Source of the DNA: Escherichia coli
GTDB taxonomy: Bacteria > Pseudomonadota > Gammaproteobacteria > Enterobacterales > Enterobacteriaceae
Length of the DNA: 64,000 bases
Assembly (NCBI RefSeq): GCF_016026235.1
Contig: NZ_CP065613.1
Strand: one strand, 5' to 3'
Shown piece by piece: positions 1-64,000 of the stretch. Below the pieces are notes generated by a model. That model did not search any database and was not told the origin of the DNA. It saw only the letters and a program-made list of their open reading frames with translations. Within the stretch, counting starts at the first letter, position 1. The number at the start of each line of letters is the position of its first letter. The translations under genes were made by a program, and so were the position numbers.

Positions 1-382
1 TGATGAAACTGGCGTGACGCCTGTGATAAACCAGATCGAACTTCATCCGCTGATGCAACAACGCCAGCTACACGCCTGGAACGCGACACACAAAATCCAG
101 ACCGAATCCTGGAGCCCATTAGCGCAAGGAGGGAAAGGCGTTTTCGATCAGAAAGTCATTCGCGATCTGGCAGATAAATACGGCAAAACCCCGGCGCAGA
201 TTGTTATCCGCTGGCATCTGGATAGCGGCCTGGTGGTGATCCCGAAATCGGTCACACCTTCACGTATTGCCGAAAACTTTGATGTCTGGGATTTCCGTCT
301 CGACAAAGACGAACTCGGCGAAATTGCAAAACTCGATCAGGGCAAGCGTCTCGGTCCCGATCCTGACCAGTTCGGCGGCTAA
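1..382 (+). CDS. dkgA: 2,5-diketo-D-gluconate reductase A (aldo-keto reductase), 3' part; gene starts upstream of window
   Basis: ORF 14..382 translation ends ...IRWHLDSGLVVIPKSVTPSRIAENFDVWDFRLDKDELGEIAKLDQGKRLGPDPDQFGG, typical AKR C-terminus; position before yqhG matches K-12 order. Confidence 0.85.
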   Translation, partial: DETGVTPVINQIELHPLMQQRQLHAWNATHKIQTESWSPLAQGGKGVFDQKVIRDLADKYGKTPAQIVIRWHLDSGLVVIPKSVTPSRIAENFDVWDFRLDKDELGEIAKLDQGKRLGPDPDQFGG

Positions 383-395
383 CATGCAAATTCTC

Positions 396-430
396 CCGGT
401 GGCGGTAATGTTCCGCTACCGGACTTTTCA
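396..430 (+). terminator. hairpin plus T-run after dkgA
   Basis: ccggtggcgg/ccgctaccgg inverted repeat followed by acttttc. Confidence 0.45.
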
Positions 431-581
431 GAAATCATTTATTCCCCTCGCGTCCCGCCCGTTGTTACTCTTCCTTGTTCAGGAATGCCAAATATAAGGA
501 CATCATCATGCAGAGCCGGAAGCTCTTAAAAGAACAACTCATCTATATCCGGGATAAACGCAACGGAGAGGTGAAAAACAG

Positions 582-1508
582 ATGAAAATAATACTTCTGT
601 TTTTAGCAGCCCTGGCAAGTTTTACCGTACACGCGCAGCCTCCTTCACAGACCGTAGAACAAACAGTCCGGCAGATTTATCAGAACTATAAATCAGATGC
701 CAGTACGCCTTATTTCGGTGAAACCGGAGAGCGGGCGACAACTTCAGCGCGTATTCAACAGGCGCTTACCCTGAACGACAATCTTACGCTGCCGGGCAAT
801 ATTGGCTGGCTGGATTATGATCCGGTTTGTGATTGTCAGGATTTTGGCGATCTGGTGCTAGAAAGCGTTGCGATAACCCAAACTGACGCCGATCATGCCG
901 ATGCCGTTGTGCGCTTTCGTATCTTTAAAGATGATAAAGAAAAGACCACGCAGACACTGAAAATGGTGGCGGAAAATGGTCGTTGGGTCATTGACGATAT
1001 TGTCAGCAATCATGGCAGCGTCTTACAAGCAGTTAATAGCGAGAATGAAAAAACGCTGGCCGCTTTAGCTTCGTTGCAAAAAGAACAGCCGGAAGCCTTT
1101 GTTGCCGAACTCTTTGAACATATTGCTGATTATAGCTGGCCGTGGACGTGGGTGGTTTCCGACTCTTACCGCCAGGCGGTTAATGCCTTCTATAAAACCA
1201 CCTTCAAGACGGCCAATAATCCCGATGAAGATATGCAAATAGAACGGCAATTTATTTACGACAATCCGATCTGTTTTGGCGAAGAGTCGCTATTTTCACG
1301 CGTTGATGAAATTCGAGTCCTGGAGAAAACCGCCGATTCCGCCCGCATTCATGTTCGTTTTACGCTGACCAATGGCAACAACGAAGAGCAAGAGCTGGTT
1401 TTACAGCGGCGCGAAGGTAAGTGGGAAATCGCTGATTTTATCCGCCCGAACAGCGGCAGCCTACTTAAGCAGATTGAGGCAAAAACCGCCGCCAGATTAA
1501 AGCAATGA
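582..1508 (+). CDS. yqhG: DUF3828-family periplasmic protein YqhG
   Basis: 308-aa ORF with N-terminal signal peptide MKIILLFLAALASFTVHA; synteny. Confidence 0.85.
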   Translation: MKIILLFLAALASFTVHAQPPSQTVEQTVRQIYQNYKSDASTPYFGETGERATTSARIQQALTLNDNLTLPGNIGWLDYDPVCDCQDFGDLVLESVAITQTDADHADAVVRFRIFKDDKEKTTQTLKMVAENGRWVIDDIVSNHGSVLQAVNSENEKTLAALASLQKEQPEAFVAELFEHIADYSWPWTWVVSDSYRQAVNAFYKTTFKTANNPDEDMQIERQFIYDNPICFGEESLFSRVDEIRVLEKTADSARIHVRFTLTNGNNEEQELVLQRREGKWEIADFIRPNSGSLLKQIEAKTAARLKQ

Positions 1509-1556
1509 GCTGAATTAAATAACAATTAGCCGGAACAATAAAAAAGGGAACACTAT

Positions 1557-1814
1557 ATGAAAACGATTTTCACCGTGGGAGCTGTTGTTCTGGCAACCTG
1601 CTTGCTCAGTGGCTGCGTCAATGAGCAAAAGGTCAATCAACTGGCGAGCAATGTACAAACATTAAATGTCAAAATCGCCCGGCTTGAGCAGGATATGAAA
1701 GCACTACGCCCACAAATCTATGCTGCCAAATCCGAAGCTAACAGAGCCAATACGCGTCTTGATGCACAGGACTATTTTGATTGCCTGCGCTGCTTGCGTA
1801 TGTACGCAGAATGA
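1557..1814 (+). CDS. yqhH: Lpp-like lipoprotein YqhH
   Basis: 85-aa ORF, lipobox LLSGC, coiled-coil like Lpp; synteny. Confidence 0.85.
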
Positions 1815-1819
1815 TAAAA

Positions 1820-1858
1820 AAATCCCCGGCAGCATGTCAGTTGCCGGGGATTTTTTTT
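1820..1858. terminator. bidirectional rho-independent terminator between yqhH and ygiQ
   Basis: tccccggca...tgccgggga stem flanked by an A-run and a T-run. Confidence 0.7.
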
Positions 1859-4076
1859 AACGTCCAACCGCCGCTTTAGGGCGTTTCTTCGCACCAGCAT
1901 TCACCGGACGAGATTGCGTAGACGACGCTTTTTTTGCCGTAGCAGGCGTCTGACGCTGGGTCGCCATCGGCGTATGTTTCGTCAACGCCGGACGGGTATT
2001 GCGGTTCTGGCGACGAGCCTCACGCATCTCTTCAATGGTTGGCGCAGGCACTAAGCAATCGCGACGGCTGCCAATCAGATGCTTTTTGCCCATCGCTTCC
2101 AGCGCCTGGCGGATTAACGGCCAGTTTGCCGGATCGTGGTAACGCAACAACGCTTTATGCAAACGACGCTGTTTGTCGCCCTTCGGTACGAAGACGTCTT
2201 CACTCTTATAACCAATCTTCGCCAGCGGGTTTTTCCCGGTGTAATACATGGTGGTCGAGTTAGCCAGTGGCGATGGGTAGAAGTTCTGTACCTGGTCGAG
2301 ACGGAAACGATGCTTTTTCAGCCACAGCGCCAGATTCACCATATCTTCATCACGCGTACCGGGGTGCGCAGAGATGAAATACGGGATCAGATACTGCTCT
2401 TTACCTGCCTGTTTCGAGTAAGTATCGAACAGCTCTTTAAAGCGGTCATAGCTGCCCATGCCCGGCTTCATCATCTTCGATAACGGCCCTTCTTCGGTAT
2501 GTTCCGGGGCAATCTTCAGATAACCGCCGACGTGATGGGTCGCCAGTTCTTTGATATAGCGCGGATCTTCCACGGCGATGTCATAACGCACACCAGAGGC
2601 AATCAGGATCTTTTTAATGCCTTTCAGATCACGCGCACGGCGATAGAGGTTGATCGTTGGTTCGTGGTTCGTGTCCATGTGCGGACAAATATCCGGATAA
2701 ACGCACGACAAACGACGGCAGGTTTGTTCAGCGCGTGGCGATTTGCAGCGCAACATATACATGTTGGCAGTTGGCCCACCGAGATCGGAAATTACGCCCG
2801 TAAAACCTGGAACGGTGTCGCGGATCGCTTCGATCTCATTAATGATCGAATCTTCGGAACGGCTCTGAATAATGCGCCCTTCGTGCTCGGTGATAGAACA
2901 GAAAGAGCAGCCGCCAAAGCAGCCGCGCATAATGTTGACCGAAAAACGGATCATTTCGTAAGCCGGAATACGGGCATTGCCATAGGCCGGATGTGGCACG
3001 CGCTTGTATGGCAGCGCAAAAACGCTGTCCATCTCTTCGGTAGAAAGCGGAATAGCAGGCGGGTTGATCCACACATAGCGGTCGCCGTGTTTTTGCATCA
3101 ATGCGCGGGCACAGCCTGGGTTAGTTTCGTGGTGCAGAATACGCGAAGCATGGGCGTACAGCACTTTATCGCCCTTCACTTTCTCGAAAGAAGGCAGCAA
3201 CACGTAGGTTTTTTCCCACGGTTTCGGGCGCGGTGGCTGCACGGTTACGGCTTTGGCTTCCTGCTTTTTCGGTGCCACCGGTTTGTTATCCGCGCACGGC
3301 AAATCTTCACCATACGGATGCGGGATTGGGTCGATTTTTCCAGGGGTATCAAGACGGGTGGAATCCACGCCGCTCCAGCCTGGCAACGCCTCTTTTACGA
3401 TAATCGCAGTATTACGCACATCGCGGATTTCGCTAATTGGCTCGCCCATCGCCAGACGATGCGCCACCTCCACCAGCGGACGCTCACCGTTACCGAACAT
3501 CAGCATGTCGGCTTTCGAATCCACCAGCACGGAACGGCGCACGGTATCGGACCAGTAATCATAATGCGCGGTACGGCGCAGACTAGCCTCAATACCACCG
3601 AGGATCACCGGTACATCTTTCCACGCCTCTTTACAACGCTGGGTATAAACCAGTGTGGCGCGATCCGGGCGCTTACCCGCGACGTTATCCGGCGTGTAGG
3701 CATCGTCATGACGTAAACGGCGATCGGCGGTATAACGGTTGATCATCGAATCCATGTTGCCAGCAGTAACACCGAAAAACAGATTCGGTTTACCCAGACG
3801 CATGAAATCGTCTTTGCTGCTCCAGTCTGGCTGAGCGATGATCCCAACGCGAAAGCCCTGCGCTTCCAGCATACGACCGCAAATCGCCATCCCGAAGCTT
3901 GGGTGATCGACATACGCGTCGCCAGTAACCAAAATGATGTCGCAGCTATCCCAGCCAAGTTGATCCATCTCTTCACGAGACATCGGCAAAAACGGTGCCG
4001 GTCCAAAACAGGCGGCCCAGTACTGCGGCCATGAGAACAGGTCGCGATCCGGTTGGATCAGGGAGATAGAGCTCAT
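1857..4076 (-). CDS. ygiQ: radical SAM family protein YgiQ (UPF0313)
   Basis: 739-aa ORF with CFGGCSFCS radical-SAM cysteine motif. Confidence 0.9.
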
Positions 4077-4186
4077 TTTGCTTCCAGAAATGATAAAAAA
4101 ATAATCAAAGGCCGGGGATTATAAGCCGGAACGAAAGAGAAATCGAAAAGTATTCCATACTCGCCCTCCTCGGGCGAGTATGAAGA

Positions 4187-5599
4187 TTACGGTACCGGAT
4201 TGACTAACAGTTGCCCAATCGAGCCACGGTCCGCCATTTCCAGCGTCTGACTGTTGAAGTAGAACGGGAAGTGCGCCCAGGAAGGCTGACCGAAATAAAC
4301 AAGCAGCTCCACTTGTCCGTCAACCCAAACGGTATCTTTCCAGCCTCTGTCTTCCGGGAACGGCATCGCACCATTCACGTTACGGATCTGGAACATCACG
4401 CCTTCAATATGGAACGCTTGCGGCTCGTCCGCGCGTACCGTCCAGCGTTCCCACGTTCCTTGCTGCGCGGTGACATCAATACGGTTGACGTCCCACAGTT
4501 GTCCATTAATACCCGGGTCATCACCCAGACTGATATCGCGACTGCGAATCGGCGAACCGGCCATGATTTCAGTTGGCAGCAAGCGCATCGGAAGACTGTC
4601 TGTGACCAGCGGCAGAAGGCCGGTTGGGCGCAGCGTTAGCACCAGGGTAGAAACCAGAATGCTGGATGGCTCAAAGAAGCCACGAATACGATCAACAATG
4701 CTCGCCGCTTCGCCACAGGTGATCGACACTTCATCACCGTTGCTCATATCCACCAGAATCTCGCGGCGCTCGCCCGGTGCCAGCGAAAGTTGCTTCACCG
4801 ATACAGGAGCAGGCAGGAATCCCTGATCGCCAGAAATCACATGTAACGGGCGACCATCGCTCATCTGTAGTTGATAGCGACGAGAGTTCGACGCGTTCAG
4901 CAGTCGCAAGCGCACCCAGCCACGCGAGACTTCAACGTACGGGCTTTGTACACCGTTAACCAGCAGCGTATCACCAACAAAGCCGCCGCTTCCCGGTTCG
5001 TTGTATTCTGGCGTACCAAAGTTATCCAGCCGTTTATCCTGGATAATGACCGGAAAATCATCCACACCATAATGGTTGGGGATAGGCAGCGACTTGCTGA
5101 CTTCATCTTCCACCAGCCACATTCCGGCAAGGCCGTTATAGACCTGCTGAGCCGTGCGGTTGGGAGTATTGGCGTGATACCACAGAGTAGCTGCGTTCTG
5201 GCGAATGGGCAGTACGGGTGCCCAGTCAGCGTTTGGCGACATCATCCGTGCCGGACCGCCCATCAGCGGGCCTGGTACCTGTAGCCCGGCCACCGTCATT
5301 GAGACATTTTCTGTCAGGCGGTTGCTGTAAATAAGCTTAACATCGTCGCCCTTCCAGACGCGGATAGTCGGCCCCAGGTAACGACCATTGATTCCCCAGA
5401 CCGACGCGCGTGTCCCTGGCGTAAATGACCAGTGCGCACGTTGTACAGTCATAAACAGCGGTTGCCCACGGCGAGATTCAAGTAGCGGCGGAACGGGTAG
5501 CGGTTGCTGTTGCCCGGCTGCGCTGGCCTTCAGGGGAACAGCGCCTGCACAAAGTGCAATCCCCGATGCCTGAATGAACTGACGCCGACTGAGTGACAT
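4187..5599 (-). CDS. ftsP: cell division protein FtsP (SufI), multicopper-oxidase-like, Tat-exported
   Basis: 470-aa ORF; twin-arginine signal MSLSRRQFIQASGIALCAGAVPLKASA. Confidence 0.92.
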   Translation of the reverse strand: MSLSRRQFIQASGIALCAGAVPLKASAAGQQQPLPVPPLLESRRGQPLFMTVQRAHWSFTPGTRASVWGINGRYLGPTIRVWKGDDVKLIYSNRLTENVSMTVAGLQVPGPLMGGPARMMSPNADWAPVLPIRQNAATLWYHANTPNRTAQQVYNGLAGMWLVEDEVSKSLPIPNHYGVDDFPVIIQDKRLDNFGTPEYNEPGSGGFVGDTLLVNGVQSPYVEVSRGWVRLRLLNASNSRRYQLQMSDGRPLHVISGDQGFLPAPVSVKQLSLAPGERREILVDMSNGDEVSITCGEAASIVDRIRGFFEPSSILVSTLVLTLRPTGLLPLVTDSLPMRLLPTEIMAGSPIRSRDISLGDDPGINGQLWDVNRIDVTAQQGTWERWTVRADEPQAFHIEGVMFQIRNVNGAMPFPEDRGWKDTVWVDGQVELLVYFGQPSWAHFPFYFNSQTLEMADRGSIGQLLVNPVP

Positions 5600-5673
5600 A
5601 TTTGCTCCATGTAAAACTGGCTAAAGTAATACCGTGCAGGAAAGTATTCCCCGCAAAAATACAGATTGCCGAC

Positions 5674-6411
5674 TTAAACTTTTCCGGCGGCTTCGCGTTC
5701 TGCGACTTCTTTATCGAGCTCGGCGATTTTTTGTTCCATTATCGAACGACAATGGGCAGCCAGCTCACGAACCTGATCTTTGCCATACTGACTGACGTCA
5801 ATTGGCGGCAGCATTTCGACAATCACCAGACCGTTGTGCAGTCGATTAAGATTAATCTTATTCGAAGTTGTAGAGACGCACACGGGAATAATCGGGACGC
5901 CCGCCGCAATTGCCGCGTGAAATGCTCCAGTCTTGAACGGTAGCAGGCCGCGACCACGGCTGCGGGTTCCTTCCGGGAACATCCAGATGGAAATACGGCG
6001 TTTTTTGAAATGATTCACGACTTCCGCAATGGTGCCGTGAGCTTTAGTGCGATTGTTTCTGTCGATCAATAAGTTGCCGGTTAACCAGTACAACTGCCCG
6101 AAGAAGGGGATCCACAGCAAGCTCTTTTTACCTACCGTCACCGTCGGCGGTTGCACAATGTTCGATGCTGTCACCATGTCATAGTTGTTCTGGTGGTTAG
6201 CGATATAGATAGCATTGCCGTAGCTTTCAGCATCTGCAGATTTGCGGCACTCAACTTTCAGGCCGAACAGCGGCGCAAGACGGCCAAACATATGCCCAAA
6301 GGTGGCCACATGTTTCGGGTTACGCGGGCTGAAAAGGCAGTAAATGGAGCCGAATACACAGACTAAGATGCTGTAAATCACGGTAATAATAAGACGAAAG
6401 ATATATAGCAT
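5674..6411 (-). CDS. plsC: 1-acyl-sn-glycerol-3-phosphate acyltransferase
   Basis: 245-aa ORF with HX4D acyltransferase motif (NHQNNYD). Confidence 0.92.
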   Translation of the reverse strand: MLYIFRLIITVIYSILVCVFGSIYCLFSPRNPKHVATFGHMFGRLAPLFGLKVECRKSADAESYGNAIYIANHQNNYDMVTASNIVQPPTVTVGKKSLLWIPFFGQLYWLTGNLLIDRNNRTKAHGTIAEVVNHFKKRRISIWMFPEGTRSRGRGLLPFKTGAFHAAIAAGVPIIPVCVSTTSNKINLNRLHNGLVIVEMLPPIDVSQYGKDQVRELAAHCRSIMEQKIAELDKEVAEREAAGKV

Positions 6412-6643
6412 AGCACCCTCTGAAGGTCTGAGAGACTGGCATTGTACGTCACCTGAAATCAGGTTAGGGCATTGTTAAAAGCCGCTCTCTGGAAAAGCGT
6501 ATTGTTAATCGCAACGCATGAATAAACAACGGTTTCAAGGGAATTTTTATCGTTTCCGGGGGTTGAATACGCTGCCGGATGACGACTTAACGTTTCATCC
6601 GGCGTTCCTTGCAAGCGGGAGGAAACAGGCCCTCCCCGGCATA

Positions 6644-8902
6644 TTACTCTTCGCTATCACCGCTGCTGGCACGGCGAGGAGAGTCGATCTCAACACGATC
6701 GATACGCTGCAAACCGCGCATCAACGTACCGCGGCGTCCACGTTCGCCAGTGACTTTCTGTAACTCTTCCGGGCGCAGTTTAATTTTGCGTTTCCCAACA
6801 TGAATGGTCAGCGTGCTTTGCGGCGGCAGAACGTACAATTGCGCCAGACCATCTTCTCCACGCGCGGCTTCTGCCGATGGAATGTTGATAATCTTGTTGC
6901 CTTTGCCCTTCGACAGCTGCGGCAGATCACTTACCGGGAACATCAACATACGGCCTGCCTGAGTGATTGCCAGCAGCATATCGGAAGCATCTTCAATCAC
7001 CACCGGCGGCATAACATGGGCATTTTCCGGTAAGGTGATCAAAGCCTTACCTGCACGGTTACGCGCCACCAGATCGTTAAAGGTGCAGACGAAACCGTAA
7101 CCCGCATCGGAAGCCATCAGCAGTTTCTGATCGTCGCTTTCCATCAGCATATGGTCAACGGTCGCCCCAGGCGGCAACGTTAATTTGCCGGTGAGTGGTT
7201 CGCCCTGACCACGCGCCGACGGCAGCGTAATCGGGTCGATGGCATAGCTACGACCGGTGGAATCAACAAACACTACCGGTTGGTTGCTCTTACCTTTCAC
7301 CGCCGCTTTGAAGCTATCACCCGCTTTATAATTCAGGCCCGGCGCGTCGATATCATGGCCTTTAGCGCTGCGTACCCAGCCCATCTGCGACAGCACAATG
7401 GTGACAGGTTCAGACGGCAGCATGTCGTGCTCGCTCATCGCTTTCGCTTCTTCGCGTTCCTGCAACGGCGAACGACGATCGTCACCGTAGGCTTGCGCGT
7501 CTGCCTGCAGTTCTTTCTTCAGCAGGTTATTCATTTTACGCTCGGAAGCCAAAATGCCCTGCAACTGGTCGCGCTCTTTTTCCAGCTCACTCTGCTCACC
7601 GCGAATCTTCATCTCTTCCAGTTTGGCAAGATGACGCAGTTTCAGTTCGAGGATCGCTTCCGCCTGGGTTTCCGTAAGGCCAAACCGCGACATCAGCGCC
7701 GGTTTCGGTTCATCTTCGTTACGAATGATCTCAATCACTTCGTCGATGTTGAGAAACGCCACCAGCAAACCTTCCAGGATATGCAGGCGCTTGAGGACTT
7801 TCTCCAGACGATAGTTCAGTCGGCGGCGCACGGTATCGCGACGGAACACCAGCCATTCGGAGAGGATTTCCAGCAGGTTTTTCACCGCCGGACGACCATC
7901 CAGACCGATCATATTGAGGTTAATGCGATAGCTCTTTTCCAGATCGGTGGTAGCGAAGAGGTGGTTCATCACCTGATCCATATCCACGCGGTTGGAACGC
8001 GGCACAATCACCAGACGGGTCGGGTTCTCGTGGTCAGATTCATCGCGCAGATCGTCAACCATCGGCAGCTTTTTGTTGCGCATTTGCGCAGCAATTTGCT
8101 CCAGTACGCGCGCACCTGAAACCTGATGCGGTAATGCGCTAATAACCACCGCGCCATCTTCTTTCTTCCACACCGCGCGCATACGCACTGAACCACGTCC
8201 GTTCTCGTAGATTTTACGAATCTCGGCGCGCGAAGTGATAATTTCCGCTTCAGTCGGATAATCCGGCCCCTGCACGATATCCAGCAGCTGATCGAGCGTG
8301 GTTTTCGGCTGGTCGATTAATGCGATTGCCGCCTGAGCTACTTCACGCAGGTTATGCGGTGGAATATCGGTCGCCATGCCGACGGCAATACCGGTGGTGC
8401 CGTTAAGCAAAATGTTTGGCAGACGGGCAGGCAGCATTTTCGGCTCCTGCAAAGTGCCGTCGAAGTTTGGCACCCAGTCAGCCGTCCCCTGCCCCAGCTC
8501 GCTCAATAGCAGCTCGGAATATTTCGACAACCGGGATTCGGTGTAACGCATTGCCGCGAACGATTTCGGATCGTCCGGCGCGCCCCAGTTCCCCTGACCA
8601 TCAACCAGCGGATAACGGTAAGAGAACGGCTGCGCCATCAGGACCATCGCTTCATAACAGGCGCTATCGCCGTGCGGATGGTATTTACCCAGTACGTCAC
8701 CGACGGTACGGGCCGATTTTTTAAATTTGGCGCTGGCATTCAGGCCCAGTTCAGACATCGCATACACAATGCGGCGCTGAACAGGTTTCAGACCATCACC
8801 AATAAACGGCAACGCACGGTCCATGATCACGTACATGGAGTAGTTTAAGTAGGCGTTTTCCGTAAATTCATGTAGCGCAAGGCGCTCTGCCATATCGCTC
8901 AT
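6644..8902 (-). CDS. parC: DNA topoisomerase IV subunit A
   Basis: 752-aa ORF, GyrA-like N-terminal domain (…AMRYTE…); synteny. Confidence 0.95.
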
Positions 8903-9447
8903 TAATTCTGATTCCTCAACTTATTCGCCAGCCTTCAAAGGGGCAATATTGCCGGAGATACTACATTATCTGCCGCGTCGAGTCACAGGAGATCAGCGTG
9001 AATAGCGCCGCCGGACGTGCTCCGACGGCGATAAAGGCATCAATGTGCCTTGATATACAACTCTTTGCTGTAGACTTGATCGGCATAGAGGGCAGCACAA
9101 GGTTGCGCCCATGCCACACCACTCGGCATGGGGGTCCGCTCCGGGCGATTCGAGAAGTTGAGGTTATGCGAGTCCAGGGAAGCCTAAAGCATCAAAGTAG
9201 TCGACTGTAAGTATACGGTTCAGCCCAGTTTAGCTGTGTCTCCACCAGTGCCCCGCGCCTCCTGCCATAAGTGCGGCTTGCTCATGGATACCCCCGAGAC
9301 GGCTTACGGCGCACCGGATAATAAATTTCGCGTATACATGGTATTCCTTACCGGAGAAATTATAAGCCCAACAACAATACGCCTGTGGCATTGTTCGCTC
9401 AAACTTATCGCGAGTGATTTGGCTCACACTCCGGTAAAGATTCCCCA

Positions 9448-9930
9448 TCACGCTAACGGCACATAAACATCCGTTTCCAGTCGCTGCTCTGTCACCCCTT
9501 CGGCAAGATTGGTGTAGTGAAACAGAATCGGTGCTTTACGCATTTTCTCGCCGCTTGCAGGCAGCCAGTGGCGAATAATGCCCCATATCGTGTGTGAAAT
9601 ATCGTCCAGCTCGCCAACGTGGCGGGCCACGGCATAACGTCCACCGGTAAGTTCACCATTGCTCACACCATAACGATTATCGGGAATCGGTTCGCTAACG
9701 CTGCCGCAGATATCAAAGCGAAACGCTTCCGGTGCGGTGGTGGCAGGGTCGTCCCAGGCGACGCCAAAAGTCTGGCTTTGGTTAACAGGAGAAAGCCCCG
9801 TCTCTTTACGCCACATGATAAATTTCGCCACACTGTAGTTGAGCAACTCAGGGCTACAGCGGTGCGGCAACATCGCCACAGGGATTGATGGGAAATCGAT
9901 AATGTTTACATCCAGTGTCAGGTTTGTCAT
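9448..9930 (-). CDS. ygiV: GyrI-like/AraC-effector-domain transcriptional regulator YgiV
   Basis: 160-aa ORF; synteny next to ygiW. Confidence 0.85.
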   Translation of the reverse strand: MTNLTLDVNIIDFPSIPVAMLPHRCSPELLNYSVAKFIMWRKETGLSPVNQSQTFGVAWDDPATTAPEAFRFDICGSVSEPIPDNRYGVSNGELTGGRYAVARHVGELDDISHTIWGIIRHWLPASGEKMRKAPILFHYTNLAEGVTEQRLETDVYVPLA

Positions 9931-9982
9931 TTTGCCTCCCTGCGAAATTATTCCCGGGAACGCGTCCCGGGAGCGGTAACAA

Positions 9983-10375
9983 TTACGGATTTACTTTGCG
10001 GATCTGTTTGACGTCAATTTCAACAGAATTCCAGTCTTTATCGACTTCACCCTGAATCTCAACCGTATCTTTCGGCGTCACCGTCACACCGTTCCAGCGT
10101 TTGTGGTCGATATCAACATTGATAGTACCGCTGGCATCTTTAAACACGTAGAGATCGTCAGAGATGCGTTCAACGATATTGCCGCGCAGGGTTACCCAGG
10201 TGTCGTCACGCAGGGATTTTGCGCTTTCTACGGTCGTTACGCTGCCGTTCGGCCCCTGGAATCCTCCGGCCTGACTTTGCGTTGCCGATGGGCCAGAAAA
10301 ACCGCCCTGCTCTGCTGCCATCACCGGTGCGCTGCACAGGGCCATTACTGCGATTACTGCTGCGAATTTTTTCAT
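9983..10375 (-). CDS. ygiW: BOF (YgiW/YdeI) family periplasmic stress protein
   Basis: ORF 9983..10432; likely true start at internal ATG (MKKFAAVIAVMALCSAPVMA signal peptide) giving 130 aa. Confidence 0.88.
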   Translation of the reverse strand: MKKFAAVIAVMALCSAPVMAAEQGGFSGPSATQSQAGGFQGPNGSVTTVESAKSLRDDTWVTLRGNIVERISDDLYVFKDASGTINVDIDHKRWNGVTVTPKDTVEIQGEVDKDWNSVEIDVKQIRKVNP

Positions 10376-10526
10376 GTTTATTACTCCCTTTAATGTCTGT
10401 TTCCGAGCATTTAACAAGATAGTCCTTAACAACTTCTTAAGGGAAAAAAATAAAATTTAGTGCTGTACAGAGCGCGTTACAACACGGTTTACTGGCAGCA
10501 AATACGGTTATCGCAGGGATGAAAAA

Positions 10527-11186
10527 ATGCGAATTTTACTGATAGAAGATGACATGCTGATTGGCGACGGCATCAAAACGGGCCTTAGTAAAATGGGTTT
10601 TAGCGTCGACTGGTTTACACAAGGTCGTCAGGGAAAAGAGGCGCTTTATAGCGCGCCTTATGATGCGGTGATTCTGGATTTAACCTTACCAGGCATGGAT
10701 GGTCGCGATATTTTGCGCGAATGGCGAGAAAAAGGTCAGCGTGAGCCGGTACTGATCCTGACCGCGCGCGATGCGCTGGAGGAACGTGTAGAAGGGCTGC
10801 GTCTGGGAGCTGACGATTATCTGTGTAAACCTTTTGCGTTGATAGAAGTCGCCGCCAGGCTGGAAGCTCTGATGCGCCGAACCAACGGCCAGGCCAGCAA
10901 CGAGCTGCGCCACGGTAACGTCATGCTCGACCCCGGCAAACGTATCGCCACGCTGGCTGGCGAACCCTTAACACTGAAACCAAAAGAATTTGCCCTGCTG
11001 GAATTACTGATGCGTAACGCTGGTCGGGTACTGCCGCGCAAACTGATTGAAGAGAAACTGTATACCTGGGACGAAGAGGTCACCAGTAATGCCGTTGAAG
11101 TGCATGTGCATCATCTGCGACGCAAACTCGGTAGTGATTTTATTCGTACCGTGCATGGTATTGGCTACACATTAGGTGAGAAATGA
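10527..11186 (+). CDS. qseB: quorum-sensing two-component response regulator QseB (OmpR family)
   Basis: 219-aa ORF, receiver domain plus winged helix; 4-bp overlap with qseC. Confidence 0.93.
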
Positions 11187-12532
11187 AATTTACCCAACGT
11201 CTTAGTCTGCGCGTCAGGCTGACGCTAATCTTTTTAATTCTGGCCTCGGTGACCTGGCTGCTTTCCAGCTTTGTCGCCTGGAAACAAACAACGGATAACG
11301 TCGATGAATTGTTCGACACCCAACTGATGCTGTTTGCCAAGCGGTTAAGTACGCTCGATCTCAACGAAATCAACGCGGCGGATCGCATGGCACAGACGCC
11401 AAATAAATTAAAACACGGTCATGTTGATGACGATGCGCTGACCTTTGCCATCTTTACCCACGACGGCAGAATGGTCCTTAACGATGGCGATAACGGAGAA
11501 GATATTCCTTATAGCTATCAACGGGAAGGTTTTGCTGACGGGCAACTGGTGGGCGATAAAGATCAATGGCGTTTTGTCTGGATGACCTCACCTGATGGCA
11601 AATATCGCATCGTTGTTGGTCAGGAATGGGAATACCGTGAAGACATGGCGCTGGCGATTGTTGCCGGGCAATTGATCCCGTGGCTGGTCGCACTGCCGAT
11701 TATGTTAATCATCATGATGGTACTATTGGGTCGTGAACTCGCTCCGCTGAACAAACTGGCGCTGGCGCTGCGTATGCGTGACCCTGACTCGGAAAAACCA
11801 CTAAACGCGACTGGCGTACCCAGCGAAGTGCGTCCGTTGGTTGAGTCGCTAAATCAACTGTTCGCCCGCACACATGCGATGATGGTTCGTGAACGACGCT
11901 TTACCTCCGACGCAGCTCACGAACTACGTAGCCCGTTAACGGCGCTGAAAGTGCAAACCGAAGTTGCGCAGCTTTCTGACGATGATCCGCAAGCGCGGAA
12001 AAAAGCGCTGCTTCAATTACATTACGGGATCGATCGCGCTACTCGTCTGGTTGATCAACTGCTCACTCTATCGCGGCTGGACTCACTGGATAACCTTCAG
12101 GACGTCGCGGAGATCCCGCTTGAAGATCTCCTGCAATCGTCGGTGATGGATATTTACCACACGGCGCAGCAGGCGAAAATTGACGTGCGACTGACACTCA
12201 ATGCCCACGGCATCAAACGCACCGGACAACCGCTATTGCTAAGTTTGTTGGTGCGAAATTTGCTGGATAACGCCGTGCGCTACAGTCCACAGGGCAGCGT
12301 GGTAGACGTCACGCTGAATGCTGATAACTTCATCGTGAGGGATAACGGCCCCGGTGTGACACCAGAGGCACTGGCGCGAATTGGCGAACGCTTCTATCGC
12401 CCACCCGGACAAACCGCTACCGGCAGCGGGCTTGGGCTATCGATTGTCCAGCGAATCGCCAAATTGCATGGCATGAATGTTGAATTTGGGAATGCGGAAC
12501 AAGGTGGATTTGAGGCGAAGGTAAGCTGGTAA
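11183..12532 (+). CDS. qseC: sensor histidine kinase QseC
   Basis: 449-aa ORF, H-box AAHELRSPL, two TM segments. Confidence 0.93.
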
Positions 12533-12544
12533 CTTCTCTGTCTA

Positions 12545-12577
12545 TGAGAGCCGTTAAAACGACTCTCATAGATTTTA
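12545..12577. terminator. bidirectional hairpin between convergent qseC and ygiZ
   Basis: tctatgagag...ctctcataga perfect 10-bp stem, followed by ttttact. Confidence 0.6.
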
Positions 12578-12910
12578 CTAATAGCAAAATATAAACCGTC
12601 CCCAAAAAAGCCACCAACCACAAACCAGACAAATACCGAGCGAGAATACATATACCCAAAACTCGAACATTTCCCGCATAAAGAGTTTTCTTAAGATAAG
12701 AATAATAAGTGGCGTAAGAAGAAAAAATGCTGCAATCATTGCTTGCAATATACGATCTTCGCCTGAAACGGAAGGTATACTGCAAATATTGCCTCCCGAG
12801 TCAAGCATCCAGTCATACTTATTGAAAGCAAAAAAAGCATCTATTAACCAATAAGTAAGCATTATGTATAATAATGCTTCAAATATTGATAGTAGTTGTT
12901 TTTTTAACAT
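12578..12910 (-). CDS. ygiZ: inner membrane protein YgiZ (about three hydrophobic helices); candidate immunity protein for the upstream effector
   Basis: 110-aa hydrophobic ORF; ATG lies 6 nt after the stop of the upstream gene; A+T-rich like the two genes upstream. Confidence 0.8.
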   Translation of the reverse strand: MLKKQLLSIFEALLYIMLTYWLIDAFFAFNKYDWMLDSGGNICSIPSVSGEDRILQAMIAAFFLLTPLIILILRKLFMREMFEFWVYVFSLGICLVCGWWLFWGRFIFCY

Positions 12911-12916
12911 GTCTGA

Positions 12917-13627
12917 TTACTCATTAATCAATTTTTTGATATGTTCTCTAATCTCTAACAACCTCATACCATAAGAGATGAATTTATAATCATCTGTATC
13001 ACGCGCAGGCAAATTATTAATTAAATAAATAAAAAACCCCAAATCTCGTTCAACACCACGATTATATCTAATACCAGCCATAATATACTGCTCATTCGTC
13101 ATATACAGTGTTGCCGAAGAGGGATAATCAAAAAGGGCAAGATCTCTTAAATGAGTAGCAGCAATTTGAAACGTAAAATCATCTTCCATTAGGCATGTCG
13201 CTAACTCTAACTGATTTCTGGTAGTTAATTCTGAAGGGTCAAGACCTAGAGTAATCGCTGCGGTTCGTATTTGTATACCCATTGAGCCAAATGATGTTTT
13301 ATTTTCAGGCATATCTAACAATCCAATCATTCTTTTTGTTTCATATATCTGAAACTTATAATTTTCAGGCATACCTCCTGACTCAATCCAGGCCACACCG
13401 CCCAGTAACTCTGGACGAATCCCAGCGGCATATGCATGTTTAATTATTTTGTCCCTATTATATTGTACATATGCATCTTTATAAGCATTTAAATAATATA
13501 CTCCCGAACGGCGACGCGAATCATTTTTTCCTAACTTCCAGAGTAAAACGTCCATTTCATCCCATTTACGGAACTTAGTTTGTGGAATTGTACAATAGCT
13601 ATTTTTTATAGTGAGATCGCTTTTCAT
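12917..13627 (-). CDS. putative Hcp-associated effector with lytic-transglycosylase/lysozyme-like (GH23-like) motifs
   Basis: ORF track gives 12917..13654 with a TTG first codon overlapping hcp; ATG at 13627 (MKSDLTIKN...) sits 2 nt after the hcp stop. Motifs AWIESGG, GSMGIQI and AGIRYNRG resemble the ES / G-x-Q / YN-G signature of SLT-type muramidases (e.g. MltE QQESGGNPNA...GLMQL). A+T-rich; no signal peptide. Confidence 0.55.
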   Translation of the reverse strand: MKSDLTIKNSYCTIPQTKFRKWDEMDVLLWKLGKNDSRRRSGVYYLNAYKDAYVQYNRDKIIKHAYAAGIRPELLGGVAWIESGGMPENYKFQIYETKRMIGLLDMPENKTSFGSMGIQIRTAAITLGLDPSELTTRNQLELATCLMEDDFTFQIAATHLRDLALFDYPSSATLYMTNEQYIMAGIRYNRGVERDLGFFIYLINNLPARDTDDYKFISYGMRLLEIREHIKKLINE

Positions 13628-13629
13628 AT

Positions 13630-14109
13630 TTAAAAAACCCTTTCTTCCCAACAACTATATGATTCCGTACTCGCGATATGGTGCTTCCATGTTATATTTT
13701 TATAATTAAGAACAATAACCTCTTCCGGTTGATTACCCGCATGTGTAATTGAGTGTGGATAACAAGTCAGAATATTCGATAAATGTGCCCCTTGCAATTC
13801 AATTGTGTAAAACCTTTCAATACAACCGCCAGAATTAATTCTATAAAAATTAAATATAGCTGATAACTCTTCATTTTCAGAAAGAGCAGCATTTAATAAA
13901 GGGGAGGATTTATCTATTGGCTTGTAAAATTTTATGGGGTGATGCACTACATTATATTCTCGACTTAAAGAATGGTCGAACTGCAAAACAAAAATTTCAT
14001 CCACATGATTTATTTGATATTTATTACCAATAGATGCATACGAACCACAGCCCTCAGAGATCAAACCTTGTGTTTTCCCTTTAATTGATAAGTATATGAT
14101 ATTTGACAT
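13630..14109 (-). CDS. hcp: type VI secretion system tube protein Hcp (TssD family), orphan copy
   Basis: 159-aa ORF; IYLSIKGKTQGLISEG, IDKSSPLL and YKNITWKH match conserved Hcp blocks; GGAG Shine-Dalgarno 9 nt upstream; A+T-rich. Confidence 0.8.
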   Translation of the reverse strand: MSNIIYLSIKGKTQGLISEGCGSYASIGNKYQINHVDEIFVLQFDHSLSREYNVVHHPIKFYKPIDKSSPLLNAALSENEELSAIFNFYRINSGGCIERFYTIELQGAHLSNILTCYPHSITHAGNQPEEVIVLNYKNITWKHHIASTESYSCWEERVF

Positions 14110-14358
14110 ATATATTCTCCATGATTATTTTTTCCGAAAAGCTCCTGTATCATTTGCATAATACATCTCTCCTGTGGGAACTTATGGGAAGTTGATTTCA
14201 GTATTGTCATTTTCAGAAAATATTTATCCTGCATCGGTGAGTCAGAGCAAGATCAGACTTTTGCTAAATTCGCAAAAGACTTTGCACATTTTGCTAATTT
14301 CACCGTACCGCTCTGTGACGTACTATAGTCGGCAAACGTCTCACCTTGAGGTTAAAAA

Positions 14359-14940
14359 ATGAGCAACATCCTGATTATCAACGGCGCGAAAAAATTCGCC
14401 CACTCCAATGGTCAACTGAACGACACCCTGACCGAAGTCGCGGATGGCACACTGCGCGACCTCGGGCATGATGTCCGCATCGTTCGCGCCGACAGCGACT
14501 ACGATGTCAAAGCGGAAGTACAAAACTTTCTCTGGGCTGATGTGGTGATCTGGCAGATGCCAGGCTGGTGGATGGGCGCGCCGTGGACAGTGAAAAAATA
14601 TATTGATGATGTATTCACCGAAGGTCATGGAACGCTGTATGCCAGCGATGGCCGTACCCGCAAAGATCCGTCAAAAAAATACGGTTCCGGCGGCCTGGTA
14701 CAGGGCAAAAAATATATGCTTTCTCTGACCTGGAACGCACCAATGGAAGCCTTCACCGAAAAAGATCAATTCTTCCACGGCGTTGGCGTCGACGGTGTGT
14801 ATCTGCCGTTCCATAAAGCAAACCAATTCCTTGGCATGGAACCGCTGCCGACATTTATCGCTAATGACGTGATAAAAATGCCTGATGTTCCCCGCTATAC
14901 TGAAGAATATCGCAAGCATCTTGTGGAAATTTTTGGTTAA
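14359..14940 (+). CDS. mdaB: NADPH:quinone oxidoreductase MdaB
   Basis: 193-aa ORF MSNILIINGAKKFAHSNGQLN...; synteny. Confidence 0.93.
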   Translation: MSNILIINGAKKFAHSNGQLNDTLTEVADGTLRDLGHDVRIVRADSDYDVKAEVQNFLWADVVIWQMPGWWMGAPWTVKKYIDDVFTEGHGTLYASDGRTRKDPSKKYGSGGLVQGKKYMLSLTWNAPMEAFTEKDQFFHGVGVDGVYLPFHKANQFLGMEPLPTFIANDVIKMPDVPRYTEEYRKHLVEIFG

Positions 14941-14970
14941 CTAGAGCTCAGGCTTTAGAAGGAGTTAACC

Positions 14971-15285
14971 ATGCTTACCGTAATCGCAGAAATCCGTACT
15001 CGTCCTGGTCAACATCACCGTCAGGCGGTATTGGATCAGTTTGCTAAAATCGTTCCAACCGTACTGAAAGAAGAAGGTTGCCACGGCTATGCGCCAATGG
15101 TGGATTGCGCTGCTGGCGTGAGTTTCCAGTCTATGGCACCGGATTCTATCGTGATGATTGAGCAGTGGGAAAGCATCGCGCATCTTGAAGCGCATCTGCA
15201 AACCCCGCACATGAAGGCGTATAGCGAAGCCGTAAAAGGTGACGTGCTGGAGATGAATATTCGTATTCTGCAGCCAGGGATTTAA
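14971..15285 (+). CDS. ygiN: quinol monooxygenase YgiN
   Basis: 104-aa ORF, ABM-domain size; synteny. Confidence 0.9.
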   Translation: MLTVIAEIRTRPGQHHRQAVLDQFAKIVPTVLKEEGCHGYAPMVDCAAGVSFQSMAPDSIVMIEQWESIAHLEAHLQTPHMKAYSEAVKGDVLEMNIRILQPGI

Positions 15286-15332
15286 ACCTGCCTTGTTTGC
15301 CCGGCCATCCTGACCGGGCAATGTTCTTTCCT

Positions 15333-17228
<1,896 letters not shown>

Positions 17229-17253
17229 TTAAGTTAGCAATTCGAGTTGATCG

Positions 17254-17835
17254 TCAGAGATGGTGCAGACCAAGAAAATCGACGATCGGGTTGAAATAAT
17301 CTTCGAAGCCCGTGAATGCGTGGTTGCCGCCTTCTATGACAGTCTGGCGGCAGGAAGCGTAGTACGCCACCGCCTGGCGGTAATCCAGCACTTCATCTCC
17401 CGTCTGTTGCAGCAGCCAGATCAAATCCGGCGCTTCCAGCGGGTCAATCTGCATGACTTTGAGATCGTAAATATGGCGTGACTCTAGCACATATTGCTGC
17501 CCGGTGTAGGGGTTCTCGTTCTGACCGAGATAGTCCGTCAGCAGTTCAAACGGGCGCACCGCCGGGTTTACCACCACTGCGGGCAGCATAAAACATTGTG
17601 ACAACCAGGTGGCGTAATATCCCCCCAGTGACGAACCGACAATACCCAGCGAATCGCCGCCATGTTCCAGGACAATGGATTCCAGCAGCTCTGCCGCGTC
17701 GGAAGGATACGGCGGCAACTGCGGAATGATCATCTCAACGTCAGGGTGATGTTCCGCCAGCCAGTTTTTTAACAAGCTCGCTTTTGCAGAGCGCGGCGAG
17801 CTGTTGAAACCGTGTAAATAAAGAAGCGTAGACAT
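17254..17835 (-). CDS. yqiA: esterase YqiA (alpha/beta hydrolase)
   Basis: 193-aa [17 protein letters not shown]...; synteny. Confidence 0.9.
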
Positions 17836-18662
17836 CAGTAGCCTTCTGAAGCGGTATCAGGTTGGAAACGTGTGTCCGCCAGGCGATGCACCTCGGTGGT
17901 CAGCGTGCCATCAGCATGTAACTCGAGAGTACGCCAGCCGGGCGCGATAGTATCCAGCGTAAAGTTGGAACAGTGCGGCTTAAACTGCACACAGGTCGAC
18001 GGCGTTGCCAGCAGGCGGCGACCGTTCCAGTCGAGATCCAGCTCCTGATGAATATGACCGCACAGCAAGTATTTGACGTGCGGAAACTTCGCCAGCACGG
18101 TATCCAGTTCGCCCGCGTTACGCAGACTGTGTTGATCGAGCCAACTACAACCCGCAGGTAGCGGATGATGATGCAGCAGCAGCAACGTATGGCGTTCTGG
18201 CGCATCGGCCAGTTTACGTTCCAGCCACTCAAGCTGAAACTCGCTCAGCTCACCGTGCGGCACGCCAAACACCTGGCTATCCAGCAACAGGATTTGCCAT
18301 TGCTCACCAATAAACACGCGCTTCGCCGGGGAGATACCCGCATCCTGTAACGCGCTGTACATCGCGGGCTGGAAATCGTGGTTGCCCGGCAGCCAGACGC
18401 AGGGCGCACGAAAACTTGCGATGCCTTCAGCGAAATGCTGATAGGCCGCAGAGGATTGATCCTGCGCTAAATCACCTGTCGCGACAATCAGGTCGAATTC
18501 GTGCTGGTGTGGACGAATCGCCTCCAGCACCGCCTGGTAGCTTTCCCAGGTGTTTACCCCTAACAGGGCTTCGTGCTTTTGTGCAAACAGGTGAGTATCG
18601 GTAATTTGTAAAATCCTGACTCTGGCCTCACCAGCCAGAGGAAGGGTTAACAGGCTTTCCAA
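17835..18662 (-). CDS. cpdA: 3',5'-cyclic AMP phosphodiesterase
   Basis: 275-aa ORF with metallophosphoesterase motifs (GDL, GNHD). Confidence 0.92.
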
Positions 18663-18686
18663 ATGGTGTCCTTAGGTTTCACGACG

Positions 18687-19109
18687 CTAGTAAACCGGAA
18701 TCGCCATCGCTCCATGTGCTAAACAGTATCGCAACCAGTCCGCTAAAAACTGGTTAATTTGATGCTTTTCGTCGCGTTGATGCAACTTTTTATTAGGATA
18801 ATCATACCGCGCTTTGAAGCGAAAAATCTGCTGGCTTGAACACACTTCAGCCACCATCGCGTCATGATACAGACGCACCGTCATTGACGGAAGGCTCCAG
18901 TAACTGATCGCGGGCGCAGTCTGTTCTATTGTCACCAGGGTAGTGTATCGGGTCGATTCCACAATCGTCAGCCGATATTGTGCGTTTGCCACCTGATAGC
19001 TTACAGTTTCGCCGGGTGCGTCATTGCGCGGTAACAAACGGCGCAATTGTGAAAAGTTCATCTCGCACAGGCGCATCATTTCAGGAAAGTCAGGTGTGTA
19101 ACGCTTCAT
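18687..19109 (-). CDS. yqiB: DUF1249 protein YqiB
   Basis: 140-aa ORF; synteny. Confidence 0.85.
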
Positions 19110-19739
19110 TTATACCCACTCATTTTTTAACGCTTGATGATGCAGCTGCAGCCATTGCAAAGCGATGACCGACGCTGCGTTGTCGATTTTCCCCTCTTCT
19201 ACCCACTGGTATGCCTGTTCCCGGCTTACCACATGAACGCGAATATCTTCGTTTTCATCAGCCAGACCGTGAATACCGCTTGCGGTTGTGGCGTCCACTT
19301 CGCCCACCATAATTGACGAACGCTCACTGGTGCCCCCCGGGCTTGCCAGGAAACTTAACACCGGTTTGGTCCGTTTGACTATCAGCCCCGCCTCTTCAAT
19401 CGCTTCGCGACGGGCAACATCTTCCACACTTTCACCCTCTTCAATCATCCCGGCAACCATCTCCAGTAGCCAGGGGGTTTCGCTGGTGTCGTACGCGGCA
19501 ATCCGAATCTGCTCAATCAGCACAACTTCATCACGCACTGGGTCAAAGGGTAGCAAGACTGCGGCGTGACCGCGCTCAAAAATTTCCCGCCGTACCTCAT
19601 GACTCATTTGCCCGTTGAATAGACGATGACGAAATCTATAAAGATCTAATGAAAAAAAGCCGCGATAAAGTGTTTCTCGTGCAATAATTTCTACATCGTT
19701 TTTGCCAAATGTAACGGGCAGGTTGTCTGGCTTAAGCAT
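19110..19739 (-). CDS. nudF: ADP-ribose pyrophosphatase (Nudix)
   Basis: 209-aa ORF with Nudix box [22 protein letters not shown]. Confidence 0.92.
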
Positions 19740-19841
19740 TGTTAATGTCCTGGCACTAATAGTGAATTAAATGTGAATTTCAGCGACGTTTGACTGCCGT
19801 TTGAGCAGTCATGTGTTAAATTGAGGCACATTAACGCCCTA

Positions 19842-19861
19842 TGGCACGTAACGCCAACCTT
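19842..19861 (+). promoter_or_regulatory. mar/sox/rob box in the tolC promoter, with TAGAAT -10 about 20 bp downstream
   Basis: tggcacgtaacgccaacctt fits the GCAC...CAAA marbox pattern; tagaat at 19881-19886. Confidence 0.55.
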
Positions 19862-19943
19862 TTGCGGTAGCGGCTTCTGCTAGAATCCGCAATAATTTTA
19901 CAGTTTGATCGCGCTAAATACTGCTTCACCACAAGGAATGCAA

Positions 19944-21425
19944 ATGAAGAAATTGCTCCCCATTCTTATCGGCCTGAGCCTTTCTGGGTTCAGTTCGTTG
20001 AGCCAGGCCGAGAACCTGATGCAAGTTTATCAGCAAGCACGCCTTAGTAACCCGGAATTGCGTAAGTCTGCCGCCGATCGTGATGCTGCCTTTGAAAAAA
20101 TTAATGAAGCGCGCAGTCCATTACTGCCACAGCTAGGTTTAGGTGCAGATTACACCTATAGCAATGGCTACCGCGACGCGAACGGCATCAACTCTAACGC
20201 GACCAGTGCGTCCCTGCAGTTAACTCAATCCATTTTTGATATGTCGAAATGGCGTGCGTTAACGCTGCAGGAAAAAGCAGCAGGGATTCAGGACGTCACA
20301 TATCAGACCGATCAGCAAACCTTGATCCTCAACACCGCGACCGCTTATTTCAACGTGTTGAATGCTATTGACGTTCTTTCCTATACACAGGCGCAAAAAG
20401 AAGCGATCTACCGTCAATTAGATCAAACCACCCAACGTTTTAACGTGGGCCTGGTAGCGATCACCGACGTGCAGAACGCCCGCGCGCAGTACGATACCGT
20501 GCTGGCGAACGAAGTGACCGCACGTAATAACCTTGATAACGCGGTAGAGCAGCTGCGCCAGATCACCGGTAACTACTATCCGGAACTGGCGGCGCTGAAT
20601 GTCGAAAACTTTAAAACCGACAAACCACAGCCGGTTAACGCGCTGCTGAAAGAAGCCGAAAAACGCAACCTGTCGCTGTTACAGGCACGCTTGAGCCAGG
20701 ACCTGGCGCGCGAGCAAATTCGCCAGGCGCAGGATGGTCACTTACCGACGCTGGATTTAACGGCTTCTACCGGGATTTCTGACACCTCTTATAGCGGTTC
20801 GAAAACCCGTGGTACCGCTGGTACCCAGTATGACGATAGCAATATGGGCCAGAACAAAGTTGGCCTGAGCTTCTCGCTGCCGATTTATCAGGGCGGAATG
20901 GTTAACTCGCAGGTGAAACAGGCACAGTACAACTTTGTTGGTGCCAGCGAGCAACTGGAAAGCGCGCATCGTAGCGTCGTGCAAACCGTACGTTCCTCCT
21001 TCAACAACATTAATGCTTCTATCAGTAGTATTAACGCCTACAAACAAGCCGTAGTTTCCGCTCAAAGCTCATTAGACGCGATGGAAGCGGGCTACTCGGT
21101 CGGTACGCGTACCATTGTTGATGTGTTGGATGCGACCACCACGCTGTACAACGCCAAGCAAGAGCTGGCGAATGCGCGTTATAACTACCTGATTAATCAG
21201 CTGAATATTAAGTCAGCCCTGGGTACGTTGAACGAGCAGGATCTGCTGGCACTGAACAATGCGCTGAGCAAACCGGTTTCCACTAATCCGGAAAACGTTG
21301 CCCCGCAAACGCCGGAACAGAATGCTATTGCTGATGGTTATGCGCCTGATAGCCCGGCACCCGTCGTTCAGCAAACATCCGCACGCACTACCACCAGTAA
21401 CGGTCATAACCCTTTCCGTAACTGA
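19944..21425 (+). CDS. tolC: outer membrane channel TolC
   Basis: ORF 19905..21425; mature-length start at MKKLLPILIGLSLSGFSSLSQA signal peptide (493 aa). Confidence 0.95.
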   Translation: MKKLLPILIGLSLSGFSSLSQAENLMQVYQQARLSNPELRKSAADRDAAFEKINEARSPLLPQLGLGADYTYSNGYRDANGINSNATSASLQLTQSIFDMSKWRALTLQEKAAGIQDVTYQTDQQTLILNTATAYFNVLNAIDVLSYTQAQKEAIYRQLDQTTQRFNVGLVAITDVQNARAQYDTVLANEVTARNNLDNAVEQLRQITGNYYPELAALNVENFKTDKPQPVNALLKEAEKRNLSLLQARLSQDLAREQIRQAQDGHLPTLDLTASTGISDTSYSGSKTRGTAGTQYDDSNMGQNKVGLSFSLPIYQGGMVNSQVKQAQYNFVGASEQLESAHRSVVQTVRSSFNNINASISSINAYKQAVVSAQSSLDAMEAGYSVGTRTIVDVLDATTTLYNAKQELANARYNYLINQLNIKSALGTLNEQDLLALNNALSKPVSTNPENVAPQTPEQNAIADGYAPDSPAPVVQQTSARTTTSNGHNPFRN

Positions 21426-21431
21426 TGACGA

Positions 21432-21451
21432 CGACGGGGCTTCGGCCCCGT
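21432..21451 (+). terminator. hairpin after tolC
   Basis: gacggggc ttcg gccccgtc. Confidence 0.5.
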
Positions 21452-21572
21452 CTGAACGTAAGGCAACGTAAAGATACGGGTTATCTGCCGCATTCTTCCC
21501 CCTTCTCGCTTCAATTTCGACCAGCCATCCTCTATTCTGATGGGTATTTACCACTGGTCCCGGAAGACAAAA

Positions 21573-22244
21573 ATGAAACGGACAAAATCCATACGCCACG
21601 CATCGTTCCGCAAAAACTGGAGCGCACGCCATCTGACACCAGTCGCTCTCGCGGTTGCCACTGTTTTTATGCTGGCTGGCTGTGAAAAGAGTGATGAAAC
21701 AGTGTCTCTCTATCAAAATGCTGACGACTGTTCAGCTGCAAACCCAGGCAAAAGCGCCGAATGTACCACCGCGTACAACAATGCGCTGAAAGAAGCCGAA
21801 CGTACTGCGCCGAAATACGCCACCCGTGAAGACTGTGTTGCTGAATTTGGTGAAGGTCAGTGCCAGCAAGCACCAGCCCAGGCTGGCATGGCACCAGAAA
21901 ACCAGGCGCAGGCCCAGCAATCCAGCGGGAGTTTCTGGATGCCGCTGATGGCCGGTTACATGATGGGTCGTCTGATGGGCGGCGGTGCGGGATTTGCACA
22001 GCAGCCGCTGTTCTCCTCGAAAAACCCAGCCAGCCCGGCTTACGGTAAATATACCGACGCGACGGGTAAAAACTATGGCGCAGCCCAGCCAGGCCGCACC
22101 ATGACCGTACCGAAGACAGCCATGGCACCAAAACCGGCGACCACCACTACCGTTACCCGTGGCGGTTTTGGTGAATCTGTTGCCAAACAAAGCACTATGC
22201 AGCGTAGCGCAACCGGTACCTCTTCTCGTTCAATGGGTGGCTGA
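21573..22244 (+). CDS. ygiB: DUF1190 lipoprotein-like protein YgiB
   Basis: ORF 21540..22244; probable start at MKRTKSIRH (223 aa). Confidence 0.85.
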
Positions 22245-22249
22245 TACCG

Positions 22250-23410
22250 ATGGAAAGAGTCAGTATTACCGAGCGCCCGGACTGGCGTGAGAAAGCCCAC
22301 GAATACGGTTTCAATTTTCACACCATGTACGGCGAGCCGTACTGGTGTGAAGATGCTTACTACAAGTTGACCCTCGCCCAGGTTGAAAAGCTGGAAGAAG
22401 TCACCGCCGAACTGCACCAGATGTGCCTGAAAGTGGTGGAAAAAGTGATCGCCAGCGATGAGCTGATGACCAAATTCCGCATTCCAAAACACACCTGGAG
22501 TTTTGTGCGCCAGTCATGGCTGACGCACCAGCCATCGCTTTATTCGCGTCTTGATCTGGCGTGGGATGGCACTGGCGAACCTAAACTTCTGGAAAATAAC
22601 GCCGATACGCCAACGTCACTATACGAGGCGGCGTTCTTTCAGTGGATCTGGCTGGAAGATCAGCTTAACGCCGGTAACTTGCCGGAGGGCAGCGACCAGT
22701 TTAACAGTCTGCAAGAAAAACTGATCGATCGCTTCGTTGAGCTGCGTGAACAGTATGGCTTCCAGTTGCTGCATCTCACCTGCTGTCGCGACACAGTGGA
22801 AGATCGCGGAACCATTCAGTATTTGCAGGACTGCGCAACGGAAGCTGAAATTGCTACTGAGTTCCTCTACATCGATGATATCGGGTTAGGTGAAAAAGGT
22901 CAGTTCACGGATTTACAGGATCAGGTAATTTCCAACCTGTTCAAGCTGTATCCGTGGGAATTTATGTTGCGTGAGATGTTTTCCACCAAGCTGGAGGATG
23001 CAGGCGTACGCTGGCTGGAACCGGCCTGGAAGAGCATTATCTCCAACAAGGCACTTCTACCGCTGTTGTGGGAGATGTTCCCGAATCACCCGAACCTGCT
23101 GCCCGCTTATTTTGCGGAAGATGATCATCCGCAAATGGAAAAATATGTGGTTAAACCGATCTTCTCCCGTGAAGGCGCAAACGTATCGATCATTGAGAAC
23201 GGCAAAACCATTGAAGCAGCGGAAGGTCCGTATGGCGAAGAAGGGATGATTGTTCAGCAATTCCACCCGTTACCGAAATTCGGCGACAGCTATATGCTGA
23301 TTGGTAGCTGGCTGGTGAACGATCAACCTGCCGGAATTGGCATTCGTGAAGACCGTGCATTGATCACCCAGGATATGTCTCGGTTTTATCCACATATTTT
23401 TGTTGAATAA
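22250..23410 (+). CDS. ygiC: glutathionylspermidine synthase-like ATP-grasp protein YgiC
   Basis: 386-aa ORF; synteny. Confidence 0.9.
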
Positions 23411-23418
23411 TCAATGAT

Positions 23419-23442
23419 ACCGGATGGCATTCGCCATCCGGT
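23419..23442. terminator. bidirectional hairpin between ygiC and ygiD
   Basis: accggatggc attc gccatccggt perfect stem. Confidence 0.55.
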
Positions 23443-23447
23443 AATTG

Positions 23448-24263
23448 TTAACCTACCTGCACCGACAGCATACTCAGGCTGCCCATTTCTATACCCTCAA
23501 CCGGAATGGTAATTGGCTCCTGCCCATCCCACGCACCTAACACATACAACAACGGCAGATAATGCTCTGGCGTTGGGTTCGATAACGCGCCACCTTCATG
23601 GTCGAGGTAATTCACCAGAGGATGTTGTTCCACTGGCCCTTGCCACGTCAGATTCGCTTTCACATACTCATTAAACGACGTCGCCCACGGATACGGTGAA
23701 CTATCACCGTGCCACTTCACTGTGCGCAGGTTATGCACCACGTTACCGCTGGCGACCAACATTATTCCTTCATCTCGCAGCGCTGCCAGTTTGCGCCCCA
23801 TTTCGAAATGCCAAGCGGCAGGTTTGCTACTGTCGATACTCAACTGCACCATCGGGATATCCGCGTCAGGATACATCTTAATCAGCACGCCCCAGGAACC
23901 GTGGTCAAAGCCCCAGGCTTCTTTATCCAGCGTCACCGGGATCGGCGCTAACAGCTCAACCAGACGCTGTGCCAGCGCAGGCGAACCCGGAGCAGGATAA
24001 TGCGTATCGTACAGCGCCTGCGGGAAGCCACCAAAGTCATGAATCGTGGGCGGCGTCTCCATCGCGGTCACTCCTGTTCCACGGGTAAACCAGTGAGCCG
24101 AAACCACCACAATCGCTTGCGGGCGTGGCAATGTCATCCCCAACTTCTGCCAGCTGCGGGTATACAAATTATCTTCCAGCACGTTCATCGGACTACCGTG
24201 ACCTAAAAACAATGCTGGCATACGTGTTGAAGACATGATGATATCCTTAACTAAAGGTGTCAT
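23448..24263 (-). CDS. ygiD: 4,5-DOPA dioxygenase extradiol-like protein YgiD
   Basis: 271-aa ORF; an internal ATG at 24236 (MSSTRMPALF..., AAGGA upstream) is an alternative start. Confidence 0.85.
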   Translation of the reverse strand: MTPLVKDIIMSSTRMPALFLGHGSPMNVLEDNLYTRSWQKLGMTLPRPQAIVVVSAHWFTRGTGVTAMETPPTIHDFGGFPQALYDTHYPAPGSPALAQRLVELLAPIPVTLDKEAWGFDHGSWGVLIKMYPDADIPMVQLSIDSSKPAAWHFEMGRKLAALRDEGIMLVASGNVVHNLRTVKWHGDSSPYPWATSFNEYVKANLTWQGPVEQHPLVNYLDHEGGALSNPTPEHYLPLLYVLGAWDGQEPITIPVEGIEMGSLSMLSVQVG

Positions 24264-24378
24264 TTTGATATCCTCACAATACGCTTGTTCGGCGGAGTAA
24301 GAACCCGGATAACAATGATGATGATCATCAGTTATTTTGACGATCTGCCTGAAGGTGAAGATTTATAAGGAGTTGTCG

Positions 24379-25152
24379 ATGTCAGTACCTCTCATTCTGA
24401 CCATACTGGCGGGGGCAGCCACGTTTATTGGCGCGTTTCTCGGCGTTCTCGGGCAAAAACCCTCGAACCGCTTACTGGCGTTTTCGCTAGGATTTGCGGC
24501 GGGGATCATGTTGCTCATCTCATTAATGGAAATGCTTCCTGCCGCACTAGCTGCTGAAGGAATGTCGCCTGTGTTGGGTTATGGAATGTTTATCTTCGGT
24601 CTGCTTGGCTATTTTGGCCTGGACCGCATGTTGCCGCATGCGCATCCGCAGGATTTAATGCAAAAATCGGTGCAGCCGTTGCCAAAATCGATCAAGCGCA
24701 CAGCCATACTGCTCACTCTCGGCATCAGTCTGCATAACTTCCCGGAAGGGATTGCCACCTTTGTCACGGCGAGCAGCAACCTGGAGCTAGGCTTTGGCAT
24801 CGCCCTGGCCGTAGCGTTGCACAATATTCCTGAAGGTCTGGCGGTTGCAGGCCCGGTTTACGCGGCAACGGGGTCTAAACGCACGGCAATTCTGTGGGCG
24901 GGGATTTCTGGACTAGCAGAAATTCTTGGTGGTGTGCTGGCGTGGTTAATCCTCGGTAGCATGATTTCCCCGGTGGTCATGGCGGCAATCATGGCGGCGG
25001 TTGCAGGAATTATGGTGGCGCTCTCGGTTGATGAATTAATGCCGCTCGCCAAAGAGATTGACCCTAATAATAACCCCAGCTATGGCGTACTATGTGGAAT
25101 GTCAGTGATGGGATTCAGTTTAGTGCTGCTACAAACGGCGGGAATTGGTTAA
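24379..25152 (+). CDS. zupT: zinc transporter ZupT (ZIP family)
   Basis: ORF 24337..25152; start at [19 protein letters not shown] (257 aa). Confidence 0.92.
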
Positions 25153-25161
25153 AAGCAACAT

Positions 25162-25192
25162 CAGAAGTTGTCCAGCGCATGGACAACTTCTG
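25162..25192 (+). terminator. hairpin after zupT
   Basis: cagaagttgtcc agcgcat ggacaacttctg. Confidence 0.55.
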
Positions 25193-25209
25193 CTAGCTTC
25201 ACTAAAGCC

Positions 25210-25404
25210 TTATTCTACCTTTTCGGCTGTCTCTTCTCTCGTACTGTTTAAGTATTTGTTCCGCGCTTCAAGCAGTGCGTCTCTGTCCTGGCGAAACGCC
25301 CGACAATAACGTTTCAAATGCAGGAAATAACCCACCACAACCAGAACAATCAATACAATCCAGTACCAGGCGATAAACATCCTTTTACCCTTAATATTTA
25401 ACAA
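25210..25404 (-). CDS. hypothetical small membrane protein (one TM helix)
   Basis: 64-aa ORF with hydrophobic stretch IAWYWIVLIVLVVVGYFL; not recognised by me. Confidence 0.35.
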   Translation of the reverse strand: MLNIKGKRMFIAWYWIVLIVLVVVGYFLHLKRYCRAFRQDRDALLEARNKYLNSTREETAEKVE

Positions 25405-25571
25405 TACTAAACATTTAGCGCATAAATTTCACATATCCTTTTTCGGATATATTCATATGGTCGCATAATAACGGAACAATTATATGATTTTGATCATAAT
25501 GAAAAAGAATGCCTGATATTAATGAAATTTTCTCATAGAAAGAGAAGCGGAATTAACATCTTGCATAGCAG

Positions 25572-25608
25572 GGAAAAATAAAAACCGAAGCCTGCTACAA
25601 CTTCGGTT
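25572..25608 (-). terminator. rho-independent terminator after ribB
   Basis: aaccgaag...cttcggtt stem followed on the minus strand by TTTTTATTTTT. Confidence 0.7.
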
Positions 25609-25641
25609 TCTTGATTAAGGCAGTAAATTAAGCAGCGGTTT

Positions 25642-26295
25642 TCAGCTGGCTTTACGCTCATGTGCCTGACGGTATGCCACCAAGTCTTCAATAGTCACGA
25701 GTGCCATATTGTGTTTATTGGCAAACTCAATGCACTCTGGTGCACGCGCCATCGTGCCATCGTCATTAGTCAGCTCACACAGCACACCAGCCGGTTTAAA
25801 GCCTGCCAGCGTCATTAGATCAATAGTTGCTTCAGTATGACCGCCACGCGTCAGTACACCACCAGCCTGAGCGCGGAGTGGGAAAACGTGGCCCGGGCGA
25901 TTCAGATCAGAAGGTTTTGCGCCATCGGCAATCGCTGCGCGAACGGTCGTAATACGGTCAGCGGCAGAAACACCGGTAGTCACACCTTCAGCCGCTTCAA
26001 TGGTCACGGTAAAACCGGTGCCATAGGCGCTGGTGTTATTTTCTACCATCATTGGCAGATCGAGTTGTTTACGGCGATCTTCAGTAATGCACAGGCAAAC
26101 AATACCGCTACCGTGGCGAATGGTCAGCGCCATCTGCTCAACGGTCATGGTTTCTGCCGGGAAGATCATATCACCTTCGTTTTCACGGTCTTCATCATCA
26201 AGCACCATTACACCGCGTCCTTCACGCAGCGCAGCCAGTGCATTTTCAACACGTTCGAAAGGCGTACCAAAAGAGGAAAGTAGCGTCTGATTCAT
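25642..26295 (-). CDS. ribB: 3,4-dihydroxy-2-butanone 4-phosphate synthase
   Basis: 217-aa ORF; synteny. Confidence 0.95.
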
Positions 26296-26403
26296 GGTAA
26301 AAAAACCTCACTAAAATTATGGTTACCAGAATCAGGGCAGTCTTAGGAGTGGCGGCATATAGCCAAAATAACGTGAGCGGGTCCATGCCCGACAGAATCG
26401 TTA

Positions 26404-26542
26404 CTCTCTCCCATCCGGACTCTAACCGTCGGCCCCGGAATTACACCGGATCTGCTGTCCTTTGAGTTCGCACCCAAAGCGCTCGCGGGCTTTCAACTGA
26501 GTTGATTTACCGCCGGTGGGGAATTTCGCCCCGCCCTGAGAA
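26404..26542 (-). promoter_or_regulatory. FMN riboswitch (RFN element) in the ribB leader
   Basis: minus strand reads ...GGGCGGGGCGAAATTCCCCACCGGCGGTAAA...CCGGGGCCGACGGTTAGAGTCCGGATGGGAGAG, the conserved RFN core. Confidence 0.85.
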
Positions 26543-26668
26543 TAAGCGGATTCACTATAACGCTAATGATTAGCGGCAGCAACGCATAGCTTCACATAAT
26601 TCTGGTTTATGACTTACCCTTATCGCACTACAATGGCACTCAACACCTATCAGTACAGGGAAACTACA

Positions 26669-26968
26669 ATGATTGACCCGAAAAAAATTGAGCAAATCGC
26701 TCGCCAGGTTCACGAATCAATGCCTAAAGGAATCAGGGAGTTCGGGGAAGATGTGGAGAAAAAAATCCGCCAAACCCTACAAGCGCAGCTGACGCGTCTC
26801 GATCTGGTGAGCCGCGAAGAATTCGACGTACAGACGCAAGTCCTGTTACAGACTCGTGAAAAACTGGCGTTACTGGAGCAGCGCATCAGTGAACTGGAGG
26901 CGCGCAATAATTCGGTAGCAGATCTTCAATCTCCTCCGGCTATCCCGCCTATTGATAAAGCAGAATAA
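26669..26968 (+). CDS. ubiK: ubiquinone biosynthesis accessory factor UbiK (YqiC)
   Basis: ORF 26609..26968; likely start at MIDPKKIEQ with AGGGA Shine-Dalgarno; coiled-coil. Confidence 0.85.
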
Positions 26969-26980
26969 AGCAACACAAAA

Positions 26981-26998
26981 ACGGGCCAGACGGCCCGT
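26981..26998. terminator. hairpin between convergent ubiK and glgS
   Basis: acgggcc aga cggcccgt. Confidence 0.5.
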
Positions 26999-27002
26999 AA
27001 TA

Positions 27003-27203
27003 TCAGTGTTCTAATTCAAGTTCTCTGGTTTGCATCATCTGTTGGCAATACCAGGCATAACGTGCGCAAAACCAGGTTCTATGTTCTTCATCCATGTTAC
27101 CAGTAACGGCCAGAATATCGACCGGGCGACCTTCTGCGTGCATTCTGGCAAAACTACGCGCCAGGAAATCGAAATTATTTAAAGAATTAAGACTATGATC
27201 CAT
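27003..27203 (-). CDS. glgS: glycogen synthesis / surface composition regulator GlgS
   Basis: 66-aa [18 protein letters not shown]... (ORF track starts 2 codons earlier). Confidence 0.9.
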
Positions 27204-27471
27204 AAGCACATCCTCCGGTTATCGCATACCTTTTAAGGCCATATGCTTTTTCTGATTTCAGTATTCCCCAATCAGTGTAGTGCCTTTAAACATAACGTGC
27301 GTAAATATATTGTCCCCGATCACACTTTTTAGTGAAAAATAAAAAACCATATTAAAAGACTTTCTCTTCCAGAACTTCTCTAACGTGTGTTATTATTAAT
27401 AAAGATAAATGTAAGCAAGGAAACTATCCCAAAGTGAATATTGCGTCACTAAATGGACATTGGAGTGACAT

Positions 27472-28101
27472 ATGATTTTATTCGCCGACTATAATACCCC
27501 TTATCTTTTCGCTATTTCCTTTGTACTGTTGATCGGCCTTTTAGAAATTTTTGCGCTTATCTGCGGTCACATGCTCTCCGGTGCTCTTGATGCACATCTT
27601 GACCATTATGATTCCATAACCACAGGTCATATTAGCCAGGCACTTCATTATCTCAATATCGGAAGATTGCCAGCTCTCGTCGTTCTCTGCTTGCTGGCTG
27701 GTTTTTTTGGTCTTATTGGCATCCTGTTGCAGCATGCCTGCATCATGGTCTGGCAATCACCACTGTCGAACCTGTTCGTGGTTCCTGTCAGTTTACTGTT
27801 TACGATTATTGCGGTGCATTATACCGGTAAAATAGTTGCGCCCTGGATTCCACGCGACCATAGTTCAGCTATTACAGAAGAAGAATATATTGGTAGCATG
27901 GCATTAATTACCGGTCATCAAGCCACTTCAGGTAATCCCTGCGAAGGAAAACTCACCGATCAATTTGGCCAAATACATTATTTACTACTGGAGCCTGAAG
28001 AAGGAAAAATTTTCACTAAAGGAGACAAAGTGTTAATTATTTGCCGACTTTCTGCAACGCGATATTTGGCGGAAAACAATCCCTGGCCCCAAATATTGTA
28101 A
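27472..28101 (+). CDS. yqiJ: inner membrane protein YqiJ (DUF1449)
   Basis: 209-aa ORF with multiple TM helices; synteny. Confidence 0.88.
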
Positions 28102-28127
28102 TTTATTAATCAAAAGGAAATTTAATA

Positions 28128-29789
28128 ATGGATGATATTGTTAATTCTGTGCCCTCCTGGATGTTTACCGCGATTATTGCCGTATGCATTCTGTTTATTA
28201 TTGGAATTATTTTCGCCAGGCTCTATCGTCGCGCTTCAGCAGAGCAAGCATTTGTCCGTACCGGCTTAGGGGGGCAAAAAGTGGTAATGAGCGGTGGCGC
28301 AATCGTGATGCCGATCTTTCATGAAATAATCCCCATCAATATGAATACTCTGAAGCTGGAAGTCAGCCGCTCAACCATTGATAGCCTGATTACGAAAGAT
28401 CGTATGCGCGTCGATGTAGTAGTCGCTTTCTTTGTGCGGGTAAAACCTTCAGTAGAAGGGATTGCCACCGCTGCCCAGACGCTGGGGCAACGCACCCTGT
28501 CGCCTGAAGACTTACGTATGTTGGTTGAAGATAAATTTGTCGATGCCCTCCGTGCAACAGCTGCGCAAATGACCATGCATGAGTTACAGGATACCCGCGA
28601 GAACTTCGTGCAGGGAGTACAAAATACCGTAGCTGAAGATCTGTCGAAAAACGGCCTGGAACTGGAAAGCGTTTCACTTACCAACTTTAACCAGACCTCG
28701 AAAGAACATTTCAATCCGAACAATGCCTTTGACGCCGAAGGTTTAACCAAACTGACTCAGGAGACGGAGCGCCGTCGCCGCGAGCGTAACGAAGTTGAAC
28801 AGGATGTAGAAGTTGCGGTGCGTGAGAAAAACCGTGATGCACTTTCGCGCAAGTTGGAGATTGAACAACAAGAAGCGTTTATGACGCTTGAGCAGGAGCA
28901 GCAAGTTAAAACCCGTACCGCTGAACAAAATGCGAAAATTGCTGCTTTTGAAGCTGAACGTCGTCGTGAAGCAGAGCAGACGCGAATTCTGGCTGAACGA
29001 CAGATTCAGGAAACAGAAATCGACCGCGAACAGGCCGTCCGCTCAAGAAAAGTTGAAGCTGAACGTGAAGTTCGCATTAAAGAGATCGAACAGCAGCAGG
29101 TCACCGAAATCGCTAACCAGACGAAATCGATCGCTATTGCCGCCAAATCGGAACAACAGTCCCAGGCAGAAGCGCGTGCTAACCTTGCACTCGCAGAAGC
29201 AGTAAGCGCCCAACAAAACGTAGAAACCACTCGCCAGACAGCCGAAGCCGATCGTGCCAAGCAGGTGGCGCTGATTGCCGCAGCACAGGATGCAGAAACC
29301 AAAGCGGTTGAACTGACCGTGCGGGCGAAAGCAGAAAAAGAAGCCGCAGAGATGCAGGCGGCGGCGATCGTTGAGTTAGCCGAAGCTACGCGTAAAAAAG
29401 GCCTGGCGGAAGCAGAAGCACAACGTGCGCTGAACGATGCTATCAACGTACTTTCTGACGAACAAACCAGCCTTAAATTCAAACTGGCCTTGTTGCAGGC
29501 GCTACCTGCGGTAATAGAGAAATCCGTGGAACCAATGAAGTCCATTGACGGTATCAAGATTATTCAGGTCGATGGTCTGAATCGTGGTGGTACTGCGGGG
29601 GATGCAAACACGGGTAATGTGGGGGGCGGAAACCTGGCGGAACAAGCATTATCAGCCGCACTCTCTTACCGCACACAGGCACCACTGATTGACTCCTTGC
29701 TCAATGAAATTGGCGTTTCAGGCGGCTCACTGGCTGCATTGACTTCACCCTTAACCTCAACAACTCCCGTCGCCGAAAACGTAGAATAA
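28128..29789 (+). CDS. yqiK: flotillin-like SPFH/band-7 protein YqiK
   Basis: 553-aa ORF, N-terminal TM then SPFH domain and long E/A/Q-rich coiled-coil. Confidence 0.9.
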   Translation: MDDIVNSVPSWMFTAIIAVCILFIIGIIFARLYRRASAEQAFVRTGLGGQKVVMSGGAIVMPIFHEIIPINMNTLKLEVSRSTIDSLITKDRMRVDVVVAFFVRVKPSVEGIATAAQTLGQRTLSPEDLRMLVEDKFVDALRATAAQMTMHELQDTRENFVQGVQNTVAEDLSKNGLELESVSLTNFNQTSKEHFNPNNAFDAEGLTKLTQETERRRRERNEVEQDVEVAVREKNRDALSRKLEIEQQEAFMTLEQEQQVKTRTAEQNAKIAAFEAERRREAEQTRILAERQIQETEIDREQAVRSRKVEAEREVRIKEIEQQQVTEIANQTKSIAIAAKSEQQSQAEARANLALAEAVSAQQNVETTRQTAEADRAKQVALIAAAQDAETKAVELTVRAKAEKEAAEMQAAAIVELAEATRKKGLAEAEAQRALNDAINVLSDEQTSLKFKLALLQALPAVIEKSVEPMKSIDGIKIIQVDGLNRGGTAGDANTGNVGGGNLAEQALSAALSYRTQAPLIDSLLNEIGVSGGSLAALTSPLTSTTPVAENVE

Positions 29790-30026
29790 ATTTTCAGCTA
29801 TGAACATCCCTGGCCCAAAAAGCCGAGGATTTTTTATATCTGCGTTCCGATAAAAAGTGCAAATGATCGGGCTGTTGCAGCATTTTGCGTGACCGCTCGG
29901 GGAAGGCAAAACTACCTCAGGGAAAGCGTTGCGCGGGGTCCGGCGCTCATCAACAATCGGGGAGTCAGCAAGGGGCTGAAACGGGAAAGCCCCTCCCGAA
30001 GAAGGGGCCTTGTATAAGGAAAGGGT

Positions 30027-30086
30027 TATGATGAAGCTCGTCATCATACTGATTGTGTTGTTACTCGTAAGTTTCGCAGCTTATTA
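30027..30086 (+). CDS. ibsD: type I toxin IbsD (19-aa hydrophobic peptide)
   Basis: ATGATGAAGCTCGTCATCATACTGATTGTGTTGTTACTCGTAAGTTTCGCAGCTTATTAA = MMKLVIILIVLLLVSFAAY; too short for the ORF track. Confidence 0.8.
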
Positions 30087-30104
30087 ACAGCCAATCAGAG
30101 GGGG

Positions 30105-30113
30105 GAGAAATCC
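30105..30113. repeat. target-site duplication, left copy (agaaatcct)
   Basis: identical 9-mer recurs at 31409-31417 flanking the IS. Confidence 0.7.
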
Positions 30114-31408
30114 TCTGAGGGATCCCCAGAAAATTTAGTAAACCATTATCATATTGGTATACCGTTGCTGTAGAACTTTCAGCCCTGCGTCAAATGACAG
30201 TGTGTTTAGTATGAGTGGAGAATGTCGAATCACATTCTCCGCCAGTTTTAATAACGAGATGACTCGCCTGTGCTTCACTGTATTTGCCTGATATTTATGA
30301 TGTATCCCTTTGTTTTCCAGGCTGAAACCGCTTAACCACATAATGATACTGGCTAATGTTGCGATCAGACTCAATACCGTGACCCGCCCGGATGAATGAC
30401 TGGCACCAAACCGTAGTCCAAATCCCCAGCGAGGATTTTTTTCATCCCTGAAATTTTGCTCAATTTGCATTCTACGGCTGTATAATTTCATTACCTGTTT
30501 TGGCGAGAACTCAGTACTGTTTGTGAAAATAAACCATGGTGATTTCCCGGCAGTACGAGCTTTAGCCGTCACCGATGGTCTGGTTGCTCTTTCCTTCGAG
30601 CGTTTAAATCTACGACCTTTAGGCTTACTTTTATAAAGATAAAAATGCCCTTCATGTTGTGCATTTTTATCTCGACCCAGCAGGCCTTCACCTAAATAAA
30701 TTGCTGTCGTTGATGCTTTTGTGCCTGAGTCCGACACCTTTTCCCAGCCATTACCAACATTGTAATAATGATTGCCCAGTACCCGGCAAATATAGGTCCA
30801 GCCACGGGAGCGGAGCTGTTGGAACCATCGCCCCTGAAAACCGGCATCTGTAATAACAATGACATCAGTCCCGGGGGAAAAGCACTCAGCAAGCGATTCC
30901 AGAAAACGCTCATGTACATCTGCATTCGCTGTCTGTGATGATGGAACGACACAACTCATCAACGGTAAAGAACGCCCGTCACATGCCAGGCTTGCCCGCA
31001 AAAGCTGAAAACGAGAGGCATGATAAGCACTCCAGTCAATGAGTATCACAACACGAGACATTCCCGCGTAATCTTTTGGGTAATTCGCTGAAAAATGGTG
31101 GAAACCTCATTTTGCAAATGTCGATTCCCCAACAGTCGATCCACCCGCTTTATTTTGTTTTTAACTGATGCCGTACCGGTTAAATGACGCCCGATACTGG
31201 TAAGTGTGAGGGAAGCGCCATTTATTACAGCATTAGTTGCGTCAATCAGTGATTTTTGACGGTAAAGATGCAAAGGGGCCAGTATATTGTTAAGGAAATT
31301 TTGGCATAATGAACGTGCAGGCATAGTGGTGATCTCCTTGAAATTGTTAGCACAATCAATTAGATCACATCTCACTATGCCTGTCTTGTTTTCTGGGGAT
31401 TCCTCAGG
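30114..31408 (-). mobile_element. IS10-like insertion sequence (IS4 family), about 1.3 kb
   Basis: terminal inverted repeats CTGAGGGATCCCCAGAAAA / CTGAGGAATCCCCAGAAAA (IS10 ends are CTGA..GATCCCC); 9-bp direct repeats; transposase homologous to IS10 Tnp. Confidence 0.85.
30135..31375 (-). pseudogene. IS10-like DDE transposase split into two ORFs by a frameshift
   Basis: ORF 31375..31046 (LTLTSIGRHLTGTASVKNKIKRVDRLLGNRHL, like IS10 Tnp N-terminus) and ORF 31061..30135 (ILIDWS...VITDAGF...RMQIEQNFRDEK) are in different frames; IS10 Tnp is one 402-aa ORF. Confidence 0.65.
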
Positions 31409-31417
31409 AGAAATCCT
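31409..31417. repeat. target-site duplication, right copy (agaaatcct)
   Basis: matches 30105-30113. Confidence 0.7.
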
Positions 31418-31429
31418 CCCTTACCCTTG

Positions 31430-31465
31430 TTCCTTTACTTTAGGTTGAAAAAAAATCAGCGTCAA
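31430..31465 (-). promoter_or_regulatory. sibD promoter-like element, now separated from the sibD body by the IS
   Basis: minus strand TTGACG - 17 nt - TAAAGT; the equivalent TTGACG - 17 nt - TAGAGT sits upstream of sibE at 31814-31841. Confidence 0.5.
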
Positions 31466-31659
31466 GAAGGTTTCATTAACACATATCCCTAGCCCAAAAA
31501 GCCGGGGATTTTTTATATCTGCGTTCCGCTAAAAGGTGCAAATGCTCAGGACGTTGCAGCGTTTTGCGTGACCGCTCGGGGAAGGCAAAACTGCTTCAGG
31601 GAAAGCGTTGCGCGGGGTCCGGCGCTCATCAACAATCGGGGAGTCAGCAAGGGGCTGAA

Positions 31660-31806
31660 ACGGGAAAGCCCCTCCCGAGGAAGGGGCCTTATAGAAGGAA
31701 AGGGTTATGATGAAGCTCGTCATCATACTGGTTGTGTTGTTACTGTTAAGTTTCCCGACTTACTAACAACTGATCAGAGGGGGGAGAAATCCTCCCTTAC
31801 CCTTGT
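31660..31806 (-). ncRNA. sibE: SibE antitoxin sRNA (antisense to ibsE), apparently intact
   Basis: promoter-like TTGACG/TAGAGT at 31814-31841 on the minus strand; overlaps ibsE; ends approximate. Confidence 0.55.
31707..31766 (+). CDS. ibsE: type I toxin IbsE (19-aa hydrophobic peptide)
   Basis: MMKLVIILVVLLLLSFPTY followed by TAA. Confidence 0.8.
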   Translation: MMKLVIILVVLLLLSFPTY

Positions 31807-31885
31807 TCCTTTACTCTAGGTTGAAAAAACAACAGCGTCAATAGGCCTGCCATGTACGAAGCGAGATCTGTGAACCGCTTTCCGG

Positions 31886-33319
31886 TTAGCCTTTTTTATC
31901 CTGTTGGATCTTCTTGATAATGTTAGTGGTCGAGCAACCGTCTTCAAAGTTGAGCACCAACACTTCGCCGCCGTTGGCCCAGACTTCTTTACTCCCGGCG
32001 ATCTCTTCCGGTTTGTAGTCACCGCCTTTCACCAGCAGGTCTGGCAGGATCCCGGCGATCAGACGCTGCGGCGTGTCTTCTTCAAACGACACTACCCAGT
32101 CGACCGCTTCCAGTGCGCCCAGCACAATCATACGCTGTTCGAGTGGGTTTACCGGGCGGGAATCCCCTTTCAGCCGTTTGGTGGAGGCATCGCTGTTGAC
32201 GGCAACAATCAAGCGGTCACCCAGCTTGCGGGCATTTGCCAGATAAGAGACGTGCCCGGCATGTAGGATATCGAAGACACCGTTGGTCATTACCACTTTT
32301 TCACCACGTTTACGCGCTGCCGCTACAGCCAGCTTCAGTTCCTCTTCGGTCATCACGCCAAAGCCGGTATCTGCGCGTCCACGTACAGCGTTTTCCAGCT
32401 CGATCGGCGAAACCGTGGAGGTTCCCAGTTTGCCGACCACCACGCCAGCCGCCGCATTGGCAAAGAAGCAGGCTTCTTCCAGCGAATTACCCGCTGCCAG
32501 CGTTGCCGCCAGGACGCCAATCACCGTGTCGCCCGCACCGGTAACGTCATACACTTCCTGCGCTTGGGTTGGCATATGCAGCGGCGCTTTACCCGGTTGC
32601 AGCAGCGACATACCCTGTTCGGAACGGGTCACTAACAGAGCCGAGAGTTCGTAATCGGCAATCAGTTTCATGCCGCGCTCAACAATCTCTTCTTCGGACT
32701 TACATTTACCGACAACAGCTTCAAATTCCGAGAGATTCGGCGTTAACAGCGTAGCGCCGCGGTAGCGCTCAAAATCGGTACCTTTTGGATCAATCAGCAC
32801 CGGAACACCCGCTTTACGCGCCAGTTGGATCATCTGCTGTACGCTTGCCAGCGCACCTTTGGCGTAGTCAGAAAGCACCAGCGCGCCAATCGAACTCAGC
32901 GCCTGATTAATCCGCTCGTGCAACGGCTGCGGATCAACACCTTCGAAACCTTCTTCAAAATCCAGACGGATCAGCTGTTGGTTGCGGGAAAGTACCCGTA
33001 ATTTGGTAATGGTCGGATGCGTCGGTACAGAAACGAAGTCGCATTTGACGTTGACGTCGGCCAGAGATTTACTCAGCGCGCGCGCTGCATCGTCAATGCC
33101 CGTCAACCCGACCAGACGTGCATTAGCACCGAGAGAAGCGATATTCATCGCCACGTTAGCCGCGCCGCCCGGGCGTTCTTCGATGGTATTCACTTTAACC
33201 ACGGGCACCGGCGCTTCCGGCGAGATACGGCTGGTGGGACCGTACCAGTAACGATCCAGCATCACATCACCAACCACCATCACTCCTGCTCGTTCAAACT
33301 CTGGCAGCGTTACTTTCAT
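31886..33319 (-). CDS. hldE: bifunctional D-beta-D-heptose 7-phosphate kinase / heptose 1-phosphate adenylyltransferase
   Basis: 477-aa ORF, ribokinase-like N-domain and cytidylyltransferase C-domain. Confidence 0.95.
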
Positions 33320-33366
33320 TCCTGTCTCCTGAGAGATTCAAAATTTGCGCGCGATAATACCATACT

Positions 33367-36207
33367 TCATTCTTCCACCAGCCACTTCTGCCAGCTTGCC
33401 CGCACCAAATCACGCTCTGCGGTGAAGCAATCCTCCGACACATGGCCCGGCAATTCCTGTAATGCCAGATGATGAAGTTCATCGCGAAGCGTCGTGTAAG
33501 CACGGGTCAGCGCCATCGCTTCCTGCTCTTCCATAATGTCGTTTTGCGCCAGCAGTTCCAGAATGCGCACGTTGTCTGACCAGCGCGTTAACTTCGGTTT
33601 TTCATGAGCGTAGCGCAACACCAGATATTGGGTAATAAATTCGATATCGGTAATTCCGCCTTCATCGGCTTTGATATCAAAGCGATCGCGATGTTTATTG
33701 CCGAGATGAGCGCGCATTTTCTCGCGCATTTCCCGCACTTCTGTTTGCAGGGTTTTGCCTTCGCGCGGCAGCGCCATAATCTCACGACGCACCGCGTCAA
33801 AGTGCGCGGTGAGCTGCGGATCGCCGTACACTACACGCGCACGCACCAGCGCCTGATGTTCCCACGTCCAGGCCTCGTTTTTCTGATAATCGGCAAATGC
33901 TTCTGCGGATGTCACCAGCATTCCCGCCGCCCCGGACGGACGCAGTCGAGCATCCACTTCATACAAAATGCCGGAAGAGGTACGCGTACTGAACAGATGC
34001 ATAATGCGTTGCGCCAGACGCAGATAAAACTGCCGCCCGTCGATTTCCCGCTCACCGTCAGTCATCGCATCCATTGGGCAATCATGGAGGAAGATAAGGT
34101 CAAGATCGGAACTGTAGCCTAACTCCCAGCCGCCCAGCTTGCCGTAGCCGACCACTGCAAAACCACGCCCTTCGCGTTCGTTCAGGTGATTCGGCTTACC
34201 GTAGCGGGCAACCATTTGAACCCACGCCTGCTGAACGACGGCATCTATCATGGCTTCCGCCAGCCAGGTTAAGTGATCGCTCACTTTCATCACCGGTAGC
34301 GTACCGGCGATATCCGCTGCGGCGATGCGTAACAGCTGCGCCTGTTTGAACTGACGCAGCGCCTCAAGCTGTTGCTCTTCGTCATCTTCCGGCACGCGCA
34401 GCAAATACTGGCGCAACTCATCGCGGTAGGCATCGGTCGCCGTCGGCTGGTAAAGGGTGTTTGGATCGAGCAATTCATCCAGCAATAATGGATAACGCGC
34501 CAGCTGGCTGGCAATCATCGGCGACGCGGCACACAGAGAAATCAAATGTTTAAGCGCCGCGGGGAATTCACTGAGCAATTCTAAATAGGTGGTGCGGGTA
34601 ACAATCCCCACCAGCAAGGCGGTAATGCGCGACAGCGTAACGGCAGCGTCTTCACGCGCACAGACATCACTTAGCAGATGCGGCATCAGATGGTCGAGCA
34701 CCTGACGTCCTCGCGGCCCGATGGTGCGCTTATCCAGCTCTTTGCGGAAATCGGCAATCAGCGTTAGTACCTGTTTGCGATCGTCCTCGCTAAGATGCGC
34801 CAGCACTGGCGTAGTGTCATCTTCCTGCAACGCATCCTGCCACAGCTCACGCCACTGTTCCGACAGCGACTCTTCCTGAGTTTCACTTTCGTCGTCGCCA
34901 ATCAATTCATTAAACACCCGGCGCACATTGGTCATATGTGCGGTCAGCGCCCCGGTCAGTTGCGGCCAGTCAGCAAAGTCCATCGCCCACGCCAGCCGCG
35001 CACGGTTAAGCTCATCAGAAGGAAGCGTCTGGGTTTGTTCGTCGTTAATGCTTTGCAGCAGGTTTTCCAGACGCCGCAGGAACAGATACGCCACTCGCAA
35101 TTGTTCAGCATCGTTTTCAGAAAGCAGATGCAGCGCGGCAATGACGCTGAGCGTTGGCAGTAAAGAGCGCGACTGCAGCGACGGTTCGCGCCCACCGCGA
35201 ATGAGCTGGAACACCTGAACGATAAATTCAATTTCGCGAATGCCGCCTGCGCCGAGTTTGATATTGTCGGTCAAACCACGTCGACGCACTTCACGGGCAA
35301 TCATCCCTTTCATGTTGCGCAGCGACTGAATCACGCTGAAATCGATGTAACGACGGAAAACAAACGGGCGCAGCATCGCACGCAACTCGTTAGCATAGAC
35401 GCCTTCGCTATCGCCCATAATCCGCGCCTTGACCATCGCGTAACGCTCCCAGTCGCGCCCCTGCTCCTGGTAATAATCTTCCAACGCGGCAAAGCTCAGC
35501 ACCAGCGGGCCACTTTCGCCAAACGGACGCAGTCGCATATCCACGCGATAGACAAAGCCATCCTGCGTTGGTTGATCCAGCACTTTAATCAGCCGCTGCC
35601 CCATGCGGGTAAAAAACTGCGCATTATCCAGTTCCCGGCGTCCACCCTGCGTACAACCATGTTCCGGCCAGGCAAAAATCAGATCGATATCTGAGGAGAA
35701 ATTCAGTTCCCCGCCGCCCAGCTTACCCATGCCTAAAATCAGCAGCGGTTGCGCTTCGCCCTGCGCATTGCACGGCGTTCCCCACTCGCGGCAGCAGGCG
35801 TCATATAGCCAGTCACGCGCCGCAACAATCAGTGTCTCCGCCAGATAGCTGAGCTGCTGCAATATGCTCTCTTCAGTAACCAGTGCCAGCGTTTGCGCCC
35901 AGGCGATACGTACCATAATGCGCCGCCGGAACAGCCGCAGCTCGCGCATTAACCCGGCTTCGTCACTCACATTACTGAGCGCCTCCTGCAACCATGCAAC
36001 GTAATGCTGCCATTCGTCGGCCTGCGGCGGTTGGCTTTCCAGTTCCGTCAGCCACTCTGGATGCGCAATCACGCTGTCCTGCACAAAGTCACTGAAAGTA
36101 AGTACTGACTTCGCCTGCGCGCTAAGTGATTCCTCGGCTAAAGGCTCTGGCAGCCGCTCAACAACGGTCTGCCAGTACTGCTGTAACGGTGAAGAGAGCG
36201 GCTTCAT
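33367..36207 (-). CDS. glnE: glutamine synthetase adenylyltransferase/adenylyl-removing enzyme
   Basis: ORF track 33367..36411; 946-aa product starting [13 protein letters not shown] at the ATG ending at 36207. Confidence 0.93.
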
Positions 36208-36229
36208 AAGCGATTTTATCCTTGCCTGA

Positions 36230-37531
36230 TTAACGTTTTCCGCTGTGCAACCAGAACGGTTCCTGATTGTTTGCCTCATTACGGAAATGTTCAATTTCGA
36301 TGCGTTGCCCGGTCGCAATAGCGTGATGCAGCCCCTGCCAGTTCTCGAGCCAGGCTTGCGCGACGACAGGATCATAGTAACCCGCCAGCAACAGTATTGA
36401 GTCAATATCACGCGTCAGGCGTGGCAACTGGTCACGGTAGCGATCGCCTAACGGCTGGCAGAAAACGCTTTTCAGTTCAGCGGCATGGCGGGAAAGATGG
36501 ATATCGGCAAAGCGTTTGAAGGAGTCGCTGATTTTGCCCTGCGCTTTGGCATCTAAAAATGGCTGCCATGCTTTGCTTACCAACCATTCGGTCAACGCCA
36601 GCTTCGCCATTGCCGTTTCGGTAGAGTAGACCGCCGTCACGGCAGAAACCGCAGAAGCAATGGTCGCCTCGCATTGAGTCAGCAGATCACGTAAGTGAGT
36701 GCTCGCTTTACGCGGCACAATACCACCGAACAGCATCAGCGTATGACGGACCAGGCTAATGGCTGCCAGCACCTGTTCTTTCGCCGCATCGTTGCCGCGT
36801 ACCCACAGTTCTTCATGATACTGCCATTGCGCTAACGCCAGCTCGAGCGCCGCTTCCAGCCCCTGTTCCACATCGGCTTTTGCCGCAACATGCAAAATGG
36901 TGGTCGGTTTGATTTCACGCGCCGGATTGCCCTGCGCCAGATGATAGCCACGCGCCGCTTTGCTCAGGCTGCCCTGGCGTAATCCGATTTGCGATACCAG
37001 TTGGTTCGCCAGTTTCAGCACCGCGCGCGTGTCGCCGCTAAGCAGCTCCAGTTCCAGCTCACAGATAGGTTCAGCAAATTCCCCCGCTTTCACCTCACCC
37101 TGATCGAGAGCGATTTCAATTCGGCTGCCATCGACCGCCACCAGCCATTTTTCGCGATAAAAATCGGTGCAGAACAGCGGTTGTACGCGGGAAGCGAGAT
37201 CGGCAGGCAATTCGCCGTTCGGCCAGACTTCCGAGGGAAACTGCGCCAGGTCGAGCGTCGGTTCGCTCAACGCCACGTTATATTCCGGGCGCTGGTGTAA
37301 GCCGCCTGTCACTCTTCCTGCAACTTTCATGGTCATCTCATAGCGACCGTTTTCGCCACGAATACGTAAGCCCATATCGTGCCCACGCAGCCAGTTATCC
37401 GGCGTTTCGTAGTAAATATTCAGCAACTGCACGGGGTCATGGTGCTCGCCGCCCAGCGTATTGAGATGGTCACGCAACGCCTCAACGGCACTGTGATTAA
37501 CAATAAACTTTAATTCGATTTCCTGAGCCAT
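36230..37531 (-). CDS. ygiF: inorganic triphosphatase (CYTH-CHAD)
   Basis: 433-aa [14 protein letters not shown]... CYTH signature. Confidence 0.9.
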
Positions 37532-37772
37532 GGCCTTTACTTATCGGTTATGTCACATAAGTGACGATGAACGGCGAACTTAATGCGATCTTTTTTGTCA
37601 GTAGATAGTATTTTGCGCCAAATTGCCATGCAACGGGCAATTTGACGGGCGTAAAAGTTTGAAGCAGTGGCAAGACCTGACACAGAGGATTCCGATTGAT
37701 GTCGAATGCTTTGCGTAGCGACACTGATGCCACTACTATCGTTCCACTTTCCATGACAATAACGACAGCCTG

Positions 37773-38393
37773 ATGCCAAAATTACGCCTGATCGGATTAA
37801 CTTTACTCGCACTTAGCGCGACTGCCGTCTCACACGCTGAAGAAACGCGCTATGTTTCTGACGAACTGAATACCTGGGTCCGTAGCGGTCCGGGAGATCA
37901 TTATCGCCTCGTGGGCACGGTTAACGCCGGCGAGGAAGTGACCTTATTACAAACTGACGCCAACACCAATTATGCCCAGGTGAAAGACAGCTCTGGCCGT
38001 ACCGCCTGGATCCCGTTGAAACAACTTAGCACTGAACCAAGCCTGCGCTCCCGTGTGCCAGATCTGGAAAATCAGGTCAAAACCCTGACCGATAAACTCA
38101 CCAATATCGATAACACCTGGAATCAGCGCACCGCAGAAATGCAGCAAAAAGTGGCGCAGAGCGACAGCGTGATCAACGGGTTAAAAGAAGAAAATCAGAA
38201 ACTGAAAAACGAGCTGATTGTCGCGCAGAAAAAGGTCGATGCCGCCAGCGTGCAGCTGGATGACAAACAGCGCACCATCATCATGCAATGGTTTATGTAT
38301 GGCGGCGGCGTGCTGGGGCTTGGCTTGCTGCTCGGTCTGGTACTGCCGCACCTGATCCCAAGCCGCAAACGCAAAGATCGCTGGATGAACTAA
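37773..38393 (+). CDS. ygiM: SH3-domain membrane-anchored protein YgiM
   Basis: 206-aa ORF, signal peptide, coiled-coil, C-terminal TM. Confidence 0.88.
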   Translation: MPKLRLIGLTLLALSATAVSHAEETRYVSDELNTWVRSGPGDHYRLVGTVNAGEEVTLLQTDANTNYAQVKDSSGRTAWIPLKQLSTEPSLRSRVPDLENQVKTLTDKLTNIDNTWNQRTAEMQQKVAQSDSVINGLKEENQKLKNELIVAQKKVDAASVQLDDKQRTIIMQWFMYGGGVLGLGLLLGLVLPHLIPSRKRKDRWMN

Positions 38394-38456
38394 ATCGCCT
38401 TCTTCGTTGCACTGTCTTATTATTAGGAATTGTGTATTTGACGAAGGGATGATGGC

Positions 38457-39695
38457 GTGAAGATTTATCTGGTCGGTGGTGCTGTTCGGGATGCATTGTT
38501 AGGGCTACCGGTCAAAGACAGAGATTGGGTGGTGGTCGGCAGTACGCCACAGGAGATGCTCGACGCGGGCTACCAGCAGGTAGGCCGCGATTTTCCTGTG
38601 TTTCTGCATCCGCAAACGCATGAAGAGTATGCGCTGGCACGTACCGAACGGAAATCCGGTTCCGGTTACACCGGTTTTACTTGCTATGCCGCACCGGATG
38701 TCACGCTGGAAGATGATCTTAAGCGTCGCGATCTGACCATTAATGCGCTGGCCCAGGACGATAACGGCGAGATTATCGACCCGTACAACGGTCTGGGCGA
38801 TCTGCAAAATCGTCTGTTGCGCCATGTTTCCCCCGCTTTTGGCGAAGATCCGTTACGCGTTCTGCGCGTGGCGCGTTTTGCTGCGCGTTATGCCCACCTC
38901 GGTTTTCGTATTGCCGATGAAACTCTGACGCTGATGCGCGAGATGACCCATGCGGGTGAACTGGAACACCTGACGCCTGAACGGGTATGGAAAGAGACGG
39001 AAAGCGCCCTCACCACCCGCAATCCCCAGGTGTTCTTCCAGGTACTGCGCGATTGCGGTGCACTTCGCGTTTTATTCCCGGAAATTGACGCCCTGTTTGG
39101 CGTTCCGGCCCCTGCCAGGTGGCATCCGGAAATCGACACGGGTATTCATACCTTCATGACGCTCTCAATGGCGGCGATGCTGAGTCCGCAGGTTGATGTC
39201 CGTTTCGCAACTTTATGCCACGATCTCGGTAAAGGACTGACGCCGCCAGAACTTTGGCCGCGTCATCATGGGCATGGCCCGGCGGGTGTTAAGTTAGTGG
39301 AACAACTATGCCAGCGTCTGCGCATGCCAAATGAAATTCGCGATTTAGCCAGACTGGTGGCTGAGTTTCACGATCTCATCCACACCTTCCCAATGCTGAA
39401 CCCAAAAACCATCGTCAAATTATTTGATTCCATCGATGCCTGGCGTAAACCGCAGCGTGTCGAGCAACTGGCGCTGACCAGCGAGGCTGACGTACGCGGC
39501 AGAACCGGTTTTGAATCAGCGGACTACCCGCAAGGCCGTTGGTTGCGCGAAGCCTGGGAAGTGGCGCAGTCAGTGCCGACAAAAGCGGTCGTTGAAGCGG
39601 GATTTAAAGGTGTGGAGATTCGCGAGGAGCTGACCCGACGGCGGATTGCGGCGGTAGCCAGTTGGAAGGAACAACGTTGCCCAAAGCCTGACTGA
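38457..39695 (+). CDS. cca: CCA-adding tRNA nucleotidyltransferase
   Basis: 412-aa [19 protein letters not shown]... Confidence 0.95.
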
Positions 39696-39721
39696 GTATA
39701 AAACTAAACGTTAACACGAAC

Positions 39722-39835
39722 CATCCCCTCGCCCCTTCGGGGAGAGGGTTAGGGTGAGGGGAACAGACCAGCACCGGTGCGAACAATCACCCCCACCCCG
39801 GCCCTCTCCCTACAGAGCGAGGGAGAAAACCAGGC
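39722..39835. repeat. GC-rich imperfect inverted-repeat element (boxC-like) between cca and uppP
   Basis: cccctcgccccttcggggagagggttagggtgagggg ... cacccccaccccggccctctccc. Confidence 0.5.
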
Positions 39836-39857
39836 CTGCTCCCGAACCTTTTCTCAA

Positions 39858-40679
39858 TCAAAAGAACACGACGTACACCGCAGCCGCCACAATAAAGCGA
39901 TAAATGGCGAACGGGATAAACGAAATGCGCTTAATCAATTGCAGGAAGGTTTTAATCGCTATCAGCGCCACCACAAAAGCGGTGATAAACCCAACGGCAA
40001 ACATCGGGATATCGCCGGTTGTCAGGAAGCCCCAGCTTTTGTAGAGATCGAGCGCCGTTGCGCCCATCATCATCGGTACCGCCAGCAGGAACGAGAACTC
40101 GGAAGCAGCGTAACGGCTCACGCCCATCAGCATCCCACCTGAAATGGTCGCCCCGGAGCGGGAGAAACCCGGCCACAGCGCCAGACACTGGAAGCAGCCA
40201 ATCATAAACGCCTGACGATAGGTCATATCATCCAGACCCGGTGCGCGCGGCTCTTTCGGCTTCAGGCATTCGGCGGCAATCAGCAACAAACCGCCAACGA
40301 CCAGCGCATACATCACATTTATCGGGTTAAACAATGACTTAATCGTGTCGTGGAACAACAGCCCCAGTACCACCGCCGGAATCATCCCCAGCAAAATGTG
40401 GATCAGCGTTAAACGACCTTTGCTTTCTCCTTCGTGCTGCAACGGGCGGCCAAAGTGGATGCCAATCAGGCCAAACAGACGCCGCCAGAACATCACTACT
40501 ACCGCCAGAATTGATCCTAACTGGATCACAACTTCAAAGGTTTTCGCCGTGTCGCCCTCAAACCCCAACAAGTGACCGACAATAATCATATGGCCCGTGC
40601 TGGATACCGGCAGAAATTCTGTCAATCCTTCGACCACACCCAATATTGCCGCTATCAGCAGCGAGTGCATATCGCTCAT
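39858..40679 (-). CDS. uppP: undecaprenyl-diphosphate phosphatase
   Basis: ORF 39858..40682; start taken at second ATG (273 aa), multi-TM. Confidence 0.93.
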
Positions 40680-40769
40680 CAATAAACCCCTAAATTATTA
40701 AAATGTACCGCTTGTCCGAACTACTGCAGTATGACCAGGTTATAACCGTTTGGTTTAACAGCTGTAAAA

Positions 40770-41138
40770 TTAATTATTTTCTTTCAGATTATTGCCACGC
40801 TCAATGATTACGCCAACATTCGCCGCCCGCGCCACTGCGCCTGGCTTGCTGAGTTTGATACGCACCCACGGCGAGTTGAAGCGTGCTAACAGCAGCTCCG
40901 CCACCTCTTCCGCCACGCGTTCCACCAGCGCAAAACGTGCCCCCTCGACGTGGCTGACCACCGTTTCTGCAATGTCAGCGTAACTGAGGCAATCCGCCAC
41001 ATCATCACTTTTCGCCGCTTTACGGTTATCCCACGCCATTTCGATATCGAACACTAACTTCTGTTCGATGGTCTGTTCCCAGTCGTAAACACCAATAGTG
41101 GTGATTACCGAAAGTTGCTCTATAAATACAATATCCAT
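40770..41138 (-). CDS. folB: dihydroneopterin aldolase
   Basis: ORF 40770..41141; MDIVFIEQLSVITTIGVYDWEQ... Confidence 0.93.
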   Translation of the reverse strand: MDIVFIEQLSVITTIGVYDWEQTIEQKLVFDIEMAWDNRKAAKSDDVADCLSYADIAETVVSHVEGARFALVERVAEEVAELLLARFNSPWVRIKLSKPGAVARAANVGVIIERGNNLKENN

Positions 41139-41242
41139 CACGTCCTGCCTGCTTTTTGGCTAACCGGATACCACTTCCGGCGAAATGTGCGTATTATCCA
41201 CAGATTCATCGTTGAACACGAATTTTCAAAACGGAACAGCTT

Positions 41243-41860
41243 ATGAGTGCAATCGCGCCTGGAATGATCCTCATCGCGTACCTCTGCGGCTCCATTTCCA
41301 GTGCTATTCTGGTTTGCCGCTTGTGTGGGCTGCCCGATCCGCGAACCAGCGGCTCCGGCAATCCTGGCGCAACCAATGTGTTACGTATCGGTGGCAAGGG
41401 AGCAGCCGTAGCAGTACTGATTTTCGACGTTCTGAAAGGAATGTTGCCTGTCTGGGGCGCGTATGAATTAGGTGTCAGCCCCTTCTGGCTAGGCTTAATT
41501 GCCATCGCCGCCTGTCTTGGACACATCTGGCCCGTTTTCTTCGGATTTAAAGGAGGAAAAGGCGTTGCTACCGCTTTTGGTGCCATCGCACCCATTGGCT
41601 GGGATCTCACCGGAGTAATGGCGGGAACCTGGTTACTGACCGTGCTATTGAGCGGATACTCGTCGCTGGGAGCGATTGTCAGTGCACTGATTGCTCCGTT
41701 TTATGTCTGGTGGTTTAAGCCACAATTCACCTTCCCGGTTTCGATGCTCTCTTGCCTGATCCTGCTGCGTCATCATGACAACATCCAGCGTCTGTGGCGT
41801 CGTCAGGAGACAAAAATCTGGACGAAATTCAAAAGAAAGCGCGAAAAGGATCCCGAGTGA
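41243..41860 (+). CDS. plsY: glycerol-3-phosphate acyltransferase PlsY
   Basis: 205-aa membrane ORF. Confidence 0.93.
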
Positions 41861-41872
41861 TTTCTAGTGGAT

Positions 41873-42805
41873 CTACATGACCTGATAGCCTTCATCGGGC
41901 TTGCCCAGCCGTTGCTGGCACCATGCCGCCAGAAATTCCACGCAGACACGTAATTTCATGCTGCGATAGAGCGGCTCCCGGTAAACAGCCCAGATATTGG
42001 CGCTTTGTGCATACTCCGGCAATACTCGCACCAGTTTGCCACTCTCCAGAAACGGCAACACATCCCACTCGGAACGCAGCATAATCCCTTTGCCCTCCAG
42101 CGCCCATTGCAGCACAATCTCGCCGCTATTGGAGGAAAGATGCCCGCTTACCTTCACCGATTTTTTCTCCTGACCGTTCCCCAACTCCCATATTCCGTGG
42201 GTCATATCGCGCTCTTTGGTCACCAGACAGTCATGACGACTTAATTCCTGTAGGGATTGTGGCTGCGGATATTTTTGCAGATACTCAGGTGCTGCGCATA
42301 ATATTCTTTTATTTTTTGTCAAAAGATGCGCAATATAATAATCAGGAATTTCGTCATTAATACGAATATCCAGATCAATATTATCCTGCACTAAATCAAT
42401 TTGTCGATCGAACAATTCAAAATGCACCTGTAACTCAGGATAATTGCGCATCAGTTCGGTAATGGCTGGCGCAATATGGCTGCGCCCAAAACCAAAACTG
42501 CAACCAATACGAATCATCCCCTCCGGGCGCGTTTTGATTTGCGTGACGTCATCGACCAGTCGCTGATATTGGGTGAGGATTTCCAGCGCATGTTCGTAAC
42601 AACGTTGGCCACTTTCAGTCAGCGCCACGCCGCGAGCGGAGCGGTTCAGCAGCGTTGTTGCCAGCGTATTTTCAAGGATTTGGATCCGCTTGGTGACAAA
42701 TGCAGGCGTTTGCCCAAGCGTCGCCGCTGCAGCACTAAAACTCCCGCTGTGGACGATTTCTACCAGTACCTGCAAGTCTTTGGCTAAAGGCCAGCTATTC
42801 AGCAT
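41873..42805 (-). CDS. ttdR: LysR-family activator of the tartrate operon
   Basis: 310-aa ORF with LysR helix-turn-helix; divergent from ttdA. Confidence 0.9.
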
Positions 42806-43011
42806 CGTTAATTATCCGCAGTTGTGATAAGCGCAGTGTATTTCGCAAAACATTGCCATTCCCTGCTCTGGCGCAATATTCATTCTTATTTTCGCGTTGA
42901 TTCACGAACTGTTAATTACATATTCACGGTGGCAAAAAATATAAAACCACATTTTTAGTGGTAGTTTGTGACGGTAAATTTTTCCAGACAAATACAGAAA
43001 CTGGAGTTGCC

Positions 43012-43923
43012 ATGATGAGCGAAAGTAATAAGCAACAGGCAGTGAATAAGTTGACAGAGATTGTCGCTAACTTTACCGCCATGATTTCTACCCGAATGCC
43101 TGATGACGTGGTGGATAAACTAAAACAGCTAAAGGATGCCGAAACGTCGTCGATGGGGAAAATCATCTACCATACGATGTTCGACAACATGCAAAAAGCG
43201 ATTGACCTGAATCGTCCTGCCTGTCAGGACACCGGGGAGATTATGTTCTTCGTTAAAGTCGGTTCCCGCTTCCCACTGCTTGGCGAGCTGCAAAGCATAC
43301 TCAAACAAGCCGTGGAAGAGGCAACCGTCAAAGCGCCACTGCGTCACAATGCGGTAGAAATTTTTGACGAAGTGAACACAGGCAAAAATACCGGCAGCGG
43401 CGTACCGTGGGTCACCTGGGATATCGTCCCCGACGGTGACGATGCGGAAATCGAAGTTTACATGGCAGGCGGCGGCTGCACGCTACCAGGCCGCTCGAAA
43501 GTGTTAATGCCGTCAGAAGGCTACGAAGGCGTAGTGAAATTCGTCTTCGAAAATATCTCCACCCTCGCCGTAAACGCCTGTCCACCGGTACTGGTGGGCG
43601 TGGGCATCGCCACCTCGGTGGAAACCGCCGCCGTGCTCTCGCGAAAAGCCATTTTGCGCCCGATTGGCAGCCGCCACCCCAATCCAAAAGCGGCAGAGCT
43701 GGAGCTACGCCTGGAAGAAGGACTCAACCGTCTGGGGATTGGTCCACAAGGGCTGACTGGCAACAGTTCAGTGATGGGCGTGCATATCGAATCTGCCGCT
43801 CGCCATCCGTCAACCATCGGCGTTGCTGTTTCTACAGGCTGCTGGGCGCATCGTCGCGGCACACTGCTGGTTCATGCCGATCTCTCCTTTGAAAATCTGT
43901 CTCACACCCGGAGCGCGTTATGA
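43012..43923 (+). CDS. ttdA: L(+)-tartrate dehydratase alpha subunit
   Basis: ORF 42958..43923; start taken at MMSESNKQQ (303 aa). Confidence 0.9.
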
Positions 43924-44525
43924 AAAAGATCCTGACAACCCCGATCAAAGCTGAAGATCTGCAAGATATTCGCGTCGGCGATGTGATCTACCTGACCGGT
44001 ACGCTGGTGACCTGCCGTGACGTTTGTCACCGCCGCTTGATCGAACTGAAACGTCCGATCCCTTACGATCTCAACGGCAAAGCGATTTTCCACGCTGGCC
44101 CCATCGTGCGCAAAAACGGCGACAAATGGGAGATGGTTTCCGTCGGTCCGACAACCAGTATGCGTATGGAAAGTTTTGAACGTGAATTTATCGAGCAGAC
44201 CGGCGTGAAACTGGTGGTCGGCAAAGGAGGAATGGGGCCGCTGACCGAAGAAGGCTGCCAGAAATTCAAGGCGCTACATGTGATTTTCCCGGCAGGCTGC
44301 GCGGTGCTGGCGGCAACCCAGGTGGAAGAGATTGAAGAGGTGCACTGGACAGAACTCGGGATGCCGGAGTCACTGTGGGTCTGCCGGGTCAAAGAGTTCG
44401 GCCCGCTGATTGTCTCTATTGATACCCACGGCAACAACCTGATAGCCGAAAACAAAAAGCTGTTCGCCGAACGCCGCGATCCCATCGTGGAAGAGATCTG
44501 CGAGCACGTCCATTACATCAAATAA
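43920..44525 (+). CDS. ttdB: L(+)-tartrate dehydratase beta subunit
   Basis: 201-aa ORF, 4-bp overlap with ttdA. Confidence 0.93.
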
Positions 44526-44572
44526 CCCTCCCGGAGAGGCTCGCCCCTCTCCTTTTTCGCAGGCATAACACG

Positions 44573-46036
44573 ATGAAACCTTCCACTGAATGGTGGCGAT
44601 ACCTTGCGCCGCTGGCGGTCATCGCCATTATTGCTCTAATTCCGGTTCCCGCAGGGCTGGAGAGTCATACCTGGCTCTACTTTGCCGTTTTTACTGGCGT
44701 GATCGTTGGACTGATCCTCGAACCCGTGCCGGGTGCCGTGGTGGCGATGGTGGGTATCTCCATCATCGCCATACTCTCTCCCTGGCTGCTGTTCAGCCCC
44801 GAACAGCTCGCCCAGCCAGGCTTTAAATTCACTGCAAAATCCCTCTCGTGGGCGGTTTCCGGTTTTTCTAATTCGGTTATCTGGCTGATTTTCGCCGCCT
44901 TTATGTTTGGCACAGGCTATGAAAAAACCGGGCTGGGGCGACGTATCGCGCTGATTCTGGTGAAAAAGATGGGGCATCGCACGCTGTTTCTTGGCTATGC
45001 AGTGATGTTCTCCGAGCTGATCCTGGCACCTGTCACACCGTCCAACTCGGCGCGTGGTGCGGGGATTATCTATCCCATCATCCGTAACCTGCCGCCGCTC
45101 TATCAATCACAACCAAACGACAGCAGTTCGCGCAGTATTGGCTCGTACATCATGTGGATGGGGATTGTTGCCGACTGCGTGACCAGCGCCATTTTCCTGA
45201 CGGCGATGGCTCCTAACTTGCTGTTAATTGGACTGATGAAAAGCGCATCTCACGCCACGCTGAGTTGGGGCGACTGGTTCCTCGGGATGTTGCCGCTCAG
45301 TATTTTACTGGTCCTGCTGGTTCCCTGGCTGGCTTACGTGCTGTACCCGCCGGTACTGAAGTCTGGTGATCAGGTACCGCGCTGGGCAGAGACGGAACTG
45401 CAGGCAATGGGCCCGCTCTGTTCGCGTGAAAAACGGATGCTGGGGCTGATGGTAGGCGCGCTGGTGCTGTGGATTTTCGGCGGTGATTATATCGATGCCG
45501 CGATGGTCGGTTACAGCGTGGTGGCGCTGATGCTGCTTCTGCGCATTATCAGTTGGGACGACATTGTCAGTAATAAAGCCGCGTGGAACGTTTTCTTCTG
45601 GCTGGCCTCGCTTATCACCCTCGCTACCGGACTCAACAACACCGGTTTTATTAGCTGGTTTGGCAAACTGTTAGCAGGCAGCTTAAGCGGTTATTCGCCG
45701 ACGATGGTGATGGTGGCGTTGATTGTGGTGTTTTATCTGCTGCGCTACTTTTTTGCCAGCGCCACGGCGTATACCTCCGCTCTCGCACCGATGATGATTG
45801 CCGCTGCGCTGGCGATGCCGGAAATCCCGCTGCCGGTGTTCTGCCTGATGGTTGGTGCGGCAATTGGTCTGGGGAGCATTCTTACACCATACGCCACCGG
45901 ACCCAGTCCGATTTACTACGGTAGTGGTTATCTGCCAACGGCGGATTACTGGCGACTGGGGGCGATTTTTGGGCTGATATTCCTCGTGTTGCTGGTGATT
46001 ACCGGCTTACTGTGGATGCCCGTGGTGTTGCTTTAA
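44573..46036 (+). CDS. ttdT: tartrate/succinate antiporter (DASS family)
   Basis: 487-aa polytopic membrane ORF. Confidence 0.92.
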   Translation: MKPSTEWWRYLAPLAVIAIIALIPVPAGLESHTWLYFAVFTGVIVGLILEPVPGAVVAMVGISIIAILSPWLLFSPEQLAQPGFKFTAKSLSWAVSGFSNSVIWLIFAAFMFGTGYEKTGLGRRIALILVKKMGHRTLFLGYAVMFSELILAPVTPSNSARGAGIIYPIIRNLPPLYQSQPNDSSSRSIGSYIMWMGIVADCVTSAIFLTAMAPNLLLIGLMKSASHATLSWGDWFLGMLPLSILLVLLVPWLAYVLYPPVLKSGDQVPRWAETELQAMGPLCSREKRMLGLMVGALVLWIFGGDYIDAAMVGYSVVALMLLLRIISWDDIVSNKAAWNVFFWLASLITLATGLNNTGFISWFGKLLAGSLSGYSPTMVMVALIVVFYLLRYFFASATAYTSALAPMMIAAALAMPEIPLPVFCLMVGAAIGLGSILTPYATGPSPIYYGSGYLPTADYWRLGAIFGLIFLVLLVITGLLWMPVVLL

Positions 46037-46078
46037 GTGAGGACGGTGCCGGAAGTAACTCTCCGGCACCCGATAGTT

Positions 46079-47092
46079 TTACGCAGCCGGTAACTCCGCC
46101 AGCGGCCAGCGCGGACGCACGCTAACGCCGAGATCCGCCGTCGCGCCTGCTTTAAACCGCACCATTCCGGCATAGGCGATCATTGCACCGTTATCAGTAC
46201 AAAATTCCGGACGCGCGTAGAACACTTCGCCGCGGCGTTTTTTCATCATTTCCGCCAGTTTCGCCCGCAGCGTGCGGTTAGCACTCACGCCGCCCGCCAT
46301 GACCAGTCGCTTAAAGCCCGTCTGATCCAGTGCTCGCTTACACTTAATCATCAACGTATCAACCACCGCATCTTCAAAGGCGCGGGCGATATCAGCACGC
46401 GTCTGGTCGTCGGTGCCGTTGTCACGAATCGTGTTCGCTGCGAAGGTTTTCAGACCAGAAAAGCTGAAATCCAGCCCCGGACGGTCAGTCATCGGGCGTG
46501 GGAAGACAAAGCGCCCGGCAGTACCCTGAGCCGCCATTTTCGACAGTAACGGTCCGCCAGGATAATCCAGCCCCAGCAGCTTCGCGGTTTTATCAAACGC
46601 TTCACCAGCAGCATCATCGATAGACTCACCGAGCAACTCGTACTGACCAATGCCAGTCACGCTGATTAACTGCGTATGCCCGCCGGAAACCAGCAGCGCG
46701 ACAAACGGAAATTCCGGCGGGTTATCTTCCAGCATCGGCGCTAACAGATGCCCTTCCATATGATGTACCGGGATTGCCGGAACGTCCCAGGCAAACGCCA
46801 GAGAACGCCCCACGGTCGCGCCAACCAGCAGTGCGCCGACTAATCCAGGGCCTGCGGTATAGGCCACAGCATCAATGTCTTTTGCCGTTAAACCAGACTC
46901 CTTTAGCGCCGCCTGGATCAACGGTACGGTTTTACGCACATGATCGCGGGAGGCCAGCTCAGGCACAACGCCCCCGTAGTCAGCGTGCAATTTCACCTGA
47001 CTATACAATTGGTTGGCTAACAAACCTTTTTCATCGTCGTAAATGGCGATGCCGGTTTCATCGCAGGAAGTTTCAATACCCAGTACACGCAT
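46079..47092 (-). CDS. tsaD: tRNA N6-adenosine threonylcarbamoyltransferase
   Basis: 337-aa [22 protein letters not shown]... Confidence 0.95.
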
Positions 47093-47290
47093 GACTTGTT
47101 TTACCTCGCTTTATTACCGCGCAGTGTAGGACCAATGCGGGTTGATGTAAAACTTTGTTCGCCCCTGGAGAAAGCCTCGTGTATACTCCTCACCCTTATA
47201 AAAGTCCCTTTCAAAAAAGGCCGCGGTGCTTTACAAAGCAGCAGCAATTGCAGTAAAATTCCGCACCATTTTGAAATAAGCTGGCGTTGA

Positions 47291-47545
<255 letters not shown>

Positions 47546-47655
47546 TTCCCCGAGAGCGTTGCTCTCCGATCAGACCGAGTTGTAGTTGTAAGGCCGTGCT
47601 TCCGAAAGGAATGCGCGGCTTATTTTCGTTTATGAATTGCTAAAAATCGGGGCCT

Positions 47656-49401
47656 ATGGCTGGACGAATCCCACGCGTATTCATTAATGATCTGCTGGCA
47701 CGCACTGACATCGTCGATCTGATCGATGCCCGTGTGAAGCTGAAAAAGCAGGGCAAGAATTTCCACGCGTGTTGTCCATTCCACAACGAGAAAACCCCGT
47801 CCTTCACCGTTAACGGTGAGAAACAGTTTTACCACTGCTTTGGATGTGGCGCGCACGGCAACGCGATCGACTTCCTGATGAACTACGACAAGCTTGAGTT
47901 CGTCGAAACGGTCGAAGAGCTGGCAGCAATGCACAATCTTGAAGTGCCATTTGAAGCAGGCAGCGGCCCCAGCCAGATCGAGCGCCATCAGCGGCAAACG
48001 CTTTATCAGTTGATGGACGGTCTGAATACGTTTTACCAACAATCTTTACAGCAACCTGTTGCCACGTCTGCGCGCCAGTATCTGGAAAAACGCGGATTAA
48101 GCCACGAGGTTATCGCCCGCTTTGCGATTGGTTTTGCGCCCCCCGGCTGGGACAACGTCCTGAAGAGGTTTGGCGGCAATCCAGAAAATCGTCAGTCATT
48201 GATTGATGCGGGCATGTTGGTCACTAACGATCAGGGGCGCAGTTACGATCGTTTCCGCGAGCGGGTGATGTTCCCCATTCGCGATAAACGCGGTCGGGTG
48301 ATTGGTTTTGGCGGGCGTGTGCTGGGCAACGATACCCCCAAATACCTGAACTCGCCGGAAACAGACATTTTCCATAAAGGCCGCCAGCTTTACGGTCTTT
48401 ATGAAGCGCAGCAGGATAACGCTGAACCCAATCGTCTGCTTGTGGTCGAAGGCTATATGGACGTGGTGGCGCTGGCGCAATACGGCATTAATTACGCCGT
48501 TGCGTCGTTAGGTACGTCAACCACCGCCGATCACATACAACTGTTGTTCCGCGCGACCAACAATGTCATTTGCTGTTATGACGGCGACCGTGCAGGCCGC
48601 GATGCCGCCTGGCGAGCGCTGGAAACGGCGCTGCCTTACATGACAGACGGCCGTCAGCTACGCTTTATGTTTTTGCCTGATGGCGAAGACCCTGACACGC
48701 TGGTACGAAAAGAAGGTAAAGAAGCGTTTGAAGCGCGGATGGAGCAGGCGATGCCGCTTTCCGCATTTCTGTTTAACAGCCTGATGCCGCAAGTTGATCT
48801 GAGTACCCCTGACGGGCGCGCACGTTTGAGTACGCTGGCACTGCCATTGATATCGCAAGTGCCGGGCGAAACGCTGCGAATATATCTTCGTCAGGAATTA
48901 GGCAACAAATTAGGCATACTTGATGACAGCCAGCTTGAACGATTAATGCCAAAAGCGGCAGAGAGCGGCGTTTCTCGCCTTGTTCCGCAGCTAAAACGCA
49001 CGACCATGCGTATACTTATAGGGTTGCTGGTGCAAAATCCAGAATTAGCGACGCTGGTCCCGCCGCTTGAGAATCTGGATGAAAATAAGCTCCCTGGACT
49101 TGGCTTATTCAGAGAACTGGTCAACACTTGTCTCTCCCAGCCAGGTCTGACCACCGGGCAACTTTTAGAGCACTATCGTGGTACAAATAATGCTGCCACC
49201 CTTGAAAAACTGTCGATGTGGGACGATATAGCAGATAAGAATATTGCTGAGCAAACCTTCACCGACTCACTCAACCATATGTTTGATTCGCTGCTTGAAC
49301 TGCGCCAGGAAGAGTTAATCGCTCGTGAGCGCACGCATGGTTTAAGCAACGAAGAACGCCTGGAGCTCTGGACATTAAACCAGGAGCTGGCGAAAAAGTG
49401 A
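47656..49401 (+). CDS. dnaG: DNA primase
   Basis: 581-aa ORF with zinc ribbon CPFHNEKTPSF...CFGCGAHG and TOPRIM. Confidence 0.97.
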   Translation: MAGRIPRVFINDLLARTDIVDLIDARVKLKKQGKNFHACCPFHNEKTPSFTVNGEKQFYHCFGCGAHGNAIDFLMNYDKLEFVETVEELAAMHNLEVPFEAGSGPSQIERHQRQTLYQLMDGLNTFYQQSLQQPVATSARQYLEKRGLSHEVIARFAIGFAPPGWDNVLKRFGGNPENRQSLIDAGMLVTNDQGRSYDRFRERVMFPIRDKRGRVIGFGGRVLGNDTPKYLNSPETDIFHKGRQLYGLYEAQQDNAEPNRLLVVEGYMDVVALAQYGINYAVASLGTSTTADHIQLLFRATNNVICCYDGDRAGRDAAWRALETALPYMTDGRQLRFMFLPDGEDPDTLVRKEGKEAFEARMEQAMPLSAFLFNSLMPQVDLSTPDGRARLSTLALPLISQVPGETLRIYLRQELGNKLGILDDSQLERLMPKAAESGVSRLVPQLKRTTMRILIGLLVQNPELATLVPPLENLDENKLPGLGLFRELVNTCLSQPGLTTGQLLEHYRGTNNAATLEKLSMWDDIADKNIAEQTFTDSLNHMFDSLLELRQEELIARERTHGLSNEERLELWTLNQELAKK

Positions 49402-49595
49402 TTTAACGGCTTAAGTGCCGAAGAGCGATCGGGAAGCCCCCGACAGCCGCACTGAGAGGCAGCGGCAAATATATAAGTACGCCCTCGTAATTATCGTTGG
49501 CGGTAAACAACCGTTGGATTTCAGCGTTAACGGCTGAAGGACATCGGGTCAATCGCCCAACACCAACCTCATGAAATAAGTGTGGATACCGTCTT

Positions 49596-51437
<1,842 letters not shown>

Positions 51438-51490
51438 TCGGTAGGCCGGATCAGGCGTTACGCCGCACCCGGCACCTGTCCCTTTGCACA

Positions 51491-51518
51491 AACGCCACCT
51501 TTTCGGTGGCGTTTTTTA
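51491..51518 (+). terminator. rho-independent terminator of rpoD
   Basis: acgccacc ttttc ggtggcgt followed by tttttt. Confidence 0.8.
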
Positions 51519-52022
51519 TCGCCCACGCACCACCAGCGCCTGGTCCAGCTCGCGATACGCTTCAACCAGTTTCTCCAGTGAAACGCGACTTAAACCGCTG
51601 GGATTTGGCAGCACCCAAATCTGCGTCGAACCAATGCTGAGCGTTTGTTTCCCCCACTGTGCACCGCGCTGGCTGAATCCCTGTTCATATGCTTGTTTGC
51701 CCAGAATCGCCAACGCTTGCGGCTGATAATCTTCAATTTTTTCAATCAGCTTACGCCCACCTGCGTGTAGCTCTTGCTTTGAAATTTCATTGGCTTGCAC
51801 CGTTGGACGGTCTACCAGTTTGGTGACGCCACAACGATAATCCAGCAGATGCTGTGCCTCCTGCGGCTTCAACTGACGGTCGGTAAACCCGGCCTGATAT
51901 ATCACCTTCCAGAAGCGATTTGCCGGATGAGCAAAGGGAAAACCAGTCCCGGCGGATGAAAGCCCAGGGTTGATACCGCAAAACACGACCCGTAACCCTG
52001 GAGCCAAAATATCCTCAACCAT
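51516..52022 (-). CDS. mug: G/U mismatch-specific DNA glycosylase
   Basis: 168-aa [23 protein letters not shown]... Confidence 0.95.
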
Positions 52023-52146
52023 ATTTACTCCTTTCTAACATCACCAGGAAAAGTATAACGGATTGAAAATACATTGTTTATAAAAACAGCAGGCGCGCGG
52101 TAATGGCTGGATTGCGACACGGAGTTACTTTATAATCCGCTACCAT

Positions 52147-52222
52147 GGCCCCTTAGCTCAGTGGTTAGAGCAGGCGACTCATAATCGCTTGGTCGCTGGT
52201 TCAAGTCCAGCAGGGGCCACCA
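52147..52222 (+). tRNA. ileX: tRNA-Ile2 (anticodon CAT, lysidine-modified)
   Basis: ggccccttagctcagtggttagagcaggcgactCATaatcgcttggtcgctggttcaagtccagcaggggccacca cloverleaf with CCA end. Confidence 0.9.
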
Positions 52223-52231
52223 GATATAGCA

Positions 52232-52265
52232 AAGGCTGACGAGAAATCGTCAGCCTTTTTCTTTT
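52232..52265 (+). terminator. rho-independent terminator after ileX
   Basis: aaggctgacg agaaat cgtcagcctt plus ttttctttt. Confidence 0.85.
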
Positions 52266-52274
52266 ACATATCAG

Positions 52275-53039
52275 TTACTTTGCGTGCCAATAGGCCGCTG
52301 CACGAACCCGCTGTGGGTCAAACTGTTCCGTTTCAAAGCGGCGGCTTAAATTCTTAACGACTTTGCCTTCGCCGGTTATCCAGATGAAGTAATCATCGGC
52401 AGGGATTTGCATCTGCGCCAGACGCGCATCTACCGCCTGCTCATCATGTGCCAGCCATTCGATATTAAAACCATCAAGGTGCGCGAGATAATCCTGACAG
52501 GCGTTATCCCGCACGCTAACCAGCGCGCTAACTTGCGGTTTAACGGCAAGTTTGCTCAACGTTTCCAGGCGGCGGCGCAGTGCGGGCATTCCGGATTCAT
52601 CGCAGACATACAGCTGATACGCGTAATCTTCCGGCACCACCAGCGAACCGCGCGGACCTGCCACCGTGAGTTTATCGCCCGGTTGCGCCTGCATTGCCCA
52701 GCTACTGGCGACGCCGTCTTCGTGAATAAAGAAATCAATCGCCAGTTCATGGCGTAGTTCGTCATACAACGGCGTATAGTCACGCGACGGTGGGCGTGGT
52801 CCTTCCGGCCAGACGATGCCCTCTTCCGTTACCGTTGGCGGCACAAAGTGAGCGTCAGGTTGAGGAAAGAAGAGTTTGCTGTGATCGTCAAAGCCGCGCG
52901 ATGTAAAACCGTCCAGCGCCTCGCCGCCAAGGACAATGCGCTGAAAACCGGCGCTGATACGCTCAACGCGTAGCACAGTCAGTTCACGGAAGCGCAGATC
53001 ATTGCGAACGCGCTGCGGGTAGCGGGGGGTGTTATTCAT
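52275..53039 (-). CDS. yqjH: NADPH-dependent ferric-siderophore reductase
   Basis: 254-aa ORF; siderophore-interacting FAD-binding family. Confidence 0.9.
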   Translation of the reverse strand: MNNTPRYPQRVRNDLRFRELTVLRVERISAGFQRIVLGGEALDGFTSRGFDDHSKLFFPQPDAHFVPPTVTEEGIVWPEGPRPPSRDYTPLYDELRHELAIDFFIHEDGVASSWAMQAQPGDKLTVAGPRGSLVVPEDYAYQLYVCDESGMPALRRRLETLSKLAVKPQVSALVSVRDNACQDYLAHLDGFNIEWLAHDEQAVDARLAQMQIPADDYFIWITGEGKVVKNLSRRFETEQFDPQRVRAAAYWHAK

Positions 53040-53091
53040 TGTTATCGCCTTCGTGATGGTAATCAGATATATCTAAATAAAACTCTCAAAT

Positions 53092-53110
53092 GATAATGAT
53101 TGTTAATCAT
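53092..53110. promoter_or_regulatory. Fur box in the yqjH promoter
   Basis: gataatgattgttaatcat versus consensus GATAATGATAATCATTATC. Confidence 0.65.
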
Positions 53111-53180
53111 GATAAATGCAAGCGATTTGTAGAACTGATATATCTGAAGTATGTGAAGGCATTCAGTGCCATAGCAATGC

Positions 53181-53214
53181 TGCCGGATGCGGCGTGAACG
53201 TCTTATCCGGCCTA
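53181..53214. repeat. REP element
   Basis: tgccggatgcggcgtgaacgtcttatccggccta matches the REP consensus. Confidence 0.7.
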
Positions 53215-53315
53215 GATGTGAGGTGCTTCCACGTTTAAAAATCATTTTTGTACTTGCAGTAATGCTCACATCAGATATAAATTAGATATATCTAATCAAG
53301 CAAAAGGAGGCTGAT

Positions 53316-53939
53316 ATGAGCCATCATCACGAAGGGTGTTGTAAACATGAAGGCCAGCCACGCCATGAGGGCTGCTGCAAAGGTGAGAAGTCAGAACACG
53401 AGCACTGCGGACACGGTCACCAGCATGAACACGGTCAATGCTGCGGTGGTCGCCACGGTCGCGGCGGCGGTCGTCGGCAACGTTTCTTTGGTCACGGTGA
53501 ATTGCGTCTGGTGATTCTGGATATTCTCTCGCGCGATGACAGCCACGGTTACGAATTGATTAAAGCGATTGAGAACCTAACCCAGGGGAATTACACCCCA
53601 AGCCCGGGCGTCATCTACCCAACGCTGGATTTTCTGCAGGAGCAGTCGCTGATTACCATCCGCGAAGAGGAAGGTGGTAAGAAGCAGATTGCGCTGACCG
53701 AACAAGGCGCGCAGTGGCTGGAAGAAAACCGCGAACAGGTGGAGATGATTGAAGAACGCATCAAAGCGCGTTGCGTTGGCGCGGCGCTGCGCCAGAACCC
53801 GCAAATGAAGCGGGCGCTGGATAATTTTAAAGCGGTGCTGGATTTACGCGTCAACCAGAGCGATATCAGTGATGCACAAATAAAAAAGATCATTGCGGTG
53901 ATCGACCGCGCCGCTTTTGATATTACGCAACTGGATTAA
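53316..53939 (+). CDS. yqjI: PadR-family nickel-responsive repressor YqjI
   Basis: 207-aa ORF with His/Cys-rich N-terminus and PadR winged helix. Confidence 0.9.
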   Translation: MSHHHEGCCKHEGQPRHEGCCKGEKSEHEHCGHGHQHEHGQCCGGRHGRGGGRRQRFFGHGELRLVILDILSRDDSHGYELIKAIENLTQGNYTPSPGVIYPTLDFLQEQSLITIREEEGGKKQIALTEQGAQWLEENREQVEMIEERIKARCVGAALRQNPQMKRALDNFKAVLDLRVNQSDISDAQIKKIIAVIDRAAFDITQLD

Positions 53940-53968
53940 TCGCCGCATCCGCCAGTGGCGCGGTGCAA

Positions 53969-54061
53969 TTGCCGGATGCGACGCTTGACGCGCCTTATCC
54001 GGCCTACACCCGCTACACACCCCGCAGGCCTGATAAGATGCGCCAGCATCGCATCAGGCAT
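53969..54061. repeat. BIME (pair of inverted REP elements) between yqjI and aer
   Basis: gccggatgcgacgcttgacgcgccttatccggcctac and inverted gcaggcctgataagatgcgccagcatcgcatcaggc. Confidence 0.7.
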
Positions 54062-54092
54062 TGTGCACCAACCGCCGGATCCGGCATACCGA

Positions 54093-55613
54093 TTAATGCA
54101 GCACCGTCACCGCGTCTTCCAGTCGGCTGGCGCGGTGTTTCACCATCGCCGACACCTGCGCACTCTCTTCCACCAGCTCGGCATTTTTCTGGGTGATCAG
54201 GTTAAGCTCATCCACTGCACAGGTCAGGCTGGAAAGCCCATCGGCCTGTTCCAGCGTTGAATGGCTAATCTGGGCGATCAACTGGGTGACGTTTTTCACC
54301 TGTGCCACAATATCTTCCATCGTCCGTCCGGCGGCGTGTACCTGCTGCGAACCGGATTGCACCTTATCAGCACTGGCATCAATCAGCTTGCGAATATCGT
54401 TGGCAGCATTAGCGCTGCGGCTGGCTAAATGACGCACTTCCCCTGCCACCACTGCAAAACCTTTGCCCTGTTCGCCGGCACGCGCCGCTTCCACCGCCGC
54501 ATTCAGGGCCAGAATATTGGTCTGAAACGCAATATCGTTAATCAGCGAAGTAATGGTGCCAATGCGCTGGGTACTGTCGGCAATATCGTCCATTGTCTTG
54601 ATCACCGTAGTCATCGCCTCCCCGCCCTGCACTGCCGCATTACTGGCGGTGATAGAAAGTTTATCGGCAGCCGACGCCGTGGCAGAGTTCTGTTTCACCG
54701 ACGCCGCCATTTGGTTCATGGTCGCCACCGTTTGCTGAACGTTATCAACTGTCTGCTGGGTATGTTCGTTCAGTTCATCGGTGCCTTTCGCCAGCGTCTC
54801 ACTGCCATTTCTGACACTGGACACCTGGCTTGAGACATCGTTAATTAGCCAACGGCACATCAGGCCAAGCTGCCCTACCGCGCGTAATGTCAGCCCCAGC
54901 TCATCGCTGCGATTCAGGTGCTCAACACTATTACGCTCTCCGGTCGCCACCTTCAGTGCCTGACGGGCGACATTTTCTATCGGGCGCACAATCTGCCATT
55001 CAAAACAAGCGATTGCCAACAATACCACTAACACACAGAGGAAATACGTCACCACCGGGGCAGCAACAAACCAAAGCATGGCCGCCAGCAAGATAAACAT
55101 CAGGGTCATCACGCCACGCGCCCGCCAGCGAAGCGGTAATGAAGGCAGTTTACCCAGCCAGCCTTTACGCACCACCAGGCCTTTATGAATACGCTTACTG
55201 GTACGTCCGGCGTTCAACGCTTTGTACAGCGGCTCCACCGCCGCGATCTCTTCATCCGTCGCCCGGGTACGAATCGACATATAGCCACTGATTTTTCCCT
55301 CGCGCACCATCGGTACCGCATTGGCCCGCACCCAATAATGGTCGCCATTTTTGCGGCGATTTTTCACGATGCCGCTCCAGGGCTCCCCTTTTTTCAGGGT
55401 GAACCACATATCCGCAAACGCCGCTTTTGGCATATCCGGGTGACGCACCATGTTGTGCGGCTGCCCTTGTAACTCTTGCAAGGTAAAGCCGCTCACCTGC
55501 ACAAAAGTGTCATTAGCATGAGTGATATAGCTTTGCAGATCGGTAGTGGACATCAGAGTGGTATCGTCCGCCAGCGGGGTATTTTGCTGGGTGACATACG
55601 GATGAGAAGACAT
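54093..55613 (-). CDS. aer: aerotaxis receptor Aer (PAS-HAMP-MCP)
   Basis: 506-aa ORF, N-terminal PAS and C-terminal methyl-accepting signalling domain. Confidence 0.95.
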
Positions 55614-55895
55614 GTTCGCGTCCTGTGCAGGTTATATGGTTGTTAACTTCTTGTCAGAGTTTATGTCGGCCCCGCTGCGGTTATCTTTAACCGATTAATT
55701 TGATTTAGATCGCAATTTGCGATTAAAGCACAAATCTAATTCTTTGATTTAAAATACTTTCACTCTGTTACTATACGAAAACGTTAATTATCTTGCCCAA
55801 AAATCAGGCAATTATTGCCCTAAAAACGTGCATTTGCGCAGCAATCATCAAATCCATACCCGACAAAAACCGTGCAAAATAACAACAAATGTTAA

Positions 55896-57410
<1,515 letters not shown>

Positions 57411-57416
57411 TATCAA

Positions 57417-64000
<6,584 letters not shown>

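Follow-up and report, generated by a model that had tools for sequence, protein, structure and literature searches.

The GC-rich imperfect palindrome between cca and bacA (= uppP) in the window, the stretch of 64,000 nucleotides of Escherichia coli DNA analysed here, is an inverted pair of BoxC units, in which a type A unit is followed, after a spacer of 26 nt, by a degenerate type B unit. The pair is probably a tolerated repeat cassette without a dedicated sequence-specific function, whose consequences we infer to be structural. The palindrome had been predicted from its sequence to belong to a boxC-like dispersed family, and this was correct: its arms match the BoxC FASTA set of Petrillo et al. 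(2008), which gives 22 K-12 members, the copy between fabI and ycjD being eco:9. It is thus an already known repeat, whose A unit is catalogued, and an ordinary copy of its family.

The two flanking genes are convergent, as the original prediction had stated, with an intergenic spacer of 162 nt (39696-39857) between them. RefSeq gene calls were taken from strain E2865, in which the region is 100% identical to the window. The palindrome itself is real, since positions 39724-39825 fold as a long imperfect hairpin, and the inner short hairpin that had been noticed within it is a perfect 10-nt palindrome in the central loop. The features of the locus are given in Table 1.

Table 1. Features of the cca-bacA locus, by position in the window
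Feature	Position	Strand	Basis or remark
cca CDS	38457-39695	+	TGA stop ends at 39695; ORF list and RefSeq annotation of E2865 region
Diverged left flank of BoxC pair, AAAACTAAACGTTAACACGAACCATC	39700-39725	+	Paralogous-pair alignment; putative boundary
Inner hairpin at arm level	39724-39734 with 39752-39762		Inverted-repeat search
BoxC/TM_ECO type A unit, CCCTCGCCCC-TTC-GGGGAGAGGG-TTA-GGGTGAGGGG	39726-39761	+ (G-rich)	Table S8 no. 182; BoxC FASTA match
Outer inverted-repeat pair	39726-39741 with 39808-39823		Inverted-repeat search
Main arms, GGGAGAGGGTTAGGGTGAGGG and CCCCCACCCCGGCCCTCTCCC	39740-39760 and 39790-39810		Inverted-repeat search; 21 nt, 81% complementary
Central A+B spacer, AACAGACCAGCACCGGTGCGAACAAT	39762-39787	.	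Includes palindrome GCACCGGTGC at 39771-39780
Degenerate BoxC/TM_ECO type B unit, CCCTCGCTC-TGTA-GGGAGAGGG-CCG-GGGTGGGGG-TG	39788-39823	- (G-rich)	Aligned with K-12 type B arms
A-rich tail, AGAAAA	39824-39829	+	Typical of type B outer end; GAGGG(A/G)GAAAA end conserved in paralogous pairs
Residual ancestral spacer downstream of bacA	39830-39857	-	Homologous to right flank of REP-bearing alleles (allele alignment)
bacA (= uppP), undecaprenyl-diphosphate phosphatase	39858-40679	-	ORF list and RefSeq annotation of E2865 region

A BoxC unit is ~36 nt long and consists of three blocks of 9-10 nt, in the order C block, short loop, G block, 3-nt loop, G block. The A arm (CCCTCGCCCCTTCGGGGAGAGGGTTAGGGTGAGGGG) is an exact fit to the TM_ECO pattern CCCTCNCCC-N3-6-GGGNGAGGG-N3-GGGNGAGGG. 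The B arm, read on the reverse strand from 39823 to 39788, departs from the strict pattern at one position each of blocks 1 and 3. Its clear homology to the type B arms of genuine pairs nonetheless marks it as a decayed member of the family. The loop rule, TTA in A and CCG in B, holds in the cca-bacA pair and in seven aligned pairs. The left main arm is an exact HPG1 21-mer, and the HPG2 21-mer (GGGAGAGGGCCGGGGTGAGGG) is found with one mismatch, A to G, on the - strand; with up to one mismatch allowed, both arms belong to HPG1/HPG2, and both have four runs of at least three Gs separated by 1-7 nt. Conservation of the central 26-nt spacer at yijF-gldA, alx-sstT, eutG-eutH, fepB-entC and ygfF-gcvP, each of which has such a pair, indicates that the A+B pair has been copied as a single unit of ~110-130 bp. 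To its left, the pair alignment places the diverged flank opposite AAAAGTGCTCGGACAGT, which borders other type A units with loose conservation, and in the allele alignment the diverged stretch is missing from the REP-bearing alleles of the spacer.

BoxC, the PIT element, the TM_ECO triplex motif and the HPG1/HPG2 G-quadruplex motif are four names for one element. The literature is split over them, not all of it cross-citing, and annotators and surveys for G-quadruplexes and triplexes keep rediscovering the element. Counting from 1992, when Bergler and co-workers reportedly gave an early description of BoxC, it has at least four separate descriptions. The name PIT elements was used by Hoyne et al. 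(2000) and Hoyne and Maher (2002), as these papers are quoted by Holder et al. (2015; PMC4666352). TM_ECO was found in 23 copies in MG1655, of type A with a TTA loop or type B with a CCG loop, among which are five inverted pairs, A with B every time and all intergenic; 3610 copies were counted across 262 proteobacterial genomes, Salmonella having none (Holder et al., 2015). Over 56 E. coli strains there were 62-63 loci, which were hypervariable compared with control loci, and the flanking genes had no functional association (Holder et al., 2015). The work on HPG1 and HPG2 covers K-12 alone, does not link them to BoxC, PIT or TM_ECO, and found no match of the HPG motifs to a CollecTF transcription-factor motif (Kaplan et al., 2016; PMC5100583).

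The cca-bacA locus is itself in a published table and therefore carries little weight as a discovery. Entry no. 182 of Table S8 is the A-arm sequence at 3465928-3465963 of strain SE11 (Holder et al., 2015). Positions 3465748-3466209 of SE11 are 100% identical to 39546-40007 of the window, so that this entry is the type A unit described here. The B arm is missing from Table S8 because of its two deviations from the strict TM_ECO pattern; the locus is catalogued as a single unit, whereas it is actually an A+B pair with a decayed B arm.

The additional copies to be expected of a dispersed family were found genome-wide. In a blastn search, the 120-nt element had matches in 5407 of 5426 complete E. 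coli genomes, at 1-28 places per genome with a median of 16. Within the 64-kb window the HPG1 21-mer had no second match at up to three mismatches (0 expected by chance), and the family is thus visible only on the scale of the genome. Full-length paralogues with 84-88% identity lie at yijF-gldA, alx-sstT and eutG-eutH, a half element lies at gntP-fimH, and a single unit with an exact HPG1 21-mer lies at fabI (envM)-ycjD of K-12. These five and the copy at cca-bacA, the six that were inspected, are all intergenic. The B-lineage strain AS19-RrmA- has a copy with 98.3% identity to the element of the window. In strain ZJ3920 the gntP-fimH element consists of a type A unit and the initial 12 nt of the pair spacer (AACAGACCAGCA), which run directly into a REP; from its sequence it looks like a truncated pair in which the B arm was replaced by a REP. 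The number of copies depends sharply on lineage, from 1-2 in S88, SE15, UM146 and PMV-1 to 26-30 in SE11, IAI1 and W (Holder et al., 2015, Tables S7 and S8).

At cca-bacA the BoxC pair is present in 1259 of 5426 complete genomes (23%) and the element is absent from the spacer in 77%. Carriers were defined by coverage of at least 80% of a 462-nt query spanning both gene ends; in non-carriers the gene ends match and the spacer differs. E. coli has at least six alleles of this spacer. The window strain has the A+B pair in a spacer of 162 nt, and E2863 has the same pair in 156 nt, having lost one G-tract through a 6-bp deletion of the slippage type. AHM8C212RI has one REP (89 nt), K-12 MG1655 three REPs (180 nt), MDR_56 four REP-like units (187 nt), and ABU 83972 a different REP-like hairpin (79 nt). 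The left junction of the alleles is GAGTAT and the right one CCAGGC, and the BoxC pair occupies the exact slot of the single REP in AHM8C212RI. No match to the REP consensus GCC[G/T]GATGCG...CGCATC[C/A]GGC was found in the cca-bacA spacer of the window. Elsewhere in the window REP-like matches occur only at 53182 and 53971 (GCCGGATGCGGCG and GCCGGATGCGACG), and ordinary REP/BIME elements are thus present in this strain as well.

The same exchange is seen at two other loci. At eutG-eutH 306 genomes have the pair, and others have from one to several REPs; at yijF-gldA the pair is present in 641 genomes, and DH5alpha has two REPs. The variable cassette at these two loci is bounded by direct repeats of ~8 bp, (G)CAATAAA(T) and GGGAGTTT. 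Both types of allele share the repeats, which are therefore not a target duplication specific to BoxC; they look like the remains of an old target duplication that persisted while the content of the cassette changed. Insertions of boxC in the BIME regions of natural isolates are said to have been described by Bachellier and co-workers in 1997. The cca-bacA spacer is a clean case, with one slot that holds a BoxC pair in 23% of E. coli and REP/BIME elements in the rest, and it bears on the turnover of repeat families.

Such exchanges raise the question of mobility. Quite unlikely, in our judgement, is a mobile cassette, the A-spacer-B pair of ~130 bp, which targets REP/BIME slots or is exchanged with them by a shared or related mechanism, or, in a broader form of this proposal, a core that is a recognition site for a protein. 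If it were true, BoxC pairs and REPs would be competing, interchangeable modules. Comparison of the alleles at cca-bacA gave no target-site duplication, flanking direct repeat or empty site. When the pair was considered as a MITE, arms resembling terminal inverted repeats were present, and the rows sampled at cca-bacA, eutG-eutH and yijF-gldA contained no empty allele. BoxC matches were found in 404 plasmid records; the two plasmid copies inspected had no transposase nearby, and both lie among genes of chromosomal type. This agrees with the lack of a transposase context for TM_ECO (Holder et al., 2015). A search of phages gave three marginal records. The Campylobacter jejuni phages A18a (MG065686.1) and A11a (MG065691.1) each have three places resembling a BoxC unit, with ~86% identity, which was unexpected given that both host and phage are AT-rich.

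The core was also sought in more distant organisms. A scan of one genome per species, outside the Enterobacteria, for GGGAGAGGGNNNGGGTGAGGG gave at least 120 stretches. The matches listed all lie in MAGs of very distant organisms: Afipia, Pseudolabrys, a Hyphomicrobiales MAG, Candidatus Contendobacter and another gammaproteobacterium, Deltaproteobacteria, an unclassified 'bacterium' and Candidatus Gracilibacteria. A complementary C block lies 2-10 nt upstream in 130 of the 139 matches listed, though the search did not require it; two of the three core blocks were fixed by the search pattern, so that block 1 alone is independent evidence of conservation. An inverted partner was present within 150 nt in 43 of these 139. 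In distant MAGs the core is multi-copy, each time inside a longer lineage-specific repeat, as in the two ~90-bp subfamilies of GL140_5_metabat_74. These matches extend the published 'proteobacterial' range of the element, and a core shared by Enterobacteria and Candidatus Gracilibacteria alike may be recognised by something conserved.

RNA folding, which had been proposed as a check on the palindrome, predicted a stable structure on both strands. The RNA of the whole 162-nt spacer folds with -62.4 kcal/mol (z = -4.02) on the + strand and -74.2 kcal/mol (z = -2.95) on the - strand, and the 102-nt element (39724-39825) folds as DNA with -27.4 kcal/mol (z = -4.29). Each molecule was compared with 200 dinucleotide-preserving shuffles, of which none was equally stable in any case. 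With RNAalifold, seven paralogous pairs, which share the spacer, gave a consensus hairpin of 31 base pairs, none of which had compensatory changes (covariation term +1.03), the seven sequences being nearly identical and the power of the comparison low. To the extent that seven such pairs allow, the hairpin is then attributable to the inverted layout of two related units, and the covariation analysis, limited in power by few, near-identical sequences, gave no sign of a selected RNA structure. No Rfam family reached its gathering threshold; the best matches, to miRNA-hairpin models, scored 15-26 bits where 58-168 were required, and were dismissed as generic hairpin matches.

The palindrome had also been suggested to act as a bidirectional terminator or an mRNA stabiliser. 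As a terminator, the long GC-rich hairpin would stop RNA polymerase arriving from either side and insulate the two genes, an explanation to which the position of the pair lends itself, 29 nt past the cca stop and 35 nt past that of bacA, as does the high stability of the predicted hairpin on both strands. Of the 16 HPG1 copies of K-12, six separate convergent genes, compared with a single copy that separates divergent ones (Kaplan et al., 2016). Termination is nevertheless not supported, since the hairpin lacks a following U-tract on both strands and both Term-seq data from K-12 and the reports on PIT elements speak against it. In the test for an intrinsic terminator the hairpin is followed by GAAAACC on the + strand and by GAUGGUUCGUG on the - strand. 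A scan for the terminator consensus gave a single site, on the - strand and outside the pair, with a weak 5-bp stem (39845-39830) followed by TTTTCTCCCT; 1.1 sites would be expected from shuffles, and this one is therefore not significant. PIT elements are described as having neither promoter nor terminator activity (Hoyne and Maher, 2002, as quoted by Holder et al., 2015).

Transcript ends mapped in K-12 are of the same tenor. The Term-seq 3′ end of gcvP is at 3046123, at a hairpin of its own with a T-run, upstream of the BoxC pair at 3045989-3046087; among the ends listed none falls inside the gcvP or alx pairs, alx being possibly poorly expressed (Adams et al., 2021). The gcvP end is ~36 nt upstream of the ygfF-gcvP pair, so that this pair comes after the terminator and probably sees little transcription. 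Furthermore, the eutG-eutH pair of 306 genomes is within the eut operon, where efficient termination would be harmful. Termination as the role of the element is accordingly very unlikely.

A hairpin selected at the 3′ end could instead shield both mRNAs from PNPase, RNase II or RNase R, with BoxC pairs and REPs interchangeable in this role. Every cca-bacA allele that was read folds stably, with spacer minimum free energies from -23.7 to -91.5 kcal/mol. In a sample of 60 rows spaced evenly over 5429 records no allele was empty, all sampled alleles having at least one stable palindrome, and a BoxC pair replaces a REP at the identical position at each of the three loci checked. REP elements are well known as mRNA stabilisers, the reported example being the malE-malF REP studied by Newbury and co-workers in 1987, and this was counted in favour of a protective hairpin. 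The family is dispensable, however, in that S88, SE15 and UM146 have only 1-2 units, and single units, the majority of its members, fold to a short hairpin only. Nor do the seven pairs have the compensatory changes that would support it, and the ygfF-gcvP pair is outside the mature gcvP mRNA, whose mapped 3′ end is upstream of it. On this evidence a selected protective hairpin is rather unlikely.

The G-rich arms suggest another role, that of a switch between G-quadruplex, triplex and hairpin, in DNA or RNA, through which ions or supercoiling would control nearby genes or replication. Besides the G-runs of both arms, the three-block architecture is conserved across phyla among the matches listed. 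In vitro, single-stranded oligonucleotides of HPG1 and HPG2 form a G-quadruplex and switch between K+ and Mg2+ forms, as judged by CD (Kaplan et al., 2016), and a single-stranded oligonucleotide of the TM_ECO consensus forms a stable intrastrand purine-motif triplex by CD and NMR (Holder et al., 2015). PIT elements are also quoted as blocking DNA polymerase in vitro (Holder et al., 2015). Double-stranded TM_ECO, however, remains a duplex, and the triplex found no support from DMS footprinting in vivo (Holder et al., 2015). When the complementary arm is present, the long hairpin is ~45 kcal/mol more stable than the G-quadruplex: with ViennaRNA and G-quadruplex energies, the inter-arm hairpin gave -59.7 and -65.1 kcal/mol compared with -12.6 and -16.7 for the alternatives. 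The G-quadruplex was therefore rejected as the dominant fold of the pair. The lack of functional association among flanking genes and the 77% of genomes in which the cca-bacA spacer has no such element further argue against a switch, which we regard as highly improbable.

A tolerated repeat cassette is left as the best explanation. The pair would be either self-propagating or exchanged by recombination, and may persist because the room between two convergent 3′ ends is permissive. Transcripts of cca or bacA that read into it would gain a very stable stem-loop of ~100 nt, which could hinder 3′-to-5′ exonucleases and would not be a canonical terminator. The capacity of the DNA to form a cruciform, triplex or G-quadruplex would make the spacer prone to slippage, deletion and replacement of the cassette. 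Following Holder et al. (2015), such instability may be the source of the many cca-bacA alleles, the diversity being observed directly and its mechanism proposed. Two features of the sequences tell against neutrality. Conservation of the 9-nt blocks is extremely high and reaches into distant phyla, which could indicate a binding partner, and a strong palindromic element is found in every sampled allele, as selection for a 3′ hairpin would also be expected to produce.

Among known systems, the pair is closest to BoxC/PIT/TM_ECO itself, with which it shares the exact pattern of the A arm, the intergenic site and the inverted A+B layout seen at five K-12 loci; it differs in the degenerate B arm, and K-12, the strain studied experimentally, is without the element at cca-bacA. 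As in the described HPG1/HPG2 pairs, an exact HPG1 on the left and a near-HPG2 on the right lie on opposite strands within 50 bp, but in the cca-bacA pair the predicted inter-arm hairpin outcompetes the G-quadruplex. MITEs such as ERIC/IRU and Correia elements are similar in their length of ~110-130 bp, long imperfect terminal inverted repeats, multiple intergenic copies, polymorphism for presence or absence, and long stem-loop on transcription. They differ in that the cca-bacA pair has neither target-site duplication nor empty site in the alleles compared and most BoxC members are single units; to our knowledge there is also no parental IS or transposase for BoxC. REP/BIME elements have no similarity to BoxC in their consensus and are simple palindromes, in contrast to a three-block hairpin with a mirror G block, and we know of no RAYT-type transposase for BoxC comparable to theirs. 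Both are nonetheless short, GC-rich, palindromic, dispersed and intergenic elements that are concentrated at the 3′ ends of genes and highly polymorphic between strains, and REPs occupy the identical slot in other strains of E. coli, including K-12 with its three.

Follow-up and report, generated by a model that had tools for sequence, protein, structure and literature searches.

The divergent nfeF-nfeR (yqjH-yqjI) spacer of Escherichia coli: two predicted NfeR dyad operators, a predicted Fur site at nfeF and a non-conserved REP element

Background

The closest described system is the yqjH-yqjI region of E. coli K-12 (Wang, Wu and Outten 2011, J Bacteriol 193:563; Wang et al. 2014, J Bacteriol 196:3199), which is the same locus with the same genes as the one analysed here. 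As summarised in PMC7981267 with reference to these two studies (Wang 2011, 2014), yqjH is under both Fur and YqjI, and YqjI (now NfeR) represses the adjacent nfeF (yqjH), a repression that is lifted by nickel. In Klebsiella, deletion of nfeR raised nfeF expression 85-fold (PMC7981267), and nfeR itself is described in the literature as induced by nickel. The nfeF gene has been placed in the Fur regulon (PMC9508795, PMC9501238), and the title of Wang et al. (2014) refers to communication between YqjI binding sites. Genomic SELEX with the aminopeptidase and DNA-binding protein PepA gave the nfeF/nfeR spacer as its single genomic target (PMC8249747).

The Fur-repressed promoters of fhuA, entC and fepA carry an AT-rich GATAAT-type array on the promoter core of a Fur-regulon gene, and nfeF resembles them in this; unlike their Fur boxes, that of nfeF matches the classical consensus at 12-13/19 positions and shares its promoter with a second metal-specific repressor. 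PadR-family repressors such as PadR and LmrR recognise palindromes in the divergent promoter regions of their own genes. NfeR is like them in its winged-helix domain, its AT-rich dyad operator and the combination of autoregulation with control of a divergent gene, but differs in a predicted metal-binding N-terminal extension rich in His and Cys and in operator units that stand in tandem 11 bp apart.

In K-12, two YqjI sites reportedly lie almost 200 bp apart, the footprint at the yqjI promoter is said to be extended, and the REPs are reportedly dispensable for YqjI regulation. The operator coordinates given below probably correspond to the published YqjI footprints.

Results and discussion

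The locus and its genes

The analysed DNA, called the window throughout, is a stretch of 64 kb from E. coli in which positions 53040-53315 form a 276-bp spacer between the divergent genes nfeF and nfeR (Table 1). An initial annotation of this spacer had listed a Fur box, three copies of a palindrome and a REP element, and all of these motifs are present within 1-2 bp of where it had placed them. Its identification of the genes as yqjH and yqjI was also borne out. RefSeq names them nfeF (formerly yqjH) and nfeR (DNA-binding regulator, formerly yqjI); NfeF matches the Pfam families FAD_binding_9 (1.5e-37) and SIP (8.3e-26), and NfeR carries the PadR winged-helix domain PF03551 at residues 67-136 (E = 2.5e-15; bit score 56.6, cutoff 27). 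As read from the translation, His and Cys are abundant in NfeR residues ~1-45. The spacer segment was found in 5422 of the 5426 complete E. coli genomes.

We read the spacer as the known two-promoter control region of nfeF and nfeR, with two NfeR dyads, Fur acting on nfeF only, the REP as a passenger and a middle palindrome copy that is most likely non-essential, and we put the probability of this reading at roughly 90%. Since dual control by Fur and YqjI has been published (Wang 2011, 2014), the finding is not new. With Fur sensing iron and NfeR sensing nickel at one ferric-reductase promoter, the locus is a textbook-level case of dual metalloregulation. What the present comparison adds is a cross-genus footprint that pins the operator to a 14-bp dyad with tandem units 11 bp apart, the observation that neither the REP nor the spacer length is conserved, and a strain polymorphism where a third site may lie, some strains having GATATATC and others GATATGTC.

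Site I, the Fur box and site II of the window are identical to those of the K-12 region, and the window NfeR is 100% identical to a K-12-like protein. The two regions differ in spacer length (276 bp in the window, 287 bp in K-12), in the number of intact REPs (one versus two), in the middle copy (GATATATC versus GATATGTC), in the distance from site I to site II (219 versus 230 bp) and in a T/G SNP at 53086.

Table 1. Features of the nfeF-nfeR spacer and its flanking genes, in window positions; promoter elements are putative and binding sites predicted.
Feature	Position	Strand	Remarks
nfeF (yqjH) CDS	52275..53039	-	NADPH-dependent ferric-chelate/siderophore reductase; ORF, RefSeq and Pfam
Candidate NfeR/YqjI operator site I, TCAGATATATCTAA	53063..53076		13/14 of dyad; core invariant in 33/33 loci
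Fur box (predicted), two overlapping 7-1-7-like units	53091..53115		TGATAATGATTGTTA at 53091-53105 and TGTTAATCATGATAA at 53101-53115
nfeF -10, CATTAT (putative)	53093..53098	-	Inside Fur box; read from sequence
nfeF -35, TTGCAT (putative)	53116..53121	-	GCAAG block kept across genera
Middle GATATATC copy	53137..53144		About -51 to -58 of putative nfeF promoter; polymorphic
Variable segment	53145..53181		Second, inverted REP in other E. coli haplotypes (alignments)
Intact REP, GCCGGATGCGGCGTGAACGTCTTATCCGGCCTA	53182..53214	+	Hairpin; dispersed in genome; in Escherichia spacers only
Conserved AAAAATCAT block	53237..53245		Upstream of nfeR -35; nfeR-side alignment
nfeR -35, TTGCAG (putative)	53254..53259	+	TTGC kept in nfeR-side alignment
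Site IIa, partial operator unit TCAGATATAAATTA	53271..53284		11 bp upstream of site IIb
nfeR -10, TATAAA (putative)	53276..53281	+	16-bp spacer to -35
Candidate NfeR/YqjI operator site IIb, TTAGATATATCTAA	53282..53295		14/14 of dyad; centred on putative nfeR start
nfeR Shine-Dalgarno, AAGGAGG	53304..53310	+	Ends 5 nt ahead of ATG
nfeR (yqjI) CDS	53316..53939	+	PadR-family repressor with His/Cys-rich N-terminal extension; ORF, RefSeq and Pfam

Two conserved dyads as NfeR operators

The three palindrome copies, which had been placed near 53065, 53137 and 53284, are copies of GATATATC at 53066-53073, 53137-53144 and 53285-53292. A fourth copy, the sole one outside the spacer, lies at 51896 inside mug. 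Shuffled sequences give an expectation of 0.55 copies per 64-kb window, and none of 100 shuffles reached four. Even the spacer's own AT-rich composition predicts a further copy only 0.006-0.008 times (an analytic expectation), hence the clustering of GATATATC in the spacer is not due to chance.

The 8-mer had been proposed as a half-site, a description that needs correction. The longer dyad TTAGATATATCTAA is a perfect 14-bp palindrome, found with no mismatch at 53282-53295 and with one at 53063-53076, while all other matches to it in the window have 3 mismatches. As each conserved copy of the 8-mer forms the core of a complete dyad suited to a PadR-type dimer, the copies at sites I and IIb are predicted full dyad operators and not half-sites. 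The initial annotation made no mention of the partial unit TCAGATATAAATTA at 53271-53284.

Further we compared the spacer across genera. We fetched 32 loci with NfeR relatives; with the window and the RefSeq loci added, 33 loci holding both genes were analysed, from Escherichia, Citrobacter, Enterobacter, Lelliottia, Superficieibacter and Raoultella. The divergent arrangement of nfeF and nfeR is found in all 33, with spacers from ~130 to 287 bp, and in every locus the conserved GATATATC cores number exactly two, an nfeF-proximal and an nfeR-proximal one (33/33). The distance from the nfeF-proximal core to the Fur box block ATGATAATGATT is 22-24 bp in 33/33 loci. On the nfeR side site IIb reads TAGATATATC in 33/33, and a second unit (TTAGATATARNT) stands 11 bp upstream of the dyad in every locus. 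Within Escherichia, the variation falls between the motifs and not inside them. In the nfeF-proximal half, the sequence varies most in the 9-10 bp that separate site I from the Fur box.

The Enterobacter and Lelliottia loci (L015, L017-L023, L025 and L026) have spacers of only ~130-144 bp with back-to-back -35 elements, and they carry three tandem operator units 11 bp apart, CTGAATATATC, TTAGATATAGT and TTAGATATATC. Here the Fur box and the nfeR promoter are close neighbours.

We also considered a conserved helical phase between sites I and II. The distances between the sites are 97, 166-185 and 217-230 bp across genera and share no common phase, and phasing was for this reason dropped as a conserved rule.

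Putative promoters and the control model

We infer both promoters because the GCAAG block on the nfeF side and the TTGC block on the nfeR side are conserved at fixed distances. The 17-bp spacing of the nfeF hexamers is kept in Citrobacter and Enterobacter. Transcription would start near 53086 on the minus strand for nfeF and near 53288 on the plus strand for nfeR. A scan of 52950-53400 for sigma-70 promoter and terminator consensus sequences found none; as both -35 hexamers match TTGACA at only 3/6 positions, which is under the threshold of the scan, we did not count this result against the promoters.

The putative nfeF start at 53086 is a T in the window and a G in most E. coli, and the exact 71-mer 53056-53126 occurs in only 8 complete genomes. 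Upstream of the nfeR -35 by 10-20 bp, Escherichia, Citrobacter and Raoultella share the AAAAATCAT block, a possible UP-like element or binding site for another factor.

With the hexamers assigned from conservation in this way, site I would occupy about +10 to +23 of the predicted nfeF transcript, whereas site II (53271-53295) would cover the -10 and start of nfeR, the -10 hexamer (TATAAA, 53276-53281) being contained in site IIa. The repression by YqjI and Fur and the relief by nickel are taken from the literature, and the positions of the sites relative to the putative promoters suggest how the repression could work. NfeR, as a PadR-type protein, would bind the two conserved dyads, with the core GATATATC within TTAGATATATCTAA. 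At site I, just downstream of the predicted nfeF start, it may repress nfeF by occlusion or as a roadblock, and at site II, made up of a full dyad and a partial unit, it may act on its own gene in either of these ways. Nickel bound through the His/Cys-rich N-terminus would release NfeR, and Fe2+-Fur on the AATGATAATGATTGTTAATCATGATAA block (53091-53115) would add repression by iron at nfeF only. Some long-range cooperation of sites I and II, in line with the title of Wang et al. (2014), would also belong to this model. The REP would only lengthen the spacer.

The Fur box

The initial annotation had called the Fur box near-consensus, which does not hold for the classical model. The Fur-like 19-mer it had pointed to, gataatgattgttaatcat at 53092-53110, matches the 19-bp consensus GATAATGATAATCATTATC at 12/19 positions, or 13/19 on the other strand, and a scan of the whole 64-kb window for GATAATGATAATCATTATC found no site within 3 mismatches. 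Under the 7-1-7 model, TGATAATGATTGTTA matches at 12/14 specified positions, which ties for the best score in the 64-kb window, and the overlapping TGTTAATCATGATAA matches at 11/14.

The best matches to the 19-mer consensus in the window lie at two other places and exceed the score of the nfeF box, namely the interior of qseC (15/19, 11698-11716) and the ygiD-zupT region (14/19, 24308-24329). The match within the qseC coding sequence is probably due to chance.

The case for Fur is made by three observations taken together: the block ATGATAATGATT is exact in 33/33 loci, it overlaps the putative nfeF -10 and the promoter spacer, and the literature places nfeF/yqjH in the Fur regulon (PMC9508795, PMC9501238; title of Wang 2011). 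On this basis we suggest 53091-53115 as the predicted Fur site of nfeF.

Iron and nickel inputs had been proposed to converge on both genes. For yqjH the proposal agrees with the published control by Fur and YqjI. For nfeR the iron part is not supported by the geometry, as the Fur box lies ~175-200 bp upstream of the putative nfeR start and overlaps only the -10 and spacer of nfeF. We therefore hold it improbable that Fur directly represses both promoters. This idea could draw on the Enterobacter loci, where the spacer is ~144 bp and the Fur box ~45 bp from the nfeR -35, and on a weak Fur-like block (AAAATCAT) upstream of the nfeR -35 in the window. On the other hand, the Fur-regulon sources name nfeF and not nfeR (PMC9508795, PMC9501238). 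The weak block, at 53231-53249, was rejected as a second Fur site: by hand alignment it matches at 10/19 positions, which is background, more than 1,600 window positions scoring 10 or higher.

The middle palindrome copy

All three palindrome copies had been taken as candidate YqjI operators. The two outer copies, conserved in 33/33 loci, stand as such, while the candidacy of the middle one is weakened by its flanks and its distribution. Its 14-mer, ACTGATATATCTGA, has 4/14 mismatches to the dyad, with T instead of A or C before the core, and the perfect 8-mer occurs in 3/33 loci, all of them Escherichia. Within E. coli the copy is allelic: K-12-type strains have GATATGTC and strain SCPM has GAAACATC. 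Of 5426 complete E. coli genomes, 979 contain the window's exact 69-mer spanning the copy and 2032 a window-like architecture. Outside these E. coli haplotypes with the intact core, of which there are several, GATATATC is also present at this place in E. albertii and in Escherichia sp. E1V33.

It seems doubtful that NfeR uses this copy, at about -55 of the nfeF promoter, as a third and auxiliary operator that helps to bridge sites I and II. A further perfect match to the core that both conserved operators share would hardly arise by chance (0.006-0.008 expected), and its presence in E. albertii, E1V33 and several E. coli haplotypes suggests that it is probably ancestral in the genus. In 11 of the 28 non-Escherichia loci TTTGATATA, an 8/9 match to the operator half TTAGATATA, lies ~65 bp from site I. 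The centre of the middle copy is 148 bp from site IIb in the window and 159 bp in K-12-type strains, or ~14.1 and 15.1 helical turns, and communication between binding sites is reported in the title of Wang et al. (2014). Against these points, the flanks misfit the dyad and the core is mutated in both the K-12-type (GATATGTC) and the SCPM (GAAACATC) alleles. None of the 28 non-Escherichia loci has the full 8-mer, and 17 of them show decay even of the half-unit. The published K-12 model reportedly has two sites only.

We consider it fairly probable that the middle copy has no NfeR function and represents either AT-rich DNA resembling an UP element or a neutral relic beside the REP-variable segment. 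Its position at -51 to -58 of the putative nfeF promoter is the zone of UP elements, and Citrobacter and Raoultella carry a T-tract and then GATA at the corresponding place, that is, an A-tract at about -40 to -45 on the strand in the direction of transcription. It adjoins the segment that differs most among E. coli haplotypes, some of which carry a second REP there, and it varies within the species. What speaks against a copy without function is that the perfect 8-mer is expected by chance fewer than 0.01 times and has been kept in three Escherichia species or lineages.

Our preferred reading is that the middle GATATATC is most likely non-essential. It is the only part of the spacer that is not clearly covered by known facts, and the GATATATC/GATATGTC polymorphism could matter only for the communication between NfeR sites or for differences among strains in the response to nickel or iron. 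To our knowledge, K-12 is the strain of all published NfeR footprints. Further, we would speculate, with even less assurance than for the third operator as such, that in strains keeping the middle core it serves as an auxiliary operator mediating long-range communication between sites I and II, and that K-12 lost the core by an A-to-G change. In that case a model with two sites would fall short of describing regulation in a large part of the species.

The REP element and spacer haplotypes

The REP reported by the initial annotation was recovered at 53182-53214. It forms a hairpin with a centroid energy of -18.6 kcal/mol and is dispersed genome-wide. A 44-bp query around it matched at 22 or more places, in most cases at least 40, in each of 5425 out of 5426 E. 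coli genomes (counted places from 22 to at least 70). In sequence, hairpin, extragenic position, genome dispersal and its use as an IS1397 target (in IAI39) it is like other E. coli REP/BIME elements and shows no notable difference from them; its partner REP is absent or decayed in this strain.

Its inclusion in the regulatory architecture finds less support. In the 33-locus comparison no REP was found in the spacers of Citrobacter, Enterobacter, Lelliottia, Raoultella and Superficieibacter, five genera that keep the operators and the Fur box. E. coli haplotypes have one or two REPs, with spacers of 274-277 or 287 bp. In IAI39 (L038, NC_011750.1, 740-1000) an IS1397-family element sits inside the REP directly after GCCGGATGCGGCGTG, corresponding to ~53196 in the window. 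As the element is confined to Escherichia, varies in number by haplotype and is itself interrupted by IS1397 in IAI39, we read the REP as a lineage-specific passenger outside the conserved control design.

A functional REP, acting as an IHF or gyrase site, as an insulator or as a spacer setting the helical phase of sites I and II, is in our judgement very unlikely. The two main E. coli haplotypes do differ by 11 bp, about one helical turn, so that sites I and II are 219 or 230 bp apart (20.9 versus 21.9 turns), and the PepA genomic SELEX peak falls in the nfeF/nfeR spacer (PMC8249747). However, both operators and the Fur box persist in the five genera without the REP, the site-to-site distances across genera have no common phase, the number of REPs varies by strain and the insertion in IAI39 breaks the element. 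Mutation of the REPs also reportedly leaves YqjI regulation unaffected.

The IS1397 insertion in IAI39 parts the nfeF side of the spacer, with its promoter, site I and the Fur box, from the nfeR side with site II and its own promoter. It thereby offers a natural experiment on the communication reported for the two NfeR sites.

An sRNA or riboswitch in the spacer was also considered. The Rfam scan of the spacer gave no family above its gathering score, and this reading was therefore dropped; the only matches were sub-threshold ones to naRNA4 (REP325-derived), among them one that spans 53132-53212 (minus strand; 34.1 bits, gathering score 59.5).

At least four spacer haplotypes occur in E. coli, as seen when segment 53145-53181 is compared in L001, L036 and L039. 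One has a single REP with GATATATC, another two REPs with GATATGTC (the K-12 type), a third two REPs, GATATATC and a site I that is a perfect palindrome, and a fourth one REP with GAAACATC. The window spacer looks like a mosaic of these haplotypes, judging from the alignments, and its segment 53145-53181, which lies within the sub-threshold naRNA4 match, may hold a decayed remnant of the second REP. A further REP/BIME-like cluster lies at 53947-54086, between nfeR and aer, where the best sub-threshold Rfam naRNA4 match reaches 48.7 bits against 59.5.
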